Source: an uncultured Eubacteriales bacterium | GTDB taxonomy: Bacteria; Bacillota; Clostridia; Oscillospirales; CAG-272 | NCBI GenBank assembly: GCA_934446365.1 | Contig: CAKSDZ010000002.1 | Span: 37,751-101,750 of the forward strand | Direction of reading: 5' to 3' | DNA length: 64,000 bases | Shown: positions 1 through 64,000 of the stretch, piece after piece | Numbering within the stretch: position 1 is the stretch's first letter | Layout: the number at the start of each line of letters is the position of its first letter | Position numbers and translations under genes: made by a program | The notes under the pieces: generated by a model | Told to the model about the DNA's origin: nothing | Seen by the model: the letters and a program-made list of their open reading frames with translations, nothing else | The model's database searches: none

Positions 1-333
1 TTTATCCTTGACAATCAGCGTCGTCTTGTCATAGCTCACGATGACGTTATAGGCTTTCGGCGAGTAATCCGTATCTTCATAAGGCACCGCGCCGACATTC
101 TCGCCCGAATGTTTCGAATATTCCTCAATAAAATCCGCATATTCCTTTCCGCCTTTCAGGAACTTATTTCCGATTTCATCTAAAATCAGCTTTTCGTCCA
201 GCTCGTCGGCAGAGGTTTGGTATGCCGTATTCCCATACAGCACAGCGGAAAGAAAAATGAAAGCGATGACACTGACCATCATGAGGCCGATGATGACAAT
301 CGGCATCACCGAGCCTTTTTTGCTGTTTTTCAT
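1..333 (-). CDS. hypothetical membrane-anchored protein, C-terminus outside window (last visible gene of pilus-like operon)
   Basis: Absent from the ORF track because it runs off the window edge. My translation from ATG 333 reads MKNSKKGSVMPIVIIGLMMVSVIAFIFLSAVLYGNTAYQ..., with one N-terminal hydrophobic helix. Its ATG overlaps the TGA of the upstream gene (ATGA at 330-333), which suggests translational coupling. Confidence 0.5.
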   Translation of the reverse strand, partial: MKNSKKGSVMPIVIIGLMMVSVIAFIFLSAVLYGNTAYQTSADELDEKLILDEIGNKFLKGGKEYADFIEEYSKHSGENVGAVPYEDTDYSPKAYNVIVSYDKTTLIVKDK

Positions 334-950
334 GAGCCGCTCGCCTCCGTTCCCGATTCGGCCGCCTGCGCAAGCGAGGCGTCAAGCGTCAGTCCGGACG
401 TCAGATAATAGGCACGGCGCAGAGCTGTCGAGCCGCCCTTTATATAGAGCGCCTCGGCAATCAAAGTGTCCACTCGGATGATGCCGCCGCGATTTTCAAT
501 ATAGACGACCACCTTCACGGAGCAATTCGATGCCGTATCATAGGATTCCGCATCCTTTTCGACGTTTTTCTCCGCAATCCGATCGAGGCGCGCCGTCACA
601 GCACCGGAACGCGGCGTCCCCTCTTCCTTCATGGTATAATAATCGGAAGGGATATAAACGGCGAGCCTCCATATTTCGCCGCTTGCAAATGAAGCCGGGA
701 AGCCGCCCTCAACCGACGATATACCGTATACAAACTTCAAAGCCTCCTCGGGATCATCGCTTTGCAGACAGGAGAGAACATTATCCGCTTCGTTCACCGC
801 ATATTGACGGTAAGCTACATTTTCAAAGGATTCCGCGGCAAAAAGTACGGTCGAAAGCGCCGCAAAGGAAACGATGATGACAACCGTCATGGCCACAACA
901 ACCTCGACAAGCGTCATACCGCGCCGGGATCTGGTATTTGCTTGGTTCAC
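330..950 (-). CDS. type IV pilin-like protein (minor pseudopilin) with prepilin-type N-terminal cleavage/methylation motif
   Basis: The N-terminus MNQANTRSRRG|MTLVEVVVAMTVVIIVSF has a basic leader, Gly, Glu at +5 and a hydrophobic helix. GTG start at 950 with AAAGGAGG 9 nt upstream. Confidence 0.7.
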   Translation of the reverse strand: MNQANTRSRRGMTLVEVVVAMTVVIIVSFAALSTVLFAAESFENVAYRQYAVNEADNVLSCLQSDDPEEALKFVYGISSVEGGFPASFASGEIWRLAVYIPSDYYTMKEEGTPRSGAVTARLDRIAEKNVEKDAESYDTASNCSVKVVVYIENRGGIIRVDTLIAEALYIKGGSTALRRAYYLTSGLTLDASLAQAAESGTEASGS

Positions 951-987
951 TTACGCGCGCCTCCTTTCCTGCTATCGCATGATCGTA

Positions 988-2313
988 TCACAAAATCTGC
1001 TGTCCCTTGAATGAGCCTGCAAAATAACCGCCGTAAGCGGAAAGATTTCCGGTCAGCTCGGGATTTTTCTCGACAGACGGATCAAAATACAGAAATTTCA
1101 TATGAGAATCCTCCTCCGCATTCAGCCTTTCAAGCAAAAACGCAAACTGCGCCGGCAGATTCAGCACCGTATAATCCGGCGTCGGCATGCCCTCCGTCAG
1201 CCTGCACTGCCTGATAAAAAGCAGGATTCGCTTCAAAATATACCGAAAGTTCTCATAAACGAAGCCGCGCTCATCCTCGGGAAACTCACGCTGCATGAAT
1301 TTCGGCAGCTTTCGGCCCTCTTTTTTGGTCAGCGTTTTTTCACTGCGGACGGGAGCCGTTCCTGCGGCATCCTCCGCCTGAAGCTCGCCGATAAGCTTCA
1401 ACATTTCCTCTTCCGAAAGATTTTCCATATTCATGGCAGGGATTTCCCCTGTCGCGGCGGGTATTTCCGCCGTTTCCTCGGCCGCAGGAGCGTCGGGAGC
1501 CGGACGGACGCCCGTTTCCTCGTCCTCTTCGTCCGAATATTCCTCATCGCTGATGGTAATGATCGATTTTGTCAGCTGCTTCGCCCTTGCAGCCTCCTTG
1601 GCATTCAGCACGGCCAGCTCCGCGACGTCGTCGCCGTAAATCGTGTTCTCTCCGACGACCTTATTCGGTTTTAAGATATCCTGTCCGAACGGCAGCTCGG
1701 AAAAGCCGAGGATTCGGTCTTTCTCGGTCAGAATGAGCAGTGTGCTGTTTTCCTTGATATCGACGAAAAGAAGATTGTCTTTTTTTACCTTGGGACGCAG
1801 CTCAAAAAGTGCACCTGCGGCTGCGGCCGGCGCAAACGTGAGCGTCGTGACCGGCATGGAATGCTTGGCGAAAGTCTCTCGGATTCCGTCGATCAGCGCT
1901 TTTCTCGTCACGGTCAGAAGATAGGCGGTGCTCTTTTTGTTGGTATAGAATATCTGCGGCGAAATTTTCAGCTCCTCCGCATTTTTATACTGATTTTTGA
2001 TTTCCGCCTTGAAAGCGGATTCCATTTGTGACTTCGACATCGTCGGAATCGTGATGATATCAAACGTCACAAGCGAAGCGGGCAGCACCACGGTCAGCGC
2101 GAACATGCGAAGCTGACGGAACAGCGGCGAAACGGCGGGGAGCGCCTCGTCAAGCGCCTCTGCATACTGGCCGCGCCGGAGCTTATCCCCCGGCAGAGGA
2201 AAATCCTTTGCTCTCGCTTTCTGCACGGAAGCGCCCGGTGCATTCATAATGGTTAGTTTTTCCGCCGCGGCGTTGATTTCCACCACGATCACAGGACTGT
2301 TGTTCGCTGCCAT
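988..2313 (-). CDS. PilM-like pilus assembly protein (tentative) with acidic low-complexity insert
   Basis: 441 aa, sitting between two pilin-like genes. The N-terminal half has a PilM-like layout (VVLPASLVTFDIITIPTMSKSQMESAFKAEI... LLTVTRKALIDGIRETFAKHSMPVTTLTFAPAAAAGAL). The assignment comes from pattern and context only. Confidence 0.45.
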   Translation of the reverse strand: MAANNSPVIVVEINAAAEKLTIMNAPGASVQKARAKDFPLPGDKLRRGQYAEALDEALPAVSPLFRQLRMFALTVVLPASLVTFDIITIPTMSKSQMESAFKAEIKNQYKNAEELKISPQIFYTNKKSTAYLLTVTRKALIDGIRETFAKHSMPVTTLTFAPAAAAGALFELRPKVKKDNLLFVDIKENSTLLILTEKDRILGFSELPFGQDILKPNKVVGENTIYGDDVAELAVLNAKEAARAKQLTKSIITISDEEYSDEEDEETGVRPAPDAPAAEETAEIPAATGEIPAMNMENLSEEEMLKLIGELQAEDAAGTAPVRSEKTLTKKEGRKLPKFMQREFPEDERGFVYENFRYILKRILLFIRQCRLTEGMPTPDYTVLNLPAQFAFLLERLNAEEDSHMKFLYFDPSVEKNPELTGNLSAYGGYFAGSFKGQQIL

Positions 2314-2383
2314 GAATTTTCTTATCTCCGTTCCGCCGCGCCCTGCGGCTTCTCTTACTCAAATTTTTATGCTTTTCCGACGT

Positions 2384-2902
2384 TTACGGGGAGGGCTGCC
2401 CTGATTTTTTCACAAGTGCGAAAACATATTCCCCTGTTTTCCCGTCCGCCGTATAGACGACCGTGCATTTCACAATGTCGGAAATATCCCCATCATAATC
2501 AAAGCTTACGTCCCGTATCAAGGTATACGTGCGCCATGATACCTCAGAGCCCTCATCGGATACTCCGTTTATCAAATCAAAAAAACGCTTATCATTTCTG
2601 TTAAACTGTAAGGTTCTCAAATCGGCAGGGTCATCCATATTTCGGAAGGACAATGCGGAATCCGGATGCTCGTATAGCATATACCTTTCCGTATCATACC
2701 GATAAAACCAGTCCGATATTTCATTTTTCACATGATAAAGCTCGCTGGAAAGCTTGGAGGTCGCCGTCCGCTTTACAAGATAGGAATTCATCATCACGAC
2801 AAGCGACAGAAGCGACGCAATCACAATGAGTCCGACGGTAATGGCGACGAGCAGCTCGGCAAGCGTGAAGCCGCGTCTATTTTTTTGCTTGACAGAATCC
2901 AT
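2384..2902 (-). CDS. type IV pilin-like protein (prepilin-type N-terminal motif)
   Basis: From the internal ATG at 2902 the product reads MDSVKQKNRRG|FTLAELLVAITVGLIVIASLL. GGAGG lies upstream. The track ORF extends to 2977, but that extension has no RBS support. Confidence 0.7.
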   Translation of the reverse strand: MDSVKQKNRRGFTLAELLVAITVGLIVIASLLSLVVMMNSYLVKRTATSKLSSELYHVKNEISDWFYRYDTERYMLYEHPDSALSFRNMDDPADLRTLQFNRNDKRFFDLINGVSDEGSEVSWRTYTLIRDVSFDYDGDISDIVKCTVVYTADGKTGEYVFALVKKSGQPSP

Positions 2903-3092
2903 ATAAAAAGCGGCCTCCTCTCCTGTTACAAATCCATAAACAAAGTAAAAACGGTTTGCCGGAAAATCGGTCGGCATCCGGCAAACCGGAAAAATCGCAT
3001 CCTAAAGAAATGAAGCCGCCCGAAAAATAACAGCCGTCATACGAGCCGCACCACGCATGAAGCCGGTATTTTCAAAATTCTCTTCAATATAT

Positions 3093-3812
3093 TTATTGAA
3101 GCTGCTGACGTTTGATTCTCTTTTTCATTCTGCGGACGTCACGCAGCATTTTGAAGGAATCCCTCAGGACATTCACCTTCGATTCCCTGTGATTGATGAT
3201 TTTCACCGGCATTTCTTCAATCCGATACCCCACCTTATTGGCGATCATAATGACTTCAAGGTCGAACGCAAAGCGGTCGACCTCACAGTTTGAAAATATT
3301 TTCTTCGCCGCATCACGCCGGAAGCCCTTGATTCCGCACTGAGAATCGGAAAGACGGAAGCCCGCGGCAATCGAAATCACCTTTATGTAGGTTTTAGAGG
3401 CGAGCTTGCGGATAAAGGTATACCCCGCATATCCGTCCTTCGACAAATTTCTCGAACCGACGACGATATCCGCGTCGGACTTAGAAAAAATACCCGCCAG
3501 CTCTCCCACGGCCTCCGTCCCGTATGCGTTGTCGCAATCGGTAAAGATGAGGATATCGCCCGTCGCGGACAGCATTCCCGTGCGCACGGCATAGCCCTTT
3601 CCGCGGTTCGGCGAATAAGAACAAAGCCGGATGCGCGGTTCCGTCTGCGCCGCGGCGGAAACGACAGCACCGCAGCCGTCCGAGGAGCCGTCATCCACAA
3701 AAATAAGCTCCCAGTCCTCAAACGCGGACCTCATATAATCCGAAAAGGTTTTGAGTGCCCCATCAATAATGGAGCTTTCGTTATACATCGGAATAATCAA
3801 AGAAACCTTCAT
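3093..3812 (-). CDS. family 2 glycosyltransferase (polyprenyl-phosphate glycosyltransferase-like)
   Basis: MKVSLIIPMYNESSII...FVDDGSSDG...TDCDNAY shows GT2 DxD-type signatures. GGAGG precedes the ATG at 3812. Confidence 0.8.
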   Translation of the reverse strand: MKVSLIIPMYNESSIIDGALKTFSDYMRSAFEDWELIFVDDGSSDGCGAVVSAAAQTEPRIRLCSYSPNRGKGYAVRTGMLSATGDILIFTDCDNAYGTEAVGELAGIFSKSDADIVVGSRNLSKDGYAGYTFIRKLASKTYIKVISIAAGFRLSDSQCGIKGFRRDAAKKIFSNCEVDRFAFDLEVIMIANKVGYRIEEMPVKIINHRESKVNVLRDSFKMLRDVRRMKKRIKRQQLQ

Positions 3813-3999
3813 ATTATCAATCCTCCGCACCGTCCAAATCCCAACGGCGCCAATTTTCAGGCAACGAATCTATGGCACGCGGCTCTGTCCGACATATCGG
3901 GTACTTATTATAAAACAAAACCGCGCCGCTTGGAAAGGCCCCGGCAAAAAAGGTGCCTTTCAAAGCCAAAACAGCATCTCATTTCCCGCAGGTACAGGC

Positions 4000-5148
4000 T
4001 CAATACAGCGTATTGACCGCGATTCTTTTATAGATTTTGCTGTCTATGGGAACGCATGTCGAATTCTGAATATAGCTCTCCTTGATTGTAAGATATCTGT
4101 CGTAATGCGGTGTTGCATACGACGCTCCCACATAAGAATACTCAAACATCGCTTTGGCGCGGCTGTCGCTGCCGCAAATGAAATCCAAATCAAAGCCAAG
4201 CCGCTGGAACACGGCAAAATATCCGGTACGGTCGTCCTCATCGCCGGAAATCACATCGCTGATTTCATTCGTATCGAGCGCCATGACCGCATTCATCGTA
4301 ATGGTGTTGACGGAATCTCCGGTGGAAGAGCCGACGATAGCACCGTAAGCATCAAAATAAATCTCGCTCATATAATCGGAATTGGAATATTCCGAGATAA
4401 CGGTGTCGACAGACTCCCCCGCAAGGAGCTTACGATAAGCTGCCTCGATATCCGCGCGGGCTTTTTCCTCCGCCGCAGAATCTCCCTTGGTATACAAAAC
4501 GACGACCTGTTTATAGTGATAATAGCTCTGGCTCAAATAATCGTCAAGGTCGGAGGAAAGCGCCAGTTTCAGTCTTTTTTCCAAAAGGTTTTTGTAATAG
4601 GTGAATTCAAAATATTCCGGCGTCATGCCGCCCGCAAGAGAAAGCGTCTTGCGGTAAAGCTCCTCGGCGTATTCCTCTTTCGTTCCCTTATAATCGATTT
4701 GCGATTCGTCCATTTCATCGATATAAGCCTGAAGCTTTTTCATATAGTCGTCGTAATACGCCTGCTTGTCCGCCTCCGTGACGGTGATTCCGTACTTTTC
4801 ACCGAGTGCCACAAGGCTGTAATATTCGACGAGAGTGTCCTCCGCGACTTCTTTGACAGCGGCCGTTTTTTCCTTTTTCGTGGCGATTTTGGCATTTCCG
4901 TCCTCGTCCACGACCGTATCGGAAACAATTCCTTTGAGATAAATAAACACCGTGCGATATGTTTCAAACGGAACATCATAGCTTTTTGCTCCGTCTCCCA
5001 CGTCTACCGTGATTTTCAGGACGTTGTCCACATCGATTCTTCCGCCGTACCAGGCATAAAGCCCCGGCTTCCGTTCACAGCCTACAAACATCGTCACAAG
5101 CATACAAAGCACGGCAACGAGACATACAGCTTTTCCTATCTTCTTCAT
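4000..5148 (-). CDS. lipoprotein, possibly PrsA/SurA-like foldase with degenerate parvulin-like region
   Basis: Signal peptide plus lipobox: MKKIGKAVCLVAVLCMLVTMFVGC. The C-terminal part (HYKQVVVLY...ISEYSNSDY...GYFAVFQRL) resembles a parvulin layout. The functional call is weak. Confidence 0.5.
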   Translation of the reverse strand: MKKIGKAVCLVAVLCMLVTMFVGCERKPGLYAWYGGRIDVDNVLKITVDVGDGAKSYDVPFETYRTVFIYLKGIVSDTVVDEDGNAKIATKKEKTAAVKEVAEDTLVEYYSLVALGEKYGITVTEADKQAYYDDYMKKLQAYIDEMDESQIDYKGTKEEYAEELYRKTLSLAGGMTPEYFEFTYYKNLLEKRLKLALSSDLDDYLSQSYYHYKQVVVLYTKGDSAAEEKARADIEAAYRKLLAGESVDTVISEYSNSDYMSEIYFDAYGAIVGSSTGDSVNTITMNAVMALDTNEISDVISGDEDDRTGYFAVFQRLGFDLDFICGSDSRAKAMFEYSYVGASYATPHYDRYLTIKESYIQNSTCVPIDSKIYKRIAVNTLY

Positions 5149-5334
5149 GAATTACCTCCAAAAAGGATTTAAACGACTTGGATTTTATATCAAAACGCTC
5201 CGCGATACCCGCCGGCAAAGCCAAACACCTCGGTCTGTTTTTGCCGGCGGGGACAGAGCTTCCCTATTCCCGTAAAACTTATACGAATCATTTTATCATA
5301 TTTTATCCGTATTTTCAATTATATTTTTTATTTT

Positions 5335-6399
5335 TTACATATTGTTAGCAAATATTTCGGAAATTATGGTGTTCCTCATGGAATCCACCTTGGAAAAATC
5401 GATATATTCGCCGTAAATTTTTTCCGCTTCCGCGTGAAAGCGTCCGGCATCCGCCAGCGCTGTCAGCGCGCCGTCCATCAGCGATGCCGCACATTTTTCC
5501 GAGAAGCGGAGCCGTCCGCGGTGCGCGGCAAGCTTTTCCCTTGACGCAAATCTTGAAATATTGATTGTTTTATCGAAAGCTTCCGCCTCCGTCTCGCCGC
5601 ACACCGCGAAGAATACATTTTCCCCGTCTACAAAAACGCCCTCCGTGCGCGAGGGCAGCAGCGGCGTCGGGCAAACCGTCATGGAAATCCCCGCGCGCTC
5701 GATCGCGATGCAAAGGCGCGTCATAAAAACATAACCGAGCCCGTATTTATCGGTGACGGCATAGGTCTTTTCCGCTTTTTTGCGAAACGTATCGAGCGTG
5801 ACCTTTCCCGACGTTCCGATCGCGGATAAATACCGGCGAGAGACGCCGCCTGTCTTTGCTTTTTTCATCGACGACACAATCCGCGCGATGGCGGCGTCCG
5901 CCTTTTCCGTGAGAAAAGCCGGCATGGCAAGCTCCGCAATCTCCCGCTCCATGCGTCCCGCGGCGGAAAGATACCGGTATGCCGTGCGGTAGGAGTCCCG
6001 CTTCTCCGATATCAGCGAAATCAGACGTGCGCGCTGCTCCTCCAGCCCCGCAAAATCGAAAGCCTCCCCGAGATTGACGATCCTTTCCACGGCGCCGGGA
6101 TACACGGGATCGGTCATATGCGGGGCGGTCCCGTCGATCACGGCGATGCCGAGCTTCGGAATCAGAACGCCGTCAAGCGAGCTTGTGTCGGAGGAGCAGT
6201 AATCATATTCCACCTCATATCCGTTCGCCTCGGCGGCAAAGCCGACGCTTTTCATAAGCGTCGATTTCCCCGTGCCGGGACCTCCTTTGAGTATGTAAAT
6301 GCGATTCAGCTTCTCCGGCGGGAATATTTCGCCGAACAGACTGAAAAAGCCTCCCTCGGTATTGGCAGCGGCAAAAAATCTTGTCGTATAGTTCTCCAT
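5335..6399 (-). CDS. uncharacterised P-loop NTPase
   Basis: Walker A motif ILKGGPGTGKSTLM. Start placed at MENYTTRF with GAAAGAGGAG upstream. The longer track ORF is unsupported. Confidence 0.6.
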   Translation of the reverse strand: MENYTTRFFAAANTEGGFFSLFGEIFPPEKLNRIYILKGGPGTGKSTLMKSVGFAAEANGYEVEYDYCSSDTSSLDGVLIPKLGIAVIDGTAPHMTDPVYPGAVERIVNLGEAFDFAGLEEQRARLISLISEKRDSYRTAYRYLSAAGRMEREIAELAMPAFLTEKADAAIARIVSSMKKAKTGGVSRRYLSAIGTSGKVTLDTFRKKAEKTYAVTDKYGLGYVFMTRLCIAIERAGISMTVCPTPLLPSRTEGVFVDGENVFFAVCGETEAEAFDKTINISRFASREKLAAHRGRLRFSEKCAASLMDGALTALADAGRFHAEAEKIYGEYIDFSKVDSMRNTIISEIFANNM

Positions 6400-6577
6400 T
6401 CGCTCCTCTTTCTCCGCCGCCCGCGCCCGCACTGAAACGGTGCGCTTCCATATGAAGCCGCAATCGGCCGCACGCGGCAGCTTTCGGTTTTTCACTGCAT
6501 TGTATGCAGGAAAAGGTCCGCACGCCAATCTTTTTTGAAAAATATGACTGCTTTTCCGACATTTTTTTAAATTTCAC

Positions 6578-6607
6578 TTGACAGACAGAAGCACTCCGGT
6601 GTATAAT
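6578..6607 (+). promoter_or_regulatory. sigma-A-type promoter upstream of rpsU
   Basis: TTGACA (6578-6583), 18-nt spacer, TATAAT (6602-6607). Confidence 0.5.
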
Positions 6608-6666
6608 AACCATCGAGAAAATTTAATTCTCTTTGCACCTTTTTCATGCGGAGGGAGGGATTATGA

Positions 6667-6846
6667 ATGGCTGAAATAAGAGTTAAAGAAAACGAATCGC
6701 TTGACAGCGCTCTTCGCAGATTTAAGAGACAGTGCGCTCGCTCCGGTGTCATCGCCGAGGTCAAAAAAAGAGAGCACTACGAGAAACCGAGTGTTAAGCG
6801 TAAAAAGAAATCAGAAGCGGCAAGAAAGCGTAAATTCAAAAGCTGA
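6667..6846 (+). CDS. rpsU: 30S ribosomal protein S21
   Basis: 59-aa ORF, below the track cutoff: [69 protein letters not shown] lies upstream. Confidence 0.9.
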
Positions 6847-6861
6847 TTGCAGCACAACATG

Positions 6862-6899
6862 CCCCGCGGAGGTTTGCGCTTCGCGGGGCTTTTGTTTTT
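6862..6899 (+). terminator. rho-independent terminator after rpsU
   Basis: CCCCGCG...CGCGGGG stem followed by CTTTTGTTTTT. Confidence 0.7.
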
Positions 6900-6952
6900 A
6901 TCCGTTAAATCCGCCGCAAACAGGAAATAATACCGGAAGAAAAGGAATTCAC

Positions 6953-7459
6953 ATGGACAAAAAAGCATATTTGGAAATCGCGAAAATCATCAATACGCAC
7001 GGCGTGCGCGGCGCGGTGAAGCTCGAGCCGTGGTGCGACAGCCCCGACGTCCTAAAACAAATCAAAACGCTGTATCTTCAAGACGGAACCGCCTTTGCGG
7101 TATCCGATATCAAAACGATAAACGGCGGGTTCCTCGTCGTTTCCCTTTCCGGCATTGAAACCGTGGAGCAGGCGGCGCGGCTGAAAAACAAAGTTCTCTT
7201 TGCCAAGAGAGAGGATATCCCGCTCACACCGGGCGCGCATTTTATCTGCGACCTTATCGGACTTCCCGTTATCGATGCCGTAACCGGAAAGCAGTATGGG
7301 ACGCTTTCGGACGTCATGCAGAATACCGTGCAGGAGCTTTATGCCGTGAAAACGCCGGAGGGCGGCACCGTCCTTCTGCCCGCGGTTCCGGAATTTATCC
7401 GTAAAATCGACGAGGAAGCCGGTATTTTCATCACGCCGATTGCCGGCTTTTTCGACTGA
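6953..7459 (+). CDS. rimM: 16S rRNA processing protein RimM
   Basis: MDKKAYLEIAKIINTHGVRGAVKLEPWCDSP... is a typical RimM N-terminus. The start is the internal ATG of the track ORF 6701..7459. Confidence 0.85.
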   Translation: MDKKAYLEIAKIINTHGVRGAVKLEPWCDSPDVLKQIKTLYLQDGTAFAVSDIKTINGGFLVVSLSGIETVEQAARLKNKVLFAKREDIPLTPGAHFICDLIGLPVIDAVTGKQYGTLSDVMQNTVQELYAVKTPEGGTVLLPAVPEFIRKIDEEAGIFITPIAGFFD

Positions 7460-7475
7460 CGGGAGGCGGCATCCG

Positions 7476-8195
7476 ATGCGCTTCGATATCATGACGCTCT
7501 TCCCGGCGCTCATCGAGACGGTGCTTTCCGAAAGCATCATCGGCCGAGCGAGAAAAGCCGGGATTTTGGAAATCAACACCTATAACATACGCGATTATTC
7601 AAAGGACAAGCACCGCCGCGTCGACGATACGCCGTATGGCGGCGGACGCGGAATGCTCATGAGTCCCGTGCCGATCTACGACTGCTTTCTCGCGGCGACC
7701 GACCCCGAAAAAAATCCGGCAAAAAAGCGGCGCGTGCTGTATATGTCCCCGCAGGGACGGGTTCTGACGCAGGAAAAGGCGCGCTCGCTCGCCGCGGAAT
7801 ACGACAATATCGTCATTCTCTGCGGCCACTATGAGGGCGTCGACGAACGCATCATCGAGGAAATCGTCGATGAGGAGGTTTCCGTCGGTGATTTCGTGCT
7901 GACAGGCGGCGAGATACCCGCCTGCATCCTCGTCGACGCGGTGTCCCGTCTGATTCCGGGCGTGCTTTCCGACGCGGAATGCTATGAAAAGGAAAGCTTC
8001 TCCGAGGAGGGACTTCTCGAATATCCTCAGTATACGCGTCCCTATGAATTCCGCGGCAGAAAGGTTCCGGACGTGCTGCTCAGCGGTCATCATGCGAACA
8101 TCGAAAAATGGCGCGCCGAGGCGGCGCTCGAAAAAACAAGACGGGCACGTCCCGAGCTTGTCCGCGATAAGCCGGAACCAAAGTCCGAAGCATAA
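7476..8195 (+). CDS. trmD: tRNA (guanine37-N1)-methyltransferase
   Basis: MRFDIMTLFPALIE...DDTPYGGGRGMLM. GGGAGG lies upstream of ATG 7476. Confidence 0.9.
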   Translation: MRFDIMTLFPALIETVLSESIIGRARKAGILEINTYNIRDYSKDKHRRVDDTPYGGGRGMLMSPVPIYDCFLAATDPEKNPAKKRRVLYMSPQGRVLTQEKARSLAAEYDNIVILCGHYEGVDERIIEEIVDEEVSVGDFVLTGGEIPACILVDAVSRLIPGVLSDAECYEKESFSEEGLLEYPQYTRPYEFRGRKVPDVLLSGHHANIEKWRAEAALEKTRRARPELVRDKPEPKSEA

Positions 8196-8225
8196 AAAGC
8201 CGCGGAGCGGCGGGAAGGAGATGTC

Positions 8226-9818
8226 ATGGAGAAAACTGCAAAAAAAGCCGGATTTACCGTCGCCGCCATGATTCTCGCCACGCTGCTTTCCAAGCTTCTC
8301 GGCATGCTCCGTCAGGTGATGATTGCAAGCACGCTCGCCGACAGCATGGAGGGCGTCGCCTTTGCCGCGGCGTCCAAAATCCCGTTTGCAATCTTCGACA
8401 TGCTCTTTTCCGCCGCGGTGCTGGGTTCGTTCATTCCGATTTACAAAGGGAGCCTTGCCAAAGAGCCGGAACGCGCACGGAAATTCTCCGCATCGTTTCT
8501 CACCTGCATCGCCGTCGTAACCGCGGTAATTGCCGTGCTCGGCATGATTTTCTCGCGTCAGATTCTCTTTTTGGCGGCGCCGAAGCTCGACGAGGAAACC
8601 GCCGTGCTCGCCGCGGGACTGCTTCGCATCATGTTCCCCGCCATGATATTCGCAGGGGCTGCCTACACGCTCGTCGGCATTCTGCAATCCCATGAAAGCT
8701 TCATCCTGCCGTCGCTTGTCAGCGCGTTTTCCAACCTCGTCATCATCGGCTATCTCTTTCTGTTCCGCGATGTATCGGGCGAGGCCGCCGCATACGGGCT
8801 TGCCGCGGCTTATCTCGTGTCATGGACGGTGCAGTTTCTCACCCTCGCGGTGCCCCTCATAAAGCGTCACCGTTTCCCGCGTCCCCGCGCCGACTTCGGA
8901 AATCCCGACCTTCGCCTGTCGGTGAAGCGTTCGCTTCCGGTCATGCTCGGCTCATGGCTTATTCCCGTCGGCACGCTTACGGCGACGTTCTTTTCCTCCT
9001 ACATCGACATGCAGACAAGCGGCGCCGCAATCGTCGTTTTCGATTATGCGTTTTCCGTATACTCCATCATCGCCGGAATCTTGACCTACGGCGTATGCAA
9101 TTTCATCTTCCCGAAGCTGTCGGAAAAATCCGCCGCCGGTGATACCGCAGGCTTTGCCGGAACCGTTCGCACGGGCTTTTTTGCCGCGCTCGCCATGATT
9201 CTGCCCGTGGCGGCGGGCACCTTTATCCTTTCCGGCGAGGGAATCCGCCTTTTGTACCTGCGCGGTGACTTTACCGAAGAGCTTGCGGCCGCCGTCGCCG
9301 CAAGTCTGCGCGTACTCACCGTCGCGATGCCGGCCTACTGTGTCATCGAGCTGCTCTCCCGCGTATTCTACTCCTGCGGCAGGGAAAAACATCCGATGTA
9401 CGCCGCGGCCGCGGGCATGATAACGGGAATCCTGTCGTCGCTTTTGTTCTTGGCCGCGGACTCGCTCACCGTCACGACCATCGCGCTGTCAAATGCCATA
9501 GGACAGGTCGCGGCGGCGCTCCTTCTGCTTTTTTTCTGCCGCGGCGTGATTCCGGACATGATTCGGAAAGAGGATATCAGAAAAGCCGTCGGAACGGCGT
9601 TTTCGTTCGTCCTCTCCGCAGCGGCGATGGCAGTTCTCCACCGTTTTCTCATACGGAAAATTGTAAATTTTGCCTTGCTCGGAAATTTTATTATCATAGC
9701 TATTGTTTTTCTCACCGGAATTGTGGTATATTTAATATGTATGATATCGACAAAATCCCTGATGATATCCCCATCAGGCTGGAAAAGAGGTGAAAATGCC
9801 CGTGGCCGGCGGCGATAA
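8226..9818 (+). CDS. murJ: lipid II flippase MurJ/MviN family
   Basis: 530-aa polytopic membrane protein. Its N-terminus LLSKLLGMLRQVMIASTLADSMEGVAFAAASKIPFAIFDML matches the MurJ pattern. Confidence 0.8.
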   Translation: MEKTAKKAGFTVAAMILATLLSKLLGMLRQVMIASTLADSMEGVAFAAASKIPFAIFDMLFSAAVLGSFIPIYKGSLAKEPERARKFSASFLTCIAVVTAVIAVLGMIFSRQILFLAAPKLDEETAVLAAGLLRIMFPAMIFAGAAYTLVGILQSHESFILPSLVSAFSNLVIIGYLFLFRDVSGEAAAYGLAAAYLVSWTVQFLTLAVPLIKRHRFPRPRADFGNPDLRLSVKRSLPVMLGSWLIPVGTLTATFFSSYIDMQTSGAAIVVFDYAFSVYSIIAGILTYGVCNFIFPKLSEKSAAGDTAGFAGTVRTGFFAALAMILPVAAGTFILSGEGIRLLYLRGDFTEELAAAVAASLRVLTVAMPAYCVIELLSRVFYSCGREKHPMYAAAAGMITGILSSLLFLAADSLTVTTIALSNAIGQVAAALLLLFFCRGVIPDMIRKEDIRKAVGTAFSFVLSAAAMAVLHRFLIRKIVNFALLGNFIIIAIVFLTGIVVYLICMISTKSLMISPSGWKRGENARGRRR

Positions 9819-9840
9819 AAAAACGCGCAGAGGAGCGAAA

Positions 9841-11721
9841 ATGCTCTCCATGCTCCGCAGCTCCTTTTTCATTTATCATCTCACAAGATTTTCGGCTTTC
9901 ATCTACCGCCTGATTCTATCCAGCGTGTTCGGTACCGTCATGACGTCATATGACAGACTGTCGGAGGCTTTCTCTTCCTCTCTGATTGTGACCAAAATCC
10001 GGTCGCTTTCGGGAAACCGAGGCGGCACCTCCATCAAAAAAGCAAAGCAAAGCGTGGCAAAATCGTATGAAAGCAGCTTTCTGCTTTCCAAGCTGCGCCG
10101 GCTGTCCCACAGTCTCCTGCTCACCCACGTCAACACGCTCGGACTGTTTTTCTTTTCTTTCGGCTTTTATATCGTCATCATTCAGCTGCTCAAACAGTAT
10201 ACGTTCAATATCCAAAATCTGAACCCGCTTTCCCTTGTCGCCGGCGTCATCATTATGAGCGTCGCGGTATTCATGTTTTTCTCCAAAAAGAATCTCGCCG
10301 GTGCCATCTACGAAAGCCGAATCCTGCGTTTTCTTCTCTTCGACTTTCTCGGACTGCGCGTCATCGACATCGCCGAAGCCTCCGATGTCGAATCCCGCCG
10401 GGGCTTCAACATCCCGTTCATTCTCGGAATGATTTTCGGCGTCTTGTCGATTTTTATCGAACCTATTTATATCGTCTGCGCGCTTGGACTTCTGCTGATG
10501 GCCGCCGTCGTCATGTCGTCTCCGGAGGCCGGCGTGCTTCTGATCTTCCTCGCGCTTCCTTTTCTGTCGACCATGACGCTCGTCGCCGTTCTGCTGCTGA
10601 TTTTTCTATCCTATATCTTAAAGCTGATCTGCGGACGGCGCATCATCAAATTCACGCTCGTGGATTTTACGGTGGCGGCATTTCTTCTCTTTCTGTTTTT
10701 CGGCGGCGTTTTCACCGTCGACTTTTCGAGCGTTCCGAAAATGCTCGTCTTTGTATGCTTTATGCTCGGCTACTTTGTCGTAAAAAACACGGTGCGTTCC
10801 CCCGTTTTGGTGCGGAAATGTCTCTATTCTCTCGCGGTCTCAAGCGTGCTTGTCTCCCTTTACGGGCTGTATCAGAACTTTTTCGGTACGCCGTCCACGG
10901 TTTGGCAGGATACGGCAATGTTTTCCGAAATCAAGGGACGCGTCGTCTCCACGTTCGCCAATCCGAATGTTCTCGGTGAATATCTAATCCTCATTTTCCC
11001 GATCATTCTCGCCCTGATGATTACGGCAAAGCACATCAACGAACGCTTTGCCCTCCTGCTTGCCGCCGCGGCAAGCTGTGCCTGCCTCGTTTTCACCTGG
11101 TCGAGAGGCGCATGGCTCGGATTTGCCGTTTCGCTCGTTCTCTTTCTCTGCCTTTCGAGCAAGCATTTCTTCACGGCAGGAATCCTTATGATTCCGCTTT
11201 TCACGGCAGCGCTCTTCTTCGGCTCCGGGACATCCATTGTCCGCCGCTTCACCAGCATCGGGGACAGCTCAACCTCCTATCGGCTCGGAATTTGGCGCGG
11301 CGTGCTCCTTATGCTCGCGGACGTATTTTACTTCGGAATCGGAATCGGCGAGGGGGCGTTCGCCGATATCTATCCGTTCTATGCACTAAGCGGAATCGAA
11401 GCCGCCCCTCACAGCCATAATCTATATCTGCAAATCACGGTTGAGGTCGGACTTTTCGCCCTTATCGCTTTTCTTATCTTCGTTTTTACTTTCGCACAGT
11501 GCTTCCTCAGCTTCTGCAAAAATGCCGTTTCCAAAGCCAACAAAACCATATGTCTCGGCATATTCTGCGGAATCGTCGCTTTCCTTATCCAAGGCCTTAC
11601 GGACTACGTGTGGTATAATTACCGCCTGTTCCTGCTCTTCTGGATGATCGCGGGGCTCGGCATCGCGCATATTTTCACGGCAAAAAGCACCGCCGAGGAA
11701 TCCGAACAATTTTATTATTGA
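9841..11721 (+). CDS. O-antigen ligase/polymerase-like (Wzy_C-type) membrane protein
   Basis: Polytopic membrane protein with the FTWSRGAWLGFAVSLVLFL and HSHNLYLQITVEVGL motifs. GAGGAG lies upstream of ATG 9841. Confidence 0.65.
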   Translation: MLSMLRSSFFIYHLTRFSAFIYRLILSSVFGTVMTSYDRLSEAFSSSLIVTKIRSLSGNRGGTSIKKAKQSVAKSYESSFLLSKLRRLSHSLLLTHVNTLGLFFFSFGFYIVIIQLLKQYTFNIQNLNPLSLVAGVIIMSVAVFMFFSKKNLAGAIYESRILRFLLFDFLGLRVIDIAEASDVESRRGFNIPFILGMIFGVLSIFIEPIYIVCALGLLLMAAVVMSSPEAGVLLIFLALPFLSTMTLVAVLLLIFLSYILKLICGRRIIKFTLVDFTVAAFLLFLFFGGVFTVDFSSVPKMLVFVCFMLGYFVVKNTVRSPVLVRKCLYSLAVSSVLVSLYGLYQNFFGTPSTVWQDTAMFSEIKGRVVSTFANPNVLGEYLILIFPIILALMITAKHINERFALLLAAAASCACLVFTWSRGAWLGFAVSLVLFLCLSSKHFFTAGILMIPLFTAALFFGSGTSIVRRFTSIGDSSTSYRLGIWRGVLLMLADVFYFGIGIGEGAFADIYPFYALSGIEAAPHSHNLYLQITVEVGLFALIAFLIFVFTFAQCFLSFCKNAVSKANKTICLGIFCGIVAFLIQGLTDYVWYNYRLFLLFWMIAGLGIAHIFTAKSTAEESEQFYY

Positions 11722-11794
11722 ATCCGAAGCACTCCGGCCGTCTGCGGCGGTCGGACGGCATTCTCAAAATCTCCGCAGGGAAACGAGATAAACT

Positions 11795-12301
11795 ATGACA
11801 AACGACAGACAAAAGACGCGTTTTAATTTCATCGACGTCCTCATTATCCTCATCATTTTGGCTGTGGTCGGCGCCGCAGTCTACCTGATCGTAACCGGAA
11901 ATATGGAATCCCGCAGGGCGGAAAGCGCCAATATTGAGTTCACCGTCCGCATCTCGGCGGTAGACGAAAAATACCTTTCCCTGATTCGGGAAAACGAATC
12001 CGTCAAGGATTCCTCGACCGATAAGGTGATCGGCACCATCCGAAAAATCACAACGGAAAAAACCCGCTATTACGGAGATACCGCGATTCCCTCAGGAAAT
12101 GGCTACACAGTCACAGCGGCGGAATATGACGACAAATACGATGTGTATGTCACGATTTCCGCTTATGCGAAAGCGGACGACCGCGGCATCTATACGATAG
12201 GAAGCTCGCGAATCCTTGTCGGCGCACCTATCAATTTCAAGGTTCCCTCTTTCACCTCCGTATCGTATATCACCGAGTTTTCGACGGAAATCCCCGACTA
12301 A
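11795..12301 (+). CDS. small N-terminally anchored protein, DUF4330-like (tentative)
   Basis: MTNDRQKTRFNFIDVLIILIILAVVGAAVYLIV, followed by a soluble domain. Paralogous to the next gene. Confidence 0.5.
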   Translation: MTNDRQKTRFNFIDVLIILIILAVVGAAVYLIVTGNMESRRAESANIEFTVRISAVDEKYLSLIRENESVKDSSTDKVIGTIRKITTEKTRYYGDTAIPSGNGYTVTAAEYDDKYDVYVTISAYAKADDRGIYTIGSSRILVGAPINFKVPSFTSVSYITEFSTEIPD

Positions 12302-12327
12302 CGGAATTTCCATGAAAGGATAGAATT

Positions 12328-12822
12328 ATGGCAAACAAAACCGACACGAAAAAGTCAGGCGCCCGCTTCAATATATTCGACGTCATCATTATATTCATCG
12401 TTCTCGCGTGTATTGCGGCCATCATCGTAAGGGCGTATTTCACCGCCAACATCAAGGATGACTTCACGACGGCCAAGGTCGAGTTTTCCGTCATCAGCGT
12501 ATCCGAAAATACCGCCGCCTCCCTCCATCCGTCCCGGAAAATTTATTTTTCCTCGAATGGCGATGAAATCGGCACCATCGACGAAGTTACCTATGGTCCC
12601 TCCGAAATATACGCCTTGGATGCGGCAGGGAAACCGGTTTCCGCTTCCCATCCGGATAAAAAGGACGCACACGGCACCGCGACGCTCTACGGCATTTGGA
12701 CGGACGACGGTTTTATGATAAACGGAACCATCCTCGCCCTCGCAGGGAAAACCGTCAACATTTACACACAGGACGTGGAATGCATCATGACGATTGTCGG
12801 CATCACCGCTTCGGAGAGCTGA
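12328..12822 (+). CDS. small N-terminally anchored protein, DUF4330-like paralog (tentative)
   Basis: MANKTDTKKSGARFNIFDVIIIFIVLACIAAIIV. Same architecture as 11795..12301. Confidence 0.5.
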   Translation: MANKTDTKKSGARFNIFDVIIIFIVLACIAAIIVRAYFTANIKDDFTTAKVEFSVISVSENTAASLHPSRKIYFSSNGDEIGTIDEVTYGPSEIYALDAAGKPVSASHPDKKDAHGTATLYGIWTDDGFMINGTILALAGKTVNIYTQDVECIMTIVGITASES

Positions 12823-12868
12823 CCCTAAAAAATCTCGCAGACTTTCGGCACTTTTTTGCAAAAAACTA

Positions 12869-12897
12869 TTGATTTTGTACACCAATATTGATATAAT
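12869..12897 (+). promoter_or_regulatory. sigma-A-type promoter upstream of HPr-like gene
   Basis: TTGATT, 17-nt spacer, TATAAT (12892-12897). The palindrome TTGATATCAA follows at 12899-12908. Confidence 0.5.
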
Positions 12898-12975
12898 AAT
12901 TGATATCAAATCTGTTATTTGCAGTTCATTTCGGTAAAAGCCGCGTGAAAACAACACAAACAGGAGCGAACGAAA

Positions 12976-13233
12976 ATGATTTCCAGAAATATAACGATCA
13001 AAAACAGCGTCGGTCTTTATGCAAGACCCGCGACTTTCTTTATCCAAAAAGCAAATACCTATAAAAGCTCCATATGGATTCAGAAAGATGATCGGCGCGT
13101 CAACGCGAAAAGTCTGCTCGGCGTGCTTTCCATGGCGATCTCCGGCGGTTCTACCGTAACGCTCATCGCCGACGGTCCCGACGAAACGGAAGCACTGAAC
13201 GGATTGGAGCTTCTTGTCAGCACGGAGCTTTGA
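12976..13233 (+). CDS. HPr-family phosphocarrier-like protein (Crh-like; Tyr at the His15 position, Ser46 retained)
   Basis: MISRNITIKNSVGLYARPATFFIQKANTY...VNAKSLLGVLSMAI aligns with the HPr motifs GIHARPAT and KSIMGVMSLG. Codon 15 is TAT (13018-13020). Confidence 0.8.
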   Translation: MISRNITIKNSVGLYARPATFFIQKANTYKSSIWIQKDDRRVNAKSLLGVLSMAISGGSTVTLIADGPDETEALNGLELLVSTEL

Positions 13234-13325
13234 GGTTCCGCCATTCCCCACACATAATCCACGGCAGATAACGGCTTGCAGAATATGCAGATGCGTTTTC
13301 TGTCGTTTTTCATTACGGAGGAATC

Positions 13326-15149
13326 ATGGTAAATTCCGAATACGCGGAAAGACTGCGGGAAAAGGCCGCGGCACTTCCCCTCTCCCCCGGTGTATATATC
13401 ATGCGGGACACCGCAGGCAAGGTCATTTACGTCGGAAAATCCCGTGCGATTAAAAACCGTGTGTCGCAGTATTTTCATGAAAACAGCGGAAACGGACCCA
13501 AAACGGACGCCATGACCTCCCGCATATTCGACTTCGACTACATTCTCTGCGACACCGAAATCGAAGCGCTGACGCTGGAAAACAGCCTGATTAAGCTCTA
13601 CCATCCCAAATACAACATCAAGCTCAAAGACGATAAGGCCTACCCCTATCTGAAAGCGACGGTCGATGAAGAGTATCCCCGTTTTCTGATGACAAGGCGG
13701 CGCGATTCGGATAAGGCAAAATATTTCGGTCCGTATACCAGCACGGCCACGGTTTACGGCATCATTTCCGCCATGCAGAAGACCTTCGGGCTTCCCTCCT
13801 GCCGCCGTCTGTTTCCGCGCGACCGCGGACGGGTGTCAAGCTGCGTATACAAACAGCTCGGCTGTGTCGCGCCGTGCGACCCCGACACCACGCCGGAAGC
13901 CTATCGGGAAGCCTTTTCGGAGGCGGTTTCCTTTCTGTCGGGAAATTATAACGCGGTCATCGCCGCCCTCACCGAAAAAATGAACTTCGCGGCGGAAAAC
14001 CTCGCGTTCGAGGCTGCCGCCGCATACCGCGACCGGATACGCGCCGTCTCCAAGCTCGAGGAAAAGCAAAAGGTCGTCGCAAATCCCGATACGGAACGCG
14101 ATATCGCCGCATGGTATGTGGGCGATCCCGTATCCGCCATCTGCGTTTTCTATATCCGCAGCGGCAAGCTGATTGACTCCGAAATATTCTATTTTTCCGG
14201 AGGGGAGATTCTCGACAGCGCCGCCGTCTCCTCCTTTCTTGCCGAGCTTTACAACAGGCGGGAATATATTCCGCGCGAAATTGATCTTTCCGAGCCGCTT
14301 GCCGAAGAGGATATCGACGCGCTCGCCCCTTGGCTTTCGGAAAGGGCGGGATATCGCGTCACGCTCCGCACTCCGGTGCGGGGAGAAACCAAACGCCTTT
14401 GCGATATGGCAAAGGAAAACGCCGGACAGCGCGCCAAGGAATATGCCCGCATGATGGAAAAGGACGAAAAATCCCTTGTAAGACTCGCCGCGCTTTGCGG
14501 ACTGGAAACCGTGCCGGAACGGATCGAGGCTTTCGACATCTCCAATTTCGGAGACGAAGCGATTACCGCGGGAATGGTCGTTTATGAAAACGGAAAGCCT
14601 AAAAAAAGCGATTACCGCCTTTTCACGATCAAGTCCGTTGCCGGACGTGACGACTACGCCTCCATGCGGGAGGCGGTCGGACGGCGGCTCGCCCATTTAA
14701 ACGACAAAGGAGCCGTGCCGCCCGACCTTCTTCTCATCGACGGCGGCGAAGCGCACCGAAGCGCCGCCGCAGAGGTCGTCGCCGAGGCCGGATTCAATAT
14801 TCCCGTATTCGGCATGGTCAAGGACGACTATCACAAGACGCGCGCACTCGTAGGCGAAGGAGGAGAAATCTCCATCGCGGCAGAGCAGTCCGTCTACACG
14901 CTCATCTATAAAATCCAGGAGGAGGTGCACCGCTTCACCGTCTCCAAAATGAGCGCCGCCAAGCGCAAAACCGAAAAGACCTCCGTTTTGGAGGAGATTG
15001 ACGGTGTCGGAAAGGCTCGCGCAAGGGCGCTGCTCGCGCGTTTCGGCGGACTTTCGGGCGTCAAGGCCGCATCGCCGGAGGAGCTGCGCACCGTGCGCGG
15101 CATCACGCCGGAAATCGCGGAAAATATCCGCCGGTATTTTCAAAAGTAA
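13326..15149 (+). CDS. uvrC: excinuclease ABC subunit C
   Basis: 607 aa. GIY-YIG N-terminus (PGVYIMRDTAGKVIYVGKSRAIKNRVSQYF) and a C-terminal HhH region. Confidence 0.95.
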   Translation: MVNSEYAERLREKAAALPLSPGVYIMRDTAGKVIYVGKSRAIKNRVSQYFHENSGNGPKTDAMTSRIFDFDYILCDTEIEALTLENSLIKLYHPKYNIKLKDDKAYPYLKATVDEEYPRFLMTRRRDSDKAKYFGPYTSTATVYGIISAMQKTFGLPSCRRLFPRDRGRVSSCVYKQLGCVAPCDPDTTPEAYREAFSEAVSFLSGNYNAVIAALTEKMNFAAENLAFEAAAAYRDRIRAVSKLEEKQKVVANPDTERDIAAWYVGDPVSAICVFYIRSGKLIDSEIFYFSGGEILDSAAVSSFLAELYNRREYIPREIDLSEPLAEEDIDALAPWLSERAGYRVTLRTPVRGETKRLCDMAKENAGQRAKEYARMMEKDEKSLVRLAALCGLETVPERIEAFDISNFGDEAITAGMVVYENGKPKKSDYRLFTIKSVAGRDDYASMREAVGRRLAHLNDKGAVPPDLLLIDGGEAHRSAAAEVVAEAGFNIPVFGMVKDDYHKTRALVGEGGEISIAAEQSVYTLIYKIQEEVHRFTVSKMSAAKRKTEKTSVLEEIDGVGKARARALLARFGGLSGVKAASPEELRTVRGITPEIAENIRRYFQK

Positions 15150-15293
15150 CCCGCGTGGTTCCATACGAATAACCGATGACAATCTCATAATAAGGCGAAA
15201 ATTTCGTTTTACGAAAGCTTGCTTACTTTCCAATAATGCCCCACCGCCACGGCATCGATTGCCGAAAAATATATGAAAAAGGACGATATTCCC

Positions 15294-15863
15294 ATGAGAA
15301 TTATTACAGGAAGCGCCAGAGGCGCCACACTTGCCACGCTTGACGGAGAAGCCACCCGTCCCACGCCCGCCAAGGTAAAAGAGGCGGTTTTCAGCTCCAT
15401 ACAGTTCGATATCGAGGGTCGCCGCGTCCTCGATCTCTTCGCCGGCTCCGGTCAAATGGGACTGGAAGCGCTCAGCCGCGGCGCAGAAAAGGCGACCCTT
15501 GTGGACAGCTCCCGCGAAGCGATAGACGTCATCAAAGCCAATGCCCAAAAAATTCATCTCTATCAAAAAACAAACGTCCTCTGCATGGACTGGAAGCAGT
15601 ATATCCGGTTTGCAAAAGGAAAAAACAAATTTGACATTGTCTTTCTCGATCCGCCGTATGGACTTCGCATCCTCCCGCAGGTGACGGCGGAGCTTTATGA
15701 CGCCGGACTTCTTGCGGACGGTGCCATCCTCGTCTGCGAGGACGAACGCCTCGGTCTTGCCGACGACGTCATGGTGGAAACACGCTATCGGAAAATCAAG
15801 GACGCACGGTACGGCCGTGTATCGATCACCTATCTCACCCCGCTTGTGCAGGACGGCGAGTGA
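15294..15863 (+). CDS. rsmD: 16S rRNA (guanine966-N2)-methyltransferase RsmD
   Basis: MRIITGSARGATLATLDGEATRPTPAKVKEAVFSSI...LDLFAGSGQMGLEALSRGA...FLDPPY. Confidence 0.85.
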   Translation: MRIITGSARGATLATLDGEATRPTPAKVKEAVFSSIQFDIEGRRVLDLFAGSGQMGLEALSRGAEKATLVDSSREAIDVIKANAQKIHLYQKTNVLCMDWKQYIRFAKGKNKFDIVFLDPPYGLRILPQVTAELYDAGLLADGAILVCEDERLGLADDVMVETRYRKIKDARYGRVSITYLTPLVQDGE

Positions 15864-15893
15864 ATCTCGCAGCTTCAAGGGAGGAAAACCCGA

Positions 15894-16385
15894 ATGAAAA
15901 GCAAAAAAGCACTGGTCCCCGGAACCTTTGATCCCGTAACCCGGGGACATCTCGCCCTCATTGAGGCGGCTGCCGCGCTCTTTGACGAGGTAACGGTCTG
16001 CATCTTAATCAATCCGGAAAAGCACTGCATGTTCGACGAAGATACGCGCAAGAAAGCACTGAAAGCCGCGGTGATGAGACTTGACAATGTGACAATCGCA
16101 TCCTGCCACGGCATGACCGCGGATTACGCAAAGGAAATCGGCGCCGATGCCATCGTGCGCGGAATACGGGACGAAAAGGACGCGGTCTATGAGCTGGAAA
16201 TGGCGGATTTCAACCTCCGCCGTACCGGCGTAAAAACGGTCTTTTTTCCCGCACCGCCGGAGCTGCGCACGCTTTCCTCCACGCAGGCAAGAGAGCGCCT
16301 CCTGTCGGGAGAAATGCCGGAGACTTGCCTGCCTGCCGGCGTTCCCGAAATCCTGCAAAGCGAAAAAAGGAACGCGGCTGATTGA
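15894..16385 (+). CDS. coaD: phosphopantetheine adenylyltransferase
   Basis: ALVPGTFDPVTRGHLALIE. AGGGAGG lies upstream. Confidence 0.9.
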   Translation: MKSKKALVPGTFDPVTRGHLALIEAAAALFDEVTVCILINPEKHCMFDEDTRKKALKAAVMRLDNVTIASCHGMTADYAKEIGADAIVRGIRDEKDAVYELEMADFNLRRTGVKTVFFPAPPELRTLSSTQARERLLSGEMPETCLPAGVPEILQSEKRNAAD

Positions 16386-16625
16386 GAGACTGAATTTTGA
16401 CGATATCAAAATCACAGCACTTCATGTCAAAATCGAAAATTCCTGTCCATAAGACGAAAAAATGCAGTTTACAAAAGAATTTTATAAAGGCTTTGCGATT
16501 ACAGGAAGCGCACACAAGCATGGCATGCCGGCAATGCCGGCAGAAAATTTGATAAAGGGCGCGGTGGCGGAAGCCGGTCATGATATCTTTCGCTGAAACC
16601 GGAAAAAAATCTGAAATCATAAGAC

Positions 16626-16665
16626 AAATCCCCTCCGACGATTAAAAGGTCGTCGGAGGGGATTT
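16626..16665. terminator. bidirectional hairpin terminator between convergent units
   Basis: ATCCCCTCCGACG...CGTCGGAGGGGAT is a 13-bp stem, with TTTG following on the plus strand and TTTGTCTT on the minus strand. Confidence 0.6.
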
Positions 16666-16666
16666 G

Positions 16667-17191
16667 TCAGCTCGTATAATCGCTGTTATCGGAAAAAATG
16701 TTGTAATTGTTGGCAAGCGTGTTCCACGTCTGTTTATCGACGATTCCCGTCACCGGAAGCCGGTTGAGCTCCTGAAACCGGCGGATCGCATCCGACGTTT
16801 CCTGATCAAAGACTCCGCTCGGCACGATATTTTCAAAATCGTCGTAAACGACCGCCACCGCGGACAAAATAATCTGTATGATATAGACAATATCGCTTTT
16901 TTCTCCGAGATGCGTCTTATAATCCGGATTCGGAAACGGAATGATCGCAATTCCCGGCGTCGTCTTATAGACGGCGTTTCCATATTCCTCCTTGACCTTA
17001 TTCCAAGTCGCAAAATCGACGATTCCGTTGACCGGAAGTCCGTATAAAGCCTGAAATTCTTTTACGGCTGTCTCGGTTTCCGTACCGAAAATGCCATCCG
17101 GTGCGATCACCTTCATATTCTTATTGGTCTGAGCGATTTTTCGCAGCTTCGATTGAAGCTCATAGATTTCATCCTGGCGTGCTGTATTCAT
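16667..17191 (-). CDS. peptidoglycan-binding (PG_binding_1 repeat) protein
   Basis: Two repeats of the DGIFG..T..AV..FQ...GLP.(N/T)GIVD..TW type. Lies immediately downstream of the SleC catalytic gene. Confidence 0.7.
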   Translation of the reverse strand: MNTARQDEIYELQSKLRKIAQTNKNMKVIAPDGIFGTETETAVKEFQALYGLPVNGIVDFATWNKVKEEYGNAVYKTTPGIAIIPFPNPDYKTHLGEKSDIVYIIQIILSAVAVVYDDFENIVPSGVFDQETSDAIRRFQELNRLPVTGIVDKQTWNTLANNYNIFSDNSDYTS

Positions 17192-17192
17192 A

Positions 17193-18602
17193 TTATCCCT
17201 CCCCGTCGCCTATCGAAAGATCATTTCCGGAAAATTGTCCCTCCGCTCTGCCGGAACCCGTCTCCACATCGTTGTAAATATTCGCAAGCGTATCCCATGT
17301 AAGCGGACCGACGATTCCGTTGATCGGGTAGCCGAATACCGCCTGCACGGCATATATGGCATCCCTTGTATTCTCATCATAGATGCCGGTCAGCGGTATC
17401 TCCGGGATTTCTTCATATACGCCTGCCGCCGCATTGATGAAGCTTTGCAGCTGCTCCACCTCCGGACCGGTGGAGCCGAGCTTCAAAAAAGTTCCGGGAA
17501 ACGGCGGAACTTCGGCGCCGGACTGTTCGGGCGATAAGCTCTGTATGATTCCGTAATAAGCGTCGAAAAGCAAATTCCATGTCGCATCGTCGACAACCCC
17601 GGTAGCCGGCAGTCCCGCATAGGTTTGAAACGCGATAACCGAATTTTTCATCTGCTCGTCAAAAACGCCGTTCATGGATACGGATGGCACCTCCGCAATA
17701 AATTCCGCAACCGTATTCAGATAATATTGGACGACGCTGACCTCATATCCCGTATCGCCTTCCGACATCACTCCCTGAAACTGCTGCACGGCCTCGTCAA
17801 ATGTCAAGCCCTCGCTGAAAAGCTCATTGAGCTTCTTGACGGCATTATAGACAAATTGGATCTTATACCAAGTGGCCTTGCCCATGATTCCGTCTACATC
17901 GAGGTCGAATACCCGCTGAAATTCCCTGACGGCATTTTCCGTTTCTACGCCGAAAATGCCGTCCACAGGATCAATTTTCGGTATGGACGGATAGTTCGCG
18001 GAAATCCGATTCAGCCTTGTCTGCATAAAGGCTACGTCGTTGCCCACACTTCCGAGCCGAAGCAGGATTTCCGGCACGGACGGTTCGACCTCGCTCACCG
18101 GCGCATTGTAGACGATATTGATATCATCTCCATAATAGGTACGCAGAATATCATACGGCACATAGCCCAAATTGGCAAGCTCCACAGAGCCCCATTGGGA
18201 AAGCCCCTCGCAGGTCACGGTCGTACCGTTGCAGTACACCGCAAAAAGCGGCTCGATGTTATTTCCCCGCCGAATATAATTGTTAAAAATCTCATCGACA
18301 ATCCTGCTGATATTTTCAAAAATATCCCGACCGTATACAAAGGACTGATCCATCGCAGTCGAATTGGTGATATCGAAATCATACCCGCGGGATGGGTAAT
18401 ATTCGGTATAAATCCTGTTGAGCGCAAAGGAAATCTGTGCTAAAATATTGGCGCGCAGCGCGCTTTCCGGCCATGTCGGATAGATTTCGCTCGACGCCAC
18501 GTTTTTTATGTAATCCGTGAATGGCACCGTCACATTCTGGGCCGGAGCATCCGGCGCGCCGAGGTGAACGGTGATATATTCCGGAATAACCGGATATGGC
18601 AT
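17193..18602 (-). CDS. sleC: spore cortex-lytic enzyme SleC-like, catalytic domain plus about four PG-binding repeats
   Basis: IPEYITVHLGAPDAPAQNVTVPFTDYIKNVASSEIYPTWPESALRANILAQISFALNRIYTEYYPSRGYDFDITNSTAMDQ closely parallels the remembered mature region of clostridial SleC. Confidence 0.8.
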   Translation of the reverse strand: MPYPVIPEYITVHLGAPDAPAQNVTVPFTDYIKNVASSEIYPTWPESALRANILAQISFALNRIYTEYYPSRGYDFDITNSTAMDQSFVYGRDIFENISRIVDEIFNNYIRRGNNIEPLFAVYCNGTTVTCEGLSQWGSVELANLGYVPYDILRTYYGDDINIVYNAPVSEVEPSVPEILLRLGSVGNDVAFMQTRLNRISANYPSIPKIDPVDGIFGVETENAVREFQRVFDLDVDGIMGKATWYKIQFVYNAVKKLNELFSEGLTFDEAVQQFQGVMSEGDTGYEVSVVQYYLNTVAEFIAEVPSVSMNGVFDEQMKNSVIAFQTYAGLPATGVVDDATWNLLFDAYYGIIQSLSPEQSGAEVPPFPGTFLKLGSTGPEVEQLQSFINAAAGVYEEIPEIPLTGIYDENTRDAIYAVQAVFGYPINGIVGPLTWDTLANIYNDVETGSGRAEGQFSGNDLSIGDGEG

Positions 18603-18623
18603 AGTTTACACGCTCCTTTTCCT

Positions 18624-19043
18624 TTATAAATTCGGTTTTCTGATATTCTCATTGATAATGAGACTGCCCGACGGGTATCTTGAGGATTCCGAGCTGCTGA
18701 CCGGAATCATCCACGCAGGTTGAATAGAAGTGATTCCCGGATAGATGGGCACATGCGTGTTGACAATTCCATAATAGCCGTCGGCCGAAATCTCAATCGA
18801 AACGTCCGTATACGGCTTTGCGCCGCCGGGAGAGAGGGACTCCGACGGCGCCGGCGTCGGAATTTCAAGCGGCGGGGTTTTTCCGTCCGCGTCGGTATTC
18901 ATAACCGTGAGAAGGCGGCTGGTCCCGTCGTCCAAAACCTCTCGGACGACGACGGTAGCCCCGACGATCGGTATCGCGTTTCTCGCCGAGGTCGTCTGCA
19001 CGATCAGCTTTCCGTAATAATTCGCATTGACTGTGTTATCCAT
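18624..19043 (-). CDS. stand-alone homolog of the SleC N-terminal pre/pro region
   Basis: 139 aa (GKLIVQTTSARNAIPIVGATVVVREV...ISADGYYGIVNTHVPIYPG). It resembles the N-terminal carboxypeptidase-regulatory-like segment of prepro-SleC. It ends TAA and is separated from the sleC ATG by AGGAAAAGGAGCGTGTAAACT. Confidence 0.6.
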   Translation of the reverse strand: MDNTVNANYYGKLIVQTTSARNAIPIVGATVVVREVLDDGTSRLLTVMNTDADGKTPPLEIPTPAPSESLSPGGAKPYTDVSIEISADGYYGIVNTHVPIYPGITSIQPAWMIPVSSSESSRYPSGSLIINENIRKPNL

Positions 19044-19168
19044 AGTTTAAGCTCCATTCCGCCGCAAAGCGGCATCGTTACACAAGCGTGAGCCGCAAGG
19101 CTTCCCGCCGAAGATATCCAAACTAATACAGTATATGACAAAATTTTTTCGCCGTTACTTCATATCCC

Positions 19169-19197
19169 TTTACAAACGGTACGGATTGTGATAAAAT
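19169..19197 (+). promoter_or_regulatory. sigma-A-type promoter with extended -10
   Basis: TTTACA, 17-nt spacer, TGaTAAAAT (the -10 hexamer is 19192-19197). Confidence 0.5.
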
Positions 19198-19267
19198 TTG
19201 CATGGTCGTTTTCCGTCCCGCGCTTCGGCGCGGAACCGGTCAAAACGGAGAAAGAGGTAAATTCTTC

Positions 19268-20623
19268 ATGAAAAGAGAGCTATTAAACTACGACATTTTT
19301 CCCAAGGTATTCCCCACCGACACCTGTGTCCGCTTCACGGTCAAGCCGCTCGGCGGCCATGCGGCGTTTGAAGCCGGTGCGGAGCATACCGTCTCCATTT
19401 ATGCGATGGACAAGGGCGATCCTGCAAGATATCCGGAACGGCACAATTTGACGGAATATAAAGTGACCCCGGACGGCGACGGCTGTATCCGCGTCACCCA
19501 CACCTTCCGCGGCGAGAGCGAATACTATGTCCGGATATTCAAAGAAGGCGCCCGCATCGTTCAGCTTTCCGTTTATGCGGTGCTGCCCGATCTCGTCGGA
19601 CGCTATCCGTACATGGGAGACATGCACATGCACTCCACGATGTCGGACGGCAAGGAGCATCCGTACATCGTCGCAGCAAACTACCGGAAATTCGGTTACG
19701 ACTTCATGGCAATCACGGATCACCGAAAATTCTATCCCTCTTTGGAGACCCGCAATTTTTACAGCGATCTGAACTTAGATATCCGGTTTTATACCGGTGA
19801 GGAAATCCATCTTCCCGGGAACGACATTCATATCGTCAATTTCGGCGGCGATTACAGCATCAACGGATTGCTGGAATCCTCACAGCAGTTTATCTGCCGC
19901 GGCGCCGACCCGAAATGGCGCTCCATTAACGGAAGCTGCCCCGACGTTCTCACCGTCCCCCAGTATGAAGAGGAGGTAAACGCGCTCATAGAGACGCTGA
20001 ACATTCCGGATGGAATTGAAAAATTCCAGTACGCCTCCTGCGTTTGGATCCTAAATCACATCAGAAAAGCGCACGGACTCGGAATTTTCGCCCATCCGTA
20101 CTGGATTTCCAACGTCTTTCAGGTGCCGGAGACATTCATCGACTATCTGTTTGAAACCCATCCGTTCGACGCCTTTGAAGTTTTCGGCGGAGAGCCGTAT
20201 TTTGAGCAAAACGGTTTTCAGGCCGCCAAATATTATGAATTCCGGGAAAAAGGCATCAAGGTCCCGATTGTGGGAAATACGGATTCTCACGGCTCGACGG
20301 AATACAATCCGATCATGAAAACCGCGCGCACAGTCGTATTCGCCAAGGAAAACACGAGAGATGAGATCGTATCCTCCGTCAAGAATTTTTATAATGCGGC
20401 GGTCCAGGACATCGGCGAACATCTCGAGGTGCTGGGCGATCTGCGCATGATGAAATATGCGTGGTTCCTTCTCACAAATTATTTTCCGCTCCACGACGAG
20501 CTTTGCTTCGAGGAGGGCCGTCTGATGAAGGAATTTGCCTGCGGCGACGCGGAAGCCGGAGACGAACTGCGCCGCATCTCGGGCAGAACACAAAAGCTGC
20601 GTGAAAAATATTTTATGTTCTGA
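19268..20623 (+). CDS. PHP-domain metal-dependent phosphoesterase family protein with N-terminal beta-rich domain
   Basis: The GDMHMHSTMSDGKEHP...AITDH motifs are typical of PHP. Start placed at MKRELLNY, with a purine-rich GAGAAAGAGG upstream. Confidence 0.7.
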   Translation: MKRELLNYDIFPKVFPTDTCVRFTVKPLGGHAAFEAGAEHTVSIYAMDKGDPARYPERHNLTEYKVTPDGDGCIRVTHTFRGESEYYVRIFKEGARIVQLSVYAVLPDLVGRYPYMGDMHMHSTMSDGKEHPYIVAANYRKFGYDFMAITDHRKFYPSLETRNFYSDLNLDIRFYTGEEIHLPGNDIHIVNFGGDYSINGLLESSQQFICRGADPKWRSINGSCPDVLTVPQYEEEVNALIETLNIPDGIEKFQYASCVWILNHIRKAHGLGIFAHPYWISNVFQVPETFIDYLFETHPFDAFEVFGGEPYFEQNGFQAAKYYEFREKGIKVPIVGNTDSHGSTEYNPIMKTARTVVFAKENTRDEIVSSVKNFYNAAVQDIGEHLEVLGDLRMMKYAWFLLTNYFPLHDELCFEEGRLMKEFACGDAEAGDELRRISGRTQKLREKYFMF

Positions 20624-20630
20624 CAAAAAA

Positions 20631-20652
20631 CACCGGCGCTTCGGCGCCGGTG
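20631..20652. terminator. hairpin in convergent intergenic region
   Basis: CACCGGCGC-TTCG-GCGCCGGTG. An A6 run precedes it, which gives a T-run on the minus strand. Confidence 0.5.
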
Positions 20653-20680
20653 TTCCGCTCACAAATGATATAAAGGAAAA

Positions 20681-20717
20681 GCCGCCCGGCGTCAAATACG
20701 ACGCGGGCGGCTTTTTT
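20681..20717. terminator. bidirectional rho-independent terminator
   Basis: GCCGCCCG...CGGGCGGC stem followed by TTTTTT on plus. AAAA precedes it, which gives a T-run on minus. Confidence 0.65.
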
Positions 20718-20726
20718 GCACACCGA

Positions 20727-21482
20727 TTATTTTTCCTGCGTTTCCTTTCCGGAATCGTCAAGAAAATAGTTGATTTCATTATACAGCGTATTTTTATAAA
20801 GAATATTTCCGTCTTTCAAAGAGGATTCCGCAGCATAAAACTTCGCTTCCAAATCTTCAAGAGGAATCTGCTTGATTGAGACGGTATCGGTGGTAAACAG
20901 AATCGGTTTTCCCTCGACGGTAAATTCAAATGTCGCCTTATCGAGCTCAATGCCCTCTTTTTCAAAAGCGGTTATCACCATATAGACACACTGAGCAACT
21001 TCATTGGCATCCTCAAGCTCGGAAAGCTTGATGCGATAAATCTCCTTCACGTCTTTCACATCATAGGAGATTCCGGCATCCACCTCGCGGAATTTATAGC
21101 CATTGCTGTCGTCGGCATAGAGGTCGAGCCACTGAACGTCCTCCACGCAGGCAAGCTCTCGGGCGTCGCCCAAAGCCTCGTCAAGCTGCGGGTCAATTAC
21201 GGAATTTGCCCATCTTACCGAATAGCTGTCCGTCGTAAGCATGGAAGTATAATAAATTTCAAAGTCCACATTTGTCGTCAGGCATTTGACATTGACGGTG
21301 TATTTTCCGCTCGTCTCCTTATCCTGTGTATAATCGATAAGTTCGAATTCCATTCCTTTATATTTGCTGTCCAGATACTCATAAACCTTATTCTGTATTT
21401 TTTTTGACGGTGTACATGCGCAAACTGCCAAAATCAAAGAAGCGACAAGCAGCAGCGCGGCAATTTTCCTTACATACTTCAT
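20727..21482 (-). CDS. hypothetical lipoprotein
   Basis: MKYVRKIAALLLVASLILAVCAC has a signal peptide and lipobox. I recognise no family. Confidence 0.6.
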   Translation of the reverse strand: MKYVRKIAALLLVASLILAVCACTPSKKIQNKVYEYLDSKYKGMEFELIDYTQDKETSGKYTVNVKCLTTNVDFEIYYTSMLTTDSYSVRWANSVIDPQLDEALGDARELACVEDVQWLDLYADDSNGYKFREVDAGISYDVKDVKEIYRIKLSELEDANEVAQCVYMVITAFEKEGIELDKATFEFTVEGKPILFTTDTVSIKQIPLEDLEAKFYAAESSLKDGNILYKNTLYNEINYFLDDSGKETQEK

Positions 21483-21493
21483 TATCCTACCTC

Positions 21494-22105
21494 CTAAAAC
21501 ATATTGGATAACGCAAGCTCCAAGGCTGAAACAATCGTGTCAAGCGGCAGAAACGGAGCGTTTTCCCTCTCCTTTTCCGCATAGGGTACGTGGAGAAAAC
21601 CGGCTTTGATGTCTTTGCTTTCCCTTGCAATCTTATCGAGCGAGGAATACAAGACATAATTGCATAAATACGTTCCGGCGGAAAAGGAAAAGCCTGCGGG
21701 AATACCGGCGTTCTGCAAGGCATGCAGAATCGCACTGCTATTATACGTCGTAAAATATGCGGCCGGACCGTCGTCCGCAATTTTCCGTTCCAAAGCGCCA
21801 AGCTCCGTTCCATCCGGATATTTTCCGAGATTATCTTTTACAGCGCCGCAAAGGTTGATTCCGACCCGTTCGATTCGGATGCGGTCGGAACCGCCGGCAA
21901 GCCCCGTCATCAAGACGGCATCCGGCTCGAACTCCCTCCATGCAAAGAGAAGTGCCGCAAATGCGCCGCTCCACGTGACCGGCAAAATCAGTTTTTTGAT
22001 TTCTTTTCCATTCAGCTCCGGCAGCTTTTTCACTGCCTCGGAGGACGGATTGCATCTGTTGGCGCCGAACGGCTCAAAACCGGTAAGCAAGATTTTGGAA
22101 GCCAT
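21494..22105 (-). CDS. pcp: pyroglutamyl-peptidase I
   Basis: MASKILLTGFEPFGANRCNPSSEAVKKLP...IRIERVGINL. Start is the internal ATG at 22105. Confidence 0.85.
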   Translation of the reverse strand: MASKILLTGFEPFGANRCNPSSEAVKKLPELNGKEIKKLILPVTWSGAFAALLFAWREFEPDAVLMTGLAGGSDRIRIERVGINLCGAVKDNLGKYPDGTELGALERKIADDGPAAYFTTYNSSAILHALQNAGIPAGFSFSAGTYLCNYVLYSSLDKIARESKDIKAGFLHVPYAEKERENAPFLPLDTIVSALELALSNMF

Positions 22106-22380
22106 AAGAACACCCTTTCCGCTCCGCTCAAAAATAGAAAAGACAGAATCCCATACAAGCATAATGATAGGATTCTTGTGTGAGTATACCATACTTTTTA
22201 GAAAAAATCAAGTATTTTGAGGATTTTTTGTCCCTTTACGCCCGTTTCGTTCGTTGACGCCGCATAAGTAATTCAATATATGTCAATAATCTCCACAATA
22301 TTCTAATTTTCCCAAACAAAATACACCGACAGACGTCGTGGGTTGTTTGGGAGAGCCTATGGGCATGGAGGAAACGAGTC

Positions 22381-23625
22381 ATGACAAACAGAAAAATCTC
22401 ATCCGTTCGCGCCTTTGAAACGCTGGATTCCAGAGGAAATCCGACCGTCACGGTGCACCTTGCATTGGAGGGCGGAGGCTCCGGCATGGCCAGCGTGCCG
22501 TCCGGCGCGTCCACCGGAGAATACGAGGCGGCGGAGCGCAGAGACGGTGAGCCCGCCCGCTTTTCCGGCCGCGGCACACAAAAAGTATGCGCAGACATCG
22601 AAAAAATCATTCTTCCGGCGATCCGCGGCCTCGACGTCTCCTTTCAGCGCGCGCTGGATCTCAGGCTTTGCGAGCTCGACGGAACCGAAAACAAATCGCG
22701 TCTCGGCGCGAACGCCATCCTCGCCGTATCACTTGCGGCGGCAAGAGCCGCGGCAAATGCCTATGAAATGCCGCTTTACCGTTATCTCGGCGGCATCTAC
22801 GGGAGCGTTTCCATGCCCGTACCGATGATGAATATTCTGAACGGCGGACGGCATGCGGATAACAACATCGACATTCAGGAATTTATGATTGTTCCGGTGG
22901 GCGCTCAAACCATTTCCGAGGCCGTCAGAATCGGAAGCGAGGTATATCATGCTCTCCGCGCCACGCTTCAAAAAGAGGGATATGCGACCTCGGTCGGCGA
23001 CGAGGGAGGCTTTGCGCCCGATCTTTCGGACGATGAGGCGGCCATCGAGCTGATCCTGAAAGCGATCGAAACGGCGGGCTACACGACGGACGAGGTAAAG
23101 CTCGCCCTCGACGTCGCCGCCAGCGAGTGGGCGGACGGCGACAGCTATTCCCTGCCCGGACGCGGCATCACGCTCTCCGCAGAAGAGCTGATTCACAAAT
23201 TCGAGGATTGGTGCGGCAAATATCCCATTTTATCCATCGAGGATCCGGTAGGAGAGAACGATGCCGCCGGCTGGAAAGCGATTACGGAACGGCTGGGAGG
23301 CAAGATCATGCTGGTGGGCGACGATCTCTTCGTGACAAACAGCGCGCGTCTGCGCACCGGCATCGAAAACGGCATCGCAAATGCGGTCCTTGTCAAGCCG
23401 AATCAGATCGGCACGCTTTCCGAAACGCTCGATACCGTAAGACTTGCCGCCGGAAACGGTTACAAAGCCGTCATCTCCCACCGCTCCGGAGAAACCTCCG
23501 ACACGTTTATCTCCGATATCGCCGTCGCGACGAGCGCAGGTTTTCTCAAAGCGGGAGCGCCTGCCAGGGGCGAAAGGGTCGCAAAATACAACAGACTGAT
23601 TCAGATTGAAAGGCTTTTTGATTAA
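22381..23625 (+). CDS. eno: enolase (somewhat short and divergent, 414 aa)
   Basis: SVRAFETLDSRGNPTVTV...SVPSGASTGEYEA...DIQEFMIVP...GDEGGFAP...VKPNQIGT...SHRSGET...KYNRLIQIE. Confidence 0.9.
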   Translation: MTNRKISSVRAFETLDSRGNPTVTVHLALEGGGSGMASVPSGASTGEYEAAERRDGEPARFSGRGTQKVCADIEKIILPAIRGLDVSFQRALDLRLCELDGTENKSRLGANAILAVSLAAARAAANAYEMPLYRYLGGIYGSVSMPVPMMNILNGGRHADNNIDIQEFMIVPVGAQTISEAVRIGSEVYHALRATLQKEGYATSVGDEGGFAPDLSDDEAAIELILKAIETAGYTTDEVKLALDVAASEWADGDSYSLPGRGITLSAEELIHKFEDWCGKYPILSIEDPVGENDAAGWKAITERLGGKIMLVGDDLFVTNSARLRTGIENGIANAVLVKPNQIGTLSETLDTVRLAAGNGYKAVISHRSGETSDTFISDIAVATSAGFLKAGAPARGERVAKYNRLIQIERLFD

Positions 23626-23892
23626 GCCGTTCCCTCTCAAAGCCGCTGAATGGCCTATTCGGCGGCTTTGAATATTCGTCCGCTTGTCCGGCGCTGCCGG
23701 ACAAAGGTGTGTGGCAAAGACTTGTCTTTCTTAATACAATAATAGCGGAGAATCCGTTACAGGGCGTATTTTGTCAGAATTTGACAACCTGTTTCTTGAT
23801 TTTCCTGATTAAAAAACAGTGTAAGTTGGTAAAAATAGAATCGGAAGGCAAAAGAAGCCCTCCGAAAGTAAAAAAAGAAAGAGTGAGCCAAA

Positions 23893-24312
23893 TTGACCAT
23901 CAAACGCGGAGATATTTATTATGCGGATTTAAGTCCGGTCGTCGGAAGCGAACAGGGCGGTCTCAGACCCGTTCTGATTGTGCAAAATGACGTTGGAAAC
24001 CGATACAGTCCGACGGTCATTGCCGCTGCGATCACAAGTCAGCTCGGAAAGGCGAAGCTGCCGACGCATATCGACGTTTACGCCGAAAAGTACGGGCTTG
24101 TCAAGGATTCCGTGATTCTGCTCGAACAGATCCGAACCATTGACAAAACCAGACTGCGTGAAAAAATGGGACACCTTGACGACGTACTTATGCAAAGAGT
24201 CAACAATGCGATCACTGTCAGCTTCGGCCTTGACGAAGGATATGAATCCATGAAAGGACAGGCGGACATTCCCGCCGCGGCGGAAAAGGGAGCACCGGCC
24301 ATCACCGCATAA
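23893..24312 (+). CDS. mazF: MazF/EndoA (PemK family) type II toxin endoribonuclease
   Basis: (M)[59 protein letters not shown]... is nearly collinear with B. subtilis EndoA. TTG start, with an in-frame TGA 9 nt upstream. Confidence 0.85.
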
Positions 24313-24489
24313 CCATATCATATACCCAAAGTCCAAAAGAGACGCCCGTGGGGAAGCAATTTCCGGCGGCGTCTCTTTATTGTCTCATAGAAAACTCATA
24401 TCCAAATAAGCTCTCCATTTTTATATATTTTTCACAATAAATCAGCCGTTTTTTATCGTTTTTTATACATATTTTTGTCGATATTTTCA

Positions 24490-24518
24490 TTGACTAATCC
24501 TTTTTATTATGATAGAAT
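24490..24518 (+). promoter_or_regulatory. sigma-A-type promoter
   Basis: TTGACT (24490-24495), 17-nt spacer, TAGAAT (24513-24518), in a very AT-rich intergenic region. Confidence 0.6.
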
Positions 24519-24556
24519 GTTCGCGAAAAATGAAAATCAGGAGTGTACATCACAAA

Positions 24557-26236
24557 ATGAAAAATCATTATCAACTTCTGAAAGAACATTTCTTTCAGAA
24601 CCTCGAATCCACCTTAAAAGCTTATGAAGCCCGCATGAATCCGGAGACCTCCGCCCTTGAAAAATCTGCACTTCTCGGGCTTGACGATCCCGGTTATTAC
24701 GGCTGCTTTTATCCATGGTTCGTTCTCGGCTATTATATGCCCGATTCTCCTCGCTATCATGACAAAAAGCTTCTTGAATATGCGCTCGCGGCACTTGAAA
24801 AATATGAAACCTATATTCATGAAGACGGCTCGGTCGACCTTATCGAGACAAACTTTCATGATCCGGCGCAAACCGGCTTTCACGTCAAAGCTTATTTCGG
24901 TGTGACGGAAATTCTTGTGAAGTTCTCAGAGCATACCGAGCTCGAAGAGAAGCTATTGGAAATCACCGTCAGAATCCTTTCCAAAATGGGCGAGGCGATG
25001 TCGACACTCGGCTTCCATACGCCGAATCATCGTTGGGTCATCAGCGCTTCCCTTTCGATTGCGTATAGATACACACATAATCCGAAATTTCTTGAAACGA
25101 TCAATCGTTTCCTGATGGAGGGCATCGACTGCGACGAGAACGGCGAATATACCGAACGCTCGACCGGCTCCTATAACAACATCTGCAACCATTCTTTCTT
25201 TCTTCTCGCATATTTTCTGAACGACCCATCCTTTTTGGAGTATCCGAGACGCAACCTGAACCTGATGTACAGCTTCACGGAGCCGGATTTGACCGTCAAT
25301 ACGCTGAATTCCACAAGATGGGATCAGGGCGGCCAGTACAGCATCGCTCCTTACTATACCTTTTATCTGATTCTCGCACTTTGGGATAAAAATCCCGAAT
25401 TTGCCTACATGGCGGACACCATTACCGAAAAATTAGATTTGCCGTCGGCACTCAGCATTTATCAATGCGATATTCTTTCATTTTTCATGCTTTTCCCCGA
25501 AATGAATGAAAGACAGAGCGCACTTGAACCCAAAGCTCCCGCGAAGGATCAAGCCAAATTCCTTCCTAACAGCAACATCGCCAGAATCTACAAGCCTGAA
25601 AATGATCTCGTCATCACGCTTCTCGGAACAAGACATCCCGTATTCATGCAGCTCAACTACGGTTCCAGCATTATTCAAGTCCGTTATGCGGGTTCTTTCT
25701 TCGGCGACCCACATTCCCAGTTCCGGGCAAGAGAAATCGAACCGACGGAAGACGGCTTCCGGCTCATCTGCGACGAATCTGCCGGCTACCGTTCTCAACT
25801 GGAAGAAAAACCGGAAACCTCGGAGTGGCGCCATATGGACCACTCCAAGCGCAAAATCATAAACATTCAGCATTTCCACACCGAAATCACCGTCCATATC
25901 AAAGATGACGGCGCCGTGCTCGATATCGAAACCTCCGGCTGTGAAAGAATCCCGACCAAGCTCGAATTTGTCATGATGCCCGGCGGTAAGCTCGATACGC
26001 CGACCTTTGCGACCTATCCCAAAGCGGGCGATTATCTTTTCATCAAAGAGGGCAGCGCGCGTTACTTCTTAGACGGCCGCCGGTATATTGAAATCGACGG
26101 AGGCTTTTTCGCGCACACCTATGCGGAACACATGCGCGGCGCATTCCCGGCCGATGAGAAGAAAGTCACGCTCGCCATGACGGCAACGACACCGCAGCGT
26201 TCCACCGTGGAAATCCATGCGAAAAAAATCTATTGA
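24557..26236 (+). CDS. hypothetical cytoplasmic protein; alpha-helical N-terminal half plus beta-rich C-terminal half (heparinase II/III-like architecture is only a guess)
   Basis: Long ORF with no signal peptide. The start is chosen downstream of the predicted promoter, with AGGAG at 24539-24543. Motifs such as GFHTPNHRW are seen. I recognise no confident family. Confidence 0.55.
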   Translation: MKNHYQLLKEHFFQNLESTLKAYEARMNPETSALEKSALLGLDDPGYYGCFYPWFVLGYYMPDSPRYHDKKLLEYALAALEKYETYIHEDGSVDLIETNFHDPAQTGFHVKAYFGVTEILVKFSEHTELEEKLLEITVRILSKMGEAMSTLGFHTPNHRWVISASLSIAYRYTHNPKFLETINRFLMEGIDCDENGEYTERSTGSYNNICNHSFFLLAYFLNDPSFLEYPRRNLNLMYSFTEPDLTVNTLNSTRWDQGGQYSIAPYYTFYLILALWDKNPEFAYMADTITEKLDLPSALSIYQCDILSFFMLFPEMNERQSALEPKAPAKDQAKFLPNSNIARIYKPENDLVITLLGTRHPVFMQLNYGSSIIQVRYAGSFFGDPHSQFRAREIEPTEDGFRLICDESAGYRSQLEEKPETSEWRHMDHSKRKIINIQHFHTEITVHIKDDGAVLDIETSGCERIPTKLEFVMMPGGKLDTPTFATYPKAGDYLFIKEGSARYFLDGRRYIEIDGGFFAHTYAEHMRGAFPADEKKVTLAMTATTPQRSTVEIHAKKIY

Positions 26237-26320
26237 TTTATCTTGAAATTTGTAGTAAAATATTGGATATAATAACGGATATCCGATTATTCTGTAAAAT
26301 TTCAACAAAGGAGCATCGAT

Positions 26321-26860
26321 ATGGAACTCAAAGGATCGAGAACCGAAGCCAATCTCATGGCGGCCTTTGCGGGAGAATCGCAAGCCTACACCAAATATAC
26401 CTATTATGCCTCCAAAGCGAAAAAGGACGGGTATGTTCAAATCGGCAGCATCTTCGAGGAAACGGCAGGCAACGAAAAAGAGCATGCGAAAATCTGGTTC
26501 AAGCTGCTTCACGGCGGCGAGATGCCGGATACGCTCGACAACTTGAAGGACGCCGCAGCCGGTGAGAATTTTGAATGGACCGATATGTACGCGAAATTCG
26601 CCGAGGAAGCCAAGGAAGAGGGCTTTGACCGCATCGCTTATCTCTTTGAAGCCGTTGGAAAAATCGAAAAGGAGCATGAGGAGCGTTATCGCAAGCTGAT
26701 CGCCAACATCGACGGCGGACTCGTCTTTTCCAAGGATGGCGACGTGATCTGGCAATGCTCCAACTGCGGCCATATCGTCGTCGGCAAAAAAGCACCGGAG
26801 ATTTGTCCGGTATGTACGCACCCCAAGAGCTACTTCCAAGTAAAAGCGGAAAATTATTGA
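26321..26860 (+). CDS. rbr: rubrerythrin
   Basis: Ferritin-like di-iron half ([22 protein letters not shown]...EKEHAKIW) plus a C-terminal rubredoxin-like CSNCG...CPVC. Confidence 0.9.
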
Positions 26861-26871
26861 TTGCAAAAAGA

Positions 26872-26912
26872 AACAAGCGGCGGATTCAACTGAATCCGCC
26901 GCTTGTTATTGC
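26872..26912 (+). terminator. rho-independent terminator after rbr
   Basis: AACAAGCGGCGGATTC-AACT-GAATCCGCCGCTTGTT, a 16-bp stem. Confidence 0.7.
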
Positions 26913-26921
26913 TTATAGAAA

Positions 26922-26953
26922 GCGGAAAGGCGCTCCGCAACGCGCCTTTCCGC
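26922..26953. terminator. second hairpin in convergent intergenic region
   Basis: GCGGAAAGGCGC...GCGCCTTTCCGC, a 12-bp stem. The T-runs are weak on both sides. Confidence 0.45.
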
Positions 26954-26988
26954 CATTTCTTTAGGAGTGCGTGATCATCACGCTATAT

Positions 26989-27027
26989 AAAAACAGTCGG
27001 GCGGCGCTGCCGCCCTGCTGTTTTTAA
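26989..27027 (-). terminator. terminator downstream of pilin operon
   Basis: On the minus strand: AACAGCAGGGCGGCAGCGCCGCCCGACTGTTTTTAT. Confidence 0.55.
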
Positions 27028-27034
27028 CAATGGA

Positions 27035-27661
27035 TTAGTCTATCTGCTCTAAGTAGAAAGAACCGACATATTCATCGCCTATCTTCTGACCATCATCAAG
27101 CGTATTGTTGACATTTTGCAATATTGCCGAATTGGCAATCAATATCACCCGAAACTCTGTTCCGTTTTTACCCGTAATGGTAGCAACATAATCATAATAA
27201 GCAATGCTCTCAACAGCAGCTCCAAAATCTGTAGCATCTGCCGCTTTCTTTGATACTGCCGTTGTTTTTTTCAGAACAGCGCCAATATCGTAGAAAGAAT
27301 TTTTTTCTTCTTTTGCCGCTTTTGCAAATGTAATAACAGTTTTGGTTTTACTTCCATCCTCGTTTGTAACAGTACTTGTGCTGGAAGCCTCCTGCGGAAC
27401 GACACCGAAAGTCAAGGTTGAAAATGCAATAAATTCGCCATTCCCATTGAGTTCAAGAGTGGCCGGTGTGCCGTTTTCCGCTATGAAATCATAATACTGC
27501 GCATTAAGCATTGATTTGATTTCCTGCAAATCCGCCGAAGCATTGGCCTTGGCTACCACATTCGAGAAAGTGGCGATCATAACACCGGCCAAAATGGCAA
27601 TGACGGCAATGACAATAACAAGCTCAACAAGTGTAAAGCCCTTTTTATTTGTTTTTTTCAT
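27035..27661 (-). CDS. type IV pilin (PilA-like, probable major subunit)
   Basis: MKKTNKKG|FTLVELVIVIAVIAILAGVMIATFSNVV is a canonical class III signal with Glu5. 208 aa. Confidence 0.8.
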   Translation of the reverse strand: MKKTNKKGFTLVELVIVIAVIAILAGVMIATFSNVVAKANASADLQEIKSMLNAQYYDFIAENGTPATLELNGNGEFIAFSTLTFGVVPQEASSTSTVTNEDGSKTKTVITFAKAAKEEKNSFYDIGAVLKKTTAVSKKAADATDFGAAVESIAYYDYVATITGKNGTEFRVILIANSAILQNVNNTLDDGQKIGDEYVGSFYLEQID

Positions 27662-27682
27662 GGATCTACCTCGTCTGACCTA

Positions 27683-29317
27683 TCAATCTCCAACGACAAC
27701 GCTACTATTACCATTCTTATCATTTTGTTTCCAATAATTAGTGGTAGCATTTGTGTTATTCGTTGTATCGCTGTGGAGGAACACCTTAATATTGGCGCTC
27801 GTCTGACCGACAATGCCGTAATTCCATGTTGACGTCGAATTTGTTGTATCGTTCGATGTCACAGAGCCGTTGCTGGTGCAATTCTTAATAATGACGCTGT
27901 TTGCATCTCCTTCTGTTTCAGGTGCAAATTCAGAGTTCTGTGCAACCGAGAAATTACGTGCATATCCGATAATACCGGCAGCAAAGTGATAACCGGTTTT
28001 CAGCTCTTTTGCGGTGGAAACGACTGTCGCATTGTTGATACAATTTTCAATCGTGCCGAAACCGCCGCCGACAATACCGCCGACACGGTAATTGTTTTTC
28101 ACAGAACCGTTAACCGTTACATTCTTGACTGTACCACCATACAGATATCCGACCGCACCGCCGACGAGAACGCCGTCCGCACCGGTATCGGAAATATCAT
28201 AGTTCACTTCAAGAACGAGATTTTCGAGAACTGCGCCCTCTCCAAGAGAAGCAACAAAGCCAACGCCATATTTATCCGCGTTACCGGTTACCTTATCAAC
28301 AGAAATCGCAAAACCGTTCTTCGCGGCATTGAAAGAAGTATCGATCTTGATACCGGAAATGGTGACAGGGTTTGCGGCATCCGTACCCTTGATGGTGCCC
28401 TCAAATGTCGCGCCTGTTCCAATCGGTGTCCATGTGGAACCGGAAAGAGGGATATCTTCCGTAAGTTCAATCGTCACACCCTTAAAGGTCACGCCTTCCG
28501 CAGAAAGTCCTGCAATGGATTTGAACTCGGAAATCGAAAGTCCGTCTTTTCCTCCGACCTTCAACGTCAAGGGAGTACCGGAAGCGGCTGCTTCAATGGC
28601 AGCTTGCTTTTCTGCATACCAACCATAATCGCCGGCAACGCCGTTGCGAATGTAAAGAGCAAGCGTTTCAGTAACGATTCGATTTGCTTCCTCTGCCGTC
28701 AGTGCGGAACTGCTCGAATCGGAAATTGCCTGTTTTACAGCTTCCGTTACCGAGGTTACGGCACCATCGGAAATCGCCTTTACAATCGATTGAACCTGAG
28801 TAGCCGTCAGAGAATTGGCACTTGCCGCTTCCTTGATCTGGTTGATTTGGCTTGCACTGAGGGTGACGGTGGAGCTTGCCTGATATTTCTTTACAATGGC
28901 TTCCACCTGTGTCGCTGTCAACTGACCTTGGAGAGAATTTTCAATGATATACTTGATCTGCTCCTCGGTAACACCCGTATTGCCGGAACCGAGACTGTCG
29001 GCATACTTTTTGATTGCAGCATCAACAGCTTTAGAAACGTCTTCAGATGAAGCGCCTGCATCAATGCCTTTCAGACCTTCCGCAATGGCAACCTCGATAT
29101 CCTCCCAGCTGAGCCAGTCGGCATTTTCGAGCTTTTTGATGATATCATCCGATTTTTGCTCAAGCTCCGCCTGCTTCATCTCCTGTTCTTGGCGGCTCTT
29201 TTCCGCTTTGTTTACAACATTCGCAAACACGGCGATCATCACACCCGCGAGAATCGCGATGACGGCGATGACGATGACGAGCTCTACCAGCGTAAAGCCC
29301 CTCTTCTTTTGTTTCAT
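27683..29317 (-). CDS. modular type IV pilin: pilin N-terminus, helical repeat linker, and GLUG-motif/beta-helix-like C-terminal module
   Basis: MKQKKRG|FTLVELVIVIAVIAILAGVMIAVFANVV. Next come LTATQV..IVK-type repeats. The C-terminus has VGGAVGYLYGGTVKNVTVNGSV..VGGIVGGGFGTIENCINNATV..AAGIIGYA..IIKNCTSNGSV. Confidence 0.75.
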   Translation of the reverse strand: MKQKKRGFTLVELVIVIAVIAILAGVMIAVFANVVNKAEKSRQEQEMKQAELEQKSDDIIKKLENADWLSWEDIEVAIAEGLKGIDAGASSEDVSKAVDAAIKKYADSLGSGNTGVTEEQIKYIIENSLQGQLTATQVEAIVKKYQASSTVTLSASQINQIKEAASANSLTATQVQSIVKAISDGAVTSVTEAVKQAISDSSSSALTAEEANRIVTETLALYIRNGVAGDYGWYAEKQAAIEAAASGTPLTLKVGGKDGLSISEFKSIAGLSAEGVTFKGVTIELTEDIPLSGSTWTPIGTGATFEGTIKGTDAANPVTISGIKIDTSFNAAKNGFAISVDKVTGNADKYGVGFVASLGEGAVLENLVLEVNYDISDTGADGVLVGGAVGYLYGGTVKNVTVNGSVKNNYRVGGIVGGGFGTIENCINNATVVSTAKELKTGYHFAAGIIGYARNFSVAQNSEFAPETEGDANSVIIKNCTSNGSVTSNDTTNSTSTWNYGIVGQTSANIKVFLHSDTTNNTNATTNYWKQNDKNGNSSVVVGD

Positions 29318-29381
29318 GGGTTTTCCTCCTATGTATATATATTTTGTCTTTTTTCACGGAGGCGCCCCATTCCTTGACAAC

Positions 29382-29411
29382 AAAAAACGAGGTACCCCGT
29401 GAGGGGGTACC
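29382..29411 (-). terminator. intrinsic-terminator-like hairpin inside the pilin leader (candidate attenuator)
   Basis: On the minus strand: GGTACCCC-CTCAC-GGGGTACC followed by TCGTTTTTTG. It lies about 65 nt upstream of the pilin ATG and downstream of the promoter at 29492-29521. Confidence 0.55.
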
Positions 29412-29491
29412 CCGTGAGGGGGCGTTTCCCGCGCACTTCTCGTGCGCGTAAAACGCCCCGAATTGCCGGAAGCAATTCTTTGCTGTTTCCC

Positions 29492-29521
29492 ATTATATCA
29501 TATTCTTCTTCTTTTTGTCAA
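29492..29521 (-). promoter_or_regulatory. strong sigma-A-type promoter with extended -10 for pilin operon
   Basis: On the minus strand: TTGACA (29521-29516), 18-nt spacer ending in TGa, TATAAT (29497-29492). Confidence 0.6.
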
Positions 29522-29600
29522 TCGCTTTCCCCTGTCATTTTTGCCTTTTTCGCGCCCTTTTTTGCCGACCACGCCGCATCCGGCCTCAGCGGCCGCTCAT

Positions 29601-30401
29601 TCACACCGTGTCCGTGCCCCACGCGATATAGCCGCCGCGGCTGTCCCGGGACACACAGATATCCCGCACTGTCTTGGGGAAATCGATTTTTTCTCCGGTC
29701 TGACGCGAAATGACGGTATTGCCATACCGATAGAAAGCCCCAGTCTCAATGAGCGCCAAATATTCCTCCAATGTGATTTTCATTCGATAAATGATTTCCG
29801 CATGCGGATTTCCGACATAGCGCAGATGCCATGGCTCATAATCTACACCGGTACGCTTTTCCGCCCACAACGGATAACGGATGATGAATCCGAAGCGATG
29901 CGCGTTTTTCGCCATCCATTTCCCTGTTTTCGACATGATAAAGCGGCGCTGTGCGTAGCCCTCCACCTTGATGTCCGCCGAAAGGCCGGAATGATGCTCG
30001 CTCTCGCCCGGCTTTGCAGCAAACGGATTGACGCCGTAAATGGACTCTTGAAATGCAAGGGTGCGATAAACGCTCGTAAAAAGGATTTTTTCCCCACATG
30101 CCGCCTCGCTCGCACGGATAAGCTCCGCAAGCGGCTGCACGGCTTCCCCGGCAATCAGATTTTTTTCATCCAGTGAAACAAGCGCCTCCGTCCTATCCGT
30201 TGTAATCGGATAGTCAGAGCTCACAAGAATCAGGCTGTCACACTGCCGTGCATCCTCTATCGCCACGGTATGCAAGTCCTCCGGCGAAATCCTTGTCAGA
30301 ATATTTTTTTCATGTCGTCTCACCACGTCGAAAAGCCCGTACGTATAATAATATTTATAATTCATGAGCCTGTTTTTCAGGCTCTTTCCTGTCGGCGGCA
30401 T
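29601..30401 (-). CDS. VanY-type D-alanyl-D-alanine carboxypeptidase family protein (peptidase M15B), no signal peptide or TM seen
   Basis: SEHHSGLSADI and EPWHLRYVG zinc-peptidase motifs. The ATG at 30401 sits 1 nt after the comFC stop (TAAAATG). Confidence 0.75.
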   Translation of the reverse strand: MPPTGKSLKNRLMNYKYYYTYGLFDVVRRHEKNILTRISPEDLHTVAIEDARQCDSLILVSSDYPITTDRTEALVSLDEKNLIAGEAVQPLAELIRASEAACGEKILFTSVYRTLAFQESIYGVNPFAAKPGESEHHSGLSADIKVEGYAQRRFIMSKTGKWMAKNAHRFGFIIRYPLWAEKRTGVDYEPWHLRYVGNPHAEIIYRMKITLEEYLALIETGAFYRYGNTVISRQTGEKIDFPKTVRDICVSRDSRGGYIAWGTDTV

Positions 30402-30402
30402 T

Positions 30403-31137
30403 TTATAGTTTCCCTTCTCTTTTTTCCTGCTTGCGGTACGGCGTGCGCGCAACCGAAGCGACAACGACCTTGGTATATCCAGCCTCGTGTGCCAAACGGA
30501 CAAGCTTTGCGGCCGTACTTCCGGTGGTCACAACGTCATCGATGATAATCAGTCTGCCGGTCGGATGCAATCGGCCGCGGCAAAGCTCATAGCTTTTTTC
30601 CGCGTTTTCCCCGCGCTCCGCCGTACTCAGCGTTTTCTGCTGCTGTGAACGGCGCGCATGACGGAAAATGTCCACCATCGGAATCCCCAGTCTATCGGAA
30701 ATTCCGCGGCATAAAGCTTCCGCCTGATCAAAGCCATAAAGCCGTATGCTTTTCGGACTGCGCGGCGCAAACGTCATATGACAGTCCTCAAAGTCACCGT
30801 CAAGCAGATGGGAAACTGCCTCGGCAAGCTCACCGGACAAAAATTTTTGCAGCACACGCAGATTTTTCCGTTTCAGCAAATAGAGAATGCGGCGCGGCAA
30901 TTCCCCGTCATATTCAAACAAATGCACGGCGGACACCGCTCTCTCGCCGGCAAGCTTTTCCGGCATACAGCGGCAAAGCGTCTGCGGCTTCCCGCACAGC
31001 TTACAGGGACGGCGCTTCCCTTTCTCATATTCAAGCCTGCATTTCGGGCAGAACACGGAACCTGCCGAATCGGTCAGCACCTCGCCGCAGAAAATACATT
31101 TTCGGACAAATAAAAGTCCCTTTAAAAACTCAATCAT
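30403..31137 (-). CDS. comFC: ComF family protein (ComFC-like phosphoribosyltransferase with N-terminal zinc finger)
   Basis: CIFCG...CPKC...CKLCG N-terminus. PRTase motif RLIIIDDVVTTGSTA. Confidence 0.85.
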   Translation of the reverse strand: MIEFLKGLLFVRKCIFCGEVLTDSAGSVFCPKCRLEYEKGKRRPCKLCGKPQTLCRCMPEKLAGERAVSAVHLFEYDGELPRRILYLLKRKNLRVLQKFLSGELAEAVSHLLDGDFEDCHMTFAPRSPKSIRLYGFDQAEALCRGISDRLGIPMVDIFRHARRSQQQKTLSTAERGENAEKSYELCRGRLHPTGRLIIIDDVVTTGSTAAKLVRLAHEAGYTKVVVASVARTPYRKQEKREGKL

Positions 31138-33346
31138 ACTGCGTCATCCAATATCCAAGGCCGGTATAGCGCTTGGTCTGTCGATTGTTGTCGATCATGC
31201 GGTTTGCAATCTCGCCGTCTCCCACCAGAATCACCATCTGCTGCGCCCGCGTAATCGCCGTATAAAACAGATTCCGCGTCAAAAGCTTCGGCGTATAGGA
31301 ATAAAGCGGAATTACGACGATCGGATATTCGCTGCCCTGACTTTTATGAACGGTAATGGCATAAGCCAGCTCCAGCTCCTCCGTCATATTGAAATCGTAT
31401 TCCGCGATACGGCCGTCAAAGTCGATTGCGATGAGCTGAGCGGCGGGATCGATCTCTCGGATGATGCCGATATCCCCGTTAAAAATGCCAAAACCGTCCA
31501 CACCGTTTTTCTGCCACGGGATATCGTAATTGTTCTTTATCTGCATGACCTTGTCGCCCTCACGGAACACCATGTCGCGATACTTCCGCTCTTTTTTCTC
31601 CGAAGAGGCAGGGTTGATTGCCGCTTGCAGAACACCATTCAGAACCTCGGTGCCATTTGCTCCCTTTCGAGACGGCGTGATAACCTGAATCCCGTCATAG
31701 ACGCTGGCGCCATAAGCGCGCGGAAGCCGCGTTTTGCAAAGCCCCGCAACGGTCGCGGAAATCTGTTCATCCGTCCCGCACGGGAGATAAAAGAAATCGC
31801 CGTCCTTTTTGGTAAGGTCGATATGCTCACCGCGATTGACAAGATGCGCATTTGTCACAATCAGACTTTCGCTCGCCTGTCTGAAAATATGCGTCAGACA
31901 GGCGGTGGAAAAGCGTTCACTCGAAATAATGTCGCGAAACACATAACCCGCGCCGACAGGCGGAAGCTGATTCGCGTCGCCAATCATGATGAGCCTTGAC
32001 CCGGGGCGCATAGCGCGCAGCAGCGCCTCCATCAAGAAAAGATCGATCATCGACGCCTCGTCGACGATGACGACATCCTCATCAAGCAGACTGTTTTCAT
32101 CCCGGCGGAAGGTGACGCCCGATTCGCCGGAAAAATCCATTTCGAGCATACGGTGGATGGTTTTCGCCTCCATGCCCGTCACCTCCGAGAGGCGCTTAGC
32201 CGCGCGCCCCGTCGGCGTTGCAAGCGCGATGGAAAGCCCCATGCTTTCAAAAATCCGCAGAATCGCCCGCACGACCGTCGTTTTACCGGTCCCGGGACCG
32301 CCCGTCAGAATAAACACCGAGTTTTTCACCGCGTCCGTAATCGCCTTCTTTTGGAGCTTTTCATACCGGATGTTGTTTTCAAGCTCCGATTTCTCGATGA
32401 GAAAATTCAGATTTTCCACATCCGAAAGATGATCGGTGTTTTCCAGCGCGTCCATCTTCGCGCAAATGTATTTCTCCGCCTCAAACGCTTCGGGAAGATA
32501 AATGCAGTTCCGACCTCCGATTTTCGCCGCACGCAGCTTTTTTAACATCACCTGACGGGCAAGCTCGTCCTCCGCCTCGTCCTCCGTGCAGGAAAGCAGC
32601 TTCACCGCTGCCGGAATCAGCTTGTCCTGCGGCACATAGACATGACCGTTCTGATTCATGTTGTAGGACAGCACAAAGGTCAGTCCCGCGGCAATGCGCT
32701 CGCTCGAATTTTCTCTGATTCCGAGGTCCTTGGCAATCATATCGGCTTTTTCAAAGCCGATGCCGTGAATCGTTCCGCACAAAACATACGGATTCTGTCG
32801 GATGACCTCGACCGCGCCCGTTCCCCATTTTTTATAGACCTTGACCGCCGCGGACGGACTTAAATATTCGCTGCAAAACAACATGACATTCCGCATTCCG
32901 AACTGTGTGCGGAAAATTTCGCCGATTTCCGCCGCCTTCCGGCGGGAAATGCCGGGGACATCCGAAAGCCACTCCGGATGATGCTCCAACACGTCAAGCG
33001 TGTCGTCGCCATACTGCTCCACGATTTTTTTTGCGGTCATAGGACCGATTCCCTTGATTGCGCCCGAAGAAAGATATTTGAGAATTGCCGTCGCGGTGGC
33101 CGGAAGCTGCTTCTCGTAAAATTCCACCCTGAACTGCCTGCCGAAGGACGGATGCGTCGTCCAATTTCCGAGCGCGCTGATGGATTCTCCCTCACAGAGA
33201 TACGGCATCATGCCGACAAGCACAAAGCATTCGTCGGAGGGCGCCATAAGCTCGCAAACGGTATAGCCGTTTTCCTCATTCTGATAGATGAGCTTCTCAA
33301 TCGTACCTTCGATCGAAAGCAGCTCCTCCCGTCCGTCTCTGTTCAT
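31130..33346 (-). CDS. recD2: RecD2-type ATP-dependent DNA helicase
   Basis: N-terminal OB-like LSIEGTIEKLIYQNEENGYTVCEL, Walker A LTGGPGTGKTT, and the AYAITVHKSQGSEYP motif. The 3' end overlaps the comFC start by 8 nt (ATGATTGA). Confidence 0.85.
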   Translation of the reverse strand: MNRDGREELLSIEGTIEKLIYQNEENGYTVCELMAPSDECFVLVGMMPYLCEGESISALGNWTTHPSFGRQFRVEFYEKQLPATATAILKYLSSGAIKGIGPMTAKKIVEQYGDDTLDVLEHHPEWLSDVPGISRRKAAEIGEIFRTQFGMRNVMLFCSEYLSPSAAVKVYKKWGTGAVEVIRQNPYVLCGTIHGIGFEKADMIAKDLGIRENSSERIAAGLTFVLSYNMNQNGHVYVPQDKLIPAAVKLLSCTEDEAEDELARQVMLKKLRAAKIGGRNCIYLPEAFEAEKYICAKMDALENTDHLSDVENLNFLIEKSELENNIRYEKLQKKAITDAVKNSVFILTGGPGTGKTTVVRAILRIFESMGLSIALATPTGRAAKRLSEVTGMEAKTIHRMLEMDFSGESGVTFRRDENSLLDEDVVIVDEASMIDLFLMEALLRAMRPGSRLIMIGDANQLPPVGAGYVFRDIISSERFSTACLTHIFRQASESLIVTNAHLVNRGEHIDLTKKDGDFFYLPCGTDEQISATVAGLCKTRLPRAYGASVYDGIQVITPSRKGANGTEVLNGVLQAAINPASSEKKERKYRDMVFREGDKVMQIKNNYDIPWQKNGVDGFGIFNGDIGIIREIDPAAQLIAIDFDGRIAEYDFNMTEELELAYAITVHKSQGSEYPIVVIPLYSYTPKLLTRNLFYTAITRAQQMVILVGDGEIANRMIDNNRQTKRYTGLGYWMTQYD

Positions 33347-33386
33347 TCTCCGCTCCGTTCCGCCGCATGGGCATATCCACATCCGC

Positions 33387-33713
33387 TTATCCCAGCCGGT
33401 ATGTAAGATTCTTATGTGTTTTGGAAAGCCGTTCCGTGATGTCGATCATCTCATCGCGGCAGGCATCGTTTTTCCGGATATGGACTACAATCCGGATTTT
33501 TTCCAGATTTGACGACATCAGTGCGCACCGGATATAATATTCGAGACTTTCCGCGTTCGCATAAATGTGAATCGCGTCCTCCTCCTCCGACGACATACCG
33601 GAGCGCATAAGCTCCCGTCTGCCGAATTTCGCTGCAAACGCACAGCCCAGCATATAAAGTCCGAATACCGCCGCGGCACCCAGCAAAACAGCAATCAAAT
33701 ATTGTAACATCAT
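33387..33713 (-). CDS. hypothetical small membrane-anchored protein
   Basis: MMLQYLIAVLLGAAAVFGLYMLGCAFAA is an N-terminal TM segment. I recognise no family. It lies first in the recD2-comFC unit. Confidence 0.45.
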   Translation of the reverse strand: MMLQYLIAVLLGAAAVFGLYMLGCAFAAKFGRRELMRSGMSSEEEDAIHIYANAESLEYYIRCALMSSNLEKIRIVVHIRKNDACRDEMIDITERLSKTHKNLTYRLG

Positions 33714-33771
33714 AAGCTCTCCCTTTCATGTATCGATAGGATATCTTATGAAAAAGAGAGCTTTTTGGTGA

Positions 33772-34965
33772 TTAGTGTGTGAAAACGCCGGCTTTTTCGC
33801 TTAAAATTCCGGCAATATCGGTTTTTTCCCATTTTACGTTCAGCTCTTCCCTGCCGAAATGGCCGTATGCGGAAAGCGCGGAATAGATTGGGCGACGCAG
33901 GTCAAAATAATCGATGATTGCCGCCGGACGTAAATCCACCGTGTCGCAAACAATCTTTGCAATTTTCTCGTCGGCAACGCTTCCCGTGCCGAACGTATTG
34001 ACATTCACCGAAAGCGGTTTTGCCACGCCGATTGCATAGGAAATCTGCACCTCGCATTTTTTCGCAAGTCCTGCGGCGACGATATTTTTCGCGACATATC
34101 TCGCGGCATAGCTCGCACTGCGGTCGACCTTGGTCGGGTCCTTGCCGGAAAAAGCGCCGCCGCCGTGTCTGCCGTAGCCGCCGTAGGTATCGACGATGAT
34201 TTTACGGCCGGTAAGACCGCTGTCCCCCTGCGGGCCGCCGATGACAAAGCGTCCGGTCGGATTGACATAAATCTTTGTCTGAGCATCCATAAAATTCTCC
34301 GGTACGACGGGCATGATTACGTGTTCAATGATATCCGCCCGGATCCGGTCAAGCGTCACATCCGGATCATGCTGGGTGGAAACGACGATATTATCAAGCC
34401 GCACGGGAGTATCCCCGTCATATTCGACCGTCACCTGCGTTTTGCCGTCTGGGCGAAGATAGGAAAGCACGCCGTCCTTGCGAACTTTCGTCAGTCTTTT
34501 CGCCATTTCCGTGGCCAGAACATACCCGAGCGGCATGAGCGTTTCCGTCTCGTCGCAAGCGTAGCCGAATACCATCCCCTGATCGCCCGCACCGGTGTTA
34601 TACTGATCGTTCTGCTCTCCGGTTTTGGCCTCCAAGCAATGATCGACCCCCATCGCGATATCCGGCGATTGCTCATGGATGGAATTGAGTACGGCACAGG
34701 ATGCGGCGTCAAAGCCGTATTCAGGCTTGTTATAACCGATATCCGCGATTGCCGCACGGACGGTCTCCGCGATATCCACATAGGCGGACGTCGTAATCTC
34801 TCCCATCACCATGACAAGACCGGTCGTCGCACAGGTTTCGCATGCGACACGTGCCGTCGGGTCCGATTCGATGATTTTGTCGAGAATGGAATCCGATATC
34901 CTGTCGCACAGCTTATCGGGATGCCCTTCCGTTACCGATTCCGATGAAAAAAATTTCTTCTCCAT
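33772..34965 (-). CDS. metK: S-adenosylmethionine synthetase
   Basis: [21 protein letters not shown]...[12 protein letters not shown]...[16 protein letters not shown]. Confidence 0.95.
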
Positions 34966-35023
34966 TTTTCTGTCTCCTTTTTTCTTGATACGAATTTGAT
35001 TCTGTGTAAAACGGAAACAGACT

Positions 35024-35152
35024 TAAAAACTCGCTTCCGTTTACCCCGAAAGCGAGTTTTCTCTCCGTACTCATCTATCGGGAATTGGCACCTTATGTAA
35101 CACAGGTTGCCGGGCTTCATCGGGCCAGTCCCTCAGCCGCTCTTGATAAGTT
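35024..35152 (-). promoter_or_regulatory. SAM-I (S-box) riboswitch with terminator, upstream of metK
   Basis: On the minus strand: CTTATCAAGAGCGGCTGAGGGACTGGCCCGATGAAGCCCGGCAACC...GGTGCCAATTCC...AGATGAG, followed by AAAACTCGCTTTCGGGGTAAACGGAAGCGAGTTTTT. Confidence 0.85.
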
Positions 35153-35372
35153 CGTATTTATTCTTTTATAGTGTATCATATCTGCCGTCTGATTTCAAGT
35201 GGTTTCGACAAAAAACAGACAAAATAACAAATTTATCGTTATTTATGCCAATGGAACTGCCCGTTCAGCGCAAGAATCAAAAGAAGTACACACGCCACAA
35301 TGATAGCAAGCCCGACAAGAATCAAAAGAATCGTTTTCTTGTCAAAACGGAAGCTTTCGGGCTTTCCGTCAA

Positions 35373-35921
35373 TCACCCGCATTTTTTCAGTGCCGTAGAA
35401 AGAGGCTTATACAGCACCAGCACGATGGCAGCATTAAGCGTCGCCTTAATCAGATTAAACGGCAAGAGGAGCGGCAAGAGCATCTCCTTCACCGAATCCA
35501 CCGATATTCCGAAATAAATCGGCGTAACAAGAAGATTCATGACCAACATGCAAAGCGTCATCGCCAAAACGGAGCTCATAAGACCGACGATCGCACCGGA
35601 AAGCGTCTTTTTGAGCTTCGGCGCATAGCAGTAAATCGTGCTTCCAACTGCCGCAAAAACCGCACTTCCCACAAAATTCATGAGAAAGCCCCATGGACCT
35701 GTGCCGCTGACCGTAATCATTTCCAAAAGCGAAACCAAAAGCGCAATGACCACACCCGCAACGGGGCCGAAAAGCATAGCGCAAACGGTGATAACCGCAT
35801 CCTTGACGTCGAACGTCAAAAAGCCGCCGATGCCGCTGATTCGGAGCGCGAACAGGCTCGCATACGCGAGCGCCGCAAACATAGCAAGAATCACATAACG
35901 TCTGATATTATACTTTTTCAT
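35373..35921 (-). CDS. ribU: ECF-transporter S component, riboflavin-type (RibU-like)
   Basis: 182-aa polytopic protein directly downstream of an FMN riboswitch. GGGAGG lies upstream of ATG 35921. Confidence 0.7.
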   Translation of the reverse strand: MKKYNIRRYVILAMFAALAYASLFALRISGIGGFLTFDVKDAVITVCAMLFGPVAGVVIALLVSLLEMITVSGTGPWGFLMNFVGSAVFAAVGSTIYCYAPKLKKTLSGAIVGLMSSVLAMTLCMLVMNLLVTPIYFGISVDSVKEMLLPLLLPFNLIKATLNAAIVLVLYKPLSTALKKCG

Positions 35922-35952
35922 TCTATCCTCCCAAAATTCTGAATCGGAAAGA

Positions 35953-36120
35953 TAAAAAATTCCCCCTCCAAAAGAGGGGGAAAGCGCAAAAATCACGCAT
36001 GATTTTTTATCTTTTCTCATCCGGACTATACCGTCGGTGCAGGAATTTCACCTGCTCGGCGCCGTATGGCGTTCGCGGACTTTACCGCCGATGTGGAATT
36101 TCACCAACCCCCAAAGATAT
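35953..36120 (-). promoter_or_regulatory. FMN riboswitch (RFN element) with terminator
   Basis: On the minus strand: GGGGGTTGGTGAAATTCCACATCGGCGGTAAAGTCCGCGAACGCC...CAGGTGAAATTCCTGCACCGACGGTATAGTCCGGATGAGAAAAG, then TCCCCCTC-TTTTG-GAGGGGGA plus ATTTTTT. Confidence 0.85.
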
Positions 36121-36143
36121 AAGCATGTAAACATGACGAACGG

Positions 36144-36170
36144 AAAAAGGGACGCGATGCGTCCCTTTTT
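36144..36170 (-). terminator. rho-independent terminator after tuf
   Basis: GGGACGC-(GAT/ATC)-GCGTCCC flanked by A5 and T5 runs. Confidence 0.7.
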
Positions 36171-36190
36171 CTCATGAACGCATAAATATC

Positions 36191-37396
36191 TTATGCGATG
36201 ATTTCGGAAACGACACCGGATCCGACTGTTCTGCCGCCCTCACGGATAGCAAAACGAAGTCCCTGCTCGATGGCGATAGGAGTAATAAGCTCAACGGTCA
36301 TATCGACATTGTCGCCGGGGCGGCACATCTCGACACCGTCGGGAAGCTCGATAACGCCTGTAACGTCTGTCGTTCTGAAATAGAACTGCGGTCTGTAACC
36401 GGCAAGGAACGGTTTCTTACGTCCGCCTTCTTTTTCGGTCAGCACGTAAACGTGTCCTTTGAATTTGGTGTGCGGATGGATCGTGCCGGGCTTGCAGAGA
36501 ACCTGACCTCTTTCGATTTCGTCCTTCTGAATGCCGCGCAGAAGCGCGCCGATGTTGTCGCCCGCCTCAGCCTGATCGAGAAGCTTCTTGAACATCTCGA
36601 CACCGGTAACGGTGGTTTTCTTTCTCTCCTCGGTAAGACCGATGATTTCAACTTCGTCGCCGACCTTGACCGTACCTCTCTCAACTCTACCCGTTGCAAC
36701 CGTACCACGGCCTGTGATGGAGAACACGTCCTCAACCGGCATCAGGAACGGCAGATCGGATTTTCTGTCGGGAGTCGGGATATAGCTGTCAACGGCATCC
36801 ATAAGCTCAAGAATGCACTTGTACTCGGGAGCGTTGATATCCTTGCTTGCGGATTCAAGCGCTTCTCTTGCGGAGCCGCGGATGATAGGCGTATCGTCGC
36901 CAGGGAAATCGTACTGAGAAAGCAGGTCGCGGACATCCATCTCGACGAGTTCGAGAAGCTCTTCGTCGTCAACGAGGTCGCATTTGTTCAGGAACACAAC
37001 GATAGCCGGAACGCCGACCTGACGGGCGAGCAGAACGTGCTCGCGGGTCTGCTGCAGCGGACCGTCGGAAGCTGCGACGACCAGGATCGCGCCGTCCATC
37101 TGAGCGGCACCGGTGATCATGTTCTTAACGTAGTCGGCGTGTCCGGGGCAGTCCACGTGCGCATAGTGGCGGGAATCCGTCTCATACTCAACGTGTCTTG
37201 TGTTGATTGTAATACCACGGGCTCTCTCTTCGGGAGCATTGTCGATCTGATCATAAGCGAGGAATTCGACGTTGCCGTTCTTCAGAGAAAGTGTTTTGGT
37301 GATGGCAGCGGTAAGAGTTGTCTTGCCGTGGTCAACGTGACCGATTGTACCAATGTTAACATGGGGTTTTGTTCTTTCGAATTTAGCCTTTGCCAT
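36191..37396 (-). CDS. tuf: elongation factor Tu
   Basis: [33 protein letters not shown]... Confidence 0.97.
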
Positions 37397-37481
37397 TGAA
37401 ATTTTCCTCCTTGATTTGCGAATGTATCGCTATATTTTTATTTTTCTTGGTTACCTCAATCCGGCGTACCGGAGTTGATTC

Positions 37482-39560
37482 TTATTTTGCGGCCTTGCCC
37501 GCAATGATCTCCGCCGCAATGTTCTTCGGAACCTCTGCGAAGTGGCTCGGTTCCATCGAATACTGACCGCGTCCCTGTGTTTTGGAACGGAGATCCGTCG
37601 CATAGCCGAACATATTGGAAAGCGGAATCATAGCGGTGATCTGCTGTGCGCCCGCAATCGGCTCCATCGACTGAATCTGACCGCGTCTGGAGTTGATATC
37701 TCCCATGACGTCGCCCATATAATCGTCCGGCGTGATGACGACGACTTTCATAATCGGCTCGGTGAGAATCGGATTCGCTCTTCTCATCGCATTCTTAAAC
37801 GCCATGGAACCGGCGATCTTGAATGCCATTTCAGAGGAGTCGACCTCGTGATAAGAACCGTCGTAAAGTGTGACCTTTACGTCGACGACATTATAGCCCG
37901 CGAGAACACCCGCCTGCATCGCGCCCTGAATACCGGCATCGACAGCGGGAATATATTCCTTCGGGATCGCACCGCCGACCACCTTGTTGATGAACTCATA
38001 GCCCTTGCCGGGTTCATTGGGTTCGATTGTGATCTTGACGTGACCGTACTGGCCCTTACCGCCGGACTGACGTGCATACTTGCAGTCTTCGCTTTCCGCC
38101 TTGGTGATGGTTTCCTTATAGGATACCTGCGGCTTGCCGACGTTGGCCTCGACCTTGAACTCGCGCAGAAGTCTGTCCACGATGATTTCAAGATGAAGCT
38201 CGCCCATACCGGCAATGATGGTTTGTCCCGTTTCCTCATCGGTATAAGCGCGGAACGTCGGATCCTCCTCCGCCAGCTTTGCAAGGGCAATGCCCATCTT
38301 TTCCTGACCGGATTTGGTCTTAGGCTCGATGGCGACCTTGATAACCGGCTCCGGGAATTCCATCGATTCCAGCTGAATCGGATGCTTCTCGTCGCAGAGC
38401 GTATCGCCCGTGGTCGTATTCTTCGTTCCGACAACGGCCGCGATATCGCCGGCGTAAACCTTATCGATATCCTTTCTCTCGTTGGCGTGCATCTGCAAAA
38501 TACGGCCGAAGCGTTCTCTCTGGCCCTTTTCGGTATTGAGAGCGGTTTCACCCGCCGCAATGCTTCCGGAATATACGCGGAAGAAGCAGAGCTTGCCGAC
38601 ATACGGGTCTGTCATAATCTTAAAAGCAAGAGCGGCGAACGGCGCGTCGTCGGAGGAAGGTCTCTCCTCCTCTTCGTCCGTTTCCGGATTGATTCCCTTG
38701 ATATGAGGAACATCCGTCGGCGCAGGCATATAGTCCACGATGGCGTCGAGAAGCTTCTGAACGCCCTTGTTTCTGTAAGAGGTTCCGCAGACGACGGGAA
38801 CGATTTTATTCTCGATCGTCGCGGTTCTGAGCGCCTTTTTCAGCTCGTCGGCGGCAATCTCCTCACCACCGCAGTATTTCTCGAACAGCGCCTCATCCGT
38901 TTCGGCGATGGATTCGATCATCTGCTGTCTGTATTCCTCGGCGAGATCTTTCATATCGTCGGGAATGGGTTCCACACGGATGTCCTTGCCGAGATCGTCA
39001 TAATAGATGTCGGCCTCCATATTGATCAGGTCAACAATACCGCGGAAGGTATCCTCCTTGCCCACCGGAAGCTGGATCGGCACAGGATTTGCTTTGAGGC
39101 GTTCCTTGATCATTTTCACCACGCGGTAGAAATCCGCGCCCGTGATGTCCATCTTGTTGACATAAGCCATTCTCGGGACGTGATACTTGTCAGCCTGACG
39201 CCATACGGTTTCAGACTGCGGCTCCACGCCGCCCTTGGCGCAAAGAACCGTAACCGCTCCGTCAAGCACGCGAAGCGAACGCTCCACCTCTACCGTGAAA
39301 TCCACGTGTCCGGGCGTATCGATGATGTTGATACGGTTTCCCTTCCAAAAGCATGTCGTCGCGGCGGAGGTGATGGTGATACCTCTTTCCTGTTCCTGCT
39401 CCATCCAGTCCATTGTCGCGGCGCCGTCATGGACTTCGCCGAGCTTATGGGTCTTTCCGGTATAGAAAAGGATTCTTTCCGTTGTCGTTGTTTTTCCCGC
39501 ATCAATATGAGCCATAATACCGATATTACGCGTATTTTCAAGCGAGTATTCTCTACCCAT
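37482..39560 (-). CDS. fusA: elongation factor G
   Basis: [24 protein letters not shown]...[13 protein letters not shown]. Confidence 0.97.
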
Positions 39561-39620
39561 ATTTTTGCTCCTTAAAATTTTATATACATGGAATCACAAG
39601 ATGTGAGCGATATTGAAAAA

Positions 39621-40091
39621 TCAATATCTGAAATGCGCGAAAGCTCTGTTGGCTTCGGCCATCTTGTGCGTTTCTTCTTTCTTCTTCACCGCGGCGCCGG
39701 TATTTCCGAGCGCATCGATGATTTCGGCAGAAAGTCTTTCCGACATCGTCTTCTCGCCGCGTTTTCTCGCATAGAGAACGAGCCAGCGAAGTCCGAGCGT
39801 CTGTCTTCTTTCGGCACGGACCTCCATCGGGACCTGATAGGTCGAGCCGCCGAGACGGCGAGCCTTGACCTCAAGCACCGGCATGATGTTATCAAGAGCC
39901 TGCTGGAATGCTTCCAAAGCGGGTTTTCCCGTCTTGGCTTCCACGGTTGCGAACGCGTCATAAACGATCTTCTGCGCGACGCCTTTTTTGCCGTCCAGCA
40001 TGACGTTGTTGATAAGCTTTGTAACAAGCTTGGAATTATAAAGCGGATCCGGCAGCACATCTCTCTTGGAAATTTGACCTCTTCTTGGCAC
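39621..40091 (-). CDS. rpsG: 30S ribosomal protein S7
   Basis: GTG start at 40091 preceded by AAGGAGGG. The product is (M)[27 protein letters not shown]... Confidence 0.95.
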
Positions 40092-40266
40092 TGTTATTCC
40101 CTCCTTCATTAAAATTTCATGATATCATAGGTACTCGAAAGTTTCCTCCCGATCGTGCGATGCTCCGTTTTCAAAGATGGTTCCATCCCGCAAAGGATAT
40201 AAACAAAATATCTGTAAAAATGGAATCACATGCGATCAGAATGCTAAAATACCTCGTCCGACAGGA

Positions 40267-40689
40267 TTATTTGCCGGCTTTTTTGCCGCGCTTCGCGCCG
40301 TACAGAGAACGTCCCTGCTTGCGGTTGGCGACGCCCTGCGTATCGAGCGTACCACGGATGATGTGATAACGCACACCAGGCAGGTCACGCACTCTTCCGC
40401 CGCGGATCAGTACGACAGAGTGTTCCTGAAGATTGTGTCCGATACCGGGAATGTAGCAGATCGCTTCCATTCCGTTGGTGAACTTCACCTTGGCAACCTT
40501 ACGAAGAGCGGAGTTCGGCTTTTTCGGCGTCGTGGTGTAGACCTTCGTGCAAACCCCTCTCTTCTGAGGAGAGCTGAGATCCGTCTGAGACTTCGTAAGC
40601 GAGTTGAAGCCTTTCTGAAGGACAGGTGCTTTGGATTTGTACTCCTTCTTCTCACGGCCGTTGCGAACGAGCTGATTGAATGTTGGCAT
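40267..40689 (-). CDS. rpsL: 30S ribosomal protein S12
   Basis: [14 protein letters not shown]...[15 protein letters not shown]...[18 protein letters not shown]. Confidence 0.95.
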
Positions 40690-40766
40690 GTTAAACCTCC
40701 TTTTTTCAGAATCAATATTTGTTTATATATACCACCGAAAATCCTTGCGGAGCCCGGTTGTATCCG

Positions 40767-41009
40767 TTATTTCAGGACGACGCACACGGCGCAGTCCACA
40801 TCGATGCCGCACATTTTGCCAAGCTCGGTTTTTGTGCGGGTAAGATCGAGCGCAATGCCGCAGTCGCGGCAAAGCTCCGTCACGGCGGAAATGATTTTTC
40901 CCTCGGCGTCGGACGCCACGAAAGCCGTTTTCGCCGTTCCTCCTTTGATATGTTTTTTTGATTGGTTCAGGCCTGCGACTACCACAGGCACGGGACTGTC
41001 GGATGACAT
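40767..41009 (-). CDS. ybxF: L7Ae-family ribosome-associated protein (YbxF-like)
   Basis: 80 aa from the internal ATG. LGKMCGIDVDCAVCVVL matches the B. subtilis YbxF C-terminus. The position between rpoC and rpsL is the same as in Bacillus. Confidence 0.7.
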   Translation of the reverse strand: MSSDSPVPVVVAGLNQSKKHIKGGTAKTAFVASDAEGKIISAVTELCRDCGIALDLTRTKTELGKMCGIDVDCAVCVVLK

Positions 41010-41095
41010 TTTAATCAAAAATCCTTTCAAAAAATTATGCGTCCGATATGCGAAACCATATAAAGACAGCATTTTAGCATATAAAGCTATCCTAT

Positions 41096-41124
41096 ATAAT
41101 ATCACCAAAACCTGCCCTTGTCAA
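41096..41124 (-). promoter_or_regulatory. sigma-A-type promoter for ybxF-rpsL-rpsG-fusA-tuf
   Basis: On the minus strand: TTGACA (41124-41119), 17-nt spacer, TATTAT (41101-41096). Confidence 0.5.
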
Positions 41125-41242
41125 CGGAATTATCAAAAATTTCGCAAAAAATCCATGAATTATTTGATATTCGGAGCCGATTCTGCCGTCACAGATGCGG
41201 CAATCCATGCTCATTTCGGGAAATTTCATAAATGCGGCCGAT

Positions 41243-41282
41243 AAAAACAACGCGAAGCCCGCAGGCATTTGCCTGCGGGCTT
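41243..41282 (-). terminator. hairpin terminator after rpoC
   Basis: AAGCCCGCAGGC-(AAAT)-GCCTGCGGGCTT, a 12-bp stem. On the minus strand the T5 run is offset by 7 nt. The plus-strand side has ATATTTTTT. Confidence 0.55.
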
Positions 41283-41325
41283 ATATTTTTTCTTTCCAGC
41301 GCCGATACGCGCCGTTCCGGCTTTA

Positions 41326-44883
<3,558 letters not shown>

Positions 44884-44900
44884 CTTTCTCTCCCCCTAAA

Positions 44901-47900
44901 TTATTCTTCATCGAAGTCCGCGTCGTCGTCTATGCCGTCAAGCTCAAACTCATCCTCGGAATCGGAGAAATCTTCCTCGATCTCATCCTCGTCGACAAGT
45001 GTATAATGGTCCTCGTCGCCCTCTTCCAGCACCGCGGGTCCGACATCCTCCGCCGTTACGAAGCCGCCCTTGCTGTCGTCGGCAAATTCCTCGCCGATCT
45101 GAGAAAGCTCGATTTCCTCGCCGTTTTCATCGAGGACACGGATATCGAGCGCCAAAGATTGAAGCTCCTTGACCAGCACACGGAACGATTCCGGAACGCC
45201 CGGCGTCGGAATGTTCTGTCCCTTGACGATCGCCTCATAGGTCTTGACACGTCCGGTCACGTCGTCCGACTTGACCGTCAGAATTTCTTGAAGCGTATAA
45301 GCCGCGCCATAAGCTTCGAGCGCCCAAACCTCCATCTCACCGAAGCGCTGTCCGCCGAACTGCGCCTTGCCGCCGAGCGGCTGCTGGGTGACAAGCGAAT
45401 ACGGACCGACGCTTCTCGCGTGAATCTTGTCGTCGACAAGGTGATGGAGTTTGAGATAATACATGATTCCGACCGTGACAGGGTTGTCGAACGCCTCGCC
45501 CGTGCGGCCATCGTAAAGAATCCGTTTTCCGTCGACGGTTTTCAGCTTCTTGGCGGCAATCTTTTCCGCCACCCAAGCCTTGTTGGAGAGCTTATCCTCC
45601 CCGACCTGCTCGTAGCGGCGCTCGCCGGTCGCCTCATCGACGATCTCCTCATAAAATTTCTTATTCGTGAGAGAATCGCTCGGAAGCACCTCACGGTAAA
45701 GCCCTGCCTCCGTCATCATTTCGGTGATGTCGCTCTCCTTCGCGCCGTCGAACGCGGGCGTCATGACTTTCATGCCGAGGCGTTTCGCGGCGATGCCGAG
45801 ATGCACCTCGAGCACCTGCCCGATATTCATTCGGGACGGAACGCCGAGCGGATTGAGCACGATGTCGAGCGGGGTGCCGTCCTCGAGGAACGGCATATCC
45901 TCCGGGGGAAGGATACGCGACACGACACCTTTGTTTCCGTGACGTCCCGCCATCTTATCTCCGACGGAGATTTTGCGCTTCTGCGCGATATAAACGCGGA
46001 CGGATTTGTTGACGCCCGGCGCCAGCTCATCGGAATTCTCGCGCGAGAACACGCGCACGTCGACGACAATACCGGATTCGCCGTGCGGCAGCCGCATGGA
46101 GGTGTCGCGCACCTCTCTCGCCTTTTCGCCGAAGATTGCACGCAGGAGGCGTTCCTCCGCGGTCAGCTCCGTCTCGCCTTTCGGCGTGACCTTGCCGACG
46201 AGGATATCGCCCGCGTGTACCTCGGTACCGTTGCGGATGATTCCGTTTTCATCGAGGTCTTTCAGCGCATCGTCGCCGCAGTTCGGAATCTCGCGGGTGA
46301 TTTCCTCCGGCCCGAGCTTGGTATCCCTCGCTTCGAGGGTATATTCTTCTATATGAATGGAAGTGTAAACGTCGTTGCGGACGAGGTTTTCATTGAGAAG
46401 GACCGCATCCTCATAGTTATAGCCCTCCCACGTCATGAAGCCGATGAGCGCGTTCTTGCCGAGCGCAATCTCACCATCCGACGTCGCGGGGCCGTCGGCA
46501 ATGACGTCGCCCTTCTCCACGCGGTCGCCCACATTCACGATGGGACGCTGATTGATGCACGTTCCCTGATTGGAACGCTTGAATTTGAGAAGCTCATAGG
46601 TGTGATTGCGTCCGGAATCCTCCGCAACAACCACTTTGTCCGCCGTCACGGTTTTGACATAGCCGGCTTCCTTTGCAAGCACACAAACGCCGGAATCGAT
46701 TGCCGCCTTGTATTCCATGCCGGTTCCGACAATCGGAGAATCCGTCATGAGCAGCGGCACCGCCTGCTTCTGCATGTTGGAGCCCATGAGCGCACGGGAG
46801 TTGTCGTCGTTTTCAAGGAACGGGATGAAGCCCGTCGCCACGGAAATGACCATTTTCGGAGAAACGTCGATATAATCGACCGCAGAGGCGTCCACCTCGA
46901 CAATCTCGGCACGGTCACGCGCCAGGACTCTCTTGTTGACAAAATGTCCGTTCTCGTCGATCGGCTCATTCGCCTGTGCGACGATATAATTGTCCTCCAT
47001 GTCGGCGGTCATATATTCGACGACGTCGGTTACCCGTCCGGTCGTCTTGTCGATCTTGCGGTAAGGCGCCTCAATGAAGCCGTAATCGTTGATTTTCGCA
47101 TAAGTTGCGAGATATGAGATCAGACCGATGTTCGGTCCCTCCGGCGTCTCGATCGGGCAAATGCGTCCGTAATGCGTATAGTGTACGTCGCGCACCTCGA
47201 ACGATGCGCGGTCGCGGGAAAGACCGCCCGGACCAAGTGCGGAGAGACGGCGCTTGTGCGTCAGCTCCGCCAAGGGATTGTTCTGATCCATGAACGAGGA
47301 AAGCGGCGAGGAGCCGAAGAACTCGCGGATTGCCGCGACGACCGGACGGATGTTGATGAGCGCCTGCGGCGTCAGAGAATCGACGTCCTGAATCGTCATT
47401 CTTTCCTTAATGATTTTATCCATGCGGGAAAAGCCGATGCGCAGCTGATTCTGAATCAGCTCGCCCACGGCGCGGATTCTTCTGTTCCCGAGATGGTCGA
47501 TATCGTCCGCCGTGCCGATTCCGTGCGACAGACAGATAAGATAGTTGATGGAAGCGTAAATATCGTCTTTTGTAATATGCTTCGGGGAAAGCTCCGCGGC
47601 TCTTTCCTTCGCCGCCGCTTTCAGCGCGTCGAAATCGCCGCCCGCCGCTTCCAGCATCTCGAGAAGCAGGCTGAGCTTTACTTTTTCATAGATGCCGACC
47701 TCGGTAAGATCGCAGCCGATGACCTTTTTGGGGTCCACCATGCCGTTTCCGAAAACCTTGGTTTCCGTTTCCTCACCGATATAGACATATGCCTCGTTCA
47801 CGCCGGCGTCCTCGATGGAAACCGCCTCGTCAAAGGTAAGCGTTTTTCCCGCCTCAAACAGGATTTCGCCGGTAATCGGGCTGATAACCGGACGGGAAAG

Positions 47901-48800
47901 CGTCCTGCCGGAAAGCCTGCGGCCGAGCGCGACCTTTTTGTCGAACTTGTATCTTCCGACGGAACCGAGGTCATAGCGCTTGGGATCAAAGAAAAGGTTG
48001 TTGAGCAGAATCTGCGCGGATTCGACGAGCGGCGGCTCGCCGGGACGCAGCTTCTTATAGATTTCCTTCAAGGATTCCTCATAAGCGGTCGTGCCGTTCT
48101 TTTCAGCCTCCGCCTGCATGCCGTCTTTTTCAAGCGTCGTCGTGATTTTCACGTCGTCGCCGAACAGCGCGCGCACGTCGGTCGAGGTGGAAACGGATTC
48201 CTCAAGGGCACGGATGAGAACCGTCACGGGGATTTTGCGGTTCTTGTCGATGCGGACATAGAAGACGTCGTTCATGTCCGTCTCATATTCGAGCCATGCG
48301 CCGCGGTAAGGGATAATCTGCGCCGTGAGCATGCACTTCCCGGCTTTGTCCATCGCCGCCGTATAATACATGCCGGGAGAGCGGACGAGCTGCGATACGA
48401 CGACACGCTCCGCGCCGTTGATCACAAAGGTGCCGTTTTCCGTCATCAGCGGGAAATCTCCCATAAAGATATCCTGCTGCTTCACCTCTCCTGTGGCCTT
48501 GTTTGTAAGACGCACCGTTACGCGCAGAGGAGCGGCATAGGTCACATCGCGTTCCTTGCACTCCTCGACGGGGTATTTCGGCGTCTGATCGATGGAAAAG
48601 TCCACGAACTCGATCACGAGATTTCCGGAATAGTCGACGATCGGGGAAACATCCTGCAATACCTCGGATATTCCTCGTTCGACAAGCCATTTGTACGACT
48701 TTTTCTGAATCTCGAGCAGATCCGGCATCTCCAAAATCTCGTCGATTTTGGCGAAGCTCATACGCACGTTTTTGCCAAGCTGCTGGGGTTTGATCCTCAT
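44901..48800 (-). CDS. rpoB: DNA-directed RNA polymerase subunit beta (with acidic C-terminal tail)
   Basis: 1299 aa with conserved RpoB blocks ([33 protein letters not shown]). The tail ends ...[30 protein letters not shown]. Confidence 0.97.
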
Positions 48801-48961
48801 AAAATCACTCCAATTCTAATTTAAGCTTGCCTTTACTTTGGTAAATATATGATATTTTTCCACAGCCTGCAATACTGTCATTCAAAAACGGCAAAAAGCC
48901 CGACGGGACGGCGCTTCTCCAAAAAATAACAATAATACAAGCGATTGTAATGCAATTTACA

Positions 48962-48990
48962 AGTATAGCACCGAAAAGTCAAGTTGTCAA
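48962..48990 (-). promoter_or_regulatory. sigma-A-type promoter upstream of rpoB
   Basis: On the minus strand: TTGACA (48990-48985), 17-nt spacer, TATACT (48967-48962). The leader is about 160 nt. Confidence 0.5.
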
Positions 48991-49019
48991 TAACTTTTTG
49001 TCGTTTTTTTCAAATAATA

Positions 49020-49048
49020 TTGACTTTTTTATGCAACACTAATATAAT
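49020..49048 (+). promoter_or_regulatory. sigma-A-type promoter upstream of alaS
   Basis: TTGACT (49020-49025), 17-nt spacer, TATAAT (49043-49048). Confidence 0.55.
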
Positions 49049-49113
49049 TATTTTAAATAGACGGGAAATCACCCCCAAAATTCAGATTCGTCAAATCAAA
49101 AGGAAGAAAAATC

Positions 49114-51744
49114 ATGGAATGGACATCGCTCAACGACCTGCGCGAGAAATTTCTCAGTTTCTTTGAATCCAAAGGACATCTCAGCCGCAGAAGCTATTCC
49201 CTTGTGCCGGAAAACGACAAATCACTGCTGCTCATTGTCGCGGGAATGGCGCCGCTCAAAAAATACTTTACCGGAGAGCTTGAACCGCCCTGCCACAGAA
49301 TGGCGACCTGCCAAAAGTGCATCCGCACGAACGACATCGAGCATGTCGGTTATACCGCGCGTCACGGAACCTTTTTTGAAATGCTCGGCAATTTCTCTTT
49401 CGGCGATTATTTTAAGGAAGAAGCCCTGACATGGGCATGGGAATTTCTGACGGAAGTGCTGGAAATCCCGTCGGATCTGCTGTGGCCCTCCGTATATGAG
49501 GAAGACGAGGAGGCATACAGCATTTGGCGCGATAAAATCGGCGTGCGCGAGGATCATATCGTGCGTCTCGGCAAGGAGGACAACTTCTGGGAGCACGGAC
49601 AAGGTCCCTGCGGCCCCTGCTCCGAAATCTACTTCGACCGCGGCGAGAAATACGGCTGCGGCAGTCCCGACTGCCGCCCCGGCTGTGACTGCGACCGCTA
49701 TATGGAGATTTGGAACAACGTGTTCTCTCAGTTCAATAACGACGGCAACGGCAACTATACCGAGCTTGCGCATAAAAACATCGATACCGGCATGGGACTC
49801 GAACGACTTGCCTGCGTCATGCAGGGCGTCGACAACATGTTCGAGGTCGATACCATTCAGAATATCATCGGAGCAATCAGCAAAAAAGCCGGAATCGCCT
49901 ACAAAGCGAACGAAAAAGCGGACGTATCCCTGCGGATTATCGCGGATCACGCGCGCGCTTCGGCATTCCTTATCGCGGACGGCGTCATGCCCTCCAACGA
50001 GGGACGCGGCTACGTTCTGCGCCGGCTCTTGCGCCGCGCCTGCCGCCACGGCAGGATTCTCGGAATCAAGGGCGCTTTCCTCTATGACATCATGGCGGTC
50101 GTCGCGCATGAAAACACGCTTCCCTATCCGGAGCTCACCGAAAAGTTAGACTACATTCAGAAAATCGTGCGCATGGAGGAGGACCGCTTCAATGCGACGG
50201 TCGAGGCCGGCACCAATCTGCTCGAAGGACTCATGACGGCAGCCAAGGCCGCGGGGAGCAAAATCCTATCCGGCGCGGACGTGTTCCGTCTCTCCGACAC
50301 GTTCGGCTTCCCGCTCGACCTCACGCGCGAAATCGCGGGAGAAAACGGACTGGATATCGACGAGGGCGGCTTTGAGGAAAAGCTCGCAGAGCAAAAAGAA
50401 CGCGCACGCGCCGCGCGCGGCACCATCAGCGGCTGGGACGACAGCATGAAATCGCTTGTCGATACCGCCGTCAAAACCGAATTTGTCGGTTATACGGAGC
50501 TTACGGCAGAGGGCAAAATCCTCTCCATTATCGACGGCGAATCGGACGAGCTCTGCGATATCACGGGCGAGACCGCCGTCATCATCACGGACCGCACGCC
50601 CTTCTACGGCGAAGGCGGCGGACAGGTCGGCGACAGCGGTGTCATCACGGGACAAAACGGCTACGCCATCGTCACCGACACCAAAAAGACGGACGGCGTC
50701 TATATGCATGTCTGCAAAATCGAATCCGGTTCCCTCTCCGTCGGCGACCGTGTGACGCTCACGGTGGATGCCTCGCGCCGCGCCGCGGTCGCCCGCAACC
50801 ACTCCGCCGTTCACCTGCTCGACGCCGCGCTGCGCGATGTGCTCGGCACGCACATCAGGCAGGCGGGTTCTTATGTCGACGACAAGGAAGCGCGGTTCGA
50901 CTTCACCCATTTCGCCGCGGTCACACCGGAGGAGCTTGCAAGAGTCGAGCTGCTCGTCAACGAAAAAATTCTCGACGGAATCCCGGTATCTACGTTTGAA
51001 ACAGACATAGAAAGCGCGAAAAAATCAGGCGCAATCGCACTTTTCGGCGAAAAATACGGCAGCATCGTGCGCGTCGTCAAGATGGGCGATTTCTCCGCCG
51101 AGCTTTGCGGCGGAACACACGTGGACAATACCGCAAAAATCGGGCTTTTCAAAATCACGATGGAAAGCTCCGTCGCAGCGGGAACGCGCCGCATCACCGC
51201 GGTATCCGGCCTCGGCTCCTACCGGAGAATGATTCAGGAGGAGGCGCTGATTTCCTCAGCGATGAAAACGCTGAAAGCAGGGACCTCCGCCGACGTGCTC
51301 ATCAAAATCGCCGCGCTTACCGACGATTTGAAAACCGTCAGAAAAGAGCTGGATGGCGCCTCCGCTAAGCTGGCTTCCGCAAAAGCGGCCTCCATGCTGG
51401 CTGCGGCGGTCGATGTAAGGGGAATCAAGGTCGCCTCCATGCAGACCGAGCTTCCCGTGCCGGCAGCACGGCTTTTGGGCGACGACCTGAAAGCGCGCTA
51501 TCCCGATATGACGGCCGTCATCGCATCCGATTTTTCGGGCAAGCTTACCTTACTCTGTATCTGCGGCAAAAACGCCGTTGAAAAAGGAGTCAAGGCGCCC
51601 GACGTACTCGCCGGACTTTCCGAGTATGTCGGAGGCGGCGGCGGCGGACGTCCCGACAGCGCGACCGCAGGCGCAAAAAATCCCGAAAAGCTTTCCGAGG
51701 CGTTCGCAGCGCTTCCGGAAATCATAAATAGACTTATCAAATAA
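49114..51744 (+). CDS. alaS: alanine--tRNA ligase
   Basis: 876 aa. LREKFLSFFESKGHLSRRSYSLVP...RHGTFFEMLGNFSFGDYFK, plus the editing-domain HxxxH and CGGTHV motifs. Confidence 0.95.
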   Translation: MEWTSLNDLREKFLSFFESKGHLSRRSYSLVPENDKSLLLIVAGMAPLKKYFTGELEPPCHRMATCQKCIRTNDIEHVGYTARHGTFFEMLGNFSFGDYFKEEALTWAWEFLTEVLEIPSDLLWPSVYEEDEEAYSIWRDKIGVREDHIVRLGKEDNFWEHGQGPCGPCSEIYFDRGEKYGCGSPDCRPGCDCDRYMEIWNNVFSQFNNDGNGNYTELAHKNIDTGMGLERLACVMQGVDNMFEVDTIQNIIGAISKKAGIAYKANEKADVSLRIIADHARASAFLIADGVMPSNEGRGYVLRRLLRRACRHGRILGIKGAFLYDIMAVVAHENTLPYPELTEKLDYIQKIVRMEEDRFNATVEAGTNLLEGLMTAAKAAGSKILSGADVFRLSDTFGFPLDLTREIAGENGLDIDEGGFEEKLAEQKERARAARGTISGWDDSMKSLVDTAVKTEFVGYTELTAEGKILSIIDGESDELCDITGETAVIITDRTPFYGEGGGQVGDSGVITGQNGYAIVTDTKKTDGVYMHVCKIESGSLSVGDRVTLTVDASRRAAVARNHSAVHLLDAALRDVLGTHIRQAGSYVDDKEARFDFTHFAAVTPEELARVELLVNEKILDGIPVSTFETDIESAKKSGAIALFGEKYGSIVRVVKMGDFSAELCGGTHVDNTAKIGLFKITMESSVAAGTRRITAVSGLGSYRRMIQEEALISSAMKTLKAGTSADVLIKIAALTDDLKTVRKELDGASAKLASAKAASMLAAAVDVRGIKVASMQTELPVPAARLLGDDLKARYPDMTAVIASDFSGKLTLLCICGKNAVEKGVKAPDVLAGLSEYVGGGGGGRPDSATAGAKNPEKLSEAFAALPEIINRLIK

Positions 51745-51764
51745 AACGGAAAGGAATCATTACG

Positions 51765-52319
51765 ATGAAACAGAAAAAAGAGAGAACCTTTTGGAAAGAC
51801 TTCAAAAAATTCATCAGCCGCGGAAACGTCGTCGATATGGCCATCGGCGTCGTTGTCGCCACATCGTTCAGCGCAATCGTTTCAAAATTCACGGCGGCTT
51901 TTATCTCCCCGCTTATCGCTCTTCTGACCGACGGAGCAAGCCTTGCCGAGCTGAAATGGGTTGCCAGACCGGAAACGCTTGACGCCGAGGGCAATGTGCT
52001 CGTCGCCGAGGTTTCTTTCGCATGGGGCGCCTTTGTGCAGGCAATCATCGACTTTTTAATCATCGCGCTCGTTCTCTTCATCGTGCTCCGTATAGTCTCG
52101 AAAGCTTCCAGCAAGGCAAAAGAGCTGCGCATCTCCAAGGAAGAAAAAGAAGCGCAGGAAAAAGCGGCTGCGGAAGCCGCCGCCAAAGCGGAAGCGGAAA
52201 AGAAAGCCGCCGAAGAGGCAAGACTTGCCGCCGAAGCGAGAGAGGCGGAAGCTCTTGCGCGTGAAAAGGAGACCGTCGAGCTGCTCCGTGAAATCCGCAA
52301 CTCGCTCGCTTCCAAATAA
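51765..52319 (+). CDS. mscL: large-conductance mechanosensitive channel with extended Ala/Glu/Lys-rich C-terminus
   Basis: FKKFISRGNVVDMAIGVVVATSFSAIVSKFTAAFISPLI is a typical MscL TM1. 184 aa. Confidence 0.85.
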   Translation: MKQKKERTFWKDFKKFISRGNVVDMAIGVVVATSFSAIVSKFTAAFISPLIALLTDGASLAELKWVARPETLDAEGNVLVAEVSFAWGAFVQAIIDFLIIALVLFIVLRIVSKASSKAKELRISKEEKEAQEKAAAEAAAKAEAEKKAAEEARLAAEAREAEALAREKETVELLREIRNSLASK

Positions 52320-52352
52320 AAAAGCCGCACCGCGGCGGAAAGGTCCGTCTAT

Positions 52353-52694
52353 ATGGAAAATTGTCTTTTTTGCAAAATTGCGGCGGGAGAGATTCCGTCT
52401 ACCAAGCTATACGAGGATGAAAAAATTCTCGCATTCCGCGATATCAGCCCACAGGCGCCGGTGCATGTGCTTGTGATTCCGAAAACCCATATCGCTTCGG
52501 TCGATGAGATTTCGCATATGAACAGCGGAATCGTCGCTTACATTTTTGAAAACATTCCGAGAATCGCGAAGCTCGCCGGTATCACGAACGGATACCGTGT
52601 GATTTCCAACTGCGGCGACGACGCCTGCCAAAGCGTCCCTCATCTCCATTTTCACATTCTCGGCGGTGCAAAGCTCGCCGACAAAATGGCGTGA
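52353..52694 (+). CDS. HIT-family (HinT-like) nucleotide hydrolase
   Basis: CLFCKIAAGEIPS...HLHFHILGG histidine triad. Confidence 0.85.
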   Translation: MENCLFCKIAAGEIPSTKLYEDEKILAFRDISPQAPVHVLVIPKTHIASVDEISHMNSGIVAYIFENIPRIAKLAGITNGYRVISNCGDDACQSVPHLHFHILGGAKLADKMA

Positions 52695-52696
52695 CG

Positions 52697-53014
52697 ATGG
52701 CGACCTCGAGCGAATACATCGAATTTGTCTGCGAGCAAATCTCCGGCACAGGCCGTGTGCGATATCGGAAAATGTTCGGAGAATACATGGTTTATATCGA
52801 CGATAAGCCGCTGCTGCTCGTCTGTGACAACACGGTATACGTCAAAAAGCTTGACATACTTGCGGAAATTATAAGGGACTCCGAGCTTGGAGTCCCTTAC
52901 GACGGCGCCAAGGAGCATTACATCCTCGACATCGACAACATTCCGCTCTGTGAAAACGTGATTTCCGTTTTGAAACCAATCACATCTGTCCCAAAAAAGA
53001 AAAGCCAATCCTGA
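52697..53014 (+). CDS. TfoX N-terminal domain family protein
   Basis: YRKMFGEYMVYIDDKPLLLVCDNTVYVK resembles the TfoX_N core. The start could instead be GTG 52691, overlapping the HIT stop (GTGA). Confidence 0.55.
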   Translation: MATSSEYIEFVCEQISGTGRVRYRKMFGEYMVYIDDKPLLLVCDNTVYVKKLDILAEIIRDSELGVPYDGAKEHYILDIDNIPLCENVISVLKPITSVPKKKSQS

Positions 53015-53068
53015 AAAAACGATCGCTTTCCGTGCATCGTTTTTTATTTTACAAAAAGGAGAAGCAAC

Positions 53069-53281
53069 ATGTATATTTATGAATTTGAGAGAATCCATGC
53101 CGGAATGTCCGGCTGGGGAATGATGGGCGGCAACCGCTACGGAACGGAGGAATACCGCGCAGTCATCCTATCGCGGGCAAAAAACGGCTGGCGGTATGTC
53201 GGCTTTCTCCCTGCGGTGCAAAGAGGAACCGGCCATATAGAGGAAATAGACCTCATTTTTGAAAAGGAAACCGAAAAATAA
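53069..53281 (+). CDS. small DUF4177-like protein (tentative)
   Basis: 70 aa: MYIYEFERIHAGMSGWGMMG...NGWRYVGFLP...IDLIFEKE. The pattern resembles DUF4177. Confidence 0.45.
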   Translation: MYIYEFERIHAGMSGWGMMGGNRYGTEEYRAVILSRAKNGWRYVGFLPAVQRGTGHIEEIDLIFEKETEK

Positions 53282-53347
53282 CACCGACATGGCAGCGGCG
53301 TCCCCAAGTCTTTCCCGACCTAAATTCCGCAAAAGGAGAGAAAATCC

Positions 53348-53857
53348 ATGGTCATTCTCATTACCGGCGCGTCCCATATCGGAAAAACGGCGCTCGCGCA
53401 ACGGCTGCTCGAACGATATCACTACCCTTATCTTTCCATCGACCATCTGAAAATGGGCCTTATCCGCAGCGGGCAGACCGCGCTGACCCCCGAAGATGAT
53501 GCACTTCTCACGGATTATCTTTGGCCAATCATCCGGGAAATCGTCAAAACCGCGGTCGAAAACGAACAGAATCTGACCATCGAGGGCTGTTATATCCCCG
53601 CCGGCTGGCACCGCGATTTCGAGCAGCTTTATCTCGACCGCATCCGATACTACTGTCTTGTAATGTCGGAGGACTACATAAGCCGCCATTTTTCCGATAT
53701 TCAAAGGTATGCGAATGTCGCGGAAAAGCGGCTCGACGAAGCCCTCGACCCGCAAGCCCTGATTCGGGATAACGCCGCTTATCTCGAAGCCTGCCGTCAA
53801 CACGGATATCGCTGTATCCTAATCGATGACGAATATCACGCGGACATCCTATTGTGA
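53348..53857 (+). CDS. P-loop kinase-like protein (uncharacterised)
   Basis: MVILITGASHIGKTALAQRLL is a Walker A-like motif. AGGAG lies upstream. Confidence 0.5.
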   Translation: MVILITGASHIGKTALAQRLLERYHYPYLSIDHLKMGLIRSGQTALTPEDDALLTDYLWPIIREIVKTAVENEQNLTIEGCYIPAGWHRDFEQLYLDRIRYYCLVMSEDYISRHFSDIQRYANVAEKRLDEALDPQALIRDNAAYLEACRQHGYRCILIDDEYHADILL

Positions 53858-53872
53858 GTCACATGTATCGGC

Positions 53873-53918
53873 AAAAAAGCCCCGCGCAAAGGGAATACCC
53901 TCTGCGCGGGGCTTTTAT
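53873..53918. terminator. bidirectional rho-independent terminator
   Basis: AAAAAA-GCCCCGCGCA...TGCGCGGGGC-TTTTAT, between convergent genes. Confidence 0.7.
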
Positions 53919-53950
53919 ACTGCGCGCAAGCACGCTTCAAGCGAAGCAAA

Positions 53951-56359
53951 TCATGCCCGCTTCAATTTCGCATAAGTCGCCATCAGCTTTTTGGTTCCGA
54001 CGGTATCAAATGCGATTTCATACAGAATGTCGGCACCCATTTCACGGACGGACATCACCGTTCCCTCGCCGAACATATAATGGCTCACGCGGTCGCCCAT
54101 CAGGAACGTTTCTCCGGATTTCGTCTTTCCGACGTCGCCCGTCAGCGCGGATTTGGTGGTAAATTCGCTGGAAAGCACGTATTTTTTCGTCTTCTCGCCG
54201 AATTCCGTCCGGAATTTCGGTCTCGGCGCCGCAAGCTCCTCGACTTTGTATTCCTCGTCAATCTCATCGAGAAAACGCGATTTCTGGTTATACTGTGTGC
54301 GGCCGTAAAGGAGCCTCTCTCTTGCGCAGAGCGCATATAGACGGTCCTTCGCGCGCGTAATTGCCACATACGCGAGCCGTCTCTCCTCCTCCAGCTCGTC
54401 GGCGGAAAAATTGGACATCTGGCTTGGGAAAATGCCCTCCTCCATGCCCGGCAGGAAAACGACCGGAAATTCAAGGCCTTTCGAGCTGTGAATGGTCATC
54501 AAAACCGCCGCCTCGGCGCTGCCGTCGTAATTGTCGATATCCGTGACAAGGGAAATCTCTTCGAGAAAGCCGTCAAGCGTCGCATTCTCATGAGTTTTCT
54601 CATATTCCATGGCGCTGGACACAAATTCCTCAACGTTCTCGCGTCTTTCGGAGCCTTCCCCGTTTTCCTCCGCTGTGCGCAGCATCGCGAGATAACCGGA
54701 TCTCTCGATTGCGGCGCGCACAATATCGGAAAGCTTCTCCGTCTCCGTCATTTTTTGAAGCGTGAGAATCAGCTCGACAAACGGTGCGAATTTGCTCTGC
54801 GCCTTGGCAATGGTCGGATAATCCGCCGCATGCTCCATCACGCTGAACATACCGTCCTCGGCCGTGCCGCTTTCCGCAATCGCGCGTACCGCCGACATCG
54901 TGGCCTCGCCTATCTTGCGCTTCGGCTCGTTGATGATGCGTTCAAGCCGCAGATTATCGGCCGGATTGCTCACAACGCACAGATAGGCGAGAATGTCTTT
55001 GATTTCCTTGCGCTCATAAAAGCGCCTGCCCCCGACGACGCGGTATGGAATCCCGCTCTTCATGAGCACGTTTTCAATGCTGTTCGACTGCGCATTCGTG
55101 CGGTACAGCACGGCGAAATCGCTGTATTTGCGTTTCTCGCGGATGACAAGCTCCATCATCTTGTTGACGATGAATTTCGCTTCCTCATTTTGATTTTCAA
55201 ACTGCTTGACGAAAACCTTTTCGCCATCGCCCCGCTTCGACCAAAGCTCCTTGCCGCGTCTGCCGAAATTGTGGCGGATAACGGAATTTGCCGCATTCAG
55301 AATCGATTCCGTCGAACGGTAATTCTCCTCGAGCTTGATAATCGCGGCATCCGGCACCTTTTCATCGAAATGCAGGATATTTTCAATGGTTGCGCCGCGG
55401 AATTTATAGATGCTCTGGTCGTCGTCACCGACAACCATGAGATTCCCATATCCGCCGGAAAGCAGAATCGCCAGCTCAAACTGCGCATAATTGGTATCCT
55501 GAAATTCATCTACAAGCACATATTTGAATTTGCGCTGATAATAGGAGCGGACATCCTCATTTTCACGGAGCAGCATCACGGTTTTCATGATGATGTCGTC
55601 AAAATCCACCGCCATGGATTCTTCAAGCCGTCCCTGATACAGCGTATAAAGAGAGGATACCTGTTGGAGCTTATAATCGCTCCCGACCTCCGCGTCGAAA
55701 TCATGCGGGGTCATGAGACGGTTCTTCGCCATGCTGATTTGATTCATGATGAATTTGGCGGGAATCACCTTTTCATCGATGTTCAGCTGCTTCATGCAGT
55801 CCGTGACGACCTTTTTCGTGTCGTCCGTATCGTATATGGTAAAGCGTTTGTCAAAGCCGAGCTTATCCGCATGTGAGCGCAGGATACGCAGGCACATCGA
55901 ATGGAACGTGCCGCACCAAAGGTCCCCTGCGGGGGCGCCGACAAGGTCCGCAAGCCGCGCATTCATCTCCCCCGCCGCCTTATTGGTAAAGGTGATGGCA
56001 AGAATGTTCCACGGCGCCGTATCCGCCATCGAAAAGGAATCCAGCAGCATATCCAGATCCGCATCGCCGCAGGACGTGACGGCGGCTTCCAGCTCTTTCA
56101 CCGACTCTTCGTCGGCAGACGCCGGAACCATGTCGCTTTGATAGGCGTTCCCGTATTTCAATATGTATGCAATCCGATTGACGAGAAGCGTCGTTTTTCC
56201 CGTACCGGCACCGGCAAGCACAAGCAGCGGGCCTTCCACGGTGTAGACCGCTTTTCTCTGCTCCTCATTGAGAAAGCCGTATTTCCGGTCGAAGAGCGCT
56301 CTCTTCGCCGCAAGATACCGTCCTTTCAGTGTTCCGCCTTCTTGGTTTGACATTTTCAT
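53951..56359 (-). CDS. pcrA: UvrD/PcrA-family ATP-dependent DNA helicase
   Basis: LNEEQRKAVYTVEGPLLVLAGAGTGKTT...VDEFQDTN...TIHSSKGLEF...YVAITRAK. The second ATG at 56353 has better SD spacing. Confidence 0.85.
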   Translation of the reverse strand: MKMSNQEGGTLKGRYLAAKRALFDRKYGFLNEEQRKAVYTVEGPLLVLAGAGTGKTTLLVNRIAYILKYGNAYQSDMVPASADEESVKELEAAVTSCGDADLDMLLDSFSMADTAPWNILAITFTNKAAGEMNARLADLVGAPAGDLWCGTFHSMCLRILRSHADKLGFDKRFTIYDTDDTKKVVTDCMKQLNIDEKVIPAKFIMNQISMAKNRLMTPHDFDAEVGSDYKLQQVSSLYTLYQGRLEESMAVDFDDIIMKTVMLLRENEDVRSYYQRKFKYVLVDEFQDTNYAQFELAILLSGGYGNLMVVGDDDQSIYKFRGATIENILHFDEKVPDAAIIKLEENYRSTESILNAANSVIRHNFGRRGKELWSKRGDGEKVFVKQFENQNEEAKFIVNKMMELVIREKRKYSDFAVLYRTNAQSNSIENVLMKSGIPYRVVGGRRFYERKEIKDILAYLCVVSNPADNLRLERIINEPKRKIGEATMSAVRAIAESGTAEDGMFSVMEHAADYPTIAKAQSKFAPFVELILTLQKMTETEKLSDIVRAAIERSGYLAMLRTAEENGEGSERRENVEEFVSSAMEYEKTHENATLDGFLEEISLVTDIDNYDGSAEAAVLMTIHSSKGLEFPVVFLPGMEEGIFPSQMSNFSADELEEERRLAYVAITRAKDRLYALCARERLLYGRTQYNQKSRFLDEIDEEYKVEELAAPRPKFRTEFGEKTKKYVLSSEFTTKSALTGDVGKTKSGETFLMGDRVSHYMFGEGTVMSVREMGADILYEIAFDTVGTKKLMATYAKLKRA

Positions 56360-56417
56360 ACCTTCCGTTTCCTAAATGAGCGATTTTCATACCCTCTTTT
56401 TCTCGCTCTTTGTATTT

Positions 56418-56446
56418 ATTATACAATAAAAATCCCATATAATCAA
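56418..56446 (-). promoter_or_regulatory. sigma-A-type promoter upstream of pcrA
   Basis: On the minus strand: TTGATT (56446-56441), 17-nt spacer, TATAAT (56423-56418). Confidence 0.5.
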
Positions 56447-56762
56447 CATCAAATCGGAATTTTTGTGAAAAACCTCCACAGGAAATTCATGCAAGAGAAC
56501 ATACATTTTAACAAAAATCAGGCAAACAGCAATCCGTAAAGACAGCAAACGGCCCGAGGCACTTCCCCGAGCCGCCGATATTTCATAAACTTTTAATACA
56601 GAGACGCTTATTTTTTTCCGCGTTCTCTCCACGGCGAAACCGCTCTGTCTCCCGATTTCTTTTTCTCTTGCCGAGGAAATTGCCCAAAATAAAAAATATC
56701 AATATAAACTCACATCACAACAATCATCACCATATAGATTCCATAAAAGCCAAAAAATTCAC

Positions 56763-56798
56763 AAAAAAGCGCGGATGCTTTGGCATCCGCGCTTTTTT
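56763..56798. terminator. bidirectional rho-independent terminator after the repeat-protein gene
   Basis: AAAAAA-GCGCGGATGC-TTTG-GCATCCGCGC-TTTTTT. Confidence 0.75.
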
Positions 56799-56806
56799 CT
56801 TATAAA

Positions 56807-59044
56807 TTAAAAGGTTTTTCCTTTGTTTTTATTCTTCGACATAATGAGATAGACAGCAGCGCCCGCGATGGCAAGCGTGACGACTACAATGATGATCGGC
56901 ACCACGATATTCGGACTGTTCTCCTCGCCCTTTGTGACGAAAATCGCATCCACGCCGTTAAGCTCCGAGCCGTCGATGGCGATATCCAGTCCCTTTCTGC
57001 TGTAATTTTCCAGCGTATAGAATGCGTTTCCGCGAAGAACGACAAGAGACACGTCGTAATCCTTGAAAGCAGCATCAATCGAAAGCGTCATTTTCATATC
57101 CGACGCAATGGGAGTTTCTACGCCGTCCACAAGAAGCCTATAAACATAACCTTCATCGAACTCCCGATACTTCTTATACTCCACCGCCACATCGATCGGC
57201 ATCGCTCCGATTTCAAACAGCACATTCTTGGAAGCCGTGGCACCGGTAACATAGAGAGAACCGCTGATGCTTGTGAGCGTCTTCTCGACACCGCTCTTCA
57301 CGGTTTTCGTCACCTCGGAATACCCGCAGATGCTGCAAGTCTTTGTCGTAGTCTTTCCTTTTACCACGGGTTCTCCGAATACATGTCCCGTGCTCGGGTC
57401 AACAGCGCTGTCCACATAACCGCAAAGCTCGCAGACACGTTCCTTCAAGCCGTCCGTAATACAGGTCTTTGCACTGACCACCTTCCATTCGCCATAGGAA
57501 TGTGCGTTCGGATCCACAGCGACCGTTCTCGTCTCACGTTTCCCGCAGACCGAGCAGACACGCTCCTCCGTGCCCGCCGCCTTACAGGTCGGAGCCGCCG
57601 TTACCGTCCATGCCCCCCAGGTGTGAGAAGTAAGCGGGATCGTCTGCGTGTCCTCCTCTGCGCAAAGAGAGCATGTCCGCCTCTCCGTTCCGGTTGAAAC
57701 GCAGGTCGCCTCCTTGGTTGTCACCCAAGAACTCCAGCTATGGCCGGATTTTGCAATTGTTTCCGTATCAACTTCACCACAGATAATACAAATACGCGAT
57801 CTGGTTCCGGTCGATACACACGTAGCTTCTTTTGTGATTGTCCAAGCACCCCAGCTGTGGCCAAGCGGTGCGATAATCTCCGTTTCGATGTCATCACAGA
57901 CCGAGCATCTATGATACCGGCTTCCGGAGGTCGTGCAGCCCGCCTGCACCGTCACCGTCCATTCGCCGAAAGCGTGATCCGCCAGCGGAAGCTCTCGTGT
58001 TTCCGTCGCGCCGCAGGTCGGGCACTCATAAACGGCAGAGCCCTTTGTCGTACAGGTAGAAGCCGTTACGACCCTTTTCAGGGTATAGAGCGCCGAATCG
58101 TGCGCACACTGATTGTCCGCCTCCGAGACCTGTCCGCAAACCGTGCATTTCTGCTTATAAACGCCGTTCTCCAAATAACGTGCGCCCCATGTATGTCCCG
58201 TAGCCGGGGCCAGCGTCCACGAAATCGTCCCGCAAAGCTTGCATTTGTAATAGCCGTAGCCGGCCGTAGTACAAGTCGCGTCCTGTCCTTGGGACGGCGT
58301 ATAGCGCTTGGAATAATCAAAATCATGATCCGTCAGAAGCAAGGTTTCCGTCTTGACAACATAGCCGCAGGTCGTGCAGTACTGCTCGCGCGTGCCGGTG
58401 GTTGTGCAGGTCGCTTCTTTTGTAACTCTCGAATTCGTATTGCTGTGGTTGCAGATATACACGTTGTGCGTCGTCGTCTGCGAGTCAAAGCCGAAAGAAG
58501 TTCCGTCCGCTTTCTTCGCAGCACCGGAGACTGTAATCTCTCTGATGCGCATAAACGAGAGATCAAGCCACTTCGTATCGACCGGATAGGTGATGGTAAA
58601 AGAACCCGTAGGCGACCGGGAATCCTCTCCTGCGTCCGGAATCGTAATCGTAACCGTCGATACGGAGGCAGTGCCGGCTACCGAAACAAAAGATGATTGT
58701 GAAAGAAACTCTCCGAATAAATAGCCGCTTACGGACGTAGGCCTTTCGAGCGTACTGACCGGTGCCGTCACAACAACGGTTCCGCCGCTGATTTTATTTC
58801 CCGTTTTGGAGCCGACCGAAAATGTCACAGTGAGGGTTTGCAGGGTTTCATTATAGGCACTGCCCGTCACCTCCGCATACAACTGCTCCGTATCGTCATC
58901 CGCGGCGAGAACAGCATGTCCGGAACGACTGTGATCATGGTCACACGCGTCATGCGTGTCGACCGCGGCATTTTCAAATCCGTATGTACCGAAGCAAACC
59001 AAGCACACGGAAAACGCCAGCAGAAACGCTAAAAATTTTTTCAT
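56807..59044 (-). CDS. surface protein with signal peptide, Ig-like N-terminal region, about 10 tandem Cys3-His repeats, beta-rich domain and C-terminal TM anchor
   Basis: Start at MKKFLAFLLAFSVCLVCFG with GGAGGAG upstream. C-terminus is IVVPIIIVVVTLAIAGAAVYLIMSKNKNKGKTF. The repeat array is described under findings. Confidence 0.7.
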   Translation of the reverse strand: MKKFLAFLLAFSVCLVCFGTYGFENAAVDTHDACDHDHSRSGHAVLAADDDTEQLYAEVTGSAYNETLQTLTVTFSVGSKTGNKISGGTVVVTAPVSTLERPTSVSGYLFGEFLSQSSFVSVAGTASVSTVTITIPDAGEDSRSPTGSFTITYPVDTKWLDLSFMRIREITVSGAAKKADGTSFGFDSQTTTHNVYICNHSNTNSRVTKEATCTTTGTREQYCTTCGYVVKTETLLLTDHDFDYSKRYTPSQGQDATCTTAGYGYYKCKLCGTISWTLAPATGHTWGARYLENGVYKQKCTVCGQVSEADNQCAHDSALYTLKRVVTASTCTTKGSAVYECPTCGATETRELPLADHAFGEWTVTVQAGCTTSGSRYHRCSVCDDIETEIIAPLGHSWGAWTITKEATCVSTGTRSRICIICGEVDTETIAKSGHSWSSWVTTKEATCVSTGTERRTCSLCAEEDTQTIPLTSHTWGAWTVTAAPTCKAAGTEERVCSVCGKRETRTVAVDPNAHSYGEWKVVSAKTCITDGLKERVCELCGYVDSAVDPSTGHVFGEPVVKGKTTTKTCSICGYSEVTKTVKSGVEKTLTSISGSLYVTGATASKNVLFEIGAMPIDVAVEYKKYREFDEGYVYRLLVDGVETPIASDMKMTLSIDAAFKDYDVSLVVLRGNAFYTLENYSRKGLDIAIDGSELNGVDAIFVTKGEENSPNIVVPIIIVVVTLAIAGAAVYLIMSKNKNKGKTF
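57299..58468 (-). repeat. coding tandem repeat array (~39-aa unit, 8 full and 2 partial copies)
   Basis: Residues ~193-582 of the ORF. Each unit follows the pattern H-x-[WFY]-[GS]-x-W...T-C-x3-G-x5-C-x2-C-x10-14. Confidence 0.8.
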
Positions 59045-59209
59045 AGTTTCTCCTCCGAATTTTGACATTGCGACCGTCGCCCAAAAACGGCGATACAACG
59101 ATGAAATCATGTCCGCCAAATATGCGCTTATCGTGTTCTTCTTCAAGCTGCCGTCCTGAAAAAAACGATAAAATCCGCACTTTTCCGCGGCGGAGCGGCT
59201 ACAAGGGCG

Positions 59210-59238
59210 AAAAAATTCCGAATAAGTTTTATTCGGAA
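59210..59238 (-). terminator. perfect hairpin plus T6 immediately downstream of promoter (attenuator, tiny RNA or operator)
   Basis: On the minus strand: TTCCGAATAA-AAC-TTATTCGGAA followed by TTTTTT. It starts about 10 nt after the predicted TSS. Confidence 0.5.
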
Positions 59239-59253
59239 AACAATTCTTATTTC

Positions 59254-59281
59254 ATTATATCCTTTTTTCCGTATTTGTCAA
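59254..59281 (-). promoter_or_regulatory. consensus sigma-A promoter upstream of repeat-protein gene
   Basis: On the minus strand: TTGACA (59281-59276), 16-nt spacer, TATAAT (59259-59254). Confidence 0.6.
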
Positions 59282-59683
59282 GCTGTTTTGCATATCTTTC
59301 ACACATCAAGGCCTTTTCCCGCCGCCGCTTTCATCCGTCCGCCGACGCCAAATAAGCTGTTCCATGCTGAAATTCGGGAAAACAAATTCCACGTTTTTCC
59401 GTATAAATTTCCGTCGGTTCCCTTCATGAAAGGAAAATATGCGGAATGCACTCTGCGCCGGAAAGAGGGCACGAAGACAAAAAGCCGACCATTCTCCAAA
59501 CTTCTTAAAGATTCCTTAAAATTTTGGCAAATTCGTTTTTCCTATTGTGTTATCGAAAAATTTGTAATATAATGTAGGAAATAGAAAAATGCGGCTTTCT
59601 TTCCGCTTGTAAGACGGCTGCAATCTCCCACAAATTTCGACGCGGCATTTCCCGCGCTGCAAAGGAAAGGAACGGTTCATCAC

Positions 59684-60796
59684 ATGAATTCAAACGGAAG
59701 ACCCACCGGCGGGTATACATATAAAGATGAAAGGCAAGGAAATGCCGTAAAGCAAGCCCGCACGGGGCAGCCGCCGCGCAAAAAGAAGCTCCGATTTAAA
59801 CCCAATAAGGACGGCATGCTGGCACTCGCGGCACTCGTGCTCATCGCCGTCGTCGTCATCGTCCTGCTCGTGCTCACAATCAAGGCGATTGCCGGAGCCG
59901 TCTCCTCCGGCAGCAGCGACGAAACCTCCTCGTCCGCCGACACGACTGCGGAAATTCCTGTCGTCAAGGCATGGCACGAGGGCTACATACAAAAGAGCAT
60001 CTCCTCCTCCGAGGTATCCTCGGGAGAGCTGATTCTCGTCAATTTTGAAAACGTCTATACGCAGACCGACGCGATCGCCTCCAAGCTCACCGCCCTTTAC
60101 GGTACAACGGGACACAACACGCTTTTCGTCCTCAACAACGCCGACGTGAAGGTCCGCCGTGAAATCGTTTCCAATATGCGGGACATGCTTTCCGCCCTGA
60201 TCGCTGCCAATCCCGAAACGCTCGGCACCACCTCCGACAAGGACCGCATTATCCTGTCGAGCGGATATCGCACCACCGACAAACAGACGGAGCTGTATAA
60301 CGAATCGGTTGGGACCTCGGACGAAAATCTCGTTGCGAAGCCGGGATACAGCGAGCATCACACCGGATATGCGATCGACCTCAAAATCTTCACCGCAAAC
60401 GCCAAGACCATCGATATGCGGGAAAACGAGCAGGCCTGGATGGAACAAAACTGCGCCAAATACGGATTTGTCGTCCGGTACGACGGCAGCAAATTCGAGA
60501 AAACGGGCATTCTCGACGAATCGTGGCATTACCGCTATGTAGGCGTTCCGCATGCCACTTATATGATGGAAAACAACCTCTGCTTGGAAGAATATTTGGA
60601 GCTTCTGAAAAATTCGCATGCTTATCCGAACGAGCCGCTCACGGTTTCGGTAAGCGACACGGAATATTTCATTTATTATGTCCCCGTTTCCTCGGATTCC
60701 ACGACTTTCGTTCCGGTTCCGCCGGAATCCGTCGGGACCTATGAAATCTCCGGCAACAACGTGGACGGCTTCATCGTAACGGTCACAAAAAAATAA
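59684..60796 (+). CDS. membrane-anchored VanY-type D-alanyl-D-alanine carboxypeptidase (peptidase M15B)
   Basis: N-terminal TM segment MLALAALVLIAVVVIVLLVLTI. Motifs SGYRT, SEHHTGYAIDL and ESWHYRYVG. Confidence 0.8.
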   Translation: MNSNGRPTGGYTYKDERQGNAVKQARTGQPPRKKKLRFKPNKDGMLALAALVLIAVVVIVLLVLTIKAIAGAVSSGSSDETSSSADTTAEIPVVKAWHEGYIQKSISSSEVSSGELILVNFENVYTQTDAIASKLTALYGTTGHNTLFVLNNADVKVRREIVSNMRDMLSALIAANPETLGTTSDKDRIILSSGYRTTDKQTELYNESVGTSDENLVAKPGYSEHHTGYAIDLKIFTANAKTIDMRENEQAWMEQNCAKYGFVVRYDGSKFEKTGILDESWHYRYVGVPHATYMMENNLCLEEYLELLKNSHAYPNEPLTVSVSDTEYFIYYVPVSSDSTTFVPVPPESVGTYEISGNNVDGFIVTVTKK

Positions 60797-60802
60797 GAAA
60801 TC

Positions 60803-60846
60803 AAATTCCGCCGCGGCGTCCGGTTTCCGGCACGGGCGGAATTTTC
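60803..60846 (+). terminator. hairpin terminator
   Basis: AAATTCCGCC...GGCGGAATTT stem, followed by a T-rich tail. Confidence 0.45.
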
Positions 60847-60875
60847 GTATAACAAGCGGAAAGGAGCGCCCTTTT

Positions 60876-61391
60876 ATGGGAATCACACTGGAAAAAGCAA
60901 ATCGGGACGATATTCCCGCCCTGCTTGCCGTCTGCCGTGCGGCGGCGGCAACCGCCGGCAGCACGTGGGACGACAGCTATCCGAATGCGGAGATTTTATC
61001 CGAGGATGTCGGGCACGGCGCCCTATACAAAATCATGGAGGGAAACGATATCATCGGCCTTCTGTCATGCGGCGAGACCGGCGAGCTTTCCATGCTCTCC
61101 GACCCGGACGCCGGCGCGCATCCGTTTGATTTCGCACGCTTCGGCATTCATCCCCGCTGTCAGGGAAAAGGCTTCGGACACGCGGCGCTTGCTGCGGCCG
61201 TCGGACTTTGCGAAAAGTGCGGCGGCACCGCTGTCCGCGTGCTGGTAAGCCCGGGCAATCCCGCCGCGCTTTGCGTCTATCGAAGGGAGGGCTTTGAAAT
61301 CGTCCGGCACGTCCATCTTTGGGAAAGGGATTACCTATATTGCCGAAAGCGCATTCCCGAATCGTCGACAAGAACACCGGAGGACCTATGA
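60876..61391 (+). CDS. GNAT-family N-acetyltransferase
   Basis: FGIHPRCQGKGFGHAALAAAV...NPAALCVYRREGFEIV is an acetyl-CoA-binding-type motif. Confidence 0.75.
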   Translation: MGITLEKANRDDIPALLAVCRAAAATAGSTWDDSYPNAEILSEDVGHGALYKIMEGNDIIGLLSCGETGELSMLSDPDAGAHPFDFARFGIHPRCQGKGFGHAALAAAVGLCEKCGGTAVRVLVSPGNPAALCVYRREGFEIVRHVHLWERDYLYCRKRIPESSTRTPEDL

Positions 61392-63592
61392 ACGCAAACG
61401 AAATCTTCTATCGCTTTTCCCCGCTCGTTCAGGATTTCATCTATGCAAACGGCTGGGAAACGCTCCGGCCGATTCAGGTTGCGGCAGCCGAGGTCATTTT
61501 TGATTCGGACGACAACCTGATTCTCTGCTCGGACACCGCCTCCGGCAAAACCGAAGCGGTCTTTTTTCCGATTCTCTCTCAAATCGAGGGGGGCGGCGCG
61601 GGAACGGTCGAGGTTCTGTATATCGCGCCGCTGAAAAGCCTCATCAACGACCAGTTCGAGCGCATCGACGCGCTGCTGCGCGACAGCGGAATCCCCGTAT
61701 TTCACTGGCACGGCGACGTCGCCGCCTCCCATAAAAACAAGCTCATCAAAAACCCTGCGGGCGTTCTGCAAATCACGCCGGAATCGCTCGAAAGCATGCT
61801 CATGAACCGCCGTTCCGACATCATACGCCTCTTCGGCGGTCTCAAATACGTGATCATCGACGAAATCCATACGCTGATGGGAGTCGACCGCGGCAATCAG
61901 ATCCTGTGCCAGCTCGACAGGATTCGGGAAATCATCGGCTATCACCCGCGCAGAATCGGTCTTTCCGCCACCATCGGCGATCCGGAAAAGGCGCGGGACT
62001 GGCTCACGGGCGGCACGGGCCGGCGCACGCAGATTCCGTCCGCCGGTGCGGGCAAAAGCAAATGGCGTCTCGCGCTTGAACATTTCTATGTGCAGGACAA
62101 CACCAAGGACAGGGACATCTCCGCCGCGGAGCAGCCGGAGGAAAAGGCCGAAATCGATGCGGGCTATGAGTATTTATACGATTGTGTAAAAGACAAAAAA
62201 AGCATCGTCTTTTCCAATTCGCGCGAGGAGACGGAATACGTCACCGCCACGCTGCGCCAAATCGCCGCGCGCAGGATGGAGGACGACATCTTTTATATCC
62301 ATCACGGAAATCTTTCCGCCGCTATCCGCGAGGAGGCCGAGCAAAAGCTGAAAGACGAAAAGAAATGCGTGGCCTGCGCCACCGTCACATTGGAGCTCGG
62401 CATCGACATCGGCCGAATCGAACGAATCCTGAATATGGGCGCACCGACCACCGTATCGAGCTTTCTGCAAAGGCTCGGACGCAGCGGCAGAAAAACGGGA
62501 ATTCCCGAAATGTTCATGCTTTTCAGGGAGGAAAAGCCGCTGCCGGACACCCCGCTCCCGCAGCTCATTCCGTGGGAGCTTGTCCGCGGCATCGCCGTCG
62601 TCGAACTATATCTTGAAGAAAAATTCATCGAGCCGCCGTCCGTCAAGAAAATGCCGCTGAGCCTTATGTTCCAGCAGACCCTGAGCATTCTCGCCTCCTC
62701 CGGCGAAAACACGCCGAAACGCCTTGCGGAAAAGGTCCTCTCCCTTTCGCCGTTTGCCGAGGTCGACCGCGAGGATTACCGGGAGCTTATGATTTCGATG
62801 ATTAAAAACGGCTATATCGATATGACGGAGGAAAAGGGGCTGATACTGGGACTGAAAGGCGAGCGGCTCACAAAAAGCTTTAAGTTTTACGCCGTTTTCA
62901 AGGACGATGAAAACTATTCCGTCAAGCACGAAAGCGAGGAAATCGGCACGATTTCCTCGCCGCCTCCGGTCGGAGACCGGTTCGCGCTCGCCGGACGCGT
63001 GTGGGAGGTGGAGGAGCTCGACCTCGAACGCAAGCTGATTTACGTCCACGGCGTGGCCGGAAAAATGCAGGTCGAATGGCCGGGAGATTACGGAGAAATC
63101 CACACGAAAATCCTTGAAATGATGAGGAAAATCCTCTCGGGCACCGACGAATATCCGTATCTGAAGCCGAACGCGACAGAACGGCTTGCGGCGGCACGGC
63201 GCGTATTTGCCAACGCCGGCATGCGGGAGAGCATACTCGTCTCGCTCGGCGGAAACACGCGGTGCCTGACGCCGTGGCTCGGCACGCGCTCGTTCCGCAC
63301 CCTGCGCAAATATCTGCAAAAGAACGCTTCCCTGTTCGGCATCTACGGCATCGAATATGACGGCTGCTACTATATGACGTTCAAATGCGACAGATCGCCG
63401 GAAGAGCTCCTCGCCCTTATGAAGCATAGGATCCCGTCGGAGCACATCGATACACTGGAGCTCGTCGGAAAAGGCGAAATGCCCGTGTTTGAGAAATACG
63501 ATCCCTGCATTCCGCCGGAGCTTCTGCGCCGCGCCTATGCCACGGACAAGCTGCGCACCGACGAGATGAAAATCCGTTTTTCCGAGCACTGA
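61388..63592 (+). CDS. Lhr-like DEAD/DEAH-box (superfamily 2) helicase
   Basis: RPIQVAAAEVIF..LILCSDTASGKTEAVFFPIL, IIDEIHTL, FSNSREE and LELGIDIG...QRLGRSGR. The ATG at 61388 overlaps the GNAT stop (ATGA). Confidence 0.8.
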   Translation: MNANEIFYRFSPLVQDFIYANGWETLRPIQVAAAEVIFDSDDNLILCSDTASGKTEAVFFPILSQIEGGGAGTVEVLYIAPLKSLINDQFERIDALLRDSGIPVFHWHGDVAASHKNKLIKNPAGVLQITPESLESMLMNRRSDIIRLFGGLKYVIIDEIHTLMGVDRGNQILCQLDRIREIIGYHPRRIGLSATIGDPEKARDWLTGGTGRRTQIPSAGAGKSKWRLALEHFYVQDNTKDRDISAAEQPEEKAEIDAGYEYLYDCVKDKKSIVFSNSREETEYVTATLRQIAARRMEDDIFYIHHGNLSAAIREEAEQKLKDEKKCVACATVTLELGIDIGRIERILNMGAPTTVSSFLQRLGRSGRKTGIPEMFMLFREEKPLPDTPLPQLIPWELVRGIAVVELYLEEKFIEPPSVKKMPLSLMFQQTLSILASSGENTPKRLAEKVLSLSPFAEVDREDYRELMISMIKNGYIDMTEEKGLILGLKGERLTKSFKFYAVFKDDENYSVKHESEEIGTISSPPPVGDRFALAGRVWEVEELDLERKLIYVHGVAGKMQVEWPGDYGEIHTKILEMMRKILSGTDEYPYLKPNATERLAAARRVFANAGMRESILVSLGGNTRCLTPWLGTRSFRTLRKYLQKNASLFGIYGIEYDGCYYMTFKCDRSPEELLALMKHRIPSEHIDTLELVGKGEMPVFEKYDPCIPPELLRRAYATDKLRTDEMKIRFSEH

Positions 63593-63666
63593 CGGGCATT
63601 TTCTCAATTATATTTTTTGTATAAAATATTTTATTCATCTGTATTATTTTGAGATTGGAGGCGACT

Positions 63667-64000
63667 ATGTCCGCATGGAATCCGTGGCACGGCTGCCATA
63701 AAATCAGCCCCGGCTGCATGAACTGCTATGTATACAGACGGGATTCCAAATATGAAATCGACAGCTCCACAGTGAGAAAAACCGCCGATTTCGACCTGCC
63801 GGTAAGGCTCAAACGGGATAAAACCTACAAATTGCAGGCCGACGGGAATTACGTTTATACCTGCTTTACCTCCGATTTTTTTCTCGAAGAAGCGGACGCA
63901 TGGCGTCCCGATTGCTGGGATATGATGCGAAAACGCTTTGATCTCTCCTTTTTCATCATCACCAAGCGCATCCATCGTTTCGAGGAATGTATTCCGCCCG
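63667..64000 (+). CDS. DUF5131 / phage Gp37-Gp68 family protein, truncated by window end
   Basis: My translation reads MSAWNPWHGCHKISPGCMNCYVYRRDSKYEI..., which has the family's N-terminal NPWxGCxxxSxGCxxCY signature. GGAGG lies upstream. It is not in the ORF track because it has no stop in the window. Confidence 0.7.
   Translation, partial: MSAWNPWHGCHKISPGCMNCYVYRRDSKYEIDSSTVRKTADFDLPVRLKRDKTYKLQADGNYVYTCFTSDFFLEEADAWRPDCWDMMRKRFDLSFFIITKRIHRFEECIPP

What the first reader, a model, noticed from the sequence alone, without database searches (positions are those of the whole stretch)
16667..19043. SleC cortex-lytic enzyme locus with the pro-domain encoded as a separate cistron, plus an extra PG-binding protein
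In Clostridium perfringens and C. difficile, SleC is made as a single prepro-zymogen. Csp subtilisin-like proteases remove its N-terminal region during germination. Here the N-terminal-region homolog is its own 139-aa ORF (18624-19043). The catalytic and PG-binding part starts at its own ATG (18602), roughly where I recall mature SleC beginning (MPYPVIPEYITVHLGAPDAP...). The 21-nt gap reads TAA-AGGAAAAGGAGCGTG-TAA-ACT-ATG. It has two in-frame stops and a canonical Shine-Dalgarno sequence, so this is not a single nonsense mutation or a frameshift. The catalytic protein carries about four PG_binding_1 repeats. A further 174-aa protein with two such repeats follows at 16667-17191. No csp gene lies in the window. 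A trans-encoded pro-domain would imply a different activation logic (non-covalent inhibitor or chaperone) for germination.
Basis: partly seen in the sequence, partly recalled or inferred. Interest (0 to 1): 0.6.

Follow-up and report, generated by a model that had tools for sequence, protein, structure and literature searches.

The report
Split two-gene SleC spore cortex enzyme
In this gut Clostridia genome, and in every close relative examined, the spore-germination enzyme SleC is encoded as two adjacent genes (a small N-terminal-domain protein and a ready-trimmed catalytic protein) rather than one self-inhibited precursor, so its on-switch probably differs from the one studied in C. difficile and C. 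perfringens.

Summary
Three co-oriented minus-strand ORFs (139, 469 and 174 aa) form one operon, from a sigmaK-like promoter motif to a strong terminator. The 469-aa protein is a SleC orthologue (E 5e-70 to C. difficile SleC, PDB 9h68). It begins 3 residues before the conserved PVIPE motif and has three PG_binding_1 repeats, not four. The 139-aa protein is homologous in sequence (hhalign 97.9%, E 3e-13) and in predicted fold (TM 0.71 to 9h68) to the SleC N-terminal domain.

The split is not decay. About 75 related loci, plus three distant ones (37-56% GC, catalytic identity down to 51%), have the same separate upstream ORF with short or overlapping junctions in all three frame offsets. None is fused.

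The small ORF matches the "pre" domain (native residues 4-117). In C. difficile, YabG cuts this domain off during sporulation; it is not the short Csp-removed pro-peptide. A two-chain state is therefore normal in spores. What is unusual is that the catalytic chain has no covalent pro-peptide, the YabG-site loop is absent, the small protein has a conserved free C-terminus (often ending in Leu), and no csp gene is nearby.

Verdict: a widespread, unannotated new variant of a known system. The mechanism is inferred, not shown.

The parts
19130..19155 (-). SigmaK-like mother-cell promoter motif, AC-N16-CATATACT (-10 element at 19137-19130), 86-112 nt upstream of the small ORF's ATG
   Evidence: Read from the sequence. 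The same AC-N15-17-CATAnnnT motif lies within 200 nt upstream of the small ORF in 30 of 71 related loci, against 3.9% of random windows; CATATACT is the commonest -10 element. This is a motif match only; expression was not tested.
18624..19043 (-). 139-aa small subunit, homologue of the SleC N-terminal 'pre' domain. Beta-sandwich at aa 9-112 (nt 18708-19019); flexible tail at aa 113-139 ending ...INENIRKPNL
   Evidence: M1 and D2 are invariant in the family, so the start codon is right. No Pfam or NCBIfam hit.
18603..18623 (-). 21-nt intercistronic spacer with AAGGAG Shine-Dalgarno (18618-18613) and a second in-frame TAA (18608-18606)
   Evidence: In relatives this junction runs from -11 to +23 nt in most loci, with many 4-nt overlaps.
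18093..18602 (-). Catalytic ORF aa 1-170: SleC-type SpoIID/LytB-like lytic transglycosylase domain. It starts MPYPVIPEY with no pro-peptide and has the invariant ASSE motif (E39)
   Evidence: It is 50% identical to the C. difficile SleC catalytic domain.
17844..18065 (-). PG_binding_1 repeat 1 (aa ~180-253), equivalent to the single C-terminal PG-binding domain of C. difficile SleC
17562..17774 (-). PG_binding_1 repeat 2 (aa ~277-347), absent from C. difficile SleC
17280..17492 (-). PG_binding_1 repeat 3 (aa ~371-441), absent from C. difficile SleC. The whole ORF is 17193-18602
   Evidence: (5nm7 match at 373-440)
16667..17191 (-). 174-aa accessory protein with two PG_binding_1 repeats and no catalytic domain. 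Its start lies 1 nt after the catalytic ORF's stop
   Evidence: A ~175-aa homologue lies directly downstream in 38 of 66 related loci, and a downstream PG_binding_1 ORF (110-188 aa) follows in three distant loci.
16623..16668 (-). Intrinsic terminator: 19-bp stem (11 G-C pairs), 8-nt loop, T-rich tail. It starts at the stop codon of the third gene

Best explanation
This is a three-gene sporulation operon that encodes a two-chain version of the clostridial cortex-lytic enzyme SleC, plus a peptidoglycan-binding accessory protein.

Shown: gene 1 is the homologue of the SleC N-terminal beta-sandwich 'pre' domain. Gene 2 is the SleC catalytic lytic-transglycosylase domain followed by three PG_binding_1 repeats, and it starts at about the mature N-terminus. 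Gene 3 has two more PG_binding_1 repeats. This split architecture is the conserved, normal state in a large group of Oscillospiraceae, Acutalibacteraceae and Ruminococcaceae-type Clostridia. It is not decay.

Inferred: the operon is transcribed in the mother cell late in sporulation from a sigmaK-type promoter, as sleC is in C. difficile. The small protein binds the catalytic chain non-covalently, reproducing without proteolysis the two-piece state that YabG cleavage creates in C. difficile spores. It acts as a folding, stabilising or inhibitory partner. The catalytic chain has no covalent pro-peptide and the YabG-site loop is missing, so activation at germination cannot be a Csp-type cut of the catalytic chain. 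Activation must instead act on the small subunit (release or degradation, possibly through its conserved tail and free C-terminal Leu) or on access to substrate.
For: Homology of both chains to a single SleC polypeptide: hhalign 97.9%, E 3e-13; AF2 pLDDT 79; best PDB match 9h68, TM 0.71, rmsd 1.7-2.8 A; the next hits are generic transthyretin-like folds.

The small ORF maps to native residues 4-117, ending 2 residues before the YabG site R119: together with PMC6464247 and bioRxiv 10.1101/2024.06.10.598338.

Conservation of the split: L001-L003 at 57-65% identity. Of the 80 best genome loci, about 75 have a separate pre-like ORF directly upstream and none is fused; the frame offset takes all three values, and 73 pairs were extracted. 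Junctions are mostly -11 to +23 nt with many 4-nt overlaps. Three distant loci with 37-56% GC, 51-58% catalytic identity and 38-41% small-ORF identity have the same trio.

Profile search of 1.84 billion representatives: 2230 hits, of which 948 have E below 1e-10. In the top 150 the domain is standalone or at the C-terminal end of the protein, never followed by a catalytic domain.

The top 120 catalytic homologues are roughly 440-480 aa apart from one 313-aa fragment. Nearly all catalytic ORFs start 2-11 residues before P-x-I-P-E-x-I-T-V-H-L-G.

The sigmaK-like motif is enriched about 10-fold upstream, and sleC is sigmaK-dependent in C. difficile (PMC3738446). A terminator follows gene 3.

A C-terminal Leu ends 36 of 72 locus ORFs and 86 of 149 representatives.

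Contrast case: the frameshifted sleC genes in L084 and L085 are a continuous fused gene with a single frame break.
Against: No direct evidence shows that the two proteins bind each other. The tail is predicted disordered when modelled alone (pLDDT below 50).

Tail-to-pro-peptide homology rests on one MAFFT alignment and was not recovered by hhalign.

The exact CspB cleavage site in SleC could not be retrieved. 'Starts at the mature N-terminus' is therefore only bounded: the YabG site is at 119 and the first aligned residue is native 159.

The C-terminal motif is present in only about 50-58% of family members.

The sigmaK motif is found in only 42% of loci and is a loose consensus.

One locus (L071) has an Amidase_3 gene instead of the small ORF upstream.
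Confidence: 0.6

Rival explanations
1. Strain-specific decay or assembly error. On this view a fused sleC was broken by nonsense or frameshift mutations, and the two ORFs are pseudogene fragments.
For: Frameshifted sleC genes do occur in public assemblies: Paraclostridium bifermentans CP124685.1 (L084) and P. sordellii ATCC 9714 (L085).
Against: The split is present in every informative related locus but one, across 37-56% GC, with its own SD and ATG. All three frame offsets occur, there are many ATGA-type overlaps, and none is fused. The small protein has 35 invariant columns over 58-94% identity. The exact protein has been seen on 375 contigs. The frameshifted cases look different: one frame break, with homologous residues continuing directly in another frame and no SD or ATG.
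Confidence: 0.01
2. The small protein is only a trans-acting folding or stability chaperone (or spore-targeting factor), not an inhibitor. On this view the catalytic chain is intrinsically competent and is held in check by substrate accessibility, by its three PG-binding repeats or the gene-3 protein, or by the dehydrated and ionic state of the dormant cortex. No proteolytic switch is involved.
For: The title of Okamura et al. 2000 (listed in PMC3567191) says the C. perfringens prepeptide is required for producing active enzyme from the precursor, which is a positive role. The catalytic ORF begins at the mature-like N-terminus. No csp gene lies in the window or in 656 kb of flanks. Two extra PG-binding repeats and an accessory PG-binding protein distinguish this type.
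Against: A cortex lytic enzyme stored next to its substrate for years normally needs a positive lock. The conserved tail and C-terminal Leu suggest an interaction or recognition element beyond folding. Nothing tested here discriminates inhibitor from chaperone.
Confidence: 0.25
3. Csp-dependent activation is retained. On this view the small subunit (pre plus a short pro-like tail) stays bound, and a Csp-type subtilase encoded elsewhere in the genome cleaves or strips it at germination. The logic is then the same as in C. perfringens except that the scissile protein is a separate chain.
For: The tail 'PSGSLIINEN' aligns with the fused 'PPTGFVVLDN' strand just before the mature core. Galperin et al. 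note that subtilase-family proteins are present in most spore-forming Firmicutes (bioRxiv 10.1101/2022.02.25.481979).
Against: Csp proteases are described for Clostridiaceae, Lachnospiraceae and Peptostreptococcaceae (PMC12880746), not for Oscillospiraceae. No subtilase is linked to the operon in 87 loci, nor present in the 64-kb window. The tail alignment has low confidence.
Confidence: 0.12
4. This is not a germination enzyme. On this view the pair is a SpoIID-like peptidoglycan remodelling enzyme used for engulfment, mother-cell lysis or vegetative wall turnover, and the small beta-sandwich protein is an unrelated neighbour.
For: Pfam sees only a weak SpoIID match (26 bits). No experiment exists for any member, and all are annotated as 'hypothetical' or 'peptidoglycan-binding protein'.
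Against: The catalytic region is far closer to SleC (E 5e-70, 50% identity over 257 aa) than to SpoIID structures (E above 0.3). The neighbour is specifically homologous to the SleC N-domain. The two are strictly adjacent across deep divergence.
Confidence: 0.02

Closest known systems
SleC prepro-zymogen of Clostridioides difficile (CD630_05510; PDB 9h68) and Clostridium perfringens
   Same: The catalytic domain is the same (50% identity, invariant ASSE, QWG and other motifs) and is followed by PG_binding_1. The N-terminal beta-sandwich domain is the same (28% identity, TM 0.71). The order of parts is the same. A likely sigmaK-type late mother-cell promoter matches C. difficile sleC. In mature C. 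difficile spores the pre domain is likewise no longer covalently attached, because YabG cuts after R119.
   Different: Here the N-domain is a separate gene product with its own SD and ATG. The Arg-rich loop of about 23-30 residues that carries the YabG site is absent. The catalytic chain has no covalent pro-peptide for CspB to remove. There are three PG-binding repeats rather than one, plus an extra gene with two more. The small protein has a conserved free C-terminus (often E-x-x-x-P-x-L). No csp gene is linked.
SleB-YpeB of Bacillus (bicistronic cortex-lytic enzyme plus partner)
   Same: In concept it is the same arrangement: a cortex lytic transglycosylase co-transcribed with a separate partner protein that is needed for its stability or localisation and is thought to hold it inactive (cites this role for YpeB). 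The partner rather than the enzyme is the plausible target at germination.
   Different: There is no homology. The SleB equivalog model TIGR02869 scores 86.9 bits against a cutoff of 236.5, and only through the PG-binding region. YpeB is a membrane-anchored PepSY protein encoded downstream, whereas here the partner is a soluble beta-sandwich encoded upstream.
Non-covalently retained pro-domains of subtilases (for example the CspB prodomain)
   Same: A pro-region that stays bound after separation from the enzyme and acts as chaperone and inhibitor; its release is the unexplained activating step (PMC3567191, PMC13434707).
   Different: In those cases the pro-domain is made in cis and autocleaved. 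Here it is genetically separate, the enzyme is a glycan-strand-cleaving lytic transglycosylase rather than a protease, and the fold is different.
SpoIID/LytB lytic transglycosylases
   Same: The catalytic domain belongs to the same superfamily (Pfam PF08486 at 26 bits; TIGR02669 at 36 bits).
   Different: Scores are far below the family cut-offs for SpoIID (TIGR02870: 25.6 against 234.75). The architecture and the partner protein differ.

Membership tests
SleC-type spore cortex-lytic enzyme | Catalytic domain homologous to the SleC SpoIID/LytB-like lytic transglycosylase domain | tested here: met
   phmmer against PDB 9h68: E 5e-70, query 3-259 against chain 216-474. 50% identity over the catalytic domain, with 65 invariant columns including E39 of the ASSE motif. 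That E39 is the catalytic Glu is inferred by analogy with SpoIID, not tested.
SleC-type spore cortex-lytic enzyme | C-terminal PG_binding_1 domain | tested here: met
   PF01471, E 1e-43, three stretches. The first repeat aligns with the single C. difficile repeat.
SleC-type spore cortex-lytic enzyme | N-terminal beta-sandwich 'pre' domain present | tested here: met
   Present, but on a separate polypeptide: hhalign 97.9%, E 3e-13; Foldseek best hit 9h68, TM 0.71.
SleC-type spore cortex-lytic enzyme | Synthesised as one prepro polypeptide (pre, pro, mature) | tested here: not met
   Two cistrons separated by two stops, an SD and an ATG. Conserved in all informative related loci but one; none is fused.
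SleC-type spore cortex-lytic enzyme | YabG processing loop (Arg cluster R112/R115/R119 in C. difficile) between the pre domain and the pro-peptide | tested here: not met
   The junction alignment shows that the split proteins lack about 23-30 residues of the fused linker, including the RxRSxRSxSR|Q segment. The site definition comes from PMC6464247 and bioRxiv 10.1101/2024.06.10.598338.
SleC-type spore cortex-lytic enzyme | Covalent N-terminal pro-peptide on the enzyme chain, removed by a Csp protease at germination | tested here: not met
   The catalytic ORF starts MPY-PVIPEY, 3 residues before the first conserved core motif. Nearly all of the 73 related catalytic ORFs start 2-11 residues before it. 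Whether any proteolysis occurs cannot be tested in silico.
SleC-type spore cortex-lytic enzyme | Late mother-cell (sigmaK) expression and deposition in the spore cortex region | tested here: inconclusive
   The AC-N16-CATATACT motif is at 19155-19130. The motif occurs upstream in 30 of 71 loci against 3.9% background. No expression data.
SleC-type spore cortex-lytic enzyme | Cortex (muramic-delta-lactam) peptidoglycan cleavage required for germination | not testable with these tools
   Needs biochemistry or genetics.
Csp-SleC germination pathway | Csp subtilase(s) (Peptidase_S8 with jellyroll insert) encoded in the genome, often next to sleC | tested here: inconclusive
   None found in the 64-kb window (Pfam on 20 large ORFs; motif screen) or in 656 kb flanking 87 related operons (crude motif screen). 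The rest of the genome could not be searched.
SleB/YpeB system | SleB hydrolase domain (Hydrolase_2) and a PepSY-domain partner YpeB | tested here: not met
   TIGR02869 scores 86.9 bits against a cutoff of 236.5, covering only the PG-binding part. The small ORF has no Pfam or NCBIfam hit.
Pfam DUF3869 (PF12985), the label given to the SleC N-domain by Galperin et al. | Significant match to PF12985 | tested here: not met
   No PF12985 hit at E up to 1 for the window ORF, for a fused-type P. sordellii N-region, or for four family members. Only sub-threshold CarboxypepD_reg, Big_1 and SpaA hits appeared.

The most novel reading that the evidence does not exclude
In Oscillospirales-type spore formers, which include many abundant gut commensals, cortex lysis is controlled by a Csp- and YabG-independent switch. 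A separately encoded SleC N-domain protein holds a pro-peptide-less SleC in check non-covalently. Its conserved tail with the free C-terminal Leu is the degron or docking element recognised at germination, for example by a PDZ-type protease, by analogy with HtrC acting on YpeB in Bacillus. The fused, twice-cleaved SleC of C. difficile and C. perfringens would then be one derived solution among two ancient architectures.
Probability: 0.2. Interest if true: 0.75.

Novelty: new variant of a known kind. Interest (0 to 1): 0.52.

Why it matters
SleC activation is the committed step of germination in clostridia that lack the Bacillus CwlJ/SleB route. All mechanistic knowledge of it comes from the fused zymogens of two pathogens.

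This work shows that a very large, uncharacterised group of Clostridia encodes the same enzyme in two pieces, without the YabG loop and without a covalent pro-peptide. The small-protein family has 2230 clusters at 50% identity, and every member with a source name in the clusters checked is annotated 'hypothetical protein'.

This gives a natural experiment on what the pre domain does. In the fused enzyme its role is hard to separate from processing.

It also identifies cultured organisms in which a Csp-independent activation route could be tested directly: Zongyangia hominis NSJ-54 and Clostridium methylpentosum DSM 5476.

Finally, it is relevant to how commensal spore formers germinate in the gut, and to annotation, since the small ORF could be named as a SleC N-terminal-domain protein.

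Tried and rejected
1. A joint structure prediction of small plus catalytic chains was attempted. The contiguous window translation was rejected because of its two stop codons. No interface model was obtained.

2. The apparent 'standalone' N-domain proteins in C. difficile's own family (P0284 from P. sordellii, P0290 from P. bifermentans) initially looked like further splits. Six-frame translation shows they are single frameshifts in a fused gene, in assemblies where other genes are also fragmented. They were rejected as splits and kept as a contrast case.

3. The exact CspB cleavage site and the 9h68 structure description were sought. The JACS 2025 paper (PMC12498524), Shimamoto 2001 and Paredes-Sabja 2009 are not held. 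Other papers gave only the YabG site.

4. The DUF3869 assignment from the literature was not reproduced by Pfam.

5. The third homology search, using the C. difficile N-domain fragment, returned only 12 hits, all short fragments or frameshifted calls and no full-length fused SleC. A census of fused forms was therefore not obtained.

7. A sigma-70 promoter scan of the region gave nothing convincing upstream of the small ORF.
Full report
OBSERVATION

The spacer between the first two reads TAA-AGGAAAAGGAGCGTG-TAA-ACT-ATG. It contains two in-frame stops and an AAGGAG ribosome-binding site 10 nt before the ATG (one search also reports two stops). The third ORF starts 1 nt after the second one's stop. 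A 19-bp-stem hairpin with a T-rich tail at 16668-16623 follows the third gene immediately. The three genes therefore form one transcription unit.

WHAT THE PROTEINS ARE

The 469-aa protein matches the solved C. difficile SleC zymogen (PDB 9h68) with E 5e-70, query residues 3-259 against chain residues 216-474. Pfam finds a weak SpoIID match at residues 25-87 and three PG_binding_1 repeats (repeats at aa 214, 311 and 405). The 174-aa protein has two such repeats and nothing else.

The 139-aa protein has no Pfam or NCBIfam hit, but it matches the same PDB chain at residues 61-174 (E 4.7e-5). I strengthened this in two ways:
- A profile of the small-protein family against a profile of fused-type SleC N-domains gives 97.9% probability, E 3e-13, over 110 columns.
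- An AlphaFold2 model (mean pLDDT 79; eight-stranded beta-sandwich over residues 9-112; tail 120-139 below pLDDT 50) has the N-terminal domain of 9h68 as its best PDB match (TM 0.71, rmsd 1.7-2.8 A, 27-28% identity, E 8e-8). It is well separated from the next hits, which are generic transthyretin-like sandwiches.

THE SPLIT IS CONSERVED

- Fourteen close homologues of the small protein are all about 132-149 aa, apart from one with an over-extended start.
- The loci of the most divergent ones (57% and 65% identity) carry the same 139 + 468 + 175 trio, in the same neighbourhood of uvrC, rsmD, coaD, a divergent PHP-like gene and a C15 peptidase.
- The 120 best homologues of the catalytic protein are roughly 440-480 aa apart from one 313-aa fragment.
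The 80 best come from Oscillospiraceae, Acutalibacteraceae and Ruminococcaceae-type genomes. They include the cultured Zongyangia hominis NSJ-54 and Clostridium methylpentosum DSM 5476.
- In these loci a pre-like ORF lies directly upstream of the catalytic ORF in every case with enough upstream sequence, except L071. There an Amidase_3 gene sits in its place.
- None is fused. The frame offset between the two ORFs takes all three values. The junctions are mostly -11 to +23 nt, with many 4-nt overlaps.
- Three much more distant members, reached through the profile search (GC 37-56%, catalytic identity 51-58%, small-protein identity 38-41%), have the same trio.
- A profile search of 1.84 billion cluster representatives found 2230 relatives of the small protein, 948 of them below E 1e-10. 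In the best 150 the domain is either a standalone protein of about 135-150 aa or sits at the C-terminal end of a longer protein with a disordered, proline-rich N-terminal extension. It is never followed by a catalytic region.

By contrast, the apparent standalone hits in C. difficile's own family (P. sordellii, P. bifermentans) are single frameshifts in a continuous fused gene. That is what real decay or sequencing error looks like, and it differs from the organised boundary seen here.

WHICH PART OF SleC IS THE SMALL ORF?

9h68 is the His/Twin-Strep-tagged C. difficile preproSleC. A 480-residue chain against a native protein I recall as 423 aa implies an offset of 57, which the residue matches below confirm independently; one search shows 100% identity to a C. 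difficile fragment. The chain string PRTRSKRSF at 166-174 then equals native P109, R110, R112, R115 up to F117. This matches the residues named in the YabG papers, including the SFSAQ Edman read.

YabG cuts preproSleC after R119 during sporulation, with fallback sites at R115 and R112 (PMC6464247; bioRxiv 10.1101/2024.06.10.598338). The resulting pro-SleC is later cut by CspB at germination (PMC3567191; PMC13434707).

The small ORF (residues 11-122) aligns to native residues 4-117. That is the pre domain, and the alignment ends two residues before the YabG site. Residue 3 of the catalytic ORF aligns to native N159, at the start of the conserved NPVVPEF core.

A junction alignment of fused and split forms places the small ORF's tail PSGSLIINEN against the fused PPTGFVVLDN strand that immediately precedes the core. 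It also shows that the fused proteins carry an extra Arg-rich loop (RQRSRRSYSR|QNEIIIDIGAHTLWGNYPPK) that the split proteins lack. This tail alignment is tentative, because hhalign did not extend into it.

I could not retrieve the exact CspB site. From memory of Urakami et al. 1999, C. perfringens SleC has a 113-residue pre-sequence and a 35-residue pro-sequence. That would place the mature N-terminus a few residues before the core motif, within about 10 residues of the gene boundary here.

CONSEQUENCE

A detached N-domain is already the normal state in mature C. difficile spores, so the split by itself reproduces genetically what YabG does proteolytically. What is unusual is the following:
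- The catalytic chain carries no covalent pro-peptide. Nearly all of the 73 related catalytic ORFs start 2-11 residues before the core motif.
- The YabG loop is missing.
- The enzyme has two extra PG-binding repeats, and in 38 of 66 loci there is also an accessory protein with two more.
- The small protein has a conserved free C-terminus. 36 of 72 locus ORFs and 86 of 149 representatives end exactly in Leu, usually preceded by an acidic residue and often by Pro at position -3.

EXPRESSION AND ACTIVATORS

An AC-N16-CATATACT motif, fitting the sigmaK consensus as I recall it, lies at 19155-19130. The same pattern occurs within 200 nt upstream of the small ORF in 30 of 71 loci, against 3.9% of random windows. 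C. difficile sleC is sigmaK-dependent (PMC3738446).

No subtilase gene is present in the window (Pfam on 20 large ORFs; motif screen). None was found in 656 kb flanking 87 related operons, though that was a crude motif screen. The literature places Csp proteases in Clostridiaceae, Lachnospiraceae and Peptostreptococcaceae (PMC12880746). Whether these genomes encode Csp elsewhere could not be tested.

MECHANISM

Shown: this is a conserved operon that encodes the SleC pre-domain homologue, a pro-peptide-less SleC catalytic chain and a PG-binding accessory protein.

Inferred: the operon is expressed in the mother cell. The small and catalytic chains associate non-covalently, as in the fused zymogen. 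The small chain acts as chaperone and/or lock. Activation works through release or degradation of the small chain, or through substrate access, rather than through a cut in the catalytic chain.

The title of Okamura et al. 2000 (reference list of PMC3567191) says that the C. perfringens prepeptide is needed to obtain active enzyme from the precursor. That supports a functional role for the detached domain. Any details beyond the title come from my memory only.

The nearest functional analogy is SleB-YpeB in Bacillus. There is no homology to it.

NOVELTY

I found no paper describing a split SleC. Galperin et al. describe SleC only as a multidomain protein. Public sources name the small protein 'hypothetical protein' (MBS6446803.1, seen on 375 contigs) and the enzyme 'peptidoglycan-binding protein'.

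I rate this a new variant of a known kind. It is widespread and clearly real. It is moderately surprising to germination specialists, and cultured organisms are available for testing it.

Noticed in passing
window 19202-20623 (+); L001 4495-5850 (-); L003 4469-5824 (-): A gene of 451-473 aa is transcribed divergently from the SleC operon and keeps this position in relatives at 57-65% identity. It has only a sub-threshold PHP-domain match (E about 2e-4, 22 bits against a cutoff of 26.4). Function unknown; it may share the intergenic regulatory region.
   Followed up: partly
P0153, P0158, P0165, P0177, P0180, P0194, P0235, P0275; loci L086 804-2150, L087 4001-5284, L089 3158-4075: Many family members carry an N-terminal extension of 100-300 residues before the pre-like domain. 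It is disordered and rich in Pro, Glu and Gln, and it begins with a short conserved helix (for example ...YxEELMxxYR..., DLEQLIRQYTQELLRFQKQY). These forms are still followed by the catalytic and PG-binding genes. The purpose of the extension is unknown.
   Followed up: partly
L071 2914-4023 (+): This is the one exception to the pattern. An Amidase_3 (N-acetylmuramoyl-L-alanine amidase, E 1e-43) gene lies directly upstream of the SleC catalytic gene, overlapping its start, and no pre-like ORF was found within 4 kb upstream.
   Followed up: partly
L084 5001-6270 (Paraclostridium bifermentans CP124685.1); L085 5001-6271 (P. sordellii ATCC 9714 APWR01000089.1): The fused-type sleC is interrupted by single frameshifts in these public assemblies. 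Neighbouring genes in L085 are fragmented too, which suggests sequencing errors rather than biology. The N-terminal fragments are deposited as 'hypothetical protein'.
   Followed up: yes
window 330-950, 2384-2977, 27035-27661, 27683-29317 (all -): Several proteins have type IV pilin-like N-terminal methylation motifs (PF07963 confirmed for three; the fourth, at 27035-27661, judged from its N-terminal sequence only), including a 544-aa one. They suggest pilus or pseudopilus gene clusters at both ends of this stretch.
   Followed up: no
window 23893-24312 (+): A PemK/MazF-type toxin gene (named from the Pfam PF02452 annotation of the syntenic 136-139-aa gene in L001 and L003) sits a few kb from the operon, conserved in position. 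No antitoxin was looked for.
   Followed up: no
window 24509-26236 (+), 56807-59146 (-), 988-2313 (-): Three large ORFs (575, 779 and 441 aa) have no Pfam match at E up to 0.001.
   Followed up: no
literature: The SleC N-terminal domain is called DUF3869 (PF12985) in bioRxiv 10.1101/2022.02.25.481979. The current Pfam scan gives no PF12985 hit, either for a fused-type N-region or for the split proteins. Only sub-threshold CarboxypepD_reg, Big_1 and SpaA hits appear.
   Followed up: partly

Follow-up and report, generated by a model that had tools for sequence, protein, structure and literature searches.

A compact RNA element of three abutting hairpins lies between a very strong promoter and a pair of pilin-like genes in the window, by which is meant the whole 64,000-nt stretch of DNA analysed here. 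Sequence comparison places it in a multi-copy RNA family, uncatalogued in Rfam, that occurs in uncultured human-gut Clostridiales. The best explanation of the element, held at somewhat less than an even chance, is that of a default-off transcription attenuator that would also yield a short terminated RNA and be read by a trans-acting factor. Apart from its copy number, the family is unusual in carrying a hairpin conserved only as structure between two modules fixed in sequence, and in ending in a terminator made of a repeat that evolves in concert.

Architecture of the leader and its operon

The two genes downstream of the element encode proteins with the N-terminal motif of type IV pilins and pseudopilins (PF07963, E = 3e-8 for the 544-aa and E = 2e-8 for the 208-aa protein; Table 1). 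Upstream of the element are VanY-like, ComF-like and RecD2-like genes, and the remaining genes of the window are of the housekeeping kind (rpoB/rpoC, fusA, tuf, alaS, metK and uvrC). A second pilus-related gene cluster is found about 25 kb from the pilin genes, on the minus strand at 330-2977; it may belong to an operon for assembly or minor pilins that continues beyond the edge of the window. A 575-aa protein without a Pfam family is encoded on the plus strand at 24509-26236, and its position beside the rubrerythrin gene is conserved in related genomes (L081, L086).

The initial annotation had described a strong promoter, followed by a structured leader of three hairpins that ends in a terminator about 65 nt before the pilin start codon, and all of these are present on the minus strand where it had placed them. 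The promoter matches the sigma-70 consensus at 12/12 positions and has a TG in addition, and it is the sole perfect site within the 5 kb scanned. Transcription probably starts near 29486-29484. A promoter of the same type, with 10-12/12 matches and a TG, precedes every copy of the element that was scanned (that of L144 was judged by eye, those of the other copies by scan). The gap between the -10 box and the first hairpin, P1, is 11-13 nt in all contexts, while its sequence differs. The 169-nt leader folds at -82 kcal/mol, as compared to -49.2 +/- 4.5 for shuffled sequences (z = -7.3), and 0/200 shuffles were as good. The hairpins follow each other closely, with linkers of 0, 0 and 3-5 nt.

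The P1 stem is fixed in sequence across the family. All 7/7 pairs are kept across the 11 distinct sequences of the family; six of them never vary, and one has a single G-U. The P1 loop, by comparison, differs in sequence between copies and measures 5 or 6 nt, with the 7-bp stem kept. P2 follows the opposite rule: it keeps its place across the family with four to five unrelated sequences. Covariation, which the initial annotation had proposed as a check, is found in P2, with compensatory changes at 9/15 pairs and 95% of cells paired, a result equalled by 0/500 shuffles; in out-of-register controls, only 38-52% of cells pair. The pairing proposed for a switch, by contrast, does no better than shuffles (see below). 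P2 is thus conserved as structure and not as sequence.

The third hairpin, P3, has a GC-rich stem-loop followed by a U-run, as expected of an intrinsic terminator, and a terminator is present in all copies. The initial annotation gave it an 8-bp stem; this extends to 12 pairs, of which 8 are G-C, in the form ACGGGGTACCCC-CTCAC-GGGGTACCTCGT with a 5-nt loop and with TTTTTGTTGT coming next. With the 8-bp stem, the only conserved unpaired nucleotides are two CUCAC pentamers, while the extended stem absorbs the last two bases of the first of them. The 5' arm of the terminator is conserved, and the 3' arm is variable (GGGGUACC, GGGGGUAC, GGGGcGUGCCC) with its pairing retained.

The two CUCAC pentamers, noted earlier as an identical loop, turn out to be part of an exact 15-nt tandem repeat that is absent elsewhere in the window, where 0.05 matches would be expected by chance. 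The core CUCAC-GGGGUACCCC-CUCAC-GGGG is nearly invariant in the family; the exceptions are an A-to-G change in L090, L107 and L110 and a change of CUCAC to CUUAC in L144. The unit is present in 2 or 3 copies, with three units in L101/L102 and L107/L110. Its copies change in concert: TACC is changed to TGCC in every copy of L090, L107 and L110, and CUUAC replaces CUCAC in both copies of L144, which suggests slippage or gene conversion within the element. Since the terminator stem is made of successive repeat units, a terminator requires no fewer than two of them.

Between P3 and the pilin start codon, a scan of the window locus revealed no promoter-like site. The equivalents of this spacer are 66-82% identical among the pilin-type loci, below the identity of the element itself. 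Within the spacer, a CCUCC sequence (29340-29360, minus strand) can pair in the predicted fold with the AGGAGG ribosome-binding site of a read-through transcript; this pairing is specific to the window and is not conserved, as CCGCC or nothing equivalent is found at the other pilin-type loci. Two further candidates were set aside. The sole open reading frame in the leader (29329-29493) begins within the -10 box and therefore is not transcribed, so it is not a leader peptide. The minimum free energy prediction also closes the leader with a helix of the A-rich 5' end and the U-run; this helix is paired in 77% of cells, as compared to 76% out of register.

Table 1. Coordinates of the element, its promoter and the associated genes; positions are those of the window unless a locus is given.
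Feature	Position	Strand	Details
Sigma-70-type promoter	29492..29521	-	TTGACA 29521-29516; 18-nt spacer with TG; TATAAT 29497-29492
Whole conserved element	29377..29490	-	covariance model built here; 124.5 bits, E = 8e-35
P1 hairpin	29460..29478	-	GAAUUGC-UUCCG-GCAAUUC
P2 long hairpin	29419..29459	-	9 bp, 2x2 internal loop, 7 bp, loop GAGAA; -32.5 kcal/mol
Tandem 15-nt unit	29393..29422	-	CCCCCTCACGGGGTA x2, exact; repeat search of window
Contents of the repeat		-	linker CUCAC 29418-29414; palindrome GGGGUACCCC 29413-29404; loop CUCAC 29403-29399
P3 intrinsic terminator	29377..29415	-	12-pair stem 29415-29387, -22 kcal/mol, then UUUUUGUUGU at 29386-29377
Terminator-to-start-codon spacer	29318..29376	-	AGGAGG at 29330-29325; ATG at 29317
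Modular pilin-like protein, 544 aa	27683..29317	-	N-terminal prepilin cleavage/methylation motif RG|FTLVE; weak C-terminal GLUG motif
Second pilin-like gene, 208 aa	27035..27661	-	21 nt 3' of first pilin gene
Terminator-like hairpins after 208-aa gene	27015-26999 and 26907-26872		
Pseudopilin-like protein	2384-2977	-	N_methyl motif
441-aa protein	988-2313	-	without family
Prepilin-like protein	330-950	-	RGMTLVEV N-terminus
~285-nt leader of other pilin orthologues	L082:2706-2990, L087:2706-2990, L089:2716-2990, L091:2715-2990		

Distribution and genomic contexts

Pilin homologues were collected and their contigs inspected for the leader, and 18 human-gut loci were recovered from metagenomes by a scan with CTCACGGGGNNCCCCCTCACGGGG. 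The family alignment is a narrow sample, with 11 distinct sequences that all come from a single clade of human-gut bacteria, and the covariance model built here finds only one copy of the element in the window. A contig profile search with the pilin alignment was dominated by the generic N-terminal motif and for the most part yielded loci of Planctomycetota and comparable taxa; of its Clostridia-type loci, those scanned with the model (L001-L003, L006, L010, L013, L060, L067 and L076) all lack the element. The 23-bit match of the model in L067 resolves by eye into three unrelated terminator-like hairpins without CUCAC. A phage origin was rejected: in IMG/VR, the twin-CUCAC pattern had 0 matches, the 29 matches to the P1 pattern alone (at most 22 bits) are driven by P1, and none of them is a copy of the element.

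No Rfam family accounts for the element. The initial annotation had called the leader unclassified, with no match to the c-di-GMP-I or c-di-GMP-II consensus, and this agrees with a cmscan of Rfam 15, which gave nothing at E < 1 in the region. When positions 29250-29650 were scanned at E up to 10, three chance-level matches were found, the best at E = 1.4 and none of them a riboswitch. At the gathering score, the only Rfam matches in the window are FMN and SAM riboswitches, both elsewhere, and seven related loci have no match. The FMN riboswitch (36005-36122, minus strand, 109 bits) precedes an ECF riboflavin S-component gene, the SAM-I riboswitch (35068-35152, minus strand, 75 bits) precedes metK, and both are ordinary. 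A literature text search found the element sequence in no relevant paper. PMC8040213 lists a candidate motif next to pilin genes, HMP2_12443, which is unnamed and 56 nt long; a search of 200 supplement files of that paper did not find the element sequence.

The element is found in four genomic contexts, in all of which it is co-oriented with the gene downstream. The first is the pilin context. Pilins with the same leader are 51-64% identical to the 544-aa protein of the window, and the gene upstream of their element is VanY in the window and L086, an ABC ATPase in L083 and FolD in L090; the distance from the element to the pilin ATG is nonetheless kept at about 57-65 nt. In the second context, the element is located 45 nt 5' of the gene for a 193-aa membrane protein without a family (L096 = L105, L098 = L109), and a promoter scan found no second promoter before the ATG in L096. 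The membrane-protein gene is intact in L098:5054-5635 and is split into two open reading frames in L096:4824-5405 by a frameshift or stop, which could represent a pseudogene or an assembly error. In the third context, an ABC-2 exporter operon (L099 = L104, L103), a second promoter (11/12, with TG) lies between the terminator of the element and the gene in both species (L099, L103). The fourth is represented by one copy, 400 nt 5' of a spoIVA-like gene (L097). Two contigs carry two copies apiece, before different genes. An exclusive link to pilin genes is not supported, as the closest pilin orthologues have a different leader and the element also precedes non-pilin genes.

Among the orthologues of the membrane protein, that of L144 (65% identity) keeps the element, and that of L145 (47%) is without it. 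Since the upstream gene changes while the downstream gene stays constant, and the L144 orthologue retains the element, the element travels with its downstream gene. Among the pilin-type loci, the element is the segment of highest conservation, at 87-95% identity, as compared to 59-72% for the coding DNA beyond the N-terminus and 54-70% for the upstream sequence. Because the element is better conserved than coding DNA and P2 covaries, its structure is conserved beyond what chance would give.

Conservation of the leader upstream of orthologous pilins, the absence of which the initial annotation would have taken as a refutation, is seen in L083, L086 and L090, but not in the closest orthologues. 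These (L082, L087 and L089, 69-59% identity), together with L091 (44%), have a leader of about 285 nt that is unrelated to the element and follows a TetR-family gene. The conserved 5' core of this leader has three CCGCAA(C/U) repeats (UGCCGCAACAG, UACCGCAAUAGGCA and CACCGCAACUGAGCGAU), and compensatory changes are found at 8/62 predicted pairs, from only four sequences. It has no match in Rfam, and it looks a likelier candidate for a riboswitch or a protein-binding leader than the element of the window does. More distant pilin orthologues (L111:3800-4000, L113:3800-4000) have strong promoters with palindromic operators just 3' of the -10 box; these are TAGACAGAAATCGTCTA, found twice and adjoining a divergent Xre-family gene, and GTTACAAAATGTAAC. 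Orthologous pilins in sister species thus have at least four unrelated leaders or control regions. With different long or operator-bearing leaders on the other orthologues, control of this pilin from sequences 3' of a strong promoter seems to recur.

Proposed attenuation and alternative roles

The initial annotation proposed that the 3' CCCC of P2 can pair with the GGGG of P3, giving a plausible terminator/antiterminator switch in a candidate riboswitch or attenuator. A riboswitch that senses a metabolite or second messenger would suit the position of the element, since a location 5' of a type IV pilin gene recalls the c-di-GMP-II riboswitch before pilA1, and the pyrimidine run before the first CUCAC is always able to pair with the GGGG (97.5% of cells). 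However, 500/500 shuffles pair equally well; the compatibility of pyrimidines with G is therefore trivial, and the alignment lends the switch pairing no statistical support. The energies also disagree with a switch. The terminator state made of P1, P2 and P3 is at -63.7 kcal/mol and the antiterminator fold at -40.6, so that switching would cost 23 kcal/mol and would require the base of P2, a -32.5 kcal/mol hairpin that is transcribed earlier, to melt. On these two grounds, energy and absent covariation support, the antiterminator hairpin was rejected. It is the only candidate, and no conserved antiterminator structure was found.

The overall design does not favor a riboswitch either. The helices are nearly perfect, P2 is unconstrained in sequence, no Rfam family is matched, and neither a multi-helix junction with conserved unpaired bases nor a mutually exclusive pairing of aptamer and terminator is seen. 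The downstream genes (pilin, membrane protein and ABC-2 exporter) are functionally unrelated and have no metabolic theme in common. Because of the missing junction and the missing theme, a metabolite riboswitch is considered highly improbable.

A default-off attenuator would work differently. The very strong, housekeeping-type promoter would fire, the nascent RNA would adopt the P1, P2 and P3 hairpins, the last of them the terminator, and the majority of transcripts would stop at the T-run (around 29380). Since there is no promoter between P3 and the ATG, the pilin genes depend on read-through of P3, and both would be expressed only from read-through transcripts. The level of read-through would most likely be set by a trans-acting factor rather than by a small molecule. 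Such a factor would be expected to recognize the invariant parts of the element, above all the terminator 5' arm with the CUCAC pentamers on either side of it, and perhaps also the stem of P1; a fixed 5' arm with a free 3' arm is what would be expected if the 5' arm doubles as a recognition site. Binding would presumably take place on the nascent 5' arm, ahead of synthesis of the 3' arm. The same module before other operons of the same genomes would then define a small regulon, and the terminated RNA of about 110 nt would be an unavoidable by-product, perhaps with a separate function. That transcripts terminate in vivo, that read-through is regulated and what kind of factor is involved are all proposed from the sequence.

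Taken together, the strong promoter, a terminator that folds by default, the lack of another promoter for the pilin genes and an element that travels with its downstream gene make the default-off attenuator the best reading. In the window and in L096, a promoter and a terminator precede the coding sequence with no other promoter, as in an attenuator leader, but this is not so in the ABC-exporter context. Other observations speak against attenuation as well: the second promoter is found in two species, the gap in L097 is 400 nt, there is no conserved antiterminator, and no candidate for a regulator was found among the scanned window open reading frames (no NusG-paralogue, ANTAR, PRD or CAT domain by Pfam or NCBIfam in 42 of the 45 longest non-overlapping ones). 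A more specific proposal, for which the chances appear limited, is that an undescribed RNA-binding antiterminator or partner RNA reads CUCAC-N10-CUCAC on the terminator 5' arm together with the invariant P1 and co-regulates a cell-surface regulon. The candidate regulon would comprise the modular pilin, the membrane protein and the ABC-2 exporter in this clade of uncultured human-gut Clostridiales. The 15-nt repeat is expandable, and the strength or valency of the site may be tuned by slippage.

Some of the same evidence could be read at the level of DNA. P1 is a 7-5-7 palindrome located at about +7 to +25, and it might be the operator of a dimeric repressor that controls initiation, with the RNA part constitutive and P2 and P3 serving as a 5' stabilizer and a leaky terminator that set a fixed level of expression. 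The invariant stem with its variable loop, the fixed distance from the -10 box with a gap of differing sequence, and the palindromic operators at the same position in the more distant pilin orthologues would all fit. The half-sites of P1, however, are 5 nt apart in most copies and 6 nt apart in L086 and L144, and one half-site change results in a G-U. Both features favor an RNA hairpin, because RNA tolerates them and a dimeric DNA site usually does not. An operator would also leave the invariance of the terminator 5' arm and of both CUCACs unexplained, and no further copy of the P1 palindrome was found in the window. Control of initiation is considered quite unlikely to be the answer.

The main rival to the attenuator is a family of sibling small RNAs, in which the element would be a self-contained gene for an RNA of some 110 nt acting in trans; its location upstream of the pilin gene would then be secondary, or the RNA would serve both functions. 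The C-rich CCCCCUCAC, which recurs in the P2-P3 linker and in the loop of the terminator, would base-pair with G-rich ribosome-binding regions. Every copy has a consensus promoter and a strong terminator and so forms a complete transcription unit, two copies can occur on single contigs, the motif is present 2 or 3 times, and the linker and loop are among the sequence-conserved parts while P2 is free. With a second promoter between the element and the ABC operon (L099, L103) and the next gene 400 nt away in L097, the element there looks like a self-contained RNA gene.

On the other hand, the element is always directly 5' of a gene and co-oriented with it, this linkage survives rearrangements, and no other promoter serves the pilin and membrane-protein genes. 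The C-runs are paired within very stable stems; according to the predicted fold, CCCCCUCAC is conserved yet largely paired. A search for the complement, GTGAGGGG, which covered the window only, found it solely in the element's own reverse complement and at 11405-11412 (minus strand). The latter is not a ribosome-binding site, because it lies inside a plus-strand open reading frame (9790-11721). Small RNAs are a less probable explanation, with a limited but real chance of being correct, and the roles of attenuator and small RNA could coexist.

The surface structures of abundant uncultured gut Clostridia, including type IV pili, are likely to be relevant to adhesion and colonization, and to our knowledge almost nothing is known about how such structures are controlled. 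As an RNA handle of about 110 nt, the element is well defined and testable: it comes with a covariance model, a clear division into invariant and variable parts, and a candidate regulon. If a dedicated factor reads the CUCAC-flanked terminator arm (for which CUCACGGGGUACCCCCUCAC is the 5'-arm oligonucleotide), this would be a new antitermination system; if there is no such factor, the element would still represent a new family of sibling small RNAs or attenuators. The practical impact is limited by the narrow taxonomic range of the element, which is also structurally simple.

Comparison with known systems

The c-di-GMP-II riboswitch (RF01786) precedes pilA1 in Clostridioides difficile. Like that leader, the element is located 5' of a type IV pilin gene in Clostridia, which it would gate through an intrinsic terminator. 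However, it matches neither the c-di-GMP-I (RF01051) nor the c-di-GMP-II model even at E up to 10, it has no aptamer-like junction, pseudoknot or supported alternative fold, and it also precedes genes other than pilins.

The hairpins recognized by ANTAR proteins end in hexaloops in which position 1 is A and position 4 is G. The targets of EutV, NasR and AmiR are two short tandem hairpins that overlap a terminator, and the element resembles them in having two identical motifs 15 nt apart, each a pyrimidine run, CUCAC and GGGG, at or before the terminator 5' arm. By analogy, a dimeric RNA binder could in principle prevent the terminator from forming. The element differs in that its loops are the pentamer CUCAC (CUUAC in L144), and in that the first hairpin would exist only if the base of P2 melts, with which it competes.

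LhrC1-5 of Listeria and RsaE/RoxS, multi-copy small RNAs of Firmicutes, resemble the family in size (about 100 nt), in being present several times per genome, and in having a promoter and a terminator for each RNA, as in any independent transcription unit of a trans-acting small RNA. They also share a C-rich motif that recurs in the linker and terminator loop, next to other stems that vary. Unlike these RNAs, the element has paired C-runs and no target sites were found in the window. It is also always directly 5' of a co-oriented gene, which is without another promoter in two of the four contexts, namely the pilin and membrane-protein contexts; of the three contexts covered by the promoter scan, that of the ABC exporter has a second one.

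The conserved, promoter-proximal P1, followed by a terminator that would have to be overcome, is reminiscent of lambda N/boxB and of the LoaP/dfn-leader hairpin. No NusG paralogue or N-like gene adjoins any copy in the pilin and membrane-protein loci examined, however, and a terminator conserved in sequence is a feature of the element and not of those systems. P3 is, in turn, a textbook GC-rich stem with a U-run, as in ordinary intrinsic terminators and constitutive leaders, but it lies between a promoter and a gene, and its 5' arm and loop have stayed fixed while P2 diverged completely. The element thus resembles known terminator-based leaders, yet it appears to represent an uncatalogued family of attenuators or small RNAs.

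Follow-up and report, generated by a model that had tools for sequence, protein, structure and literature searches.

What does a full-strength promoter achieve by running, almost at once, into what resembles its own terminator? Such an arrangement lies on the minus strand, upstream of a gene encoding a 745-aa protein, in the window, i.e., the 64,000-nucleotide stretch of DNA from an uncultured Eubacteriales bacterium analyzed here. The first-pass annotation offered three explanations, namely attenuation or conditional antitermination, a terminated small RNA, and a repressor operator. The features involved are the following:

59282-59302, minus strand: upstream block GTGAAAGATATGCAAAACAGC (AAAGAT ... 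AAAC), directly 5' of the -35
59281-59254, minus strand: SigA/sigma-70 consensus promoter TTGACA-16-TATAAT, 12/12 consensus match (-35 TTGACA at 59276-59281; -10 TATAAT at 59254-59259; 16-nt spacer)
59248-59234, minus strand: 5' box AAGAATTGTTTTCCG, running into the 5' arm of the hairpin; GRAYTGTTTT conserved
59238-59216, minus strand: hairpin TTCCGAATAA-AAC-TTATTCGGAA, a perfect 10-bp stem with a 3-nt loop, AAC
59215-59210, minus strand: T6 run (U-tract), immediately 3' of the stem
59045-59209, minus strand: leader between the T-run and the ATG, 165 nt, not conserved beyond close relatives
59190-59175, minus strand: second hairpin CCGCGG..GTGCGG, non-conserved
59171-59158 and 59141-59128, minus strand: arms of a long imperfect hairpin/inverted repeat
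59056-59050, minus strand: Shine-Dalgarno sequence GGAGGAG
59044-59042, minus strand: start codon ATG; the MKKF... start is conserved in orthologs
56807-59044, minus strand: open reading frame of the gene under the unit (745-aa protein)
56763-56798, minus strand: strong bidirectional gene-end terminator, GCGCGGATGC..GCATCCGCGC plus T6, ~-19 kcal/mol
56446-56418: promoter-like site of the next gene (PcrA)

A weak terminator-like hairpin directly follows a consensus promoter

The promoter, the hairpin with its T6 run, and the ribosome-binding site with its ATG were all found where the first-pass annotation had placed them. The leader, given there as ~170 nt, measures 165 nt from the T-run to the ATG. 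The stem, described as following within about 10 nt, does so when counted from the predicted transcription start, an A at 59248/59247 (~9-10 nt), the gap from the -10 being 15 nt. The promoter-hairpin-T-run unit is real and beyond chance: three 12/12 promoters occur in the window (0.01 expected from dinucleotide shuffles), and among window promoters scoring at least 10/12, only this one has a terminator-like site no more than 15 nt past its -10. In addition, the 23-nt palindrome had no match in shuffles, and the predicted fold of the 39-nt unit, at -10 kcal/mol (z = -3.1), was equaled by 0 of 200 shuffled sequences. The upstream block resembles an UP element and may act as one.

As expected of an intrinsic terminator, whose U-tract begins 0-2 nt after the stem-loop, the T-run stands directly after the stem, both in the window and in the eight lineages described below. 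The stem itself is not the stable, G+C-rich helix found in the host's other terminators. It contains 3 GC pairs and has a stability of ~-9 to -10 kcal/mol, against -15 to -34 kcal/mol for the gene-end and riboswitch terminators of the window (SAM and FMN platforms included), and is thus a weak terminator at best. Premature 3' ends are predicted at the T6 run, which would yield an RNA of ~38-41 nt; a terminated RNA of about this size (~40 nt) would be expected in any event.

Further along the leader, the weaker second hairpin with a T-run reported at first does exist as a hairpin. Its T7 run belongs to a different stem, forming the 5' arm of the long inverted repeat, and is broken in a sister species (L008; TTTTTTT to GGTGTCTTC); the element is missing from more distant orthologs. 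Consistent with the initial impression that the leader holds no known riboswitch class, Rfam returned no match for it at E <= 10, and none in any leader when the whole window and nine orthologous loci were searched at the gathering score.

Several other candidate elements around the unit were rejected. A 66-aa open reading frame at 59299-59499 has no Pfam match and is interrupted in L008, where an 11-nt indel falls within it. The mini-ORFs that span the hairpin keep neither frame nor length from one lineage to the next. The ATACGGAAAAA repeat of the promoter spacer and a near-copy of one half-site at 59372-59383 are not kept in distant lineages. An inverton was dismissed as well, there being no suitable flanking inverted repeat and the same orientation in seven other, identical contigs of the species.

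The gene under the unit encodes an adhesin-like protein

The 745-aa protein is secreted, C-terminally membrane-anchored, and all-beta, with ~nine Cys3His mini-repeats between two beta-sandwich domains. Its full-length orthologs share 95-39% identity, and it has no sequence match in Pfam, NCBIfam, or the PDB. The AlphaFold model (pLDDT 77) gave weak, generic fold matches to Ig-like domains of Gram-positive pilins and adhesins; as modeled, the protein looks like a surface stalk or adhesin. On sequence grounds, the gene is monocistronic. A VanY gene lies divergent from it.

A search for sigma-70-like sites of at least 9/12 between the -10 and the ATG found none in 11 of 12 loci, and none within the 165-nt leader of the window. 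With no alternative promoter ahead of the ATG, the adhesin-like gene would need read-through of the hairpin. Our preferred reading, to which we assign about even odds (~0.5), is that the unit is an intrinsic terminator, conserved and weak by design, that lies at ~+10 to +38 downstream of a SigA-type promoter of maximal strength and acts as a promoter-proximal attenuator of this monocistronic surface adhesin-like gene. It would most likely throttle the gene by premature termination. Among the explanations proposed initially, attenuation is the best supported, by a directional conserved unit, the lack of another promoter, and a weak stem.

The unit is conserved in eight species-level lineages

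The hairpin, whose conservation at orthologous loci had been left to be checked, is kept with its promoter and T-run ahead of the orthologous genes of eight species-level lineages, across which the neighboring PcrA is 89-73% identical. All share one layout, consisting of a 12/12 promoter, 14-16 nt, TTCCGAAT-loop-ATTCGGAA, and a T-run. The promoter is a 12/12 consensus match at 11 of 12 orthologous loci, mostly with a 16-nt spacer, and its region shows a mean pairwise identity of 87%; in the 11-locus alignment A2, AAAGAT and AAAC of the upstream block are invariant or nearly so. The stem arms, whose core 8 bp (TTCCGAAT/ATTCGGAA) are invariant across lineages, are 100% and 97% identical, against 47% for the loop, and the next 90 nt of the leader show 58% and 51% identity, compared with ~50% for random sequence. 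The T-run persists in every one of the eight lineages, at a length of 4-7, and directly 3' of it identity is at random level. The leader of P0012 is identical to that of L017. The covariance model built on the unit (R1) gave exactly one match per orthologous locus, at 50-65 bits, and none elsewhere in 214 kb.

Arm spacing varies, from N6 in L012, through N7 in most lineages and N8 in L021, to N9 in L013 and L014, and the loops differ by lineage (AAC, CCAUCU, AAAAUAA, GCGAU, and others); despite this, stem stability stays between -8.2 and -10.7 kcal/mol. Covariation, which the first-pass annotation had suggested seeking in an alignment of orthologous leaders, is zero in the stem, with 8 of 9 pairs never varying, so that the support for base pairing is only indirect.

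Invariant arms of this kind may also point to a DNA site. A dimeric repressor bound to the palindrome TTCCGAAT-N-ATTCGGAA at +10 to +32 would stop promoter escape or elongation, in the manner of CIRCE/HrcA. Two 8-bp arms that are invariant without compensatory change would fit base-specific protein contacts, and a site just past the start is the classical position of a roadblock repressor. CIRCE is likewise an invariant inverted repeat close behind a SigA promoter; its spacer is fixed at 9 bp, a genome carries it at several operons, and it may have roles at both the DNA and RNA levels. In contrast, the spacing of N6-N9 found here would turn one half-site against the other by as much as ~100 degrees, too far for a rigid dimer, and the conserved flanks are asymmetric, with YTGTT and no A-run on the 5' side and the T-run on the 3' side only. 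The palindrome occurs once per locus, with 302 kb of orthologous loci yielding no additional one, and a related box in the leader of a pilin-like gene (see below) stands in a different palindrome register. Scans of viral sequences and of a metagenome collection that samples this clade poorly, using the pattern TTCCGAATN{3,12}ATTCGGAANTTTT for the palindrome plus T-run, matched more than 118 metagenomic loci and 6 viral loci; among the matches listed, promoter context was seen at the orthologous locus only, including the same locus in a sister species (L071), the others being generic, often bidirectional terminators without a promoter. Given the variable spacing and asymmetric flanks, the operator, one of the roles first suggested for the inverted repeat, is disfavored, and we regard it as very unlikely.

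Two lineages depart from the shared layout. L018 retains only a degenerate remnant of the unit (19 bits), and in L020 the promoter is kept but is followed, at the same distance, by an unrelated GC hairpin (-8.4 kcal/mol) that lacks a T-run. This unrelated hairpin means that a hairpin as such, serving for instance mRNA stability, might be the older feature. The unit could then be a 5' stabilizer or processing hairpin that shields an abundant surface-protein mRNA from 5'-end-dependent decay (RNase J/Y), as in the aprE, ermC, and S-layer leaders, with a T-run that is incidental or otherwise used. Besides the similar stability and position of the L020 hairpin, the constant -10-to-stem distance of 14-16 nt in all lineages is in line with this, as is the combination of a maximal promoter with a long leader, which is typical of abundant envelope proteins (e.g., S-layer gene leaders). 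However, the L020 hairpin is no better than shuffles (35/200), and a stabilizer needs no T-run, yet the T-run persists in all eight motif-bearing lineages while adjacent sequence randomizes. Moreover, 5'-end protection usually tolerates tails of only a few nucleotides, and the tail predicted here would be longer, at ~9-10 nt, whereas a stabilizer stem should covary freely and these arms are invariant. We thus think a stabilizing role unlikely, and favor the attenuator.

The unit might instead be a stand-alone gene for a tiny sRNA, from which an abundant ~40-nt RNA acts in trans via its conserved 5' segment, by base pairing or protein titration, with the mRNA as a read-through by-product. The conserved unit stops exactly at the T-run, and its contiguous conserved 5' segment is seed-like; in closer relatives, it is also predicted to pair with the ribosome-binding site of the divergent VanY gene (window z = -2.9, L013 z = -2.3). 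However, the predicted pairing with this site or with the unit's own ribosome-binding site is not kept in the distant L016, L017, and L019 (z >= 0.3), and no site complementary to the 5' box was found above chance elsewhere in the window. Terminator stems of sRNAs normally covary, and the unit always sits immediately ahead of one and the same orthologous gene, in its orientation, and that gene lacks any other promoter. A free-standing sRNA gene is, in our judgment, quite unlikely.

How a promoter-proximal attenuator could operate

Under the attenuator reading, RNA polymerase would initiate very often, owing to the UP-like block and the consensus -35 and -10. A fraction of the complexes would fold the AU-rich hairpin of 8-10 bp and release an RNA of 38-41 nt at the U-tract, and only those reading through would make mRNA. 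The ~10 nt that precede the stem leave no space for an aptamer, a leader peptide, a T-box, or a RAT-type antiterminator. Indeed, no sensor or antiterminator element able to pair with the 5' arm of the terminator was found in the ~9-10 nt upstream of the stem, and a classical attenuator or riboswitch with an upstream antiterminator or sensor was rejected, being unable to fit; that version of the conditional antitermination first envisaged is impossible. With no space for a sensor, the read-through fraction would depend on the elongation complex (a marginal hairpin with a NusA/NusG-type requirement), on a factor acting in trans, or on the two together. In Bacillota, weak NusA-dependent leader terminators overcome by a dedicated factor are known from LoaP/dfn (PMC12691694).

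We infer that termination takes place in the U-tract, that read-through is conditional, and that a trans factor probably participates. Such a factor would bind the contiguous, conserved and single-stranded AAGAAYUGYUUUCCGAAU, made up of the 5' tail and the 5' arm, while the 3' arm has yet to emerge, and a factor reading the conserved 5' segment AAGAAYUGYUUUCCG probably modulates the attenuator. The 3' arm would then be invariant because it must complement the recognized segment, the loop being free to vary. No candidate factor gene was seen within +/-10 kb, and no member of the KOW/NusG family is present among the genes in that interval.

A similar 5' box follows the promoter of a pilin-like gene

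One further feature of the window resembles the initially transcribed sequence, of which GRAYTGTTTT is kept in alignments A2 and A3:

29480-29467: second copy of the 5' box, AAGAATTGCTTCCG, following another consensus promoter, that of an envelope gene (pilin-like)

AAGAATTG.TT.CCG occurs downstream of both envelope-protein consensus promoters in the window. The alignment score of the box was reached by 14 of 2000 shuffles for a likeness that was noticed post hoc; the L012 version matches at 14 of 15 positions. The prepilin-type protein encoded at 27683-29317 adjoins a VanY-family peptidase, as does the adhesin-like gene. In the leader of the latter, the 5' box extends into the 5' arm of the terminator, a minimal one lacking a sensor domain.

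Tentatively, and with considerable doubt, we extend the attenuator reading to a regulon. The invariant box AAGAAYUGYUU(U)CCG, lying at the outset of transcripts from consensus promoters, might be recognized by a dedicated regulator, either an antitermination factor acting in trans or an RNA-binding protein. In a family of uncultured gut Clostridia, this regulator would govern a small surface-appendage regulon that includes the adhesin-like protein with Cys3His repeats as well as the prepilin-type protein. This would make the unit a new class of factor-dependent attenuator, distinct from LoaP, RfaH/UpxY, Q, ANTAR, and BglG.

Comparison with known systems

To our knowledge, few sensor-less systems of this kind are known in Bacillota (pyrG and LoaP). 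The lambdoid PR'-tR'-Q module also combines a very strong constitutive promoter, a short terminated RNA by default, and a need for promoter-near modification of the elongation complex for downstream expression. It is phage-borne and requires a Q-binding element in the promoter as well as a sigma-dependent pause at a -10-like element. A module of this type was rejected for our locus, where the -10-like AAGAAT (4/6) of the window is not conserved (AAGAAC, AAGGAC, and GTGGAC in orthologs) and no Q-like gene was seen.

The LoaP leaders of the dfn and mln operons of Bacillus velezensis, also in Bacillota, resemble the unit in having a constitutive promoter followed by a leader with a weak terminator that must be read through, and in that a small RNA element of conserved sequence, not an aptamer, governs read-through (PMC12691694). 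However, in the LoaP leaders this element forms a hairpin of its own, with a UNCG tetraloop, ahead of the terminator (PMC12691694), whereas the sole hairpin here is the terminator; LoaP acts on a long biosynthetic operon, and here there is a single gene and no NusG paralogue within +/-10 kb. A LoaP target leader was rejected, the loops being neither tetraloops nor UNCG and varying by lineage. Similarly, the HMP-PP (thiS) riboswitch looks like an ordinary terminator hairpin that is abnormally conserved and tied exclusively to one gene family (PMC6478431). The thiS motif has a conserved loop and a mutually exclusive second fold (P1 plus pseudoknot; PMC6478431), in contrast to the plain helix found here. 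A terminator-embedded aptamer of this type was dismissed on its loop identity of 47%, i.e., random level, and on the lack of any conserved or covarying alternative pairing.

A further parallel is pyrG of Bacillus subtilis (Meng, Turnbough & Switzer 2004, cited in PMC4448216), in which, as here, the terminator starts within the first tens of nucleotides, leaving no space for a conventional sensor, and conservation covers the initially transcribed sequence together with the terminator's 5' strand. Reportedly, pyrG is a CTP-sensitive nucleotide-biosynthesis gene with a GGG start, whose poly(G) pairs with a C/U-rich arm, whereas our locus has an A-rich start and encodes a surface protein. By analogy, scarce GTP could cause reiterative addition of A at the A-run of the start, and the poly(A) would pair with the U-rich 5' flank and arm (GUUUU), weakening the terminator. 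A run of A2-6 followed by G is found at the expected start in every lineage (AAG, AAAG, AAAAG, and AAAAAAG), UUUU occurs in the 5' flank and opens the 5' arm of the stem, slippage on A-repeats is the commonest type in a Firmicute (PMC4448216), and, as in pyrG, there is no room for another sensor. Nevertheless, 4-6 A:U pairs closing a 7-nt loop would be thermodynamically negligible beside the G:C pairing of pyrG and would remove at most 2 stem pairs, the gene is unrelated to nucleotide metabolism, and the invariance of CCGAAU/AUUCGG would be unexplained. Nucleotide sensing of this sort is the least credible of the alternatives, and we consider it very improbable next to a factor-dependent or elongation-dependent attenuator.

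Implications

If the unit is only a constitutive dampener or a stabilizer hairpin, it would be an ordinary trait of a highly expressed gene. If the attenuator reading is true, it would be a compact, previously undescribed cis-regulatory element, absent from Rfam, and a terminator ~10 nt from the start could still be conserved as a regulatory unit. Control would then have to be exerted by the elongation machinery or by a factor reading a short 5' RNA box. The invariant stem sequence and the occurrence of the same box in a second envelope-gene leader would offer handles for finding this factor and a possible surface-structure regulon. For the organisms themselves, such an element would gate a conserved, uncharacterized surface protein of abundant uncultured Clostridia of the human gut.

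Anatomy of a promoter-proximal hairpin unit

On the minus strand of the window, a consensus promoter, an early hairpin and a T-run (hereafter, the unit) lie upstream of a gene for a 745-aa repeat protein, in the following arrangement:

59281-59276 / 59259-59254, minus: promoter, -35 TTGACA / -10 TATAAT, 16-nt spacer
59238-59216, minus: perfect hairpin TTCCGAATAA-AAC-TTATTCGGAA, 15 nt past the -10
59215-59210, minus: T6 run directly after the hairpin
59056-59050, minus: SD GGAGGAG, within the 165-nt leader that runs from the T-run to the ATG at 59044
56807-59044, minus: downstream gene, 745-aa protein
56798-56763: strong bidirectional terminator 3' of the downstream gene, about -19 kcal/mol

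The promoter, hairpin, T6, leader, RBS and ATG had all been named in the first-pass annotation, and every one was confirmed in the sequence. Transcription is predicted to start at the A at 59248/59247, taking 6-7 nt past the -10, so that the stem would begin at about +10; an RNA terminated in the U-tract would measure 38-41 nt. None of the unit's features is expected by chance. The window holds 3 promoters matching the consensus at 12/12 positions versus 0.01 in shuffles, zero matches to the palindrome were obtained in shuffles, and the folding energy of the 39-nt unit (-10 kcal/mol) beat 200 of 200 shuffles. In addition, no other strong promoter in the window has a terminator-like site ≤15 nt from its -10. 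The second hairpin with a T-run described in the same leader does exist but is minor: its T7 run forms the 5' strand of a separate long hairpin, and the structure is broken in the sister species and missing in more distant loci.

An 11-nt exact direct repeat, TTTTTCCGTAT (ATACGGAAAAA on the minus strand), was found at 59264-59274, within the promoter spacer, and at 59394-59404, 130 nt upstream. It resembles the hairpin's 3' arm ATTCGGAA and is kept in the closer lineages only (window, L013, L015). Another 12/12 promoter (6578-6607, plus strand) drives rpsU (ribosomal protein S21), which suggests that perfect consensus promoters here mark very highly expressed genes. An 11/12 promoter, TTGACA-17-TATACT (48962-48990, minus strand), lies divergent from alaS and is followed within about 70 nt by a hairpin (GCGCCGTCCCGTCGGGC) and T-runs; this combination may represent a short RNA or a leader.

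The downstream gene and its neighbors

The 745-aa protein combines a signal peptide and a C-terminal membrane anchor with about nine Cys3His mini-repeats, and has no sequence relatives in Pfam, NCBIfam or PDB. An AlphaFold model based on 17 orthologs (pLDDT 77) is all-beta, with small hairpin repeats strung between two beta-sandwich domains that weakly resemble Gram-positive pilin/adhesin Ig-like domains in fold. This predicted architecture, together with the fold similarity, points to a surface stalk or adhesin-like protein. The repeat unit has an invariant C-x(8-9)-C-x2-C ... H pattern, occurring about nine times; each copy is predicted to form a small, zinc-ribbon-like beta-hairpin bead of the extracellular protein. 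Many large Clostridia surface proteins that also bear cohesin, dockerin, SLH, CAP or LRR domains have similar repeats.

The gene is probably monocistronic, being followed by the strong bidirectional terminator and by PcrA, which has its own promoter-like site. On the other side, a divergent VanY-family D,D-carboxypeptidase gene is transcribed from 59684; the host is an uncultured human-gut organism common in gut assemblies, with its VanY protein indexed in 160 blocks. The same intergenic region contains another strongly constrained element of about 95 nt (59500-59595): the window species and its sister species L008 match there at every position (100%) but differ in the flanking intergenic DNA. 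This element surrounds the likely VanY promoter (TATAAT 59568-59573, plus strand).

Conservation of the unit across orthologous loci

Twelve orthologous loci from related gut Clostridia were fetched. Full-length orthologs of the 745-aa protein range from 95% down to 39% identity, and the neighboring PcrA, at 89-73%, indicates roughly genus-to-family depth. The VanY and repeat-gene arrangement is kept in every locus except L020, where VanY is replaced by a Na+/H+ antiporter with a lysine riboswitch (L020 2417-2589). The first-pass reading depended on the hairpin being present at such loci, and we found the unit upstream of orthologs in eight independent species-level lineages; it is degenerate in L018 (19 bits) and absent from L020. 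In the eight lineages, an AAAGAT...AAAC block precedes TTGACA-16-TATAAT (12/12), followed by 14-16 nt ending in GRAYTGTT, TTCCGAAT, a loop, ATTCGGAA and a T-run of 4-7. A covariance model of the unit gave one match of 50-65 bits per orthologous locus and no others in 214 kb.

Mean pairwise identity by segment
Hairpin 5' arm: 100%
Hairpin 3' arm: 97%
Promoter: 87%
Hairpin loop: 47%
First 45 nt of leader after the unit: 58%
Following 45 nt of leader: 51%
Shuffled controls: about 50%

With the later leader close to shuffled controls, conservation ends exactly at the end of the T-run. Moreover, in 11 of the 12 loci the stretch from the -10 to the ATG holds no sigma-70-like site of at least 9/12, so that expression of the gene depends on reading through the hairpin and U-tract. 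An independent sRNA of about 40 nt, another proposal of the first-pass annotation, is quite unlikely: predicted targets are inconsistent, and the unit is found only in combination with this one gene, for which it is the sole promoter. It is unlikely, too, that the hairpin serves as a 5' stabilizer: its constant position would suit that role, as would the unrelated hairpin without a T-run at that position in L020, but the conserved T-run and invariant arms would be left unexplained.

Leaders of a distant subclade contain, 3' of the terminator, a block of some 90 nt that hardly varies, GACTCTGAAATCTTGCCTTCGCTTCCGGAAAAACGGGAGACCGGTGCATAAGGCG...GGCAAGAAAACAG (L016 2860-2950; L017 2830-2925; L021 2865-2955; L019 3015-3110). 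RNAalifold predicts a multi-stem fold for it, with one compensatory pair only; the block has no Rfam match and is missing from the window's own leader. A Gut-1 RNA (RF01706, 51.6 bits, gathering score 50) lies at L017 5348-5418, just 3' of the repeat-protein gene.

RNA hairpin versus DNA palindrome

The covariation check suggested in the first-pass annotation was run, and formal pair counting found none: 8 of 9 pairs never vary, the arms themselves being conserved (100% and 97%). This result is neutral on structure, as a protein-bound DNA palindrome would show the same pattern, and invariant arms are what the proposed repressor operator would predict. That option is nevertheless very unlikely because the spacing between the arms varies (N6, N7, N8, N9) while hairpin stability stays at -8.2 to -10.7 kcal/mol, the conserved flanks are asymmetric, and no further copies of the palindrome occur in 302 kb of orthologous DNA. 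With YTGTT flanking the 5' side and the T-run confined to the 3' side, this asymmetry suits a feature of the transcript that has a direction. Among the matches listed from public metagenomes and viral contigs, the stem and T-run appear as ordinary terminators in unrelated contexts, and only the sister-species copy L071 carries the promoter, in a metagenome collection that samples this clade poorly.

A probable weak terminator outside the named families

The hairpin is AU-rich (about -9 to -10 kcal/mol) with a perfect U-tract, whereas the window's gene-end and SAM/FMN riboswitch terminators are GC-rich (-15 to -34 kcal/mol). With the SAM and FMN terminators (-15 and -16.7 kcal/mol) as internal standards, it is weak by this organism's own standard. 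The two riboswitches are located at 35068-35152 and 36005-36122 on the minus strand. About 10 nt precede the stem, which leaves no room for an aptamer, leader peptide, T-box, RAT or ANTAR element, and an Rfam search of the leader found no family, in line with the earlier impression that it holds no known riboswitch class.

The unit was compared with several known systems. In the lambdoid PR'-tR'/Q module a strong promoter likewise gives a short default RNA, but function requires a conserved -10-like pause element, and no such conservation is seen here. In CIRCE the spacer is fixed, in contrast to the N6-N9 arm spacing of the unit. LoaP leaders follow the same logic, combining a weak, NusA-dependent leader terminator with a conserved small RNA element (PMC12691694), but require a separate UNCG-tetraloop hairpin that the unit lacks. 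The HMP-PP riboswitch is a precedent for "suspiciously conserved terminators" (PMC6478431), although neither its conserved loop nor its alternative fold is seen here. The unit would therefore be a new, undescribed instance of a leader intrinsic terminator/attenuator, belonging to no specific named family.

A second leader carrying the 5' box

The conserved sequence spans the 5' tail and the 5' arm without a break (AAGAAYUGYUUUCCGAAU). A copy of its initially transcribed segment, the 5' box, opens a second leader in the window, that of a pilin-like gene:

29521-29492, minus: second 12/12 promoter, driving a leader of about 105 nt
29480-29467, minus: 5' box copy AAGAATTGCTTCCG, 11 nt past the -10
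29382-29521 region, minus: 5' hairpin GAAUUGCU-UCC-GGCAAUUC and second hairpin
29413-29387, minus: strong terminator with U6, preceding the prepilin-type gene
27683-29317, minus: gene for a 544-aa protein with prepilin N-methylation and GLUG motifs

The box similarity was noticed post hoc, and its alignment score was reached by 14 of 2000 shuffles; the L012 version matches at 14 of 15 positions. This leader has no Rfam match, even at E ≤ 10. The gene directly upstream (29601-30503, minus) encodes a second VanY-family carboxypeptidase (Pfam E = 1.9e-24), so that both box-bearing leaders in the window are flanked by a VanY-type peptidase and a surface-protein gene. VanY, box leader and surface gene may thus constitute a paralogous module.

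Proposed mechanism

We consider it roughly an even bet (about 0.5) that a very strong promoter is attenuated here by a deliberately marginal intrinsic terminator located close to it. A pyrG-like attenuator working by reiterative transcription is very improbable: although the lineages share a run of A residues and then G at the expected start, pairing of poly(A) with U is too weak, and the gene has no link to nucleotide metabolism. Under the marginal-terminator reading, an invariant perfect helix with a free loop would be most simply explained if the single-stranded 5' segment is the recognized part, as supported by the same box after the pilin-like gene's promoter. The 3' arm would then be constrained to complement that segment, and the U-tract would supply termination. 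Read-through into the putative surface-protein gene may depend on the elongation machinery (in a NusA/NusG-type manner), on a trans factor that binds the 5' box, or on both.
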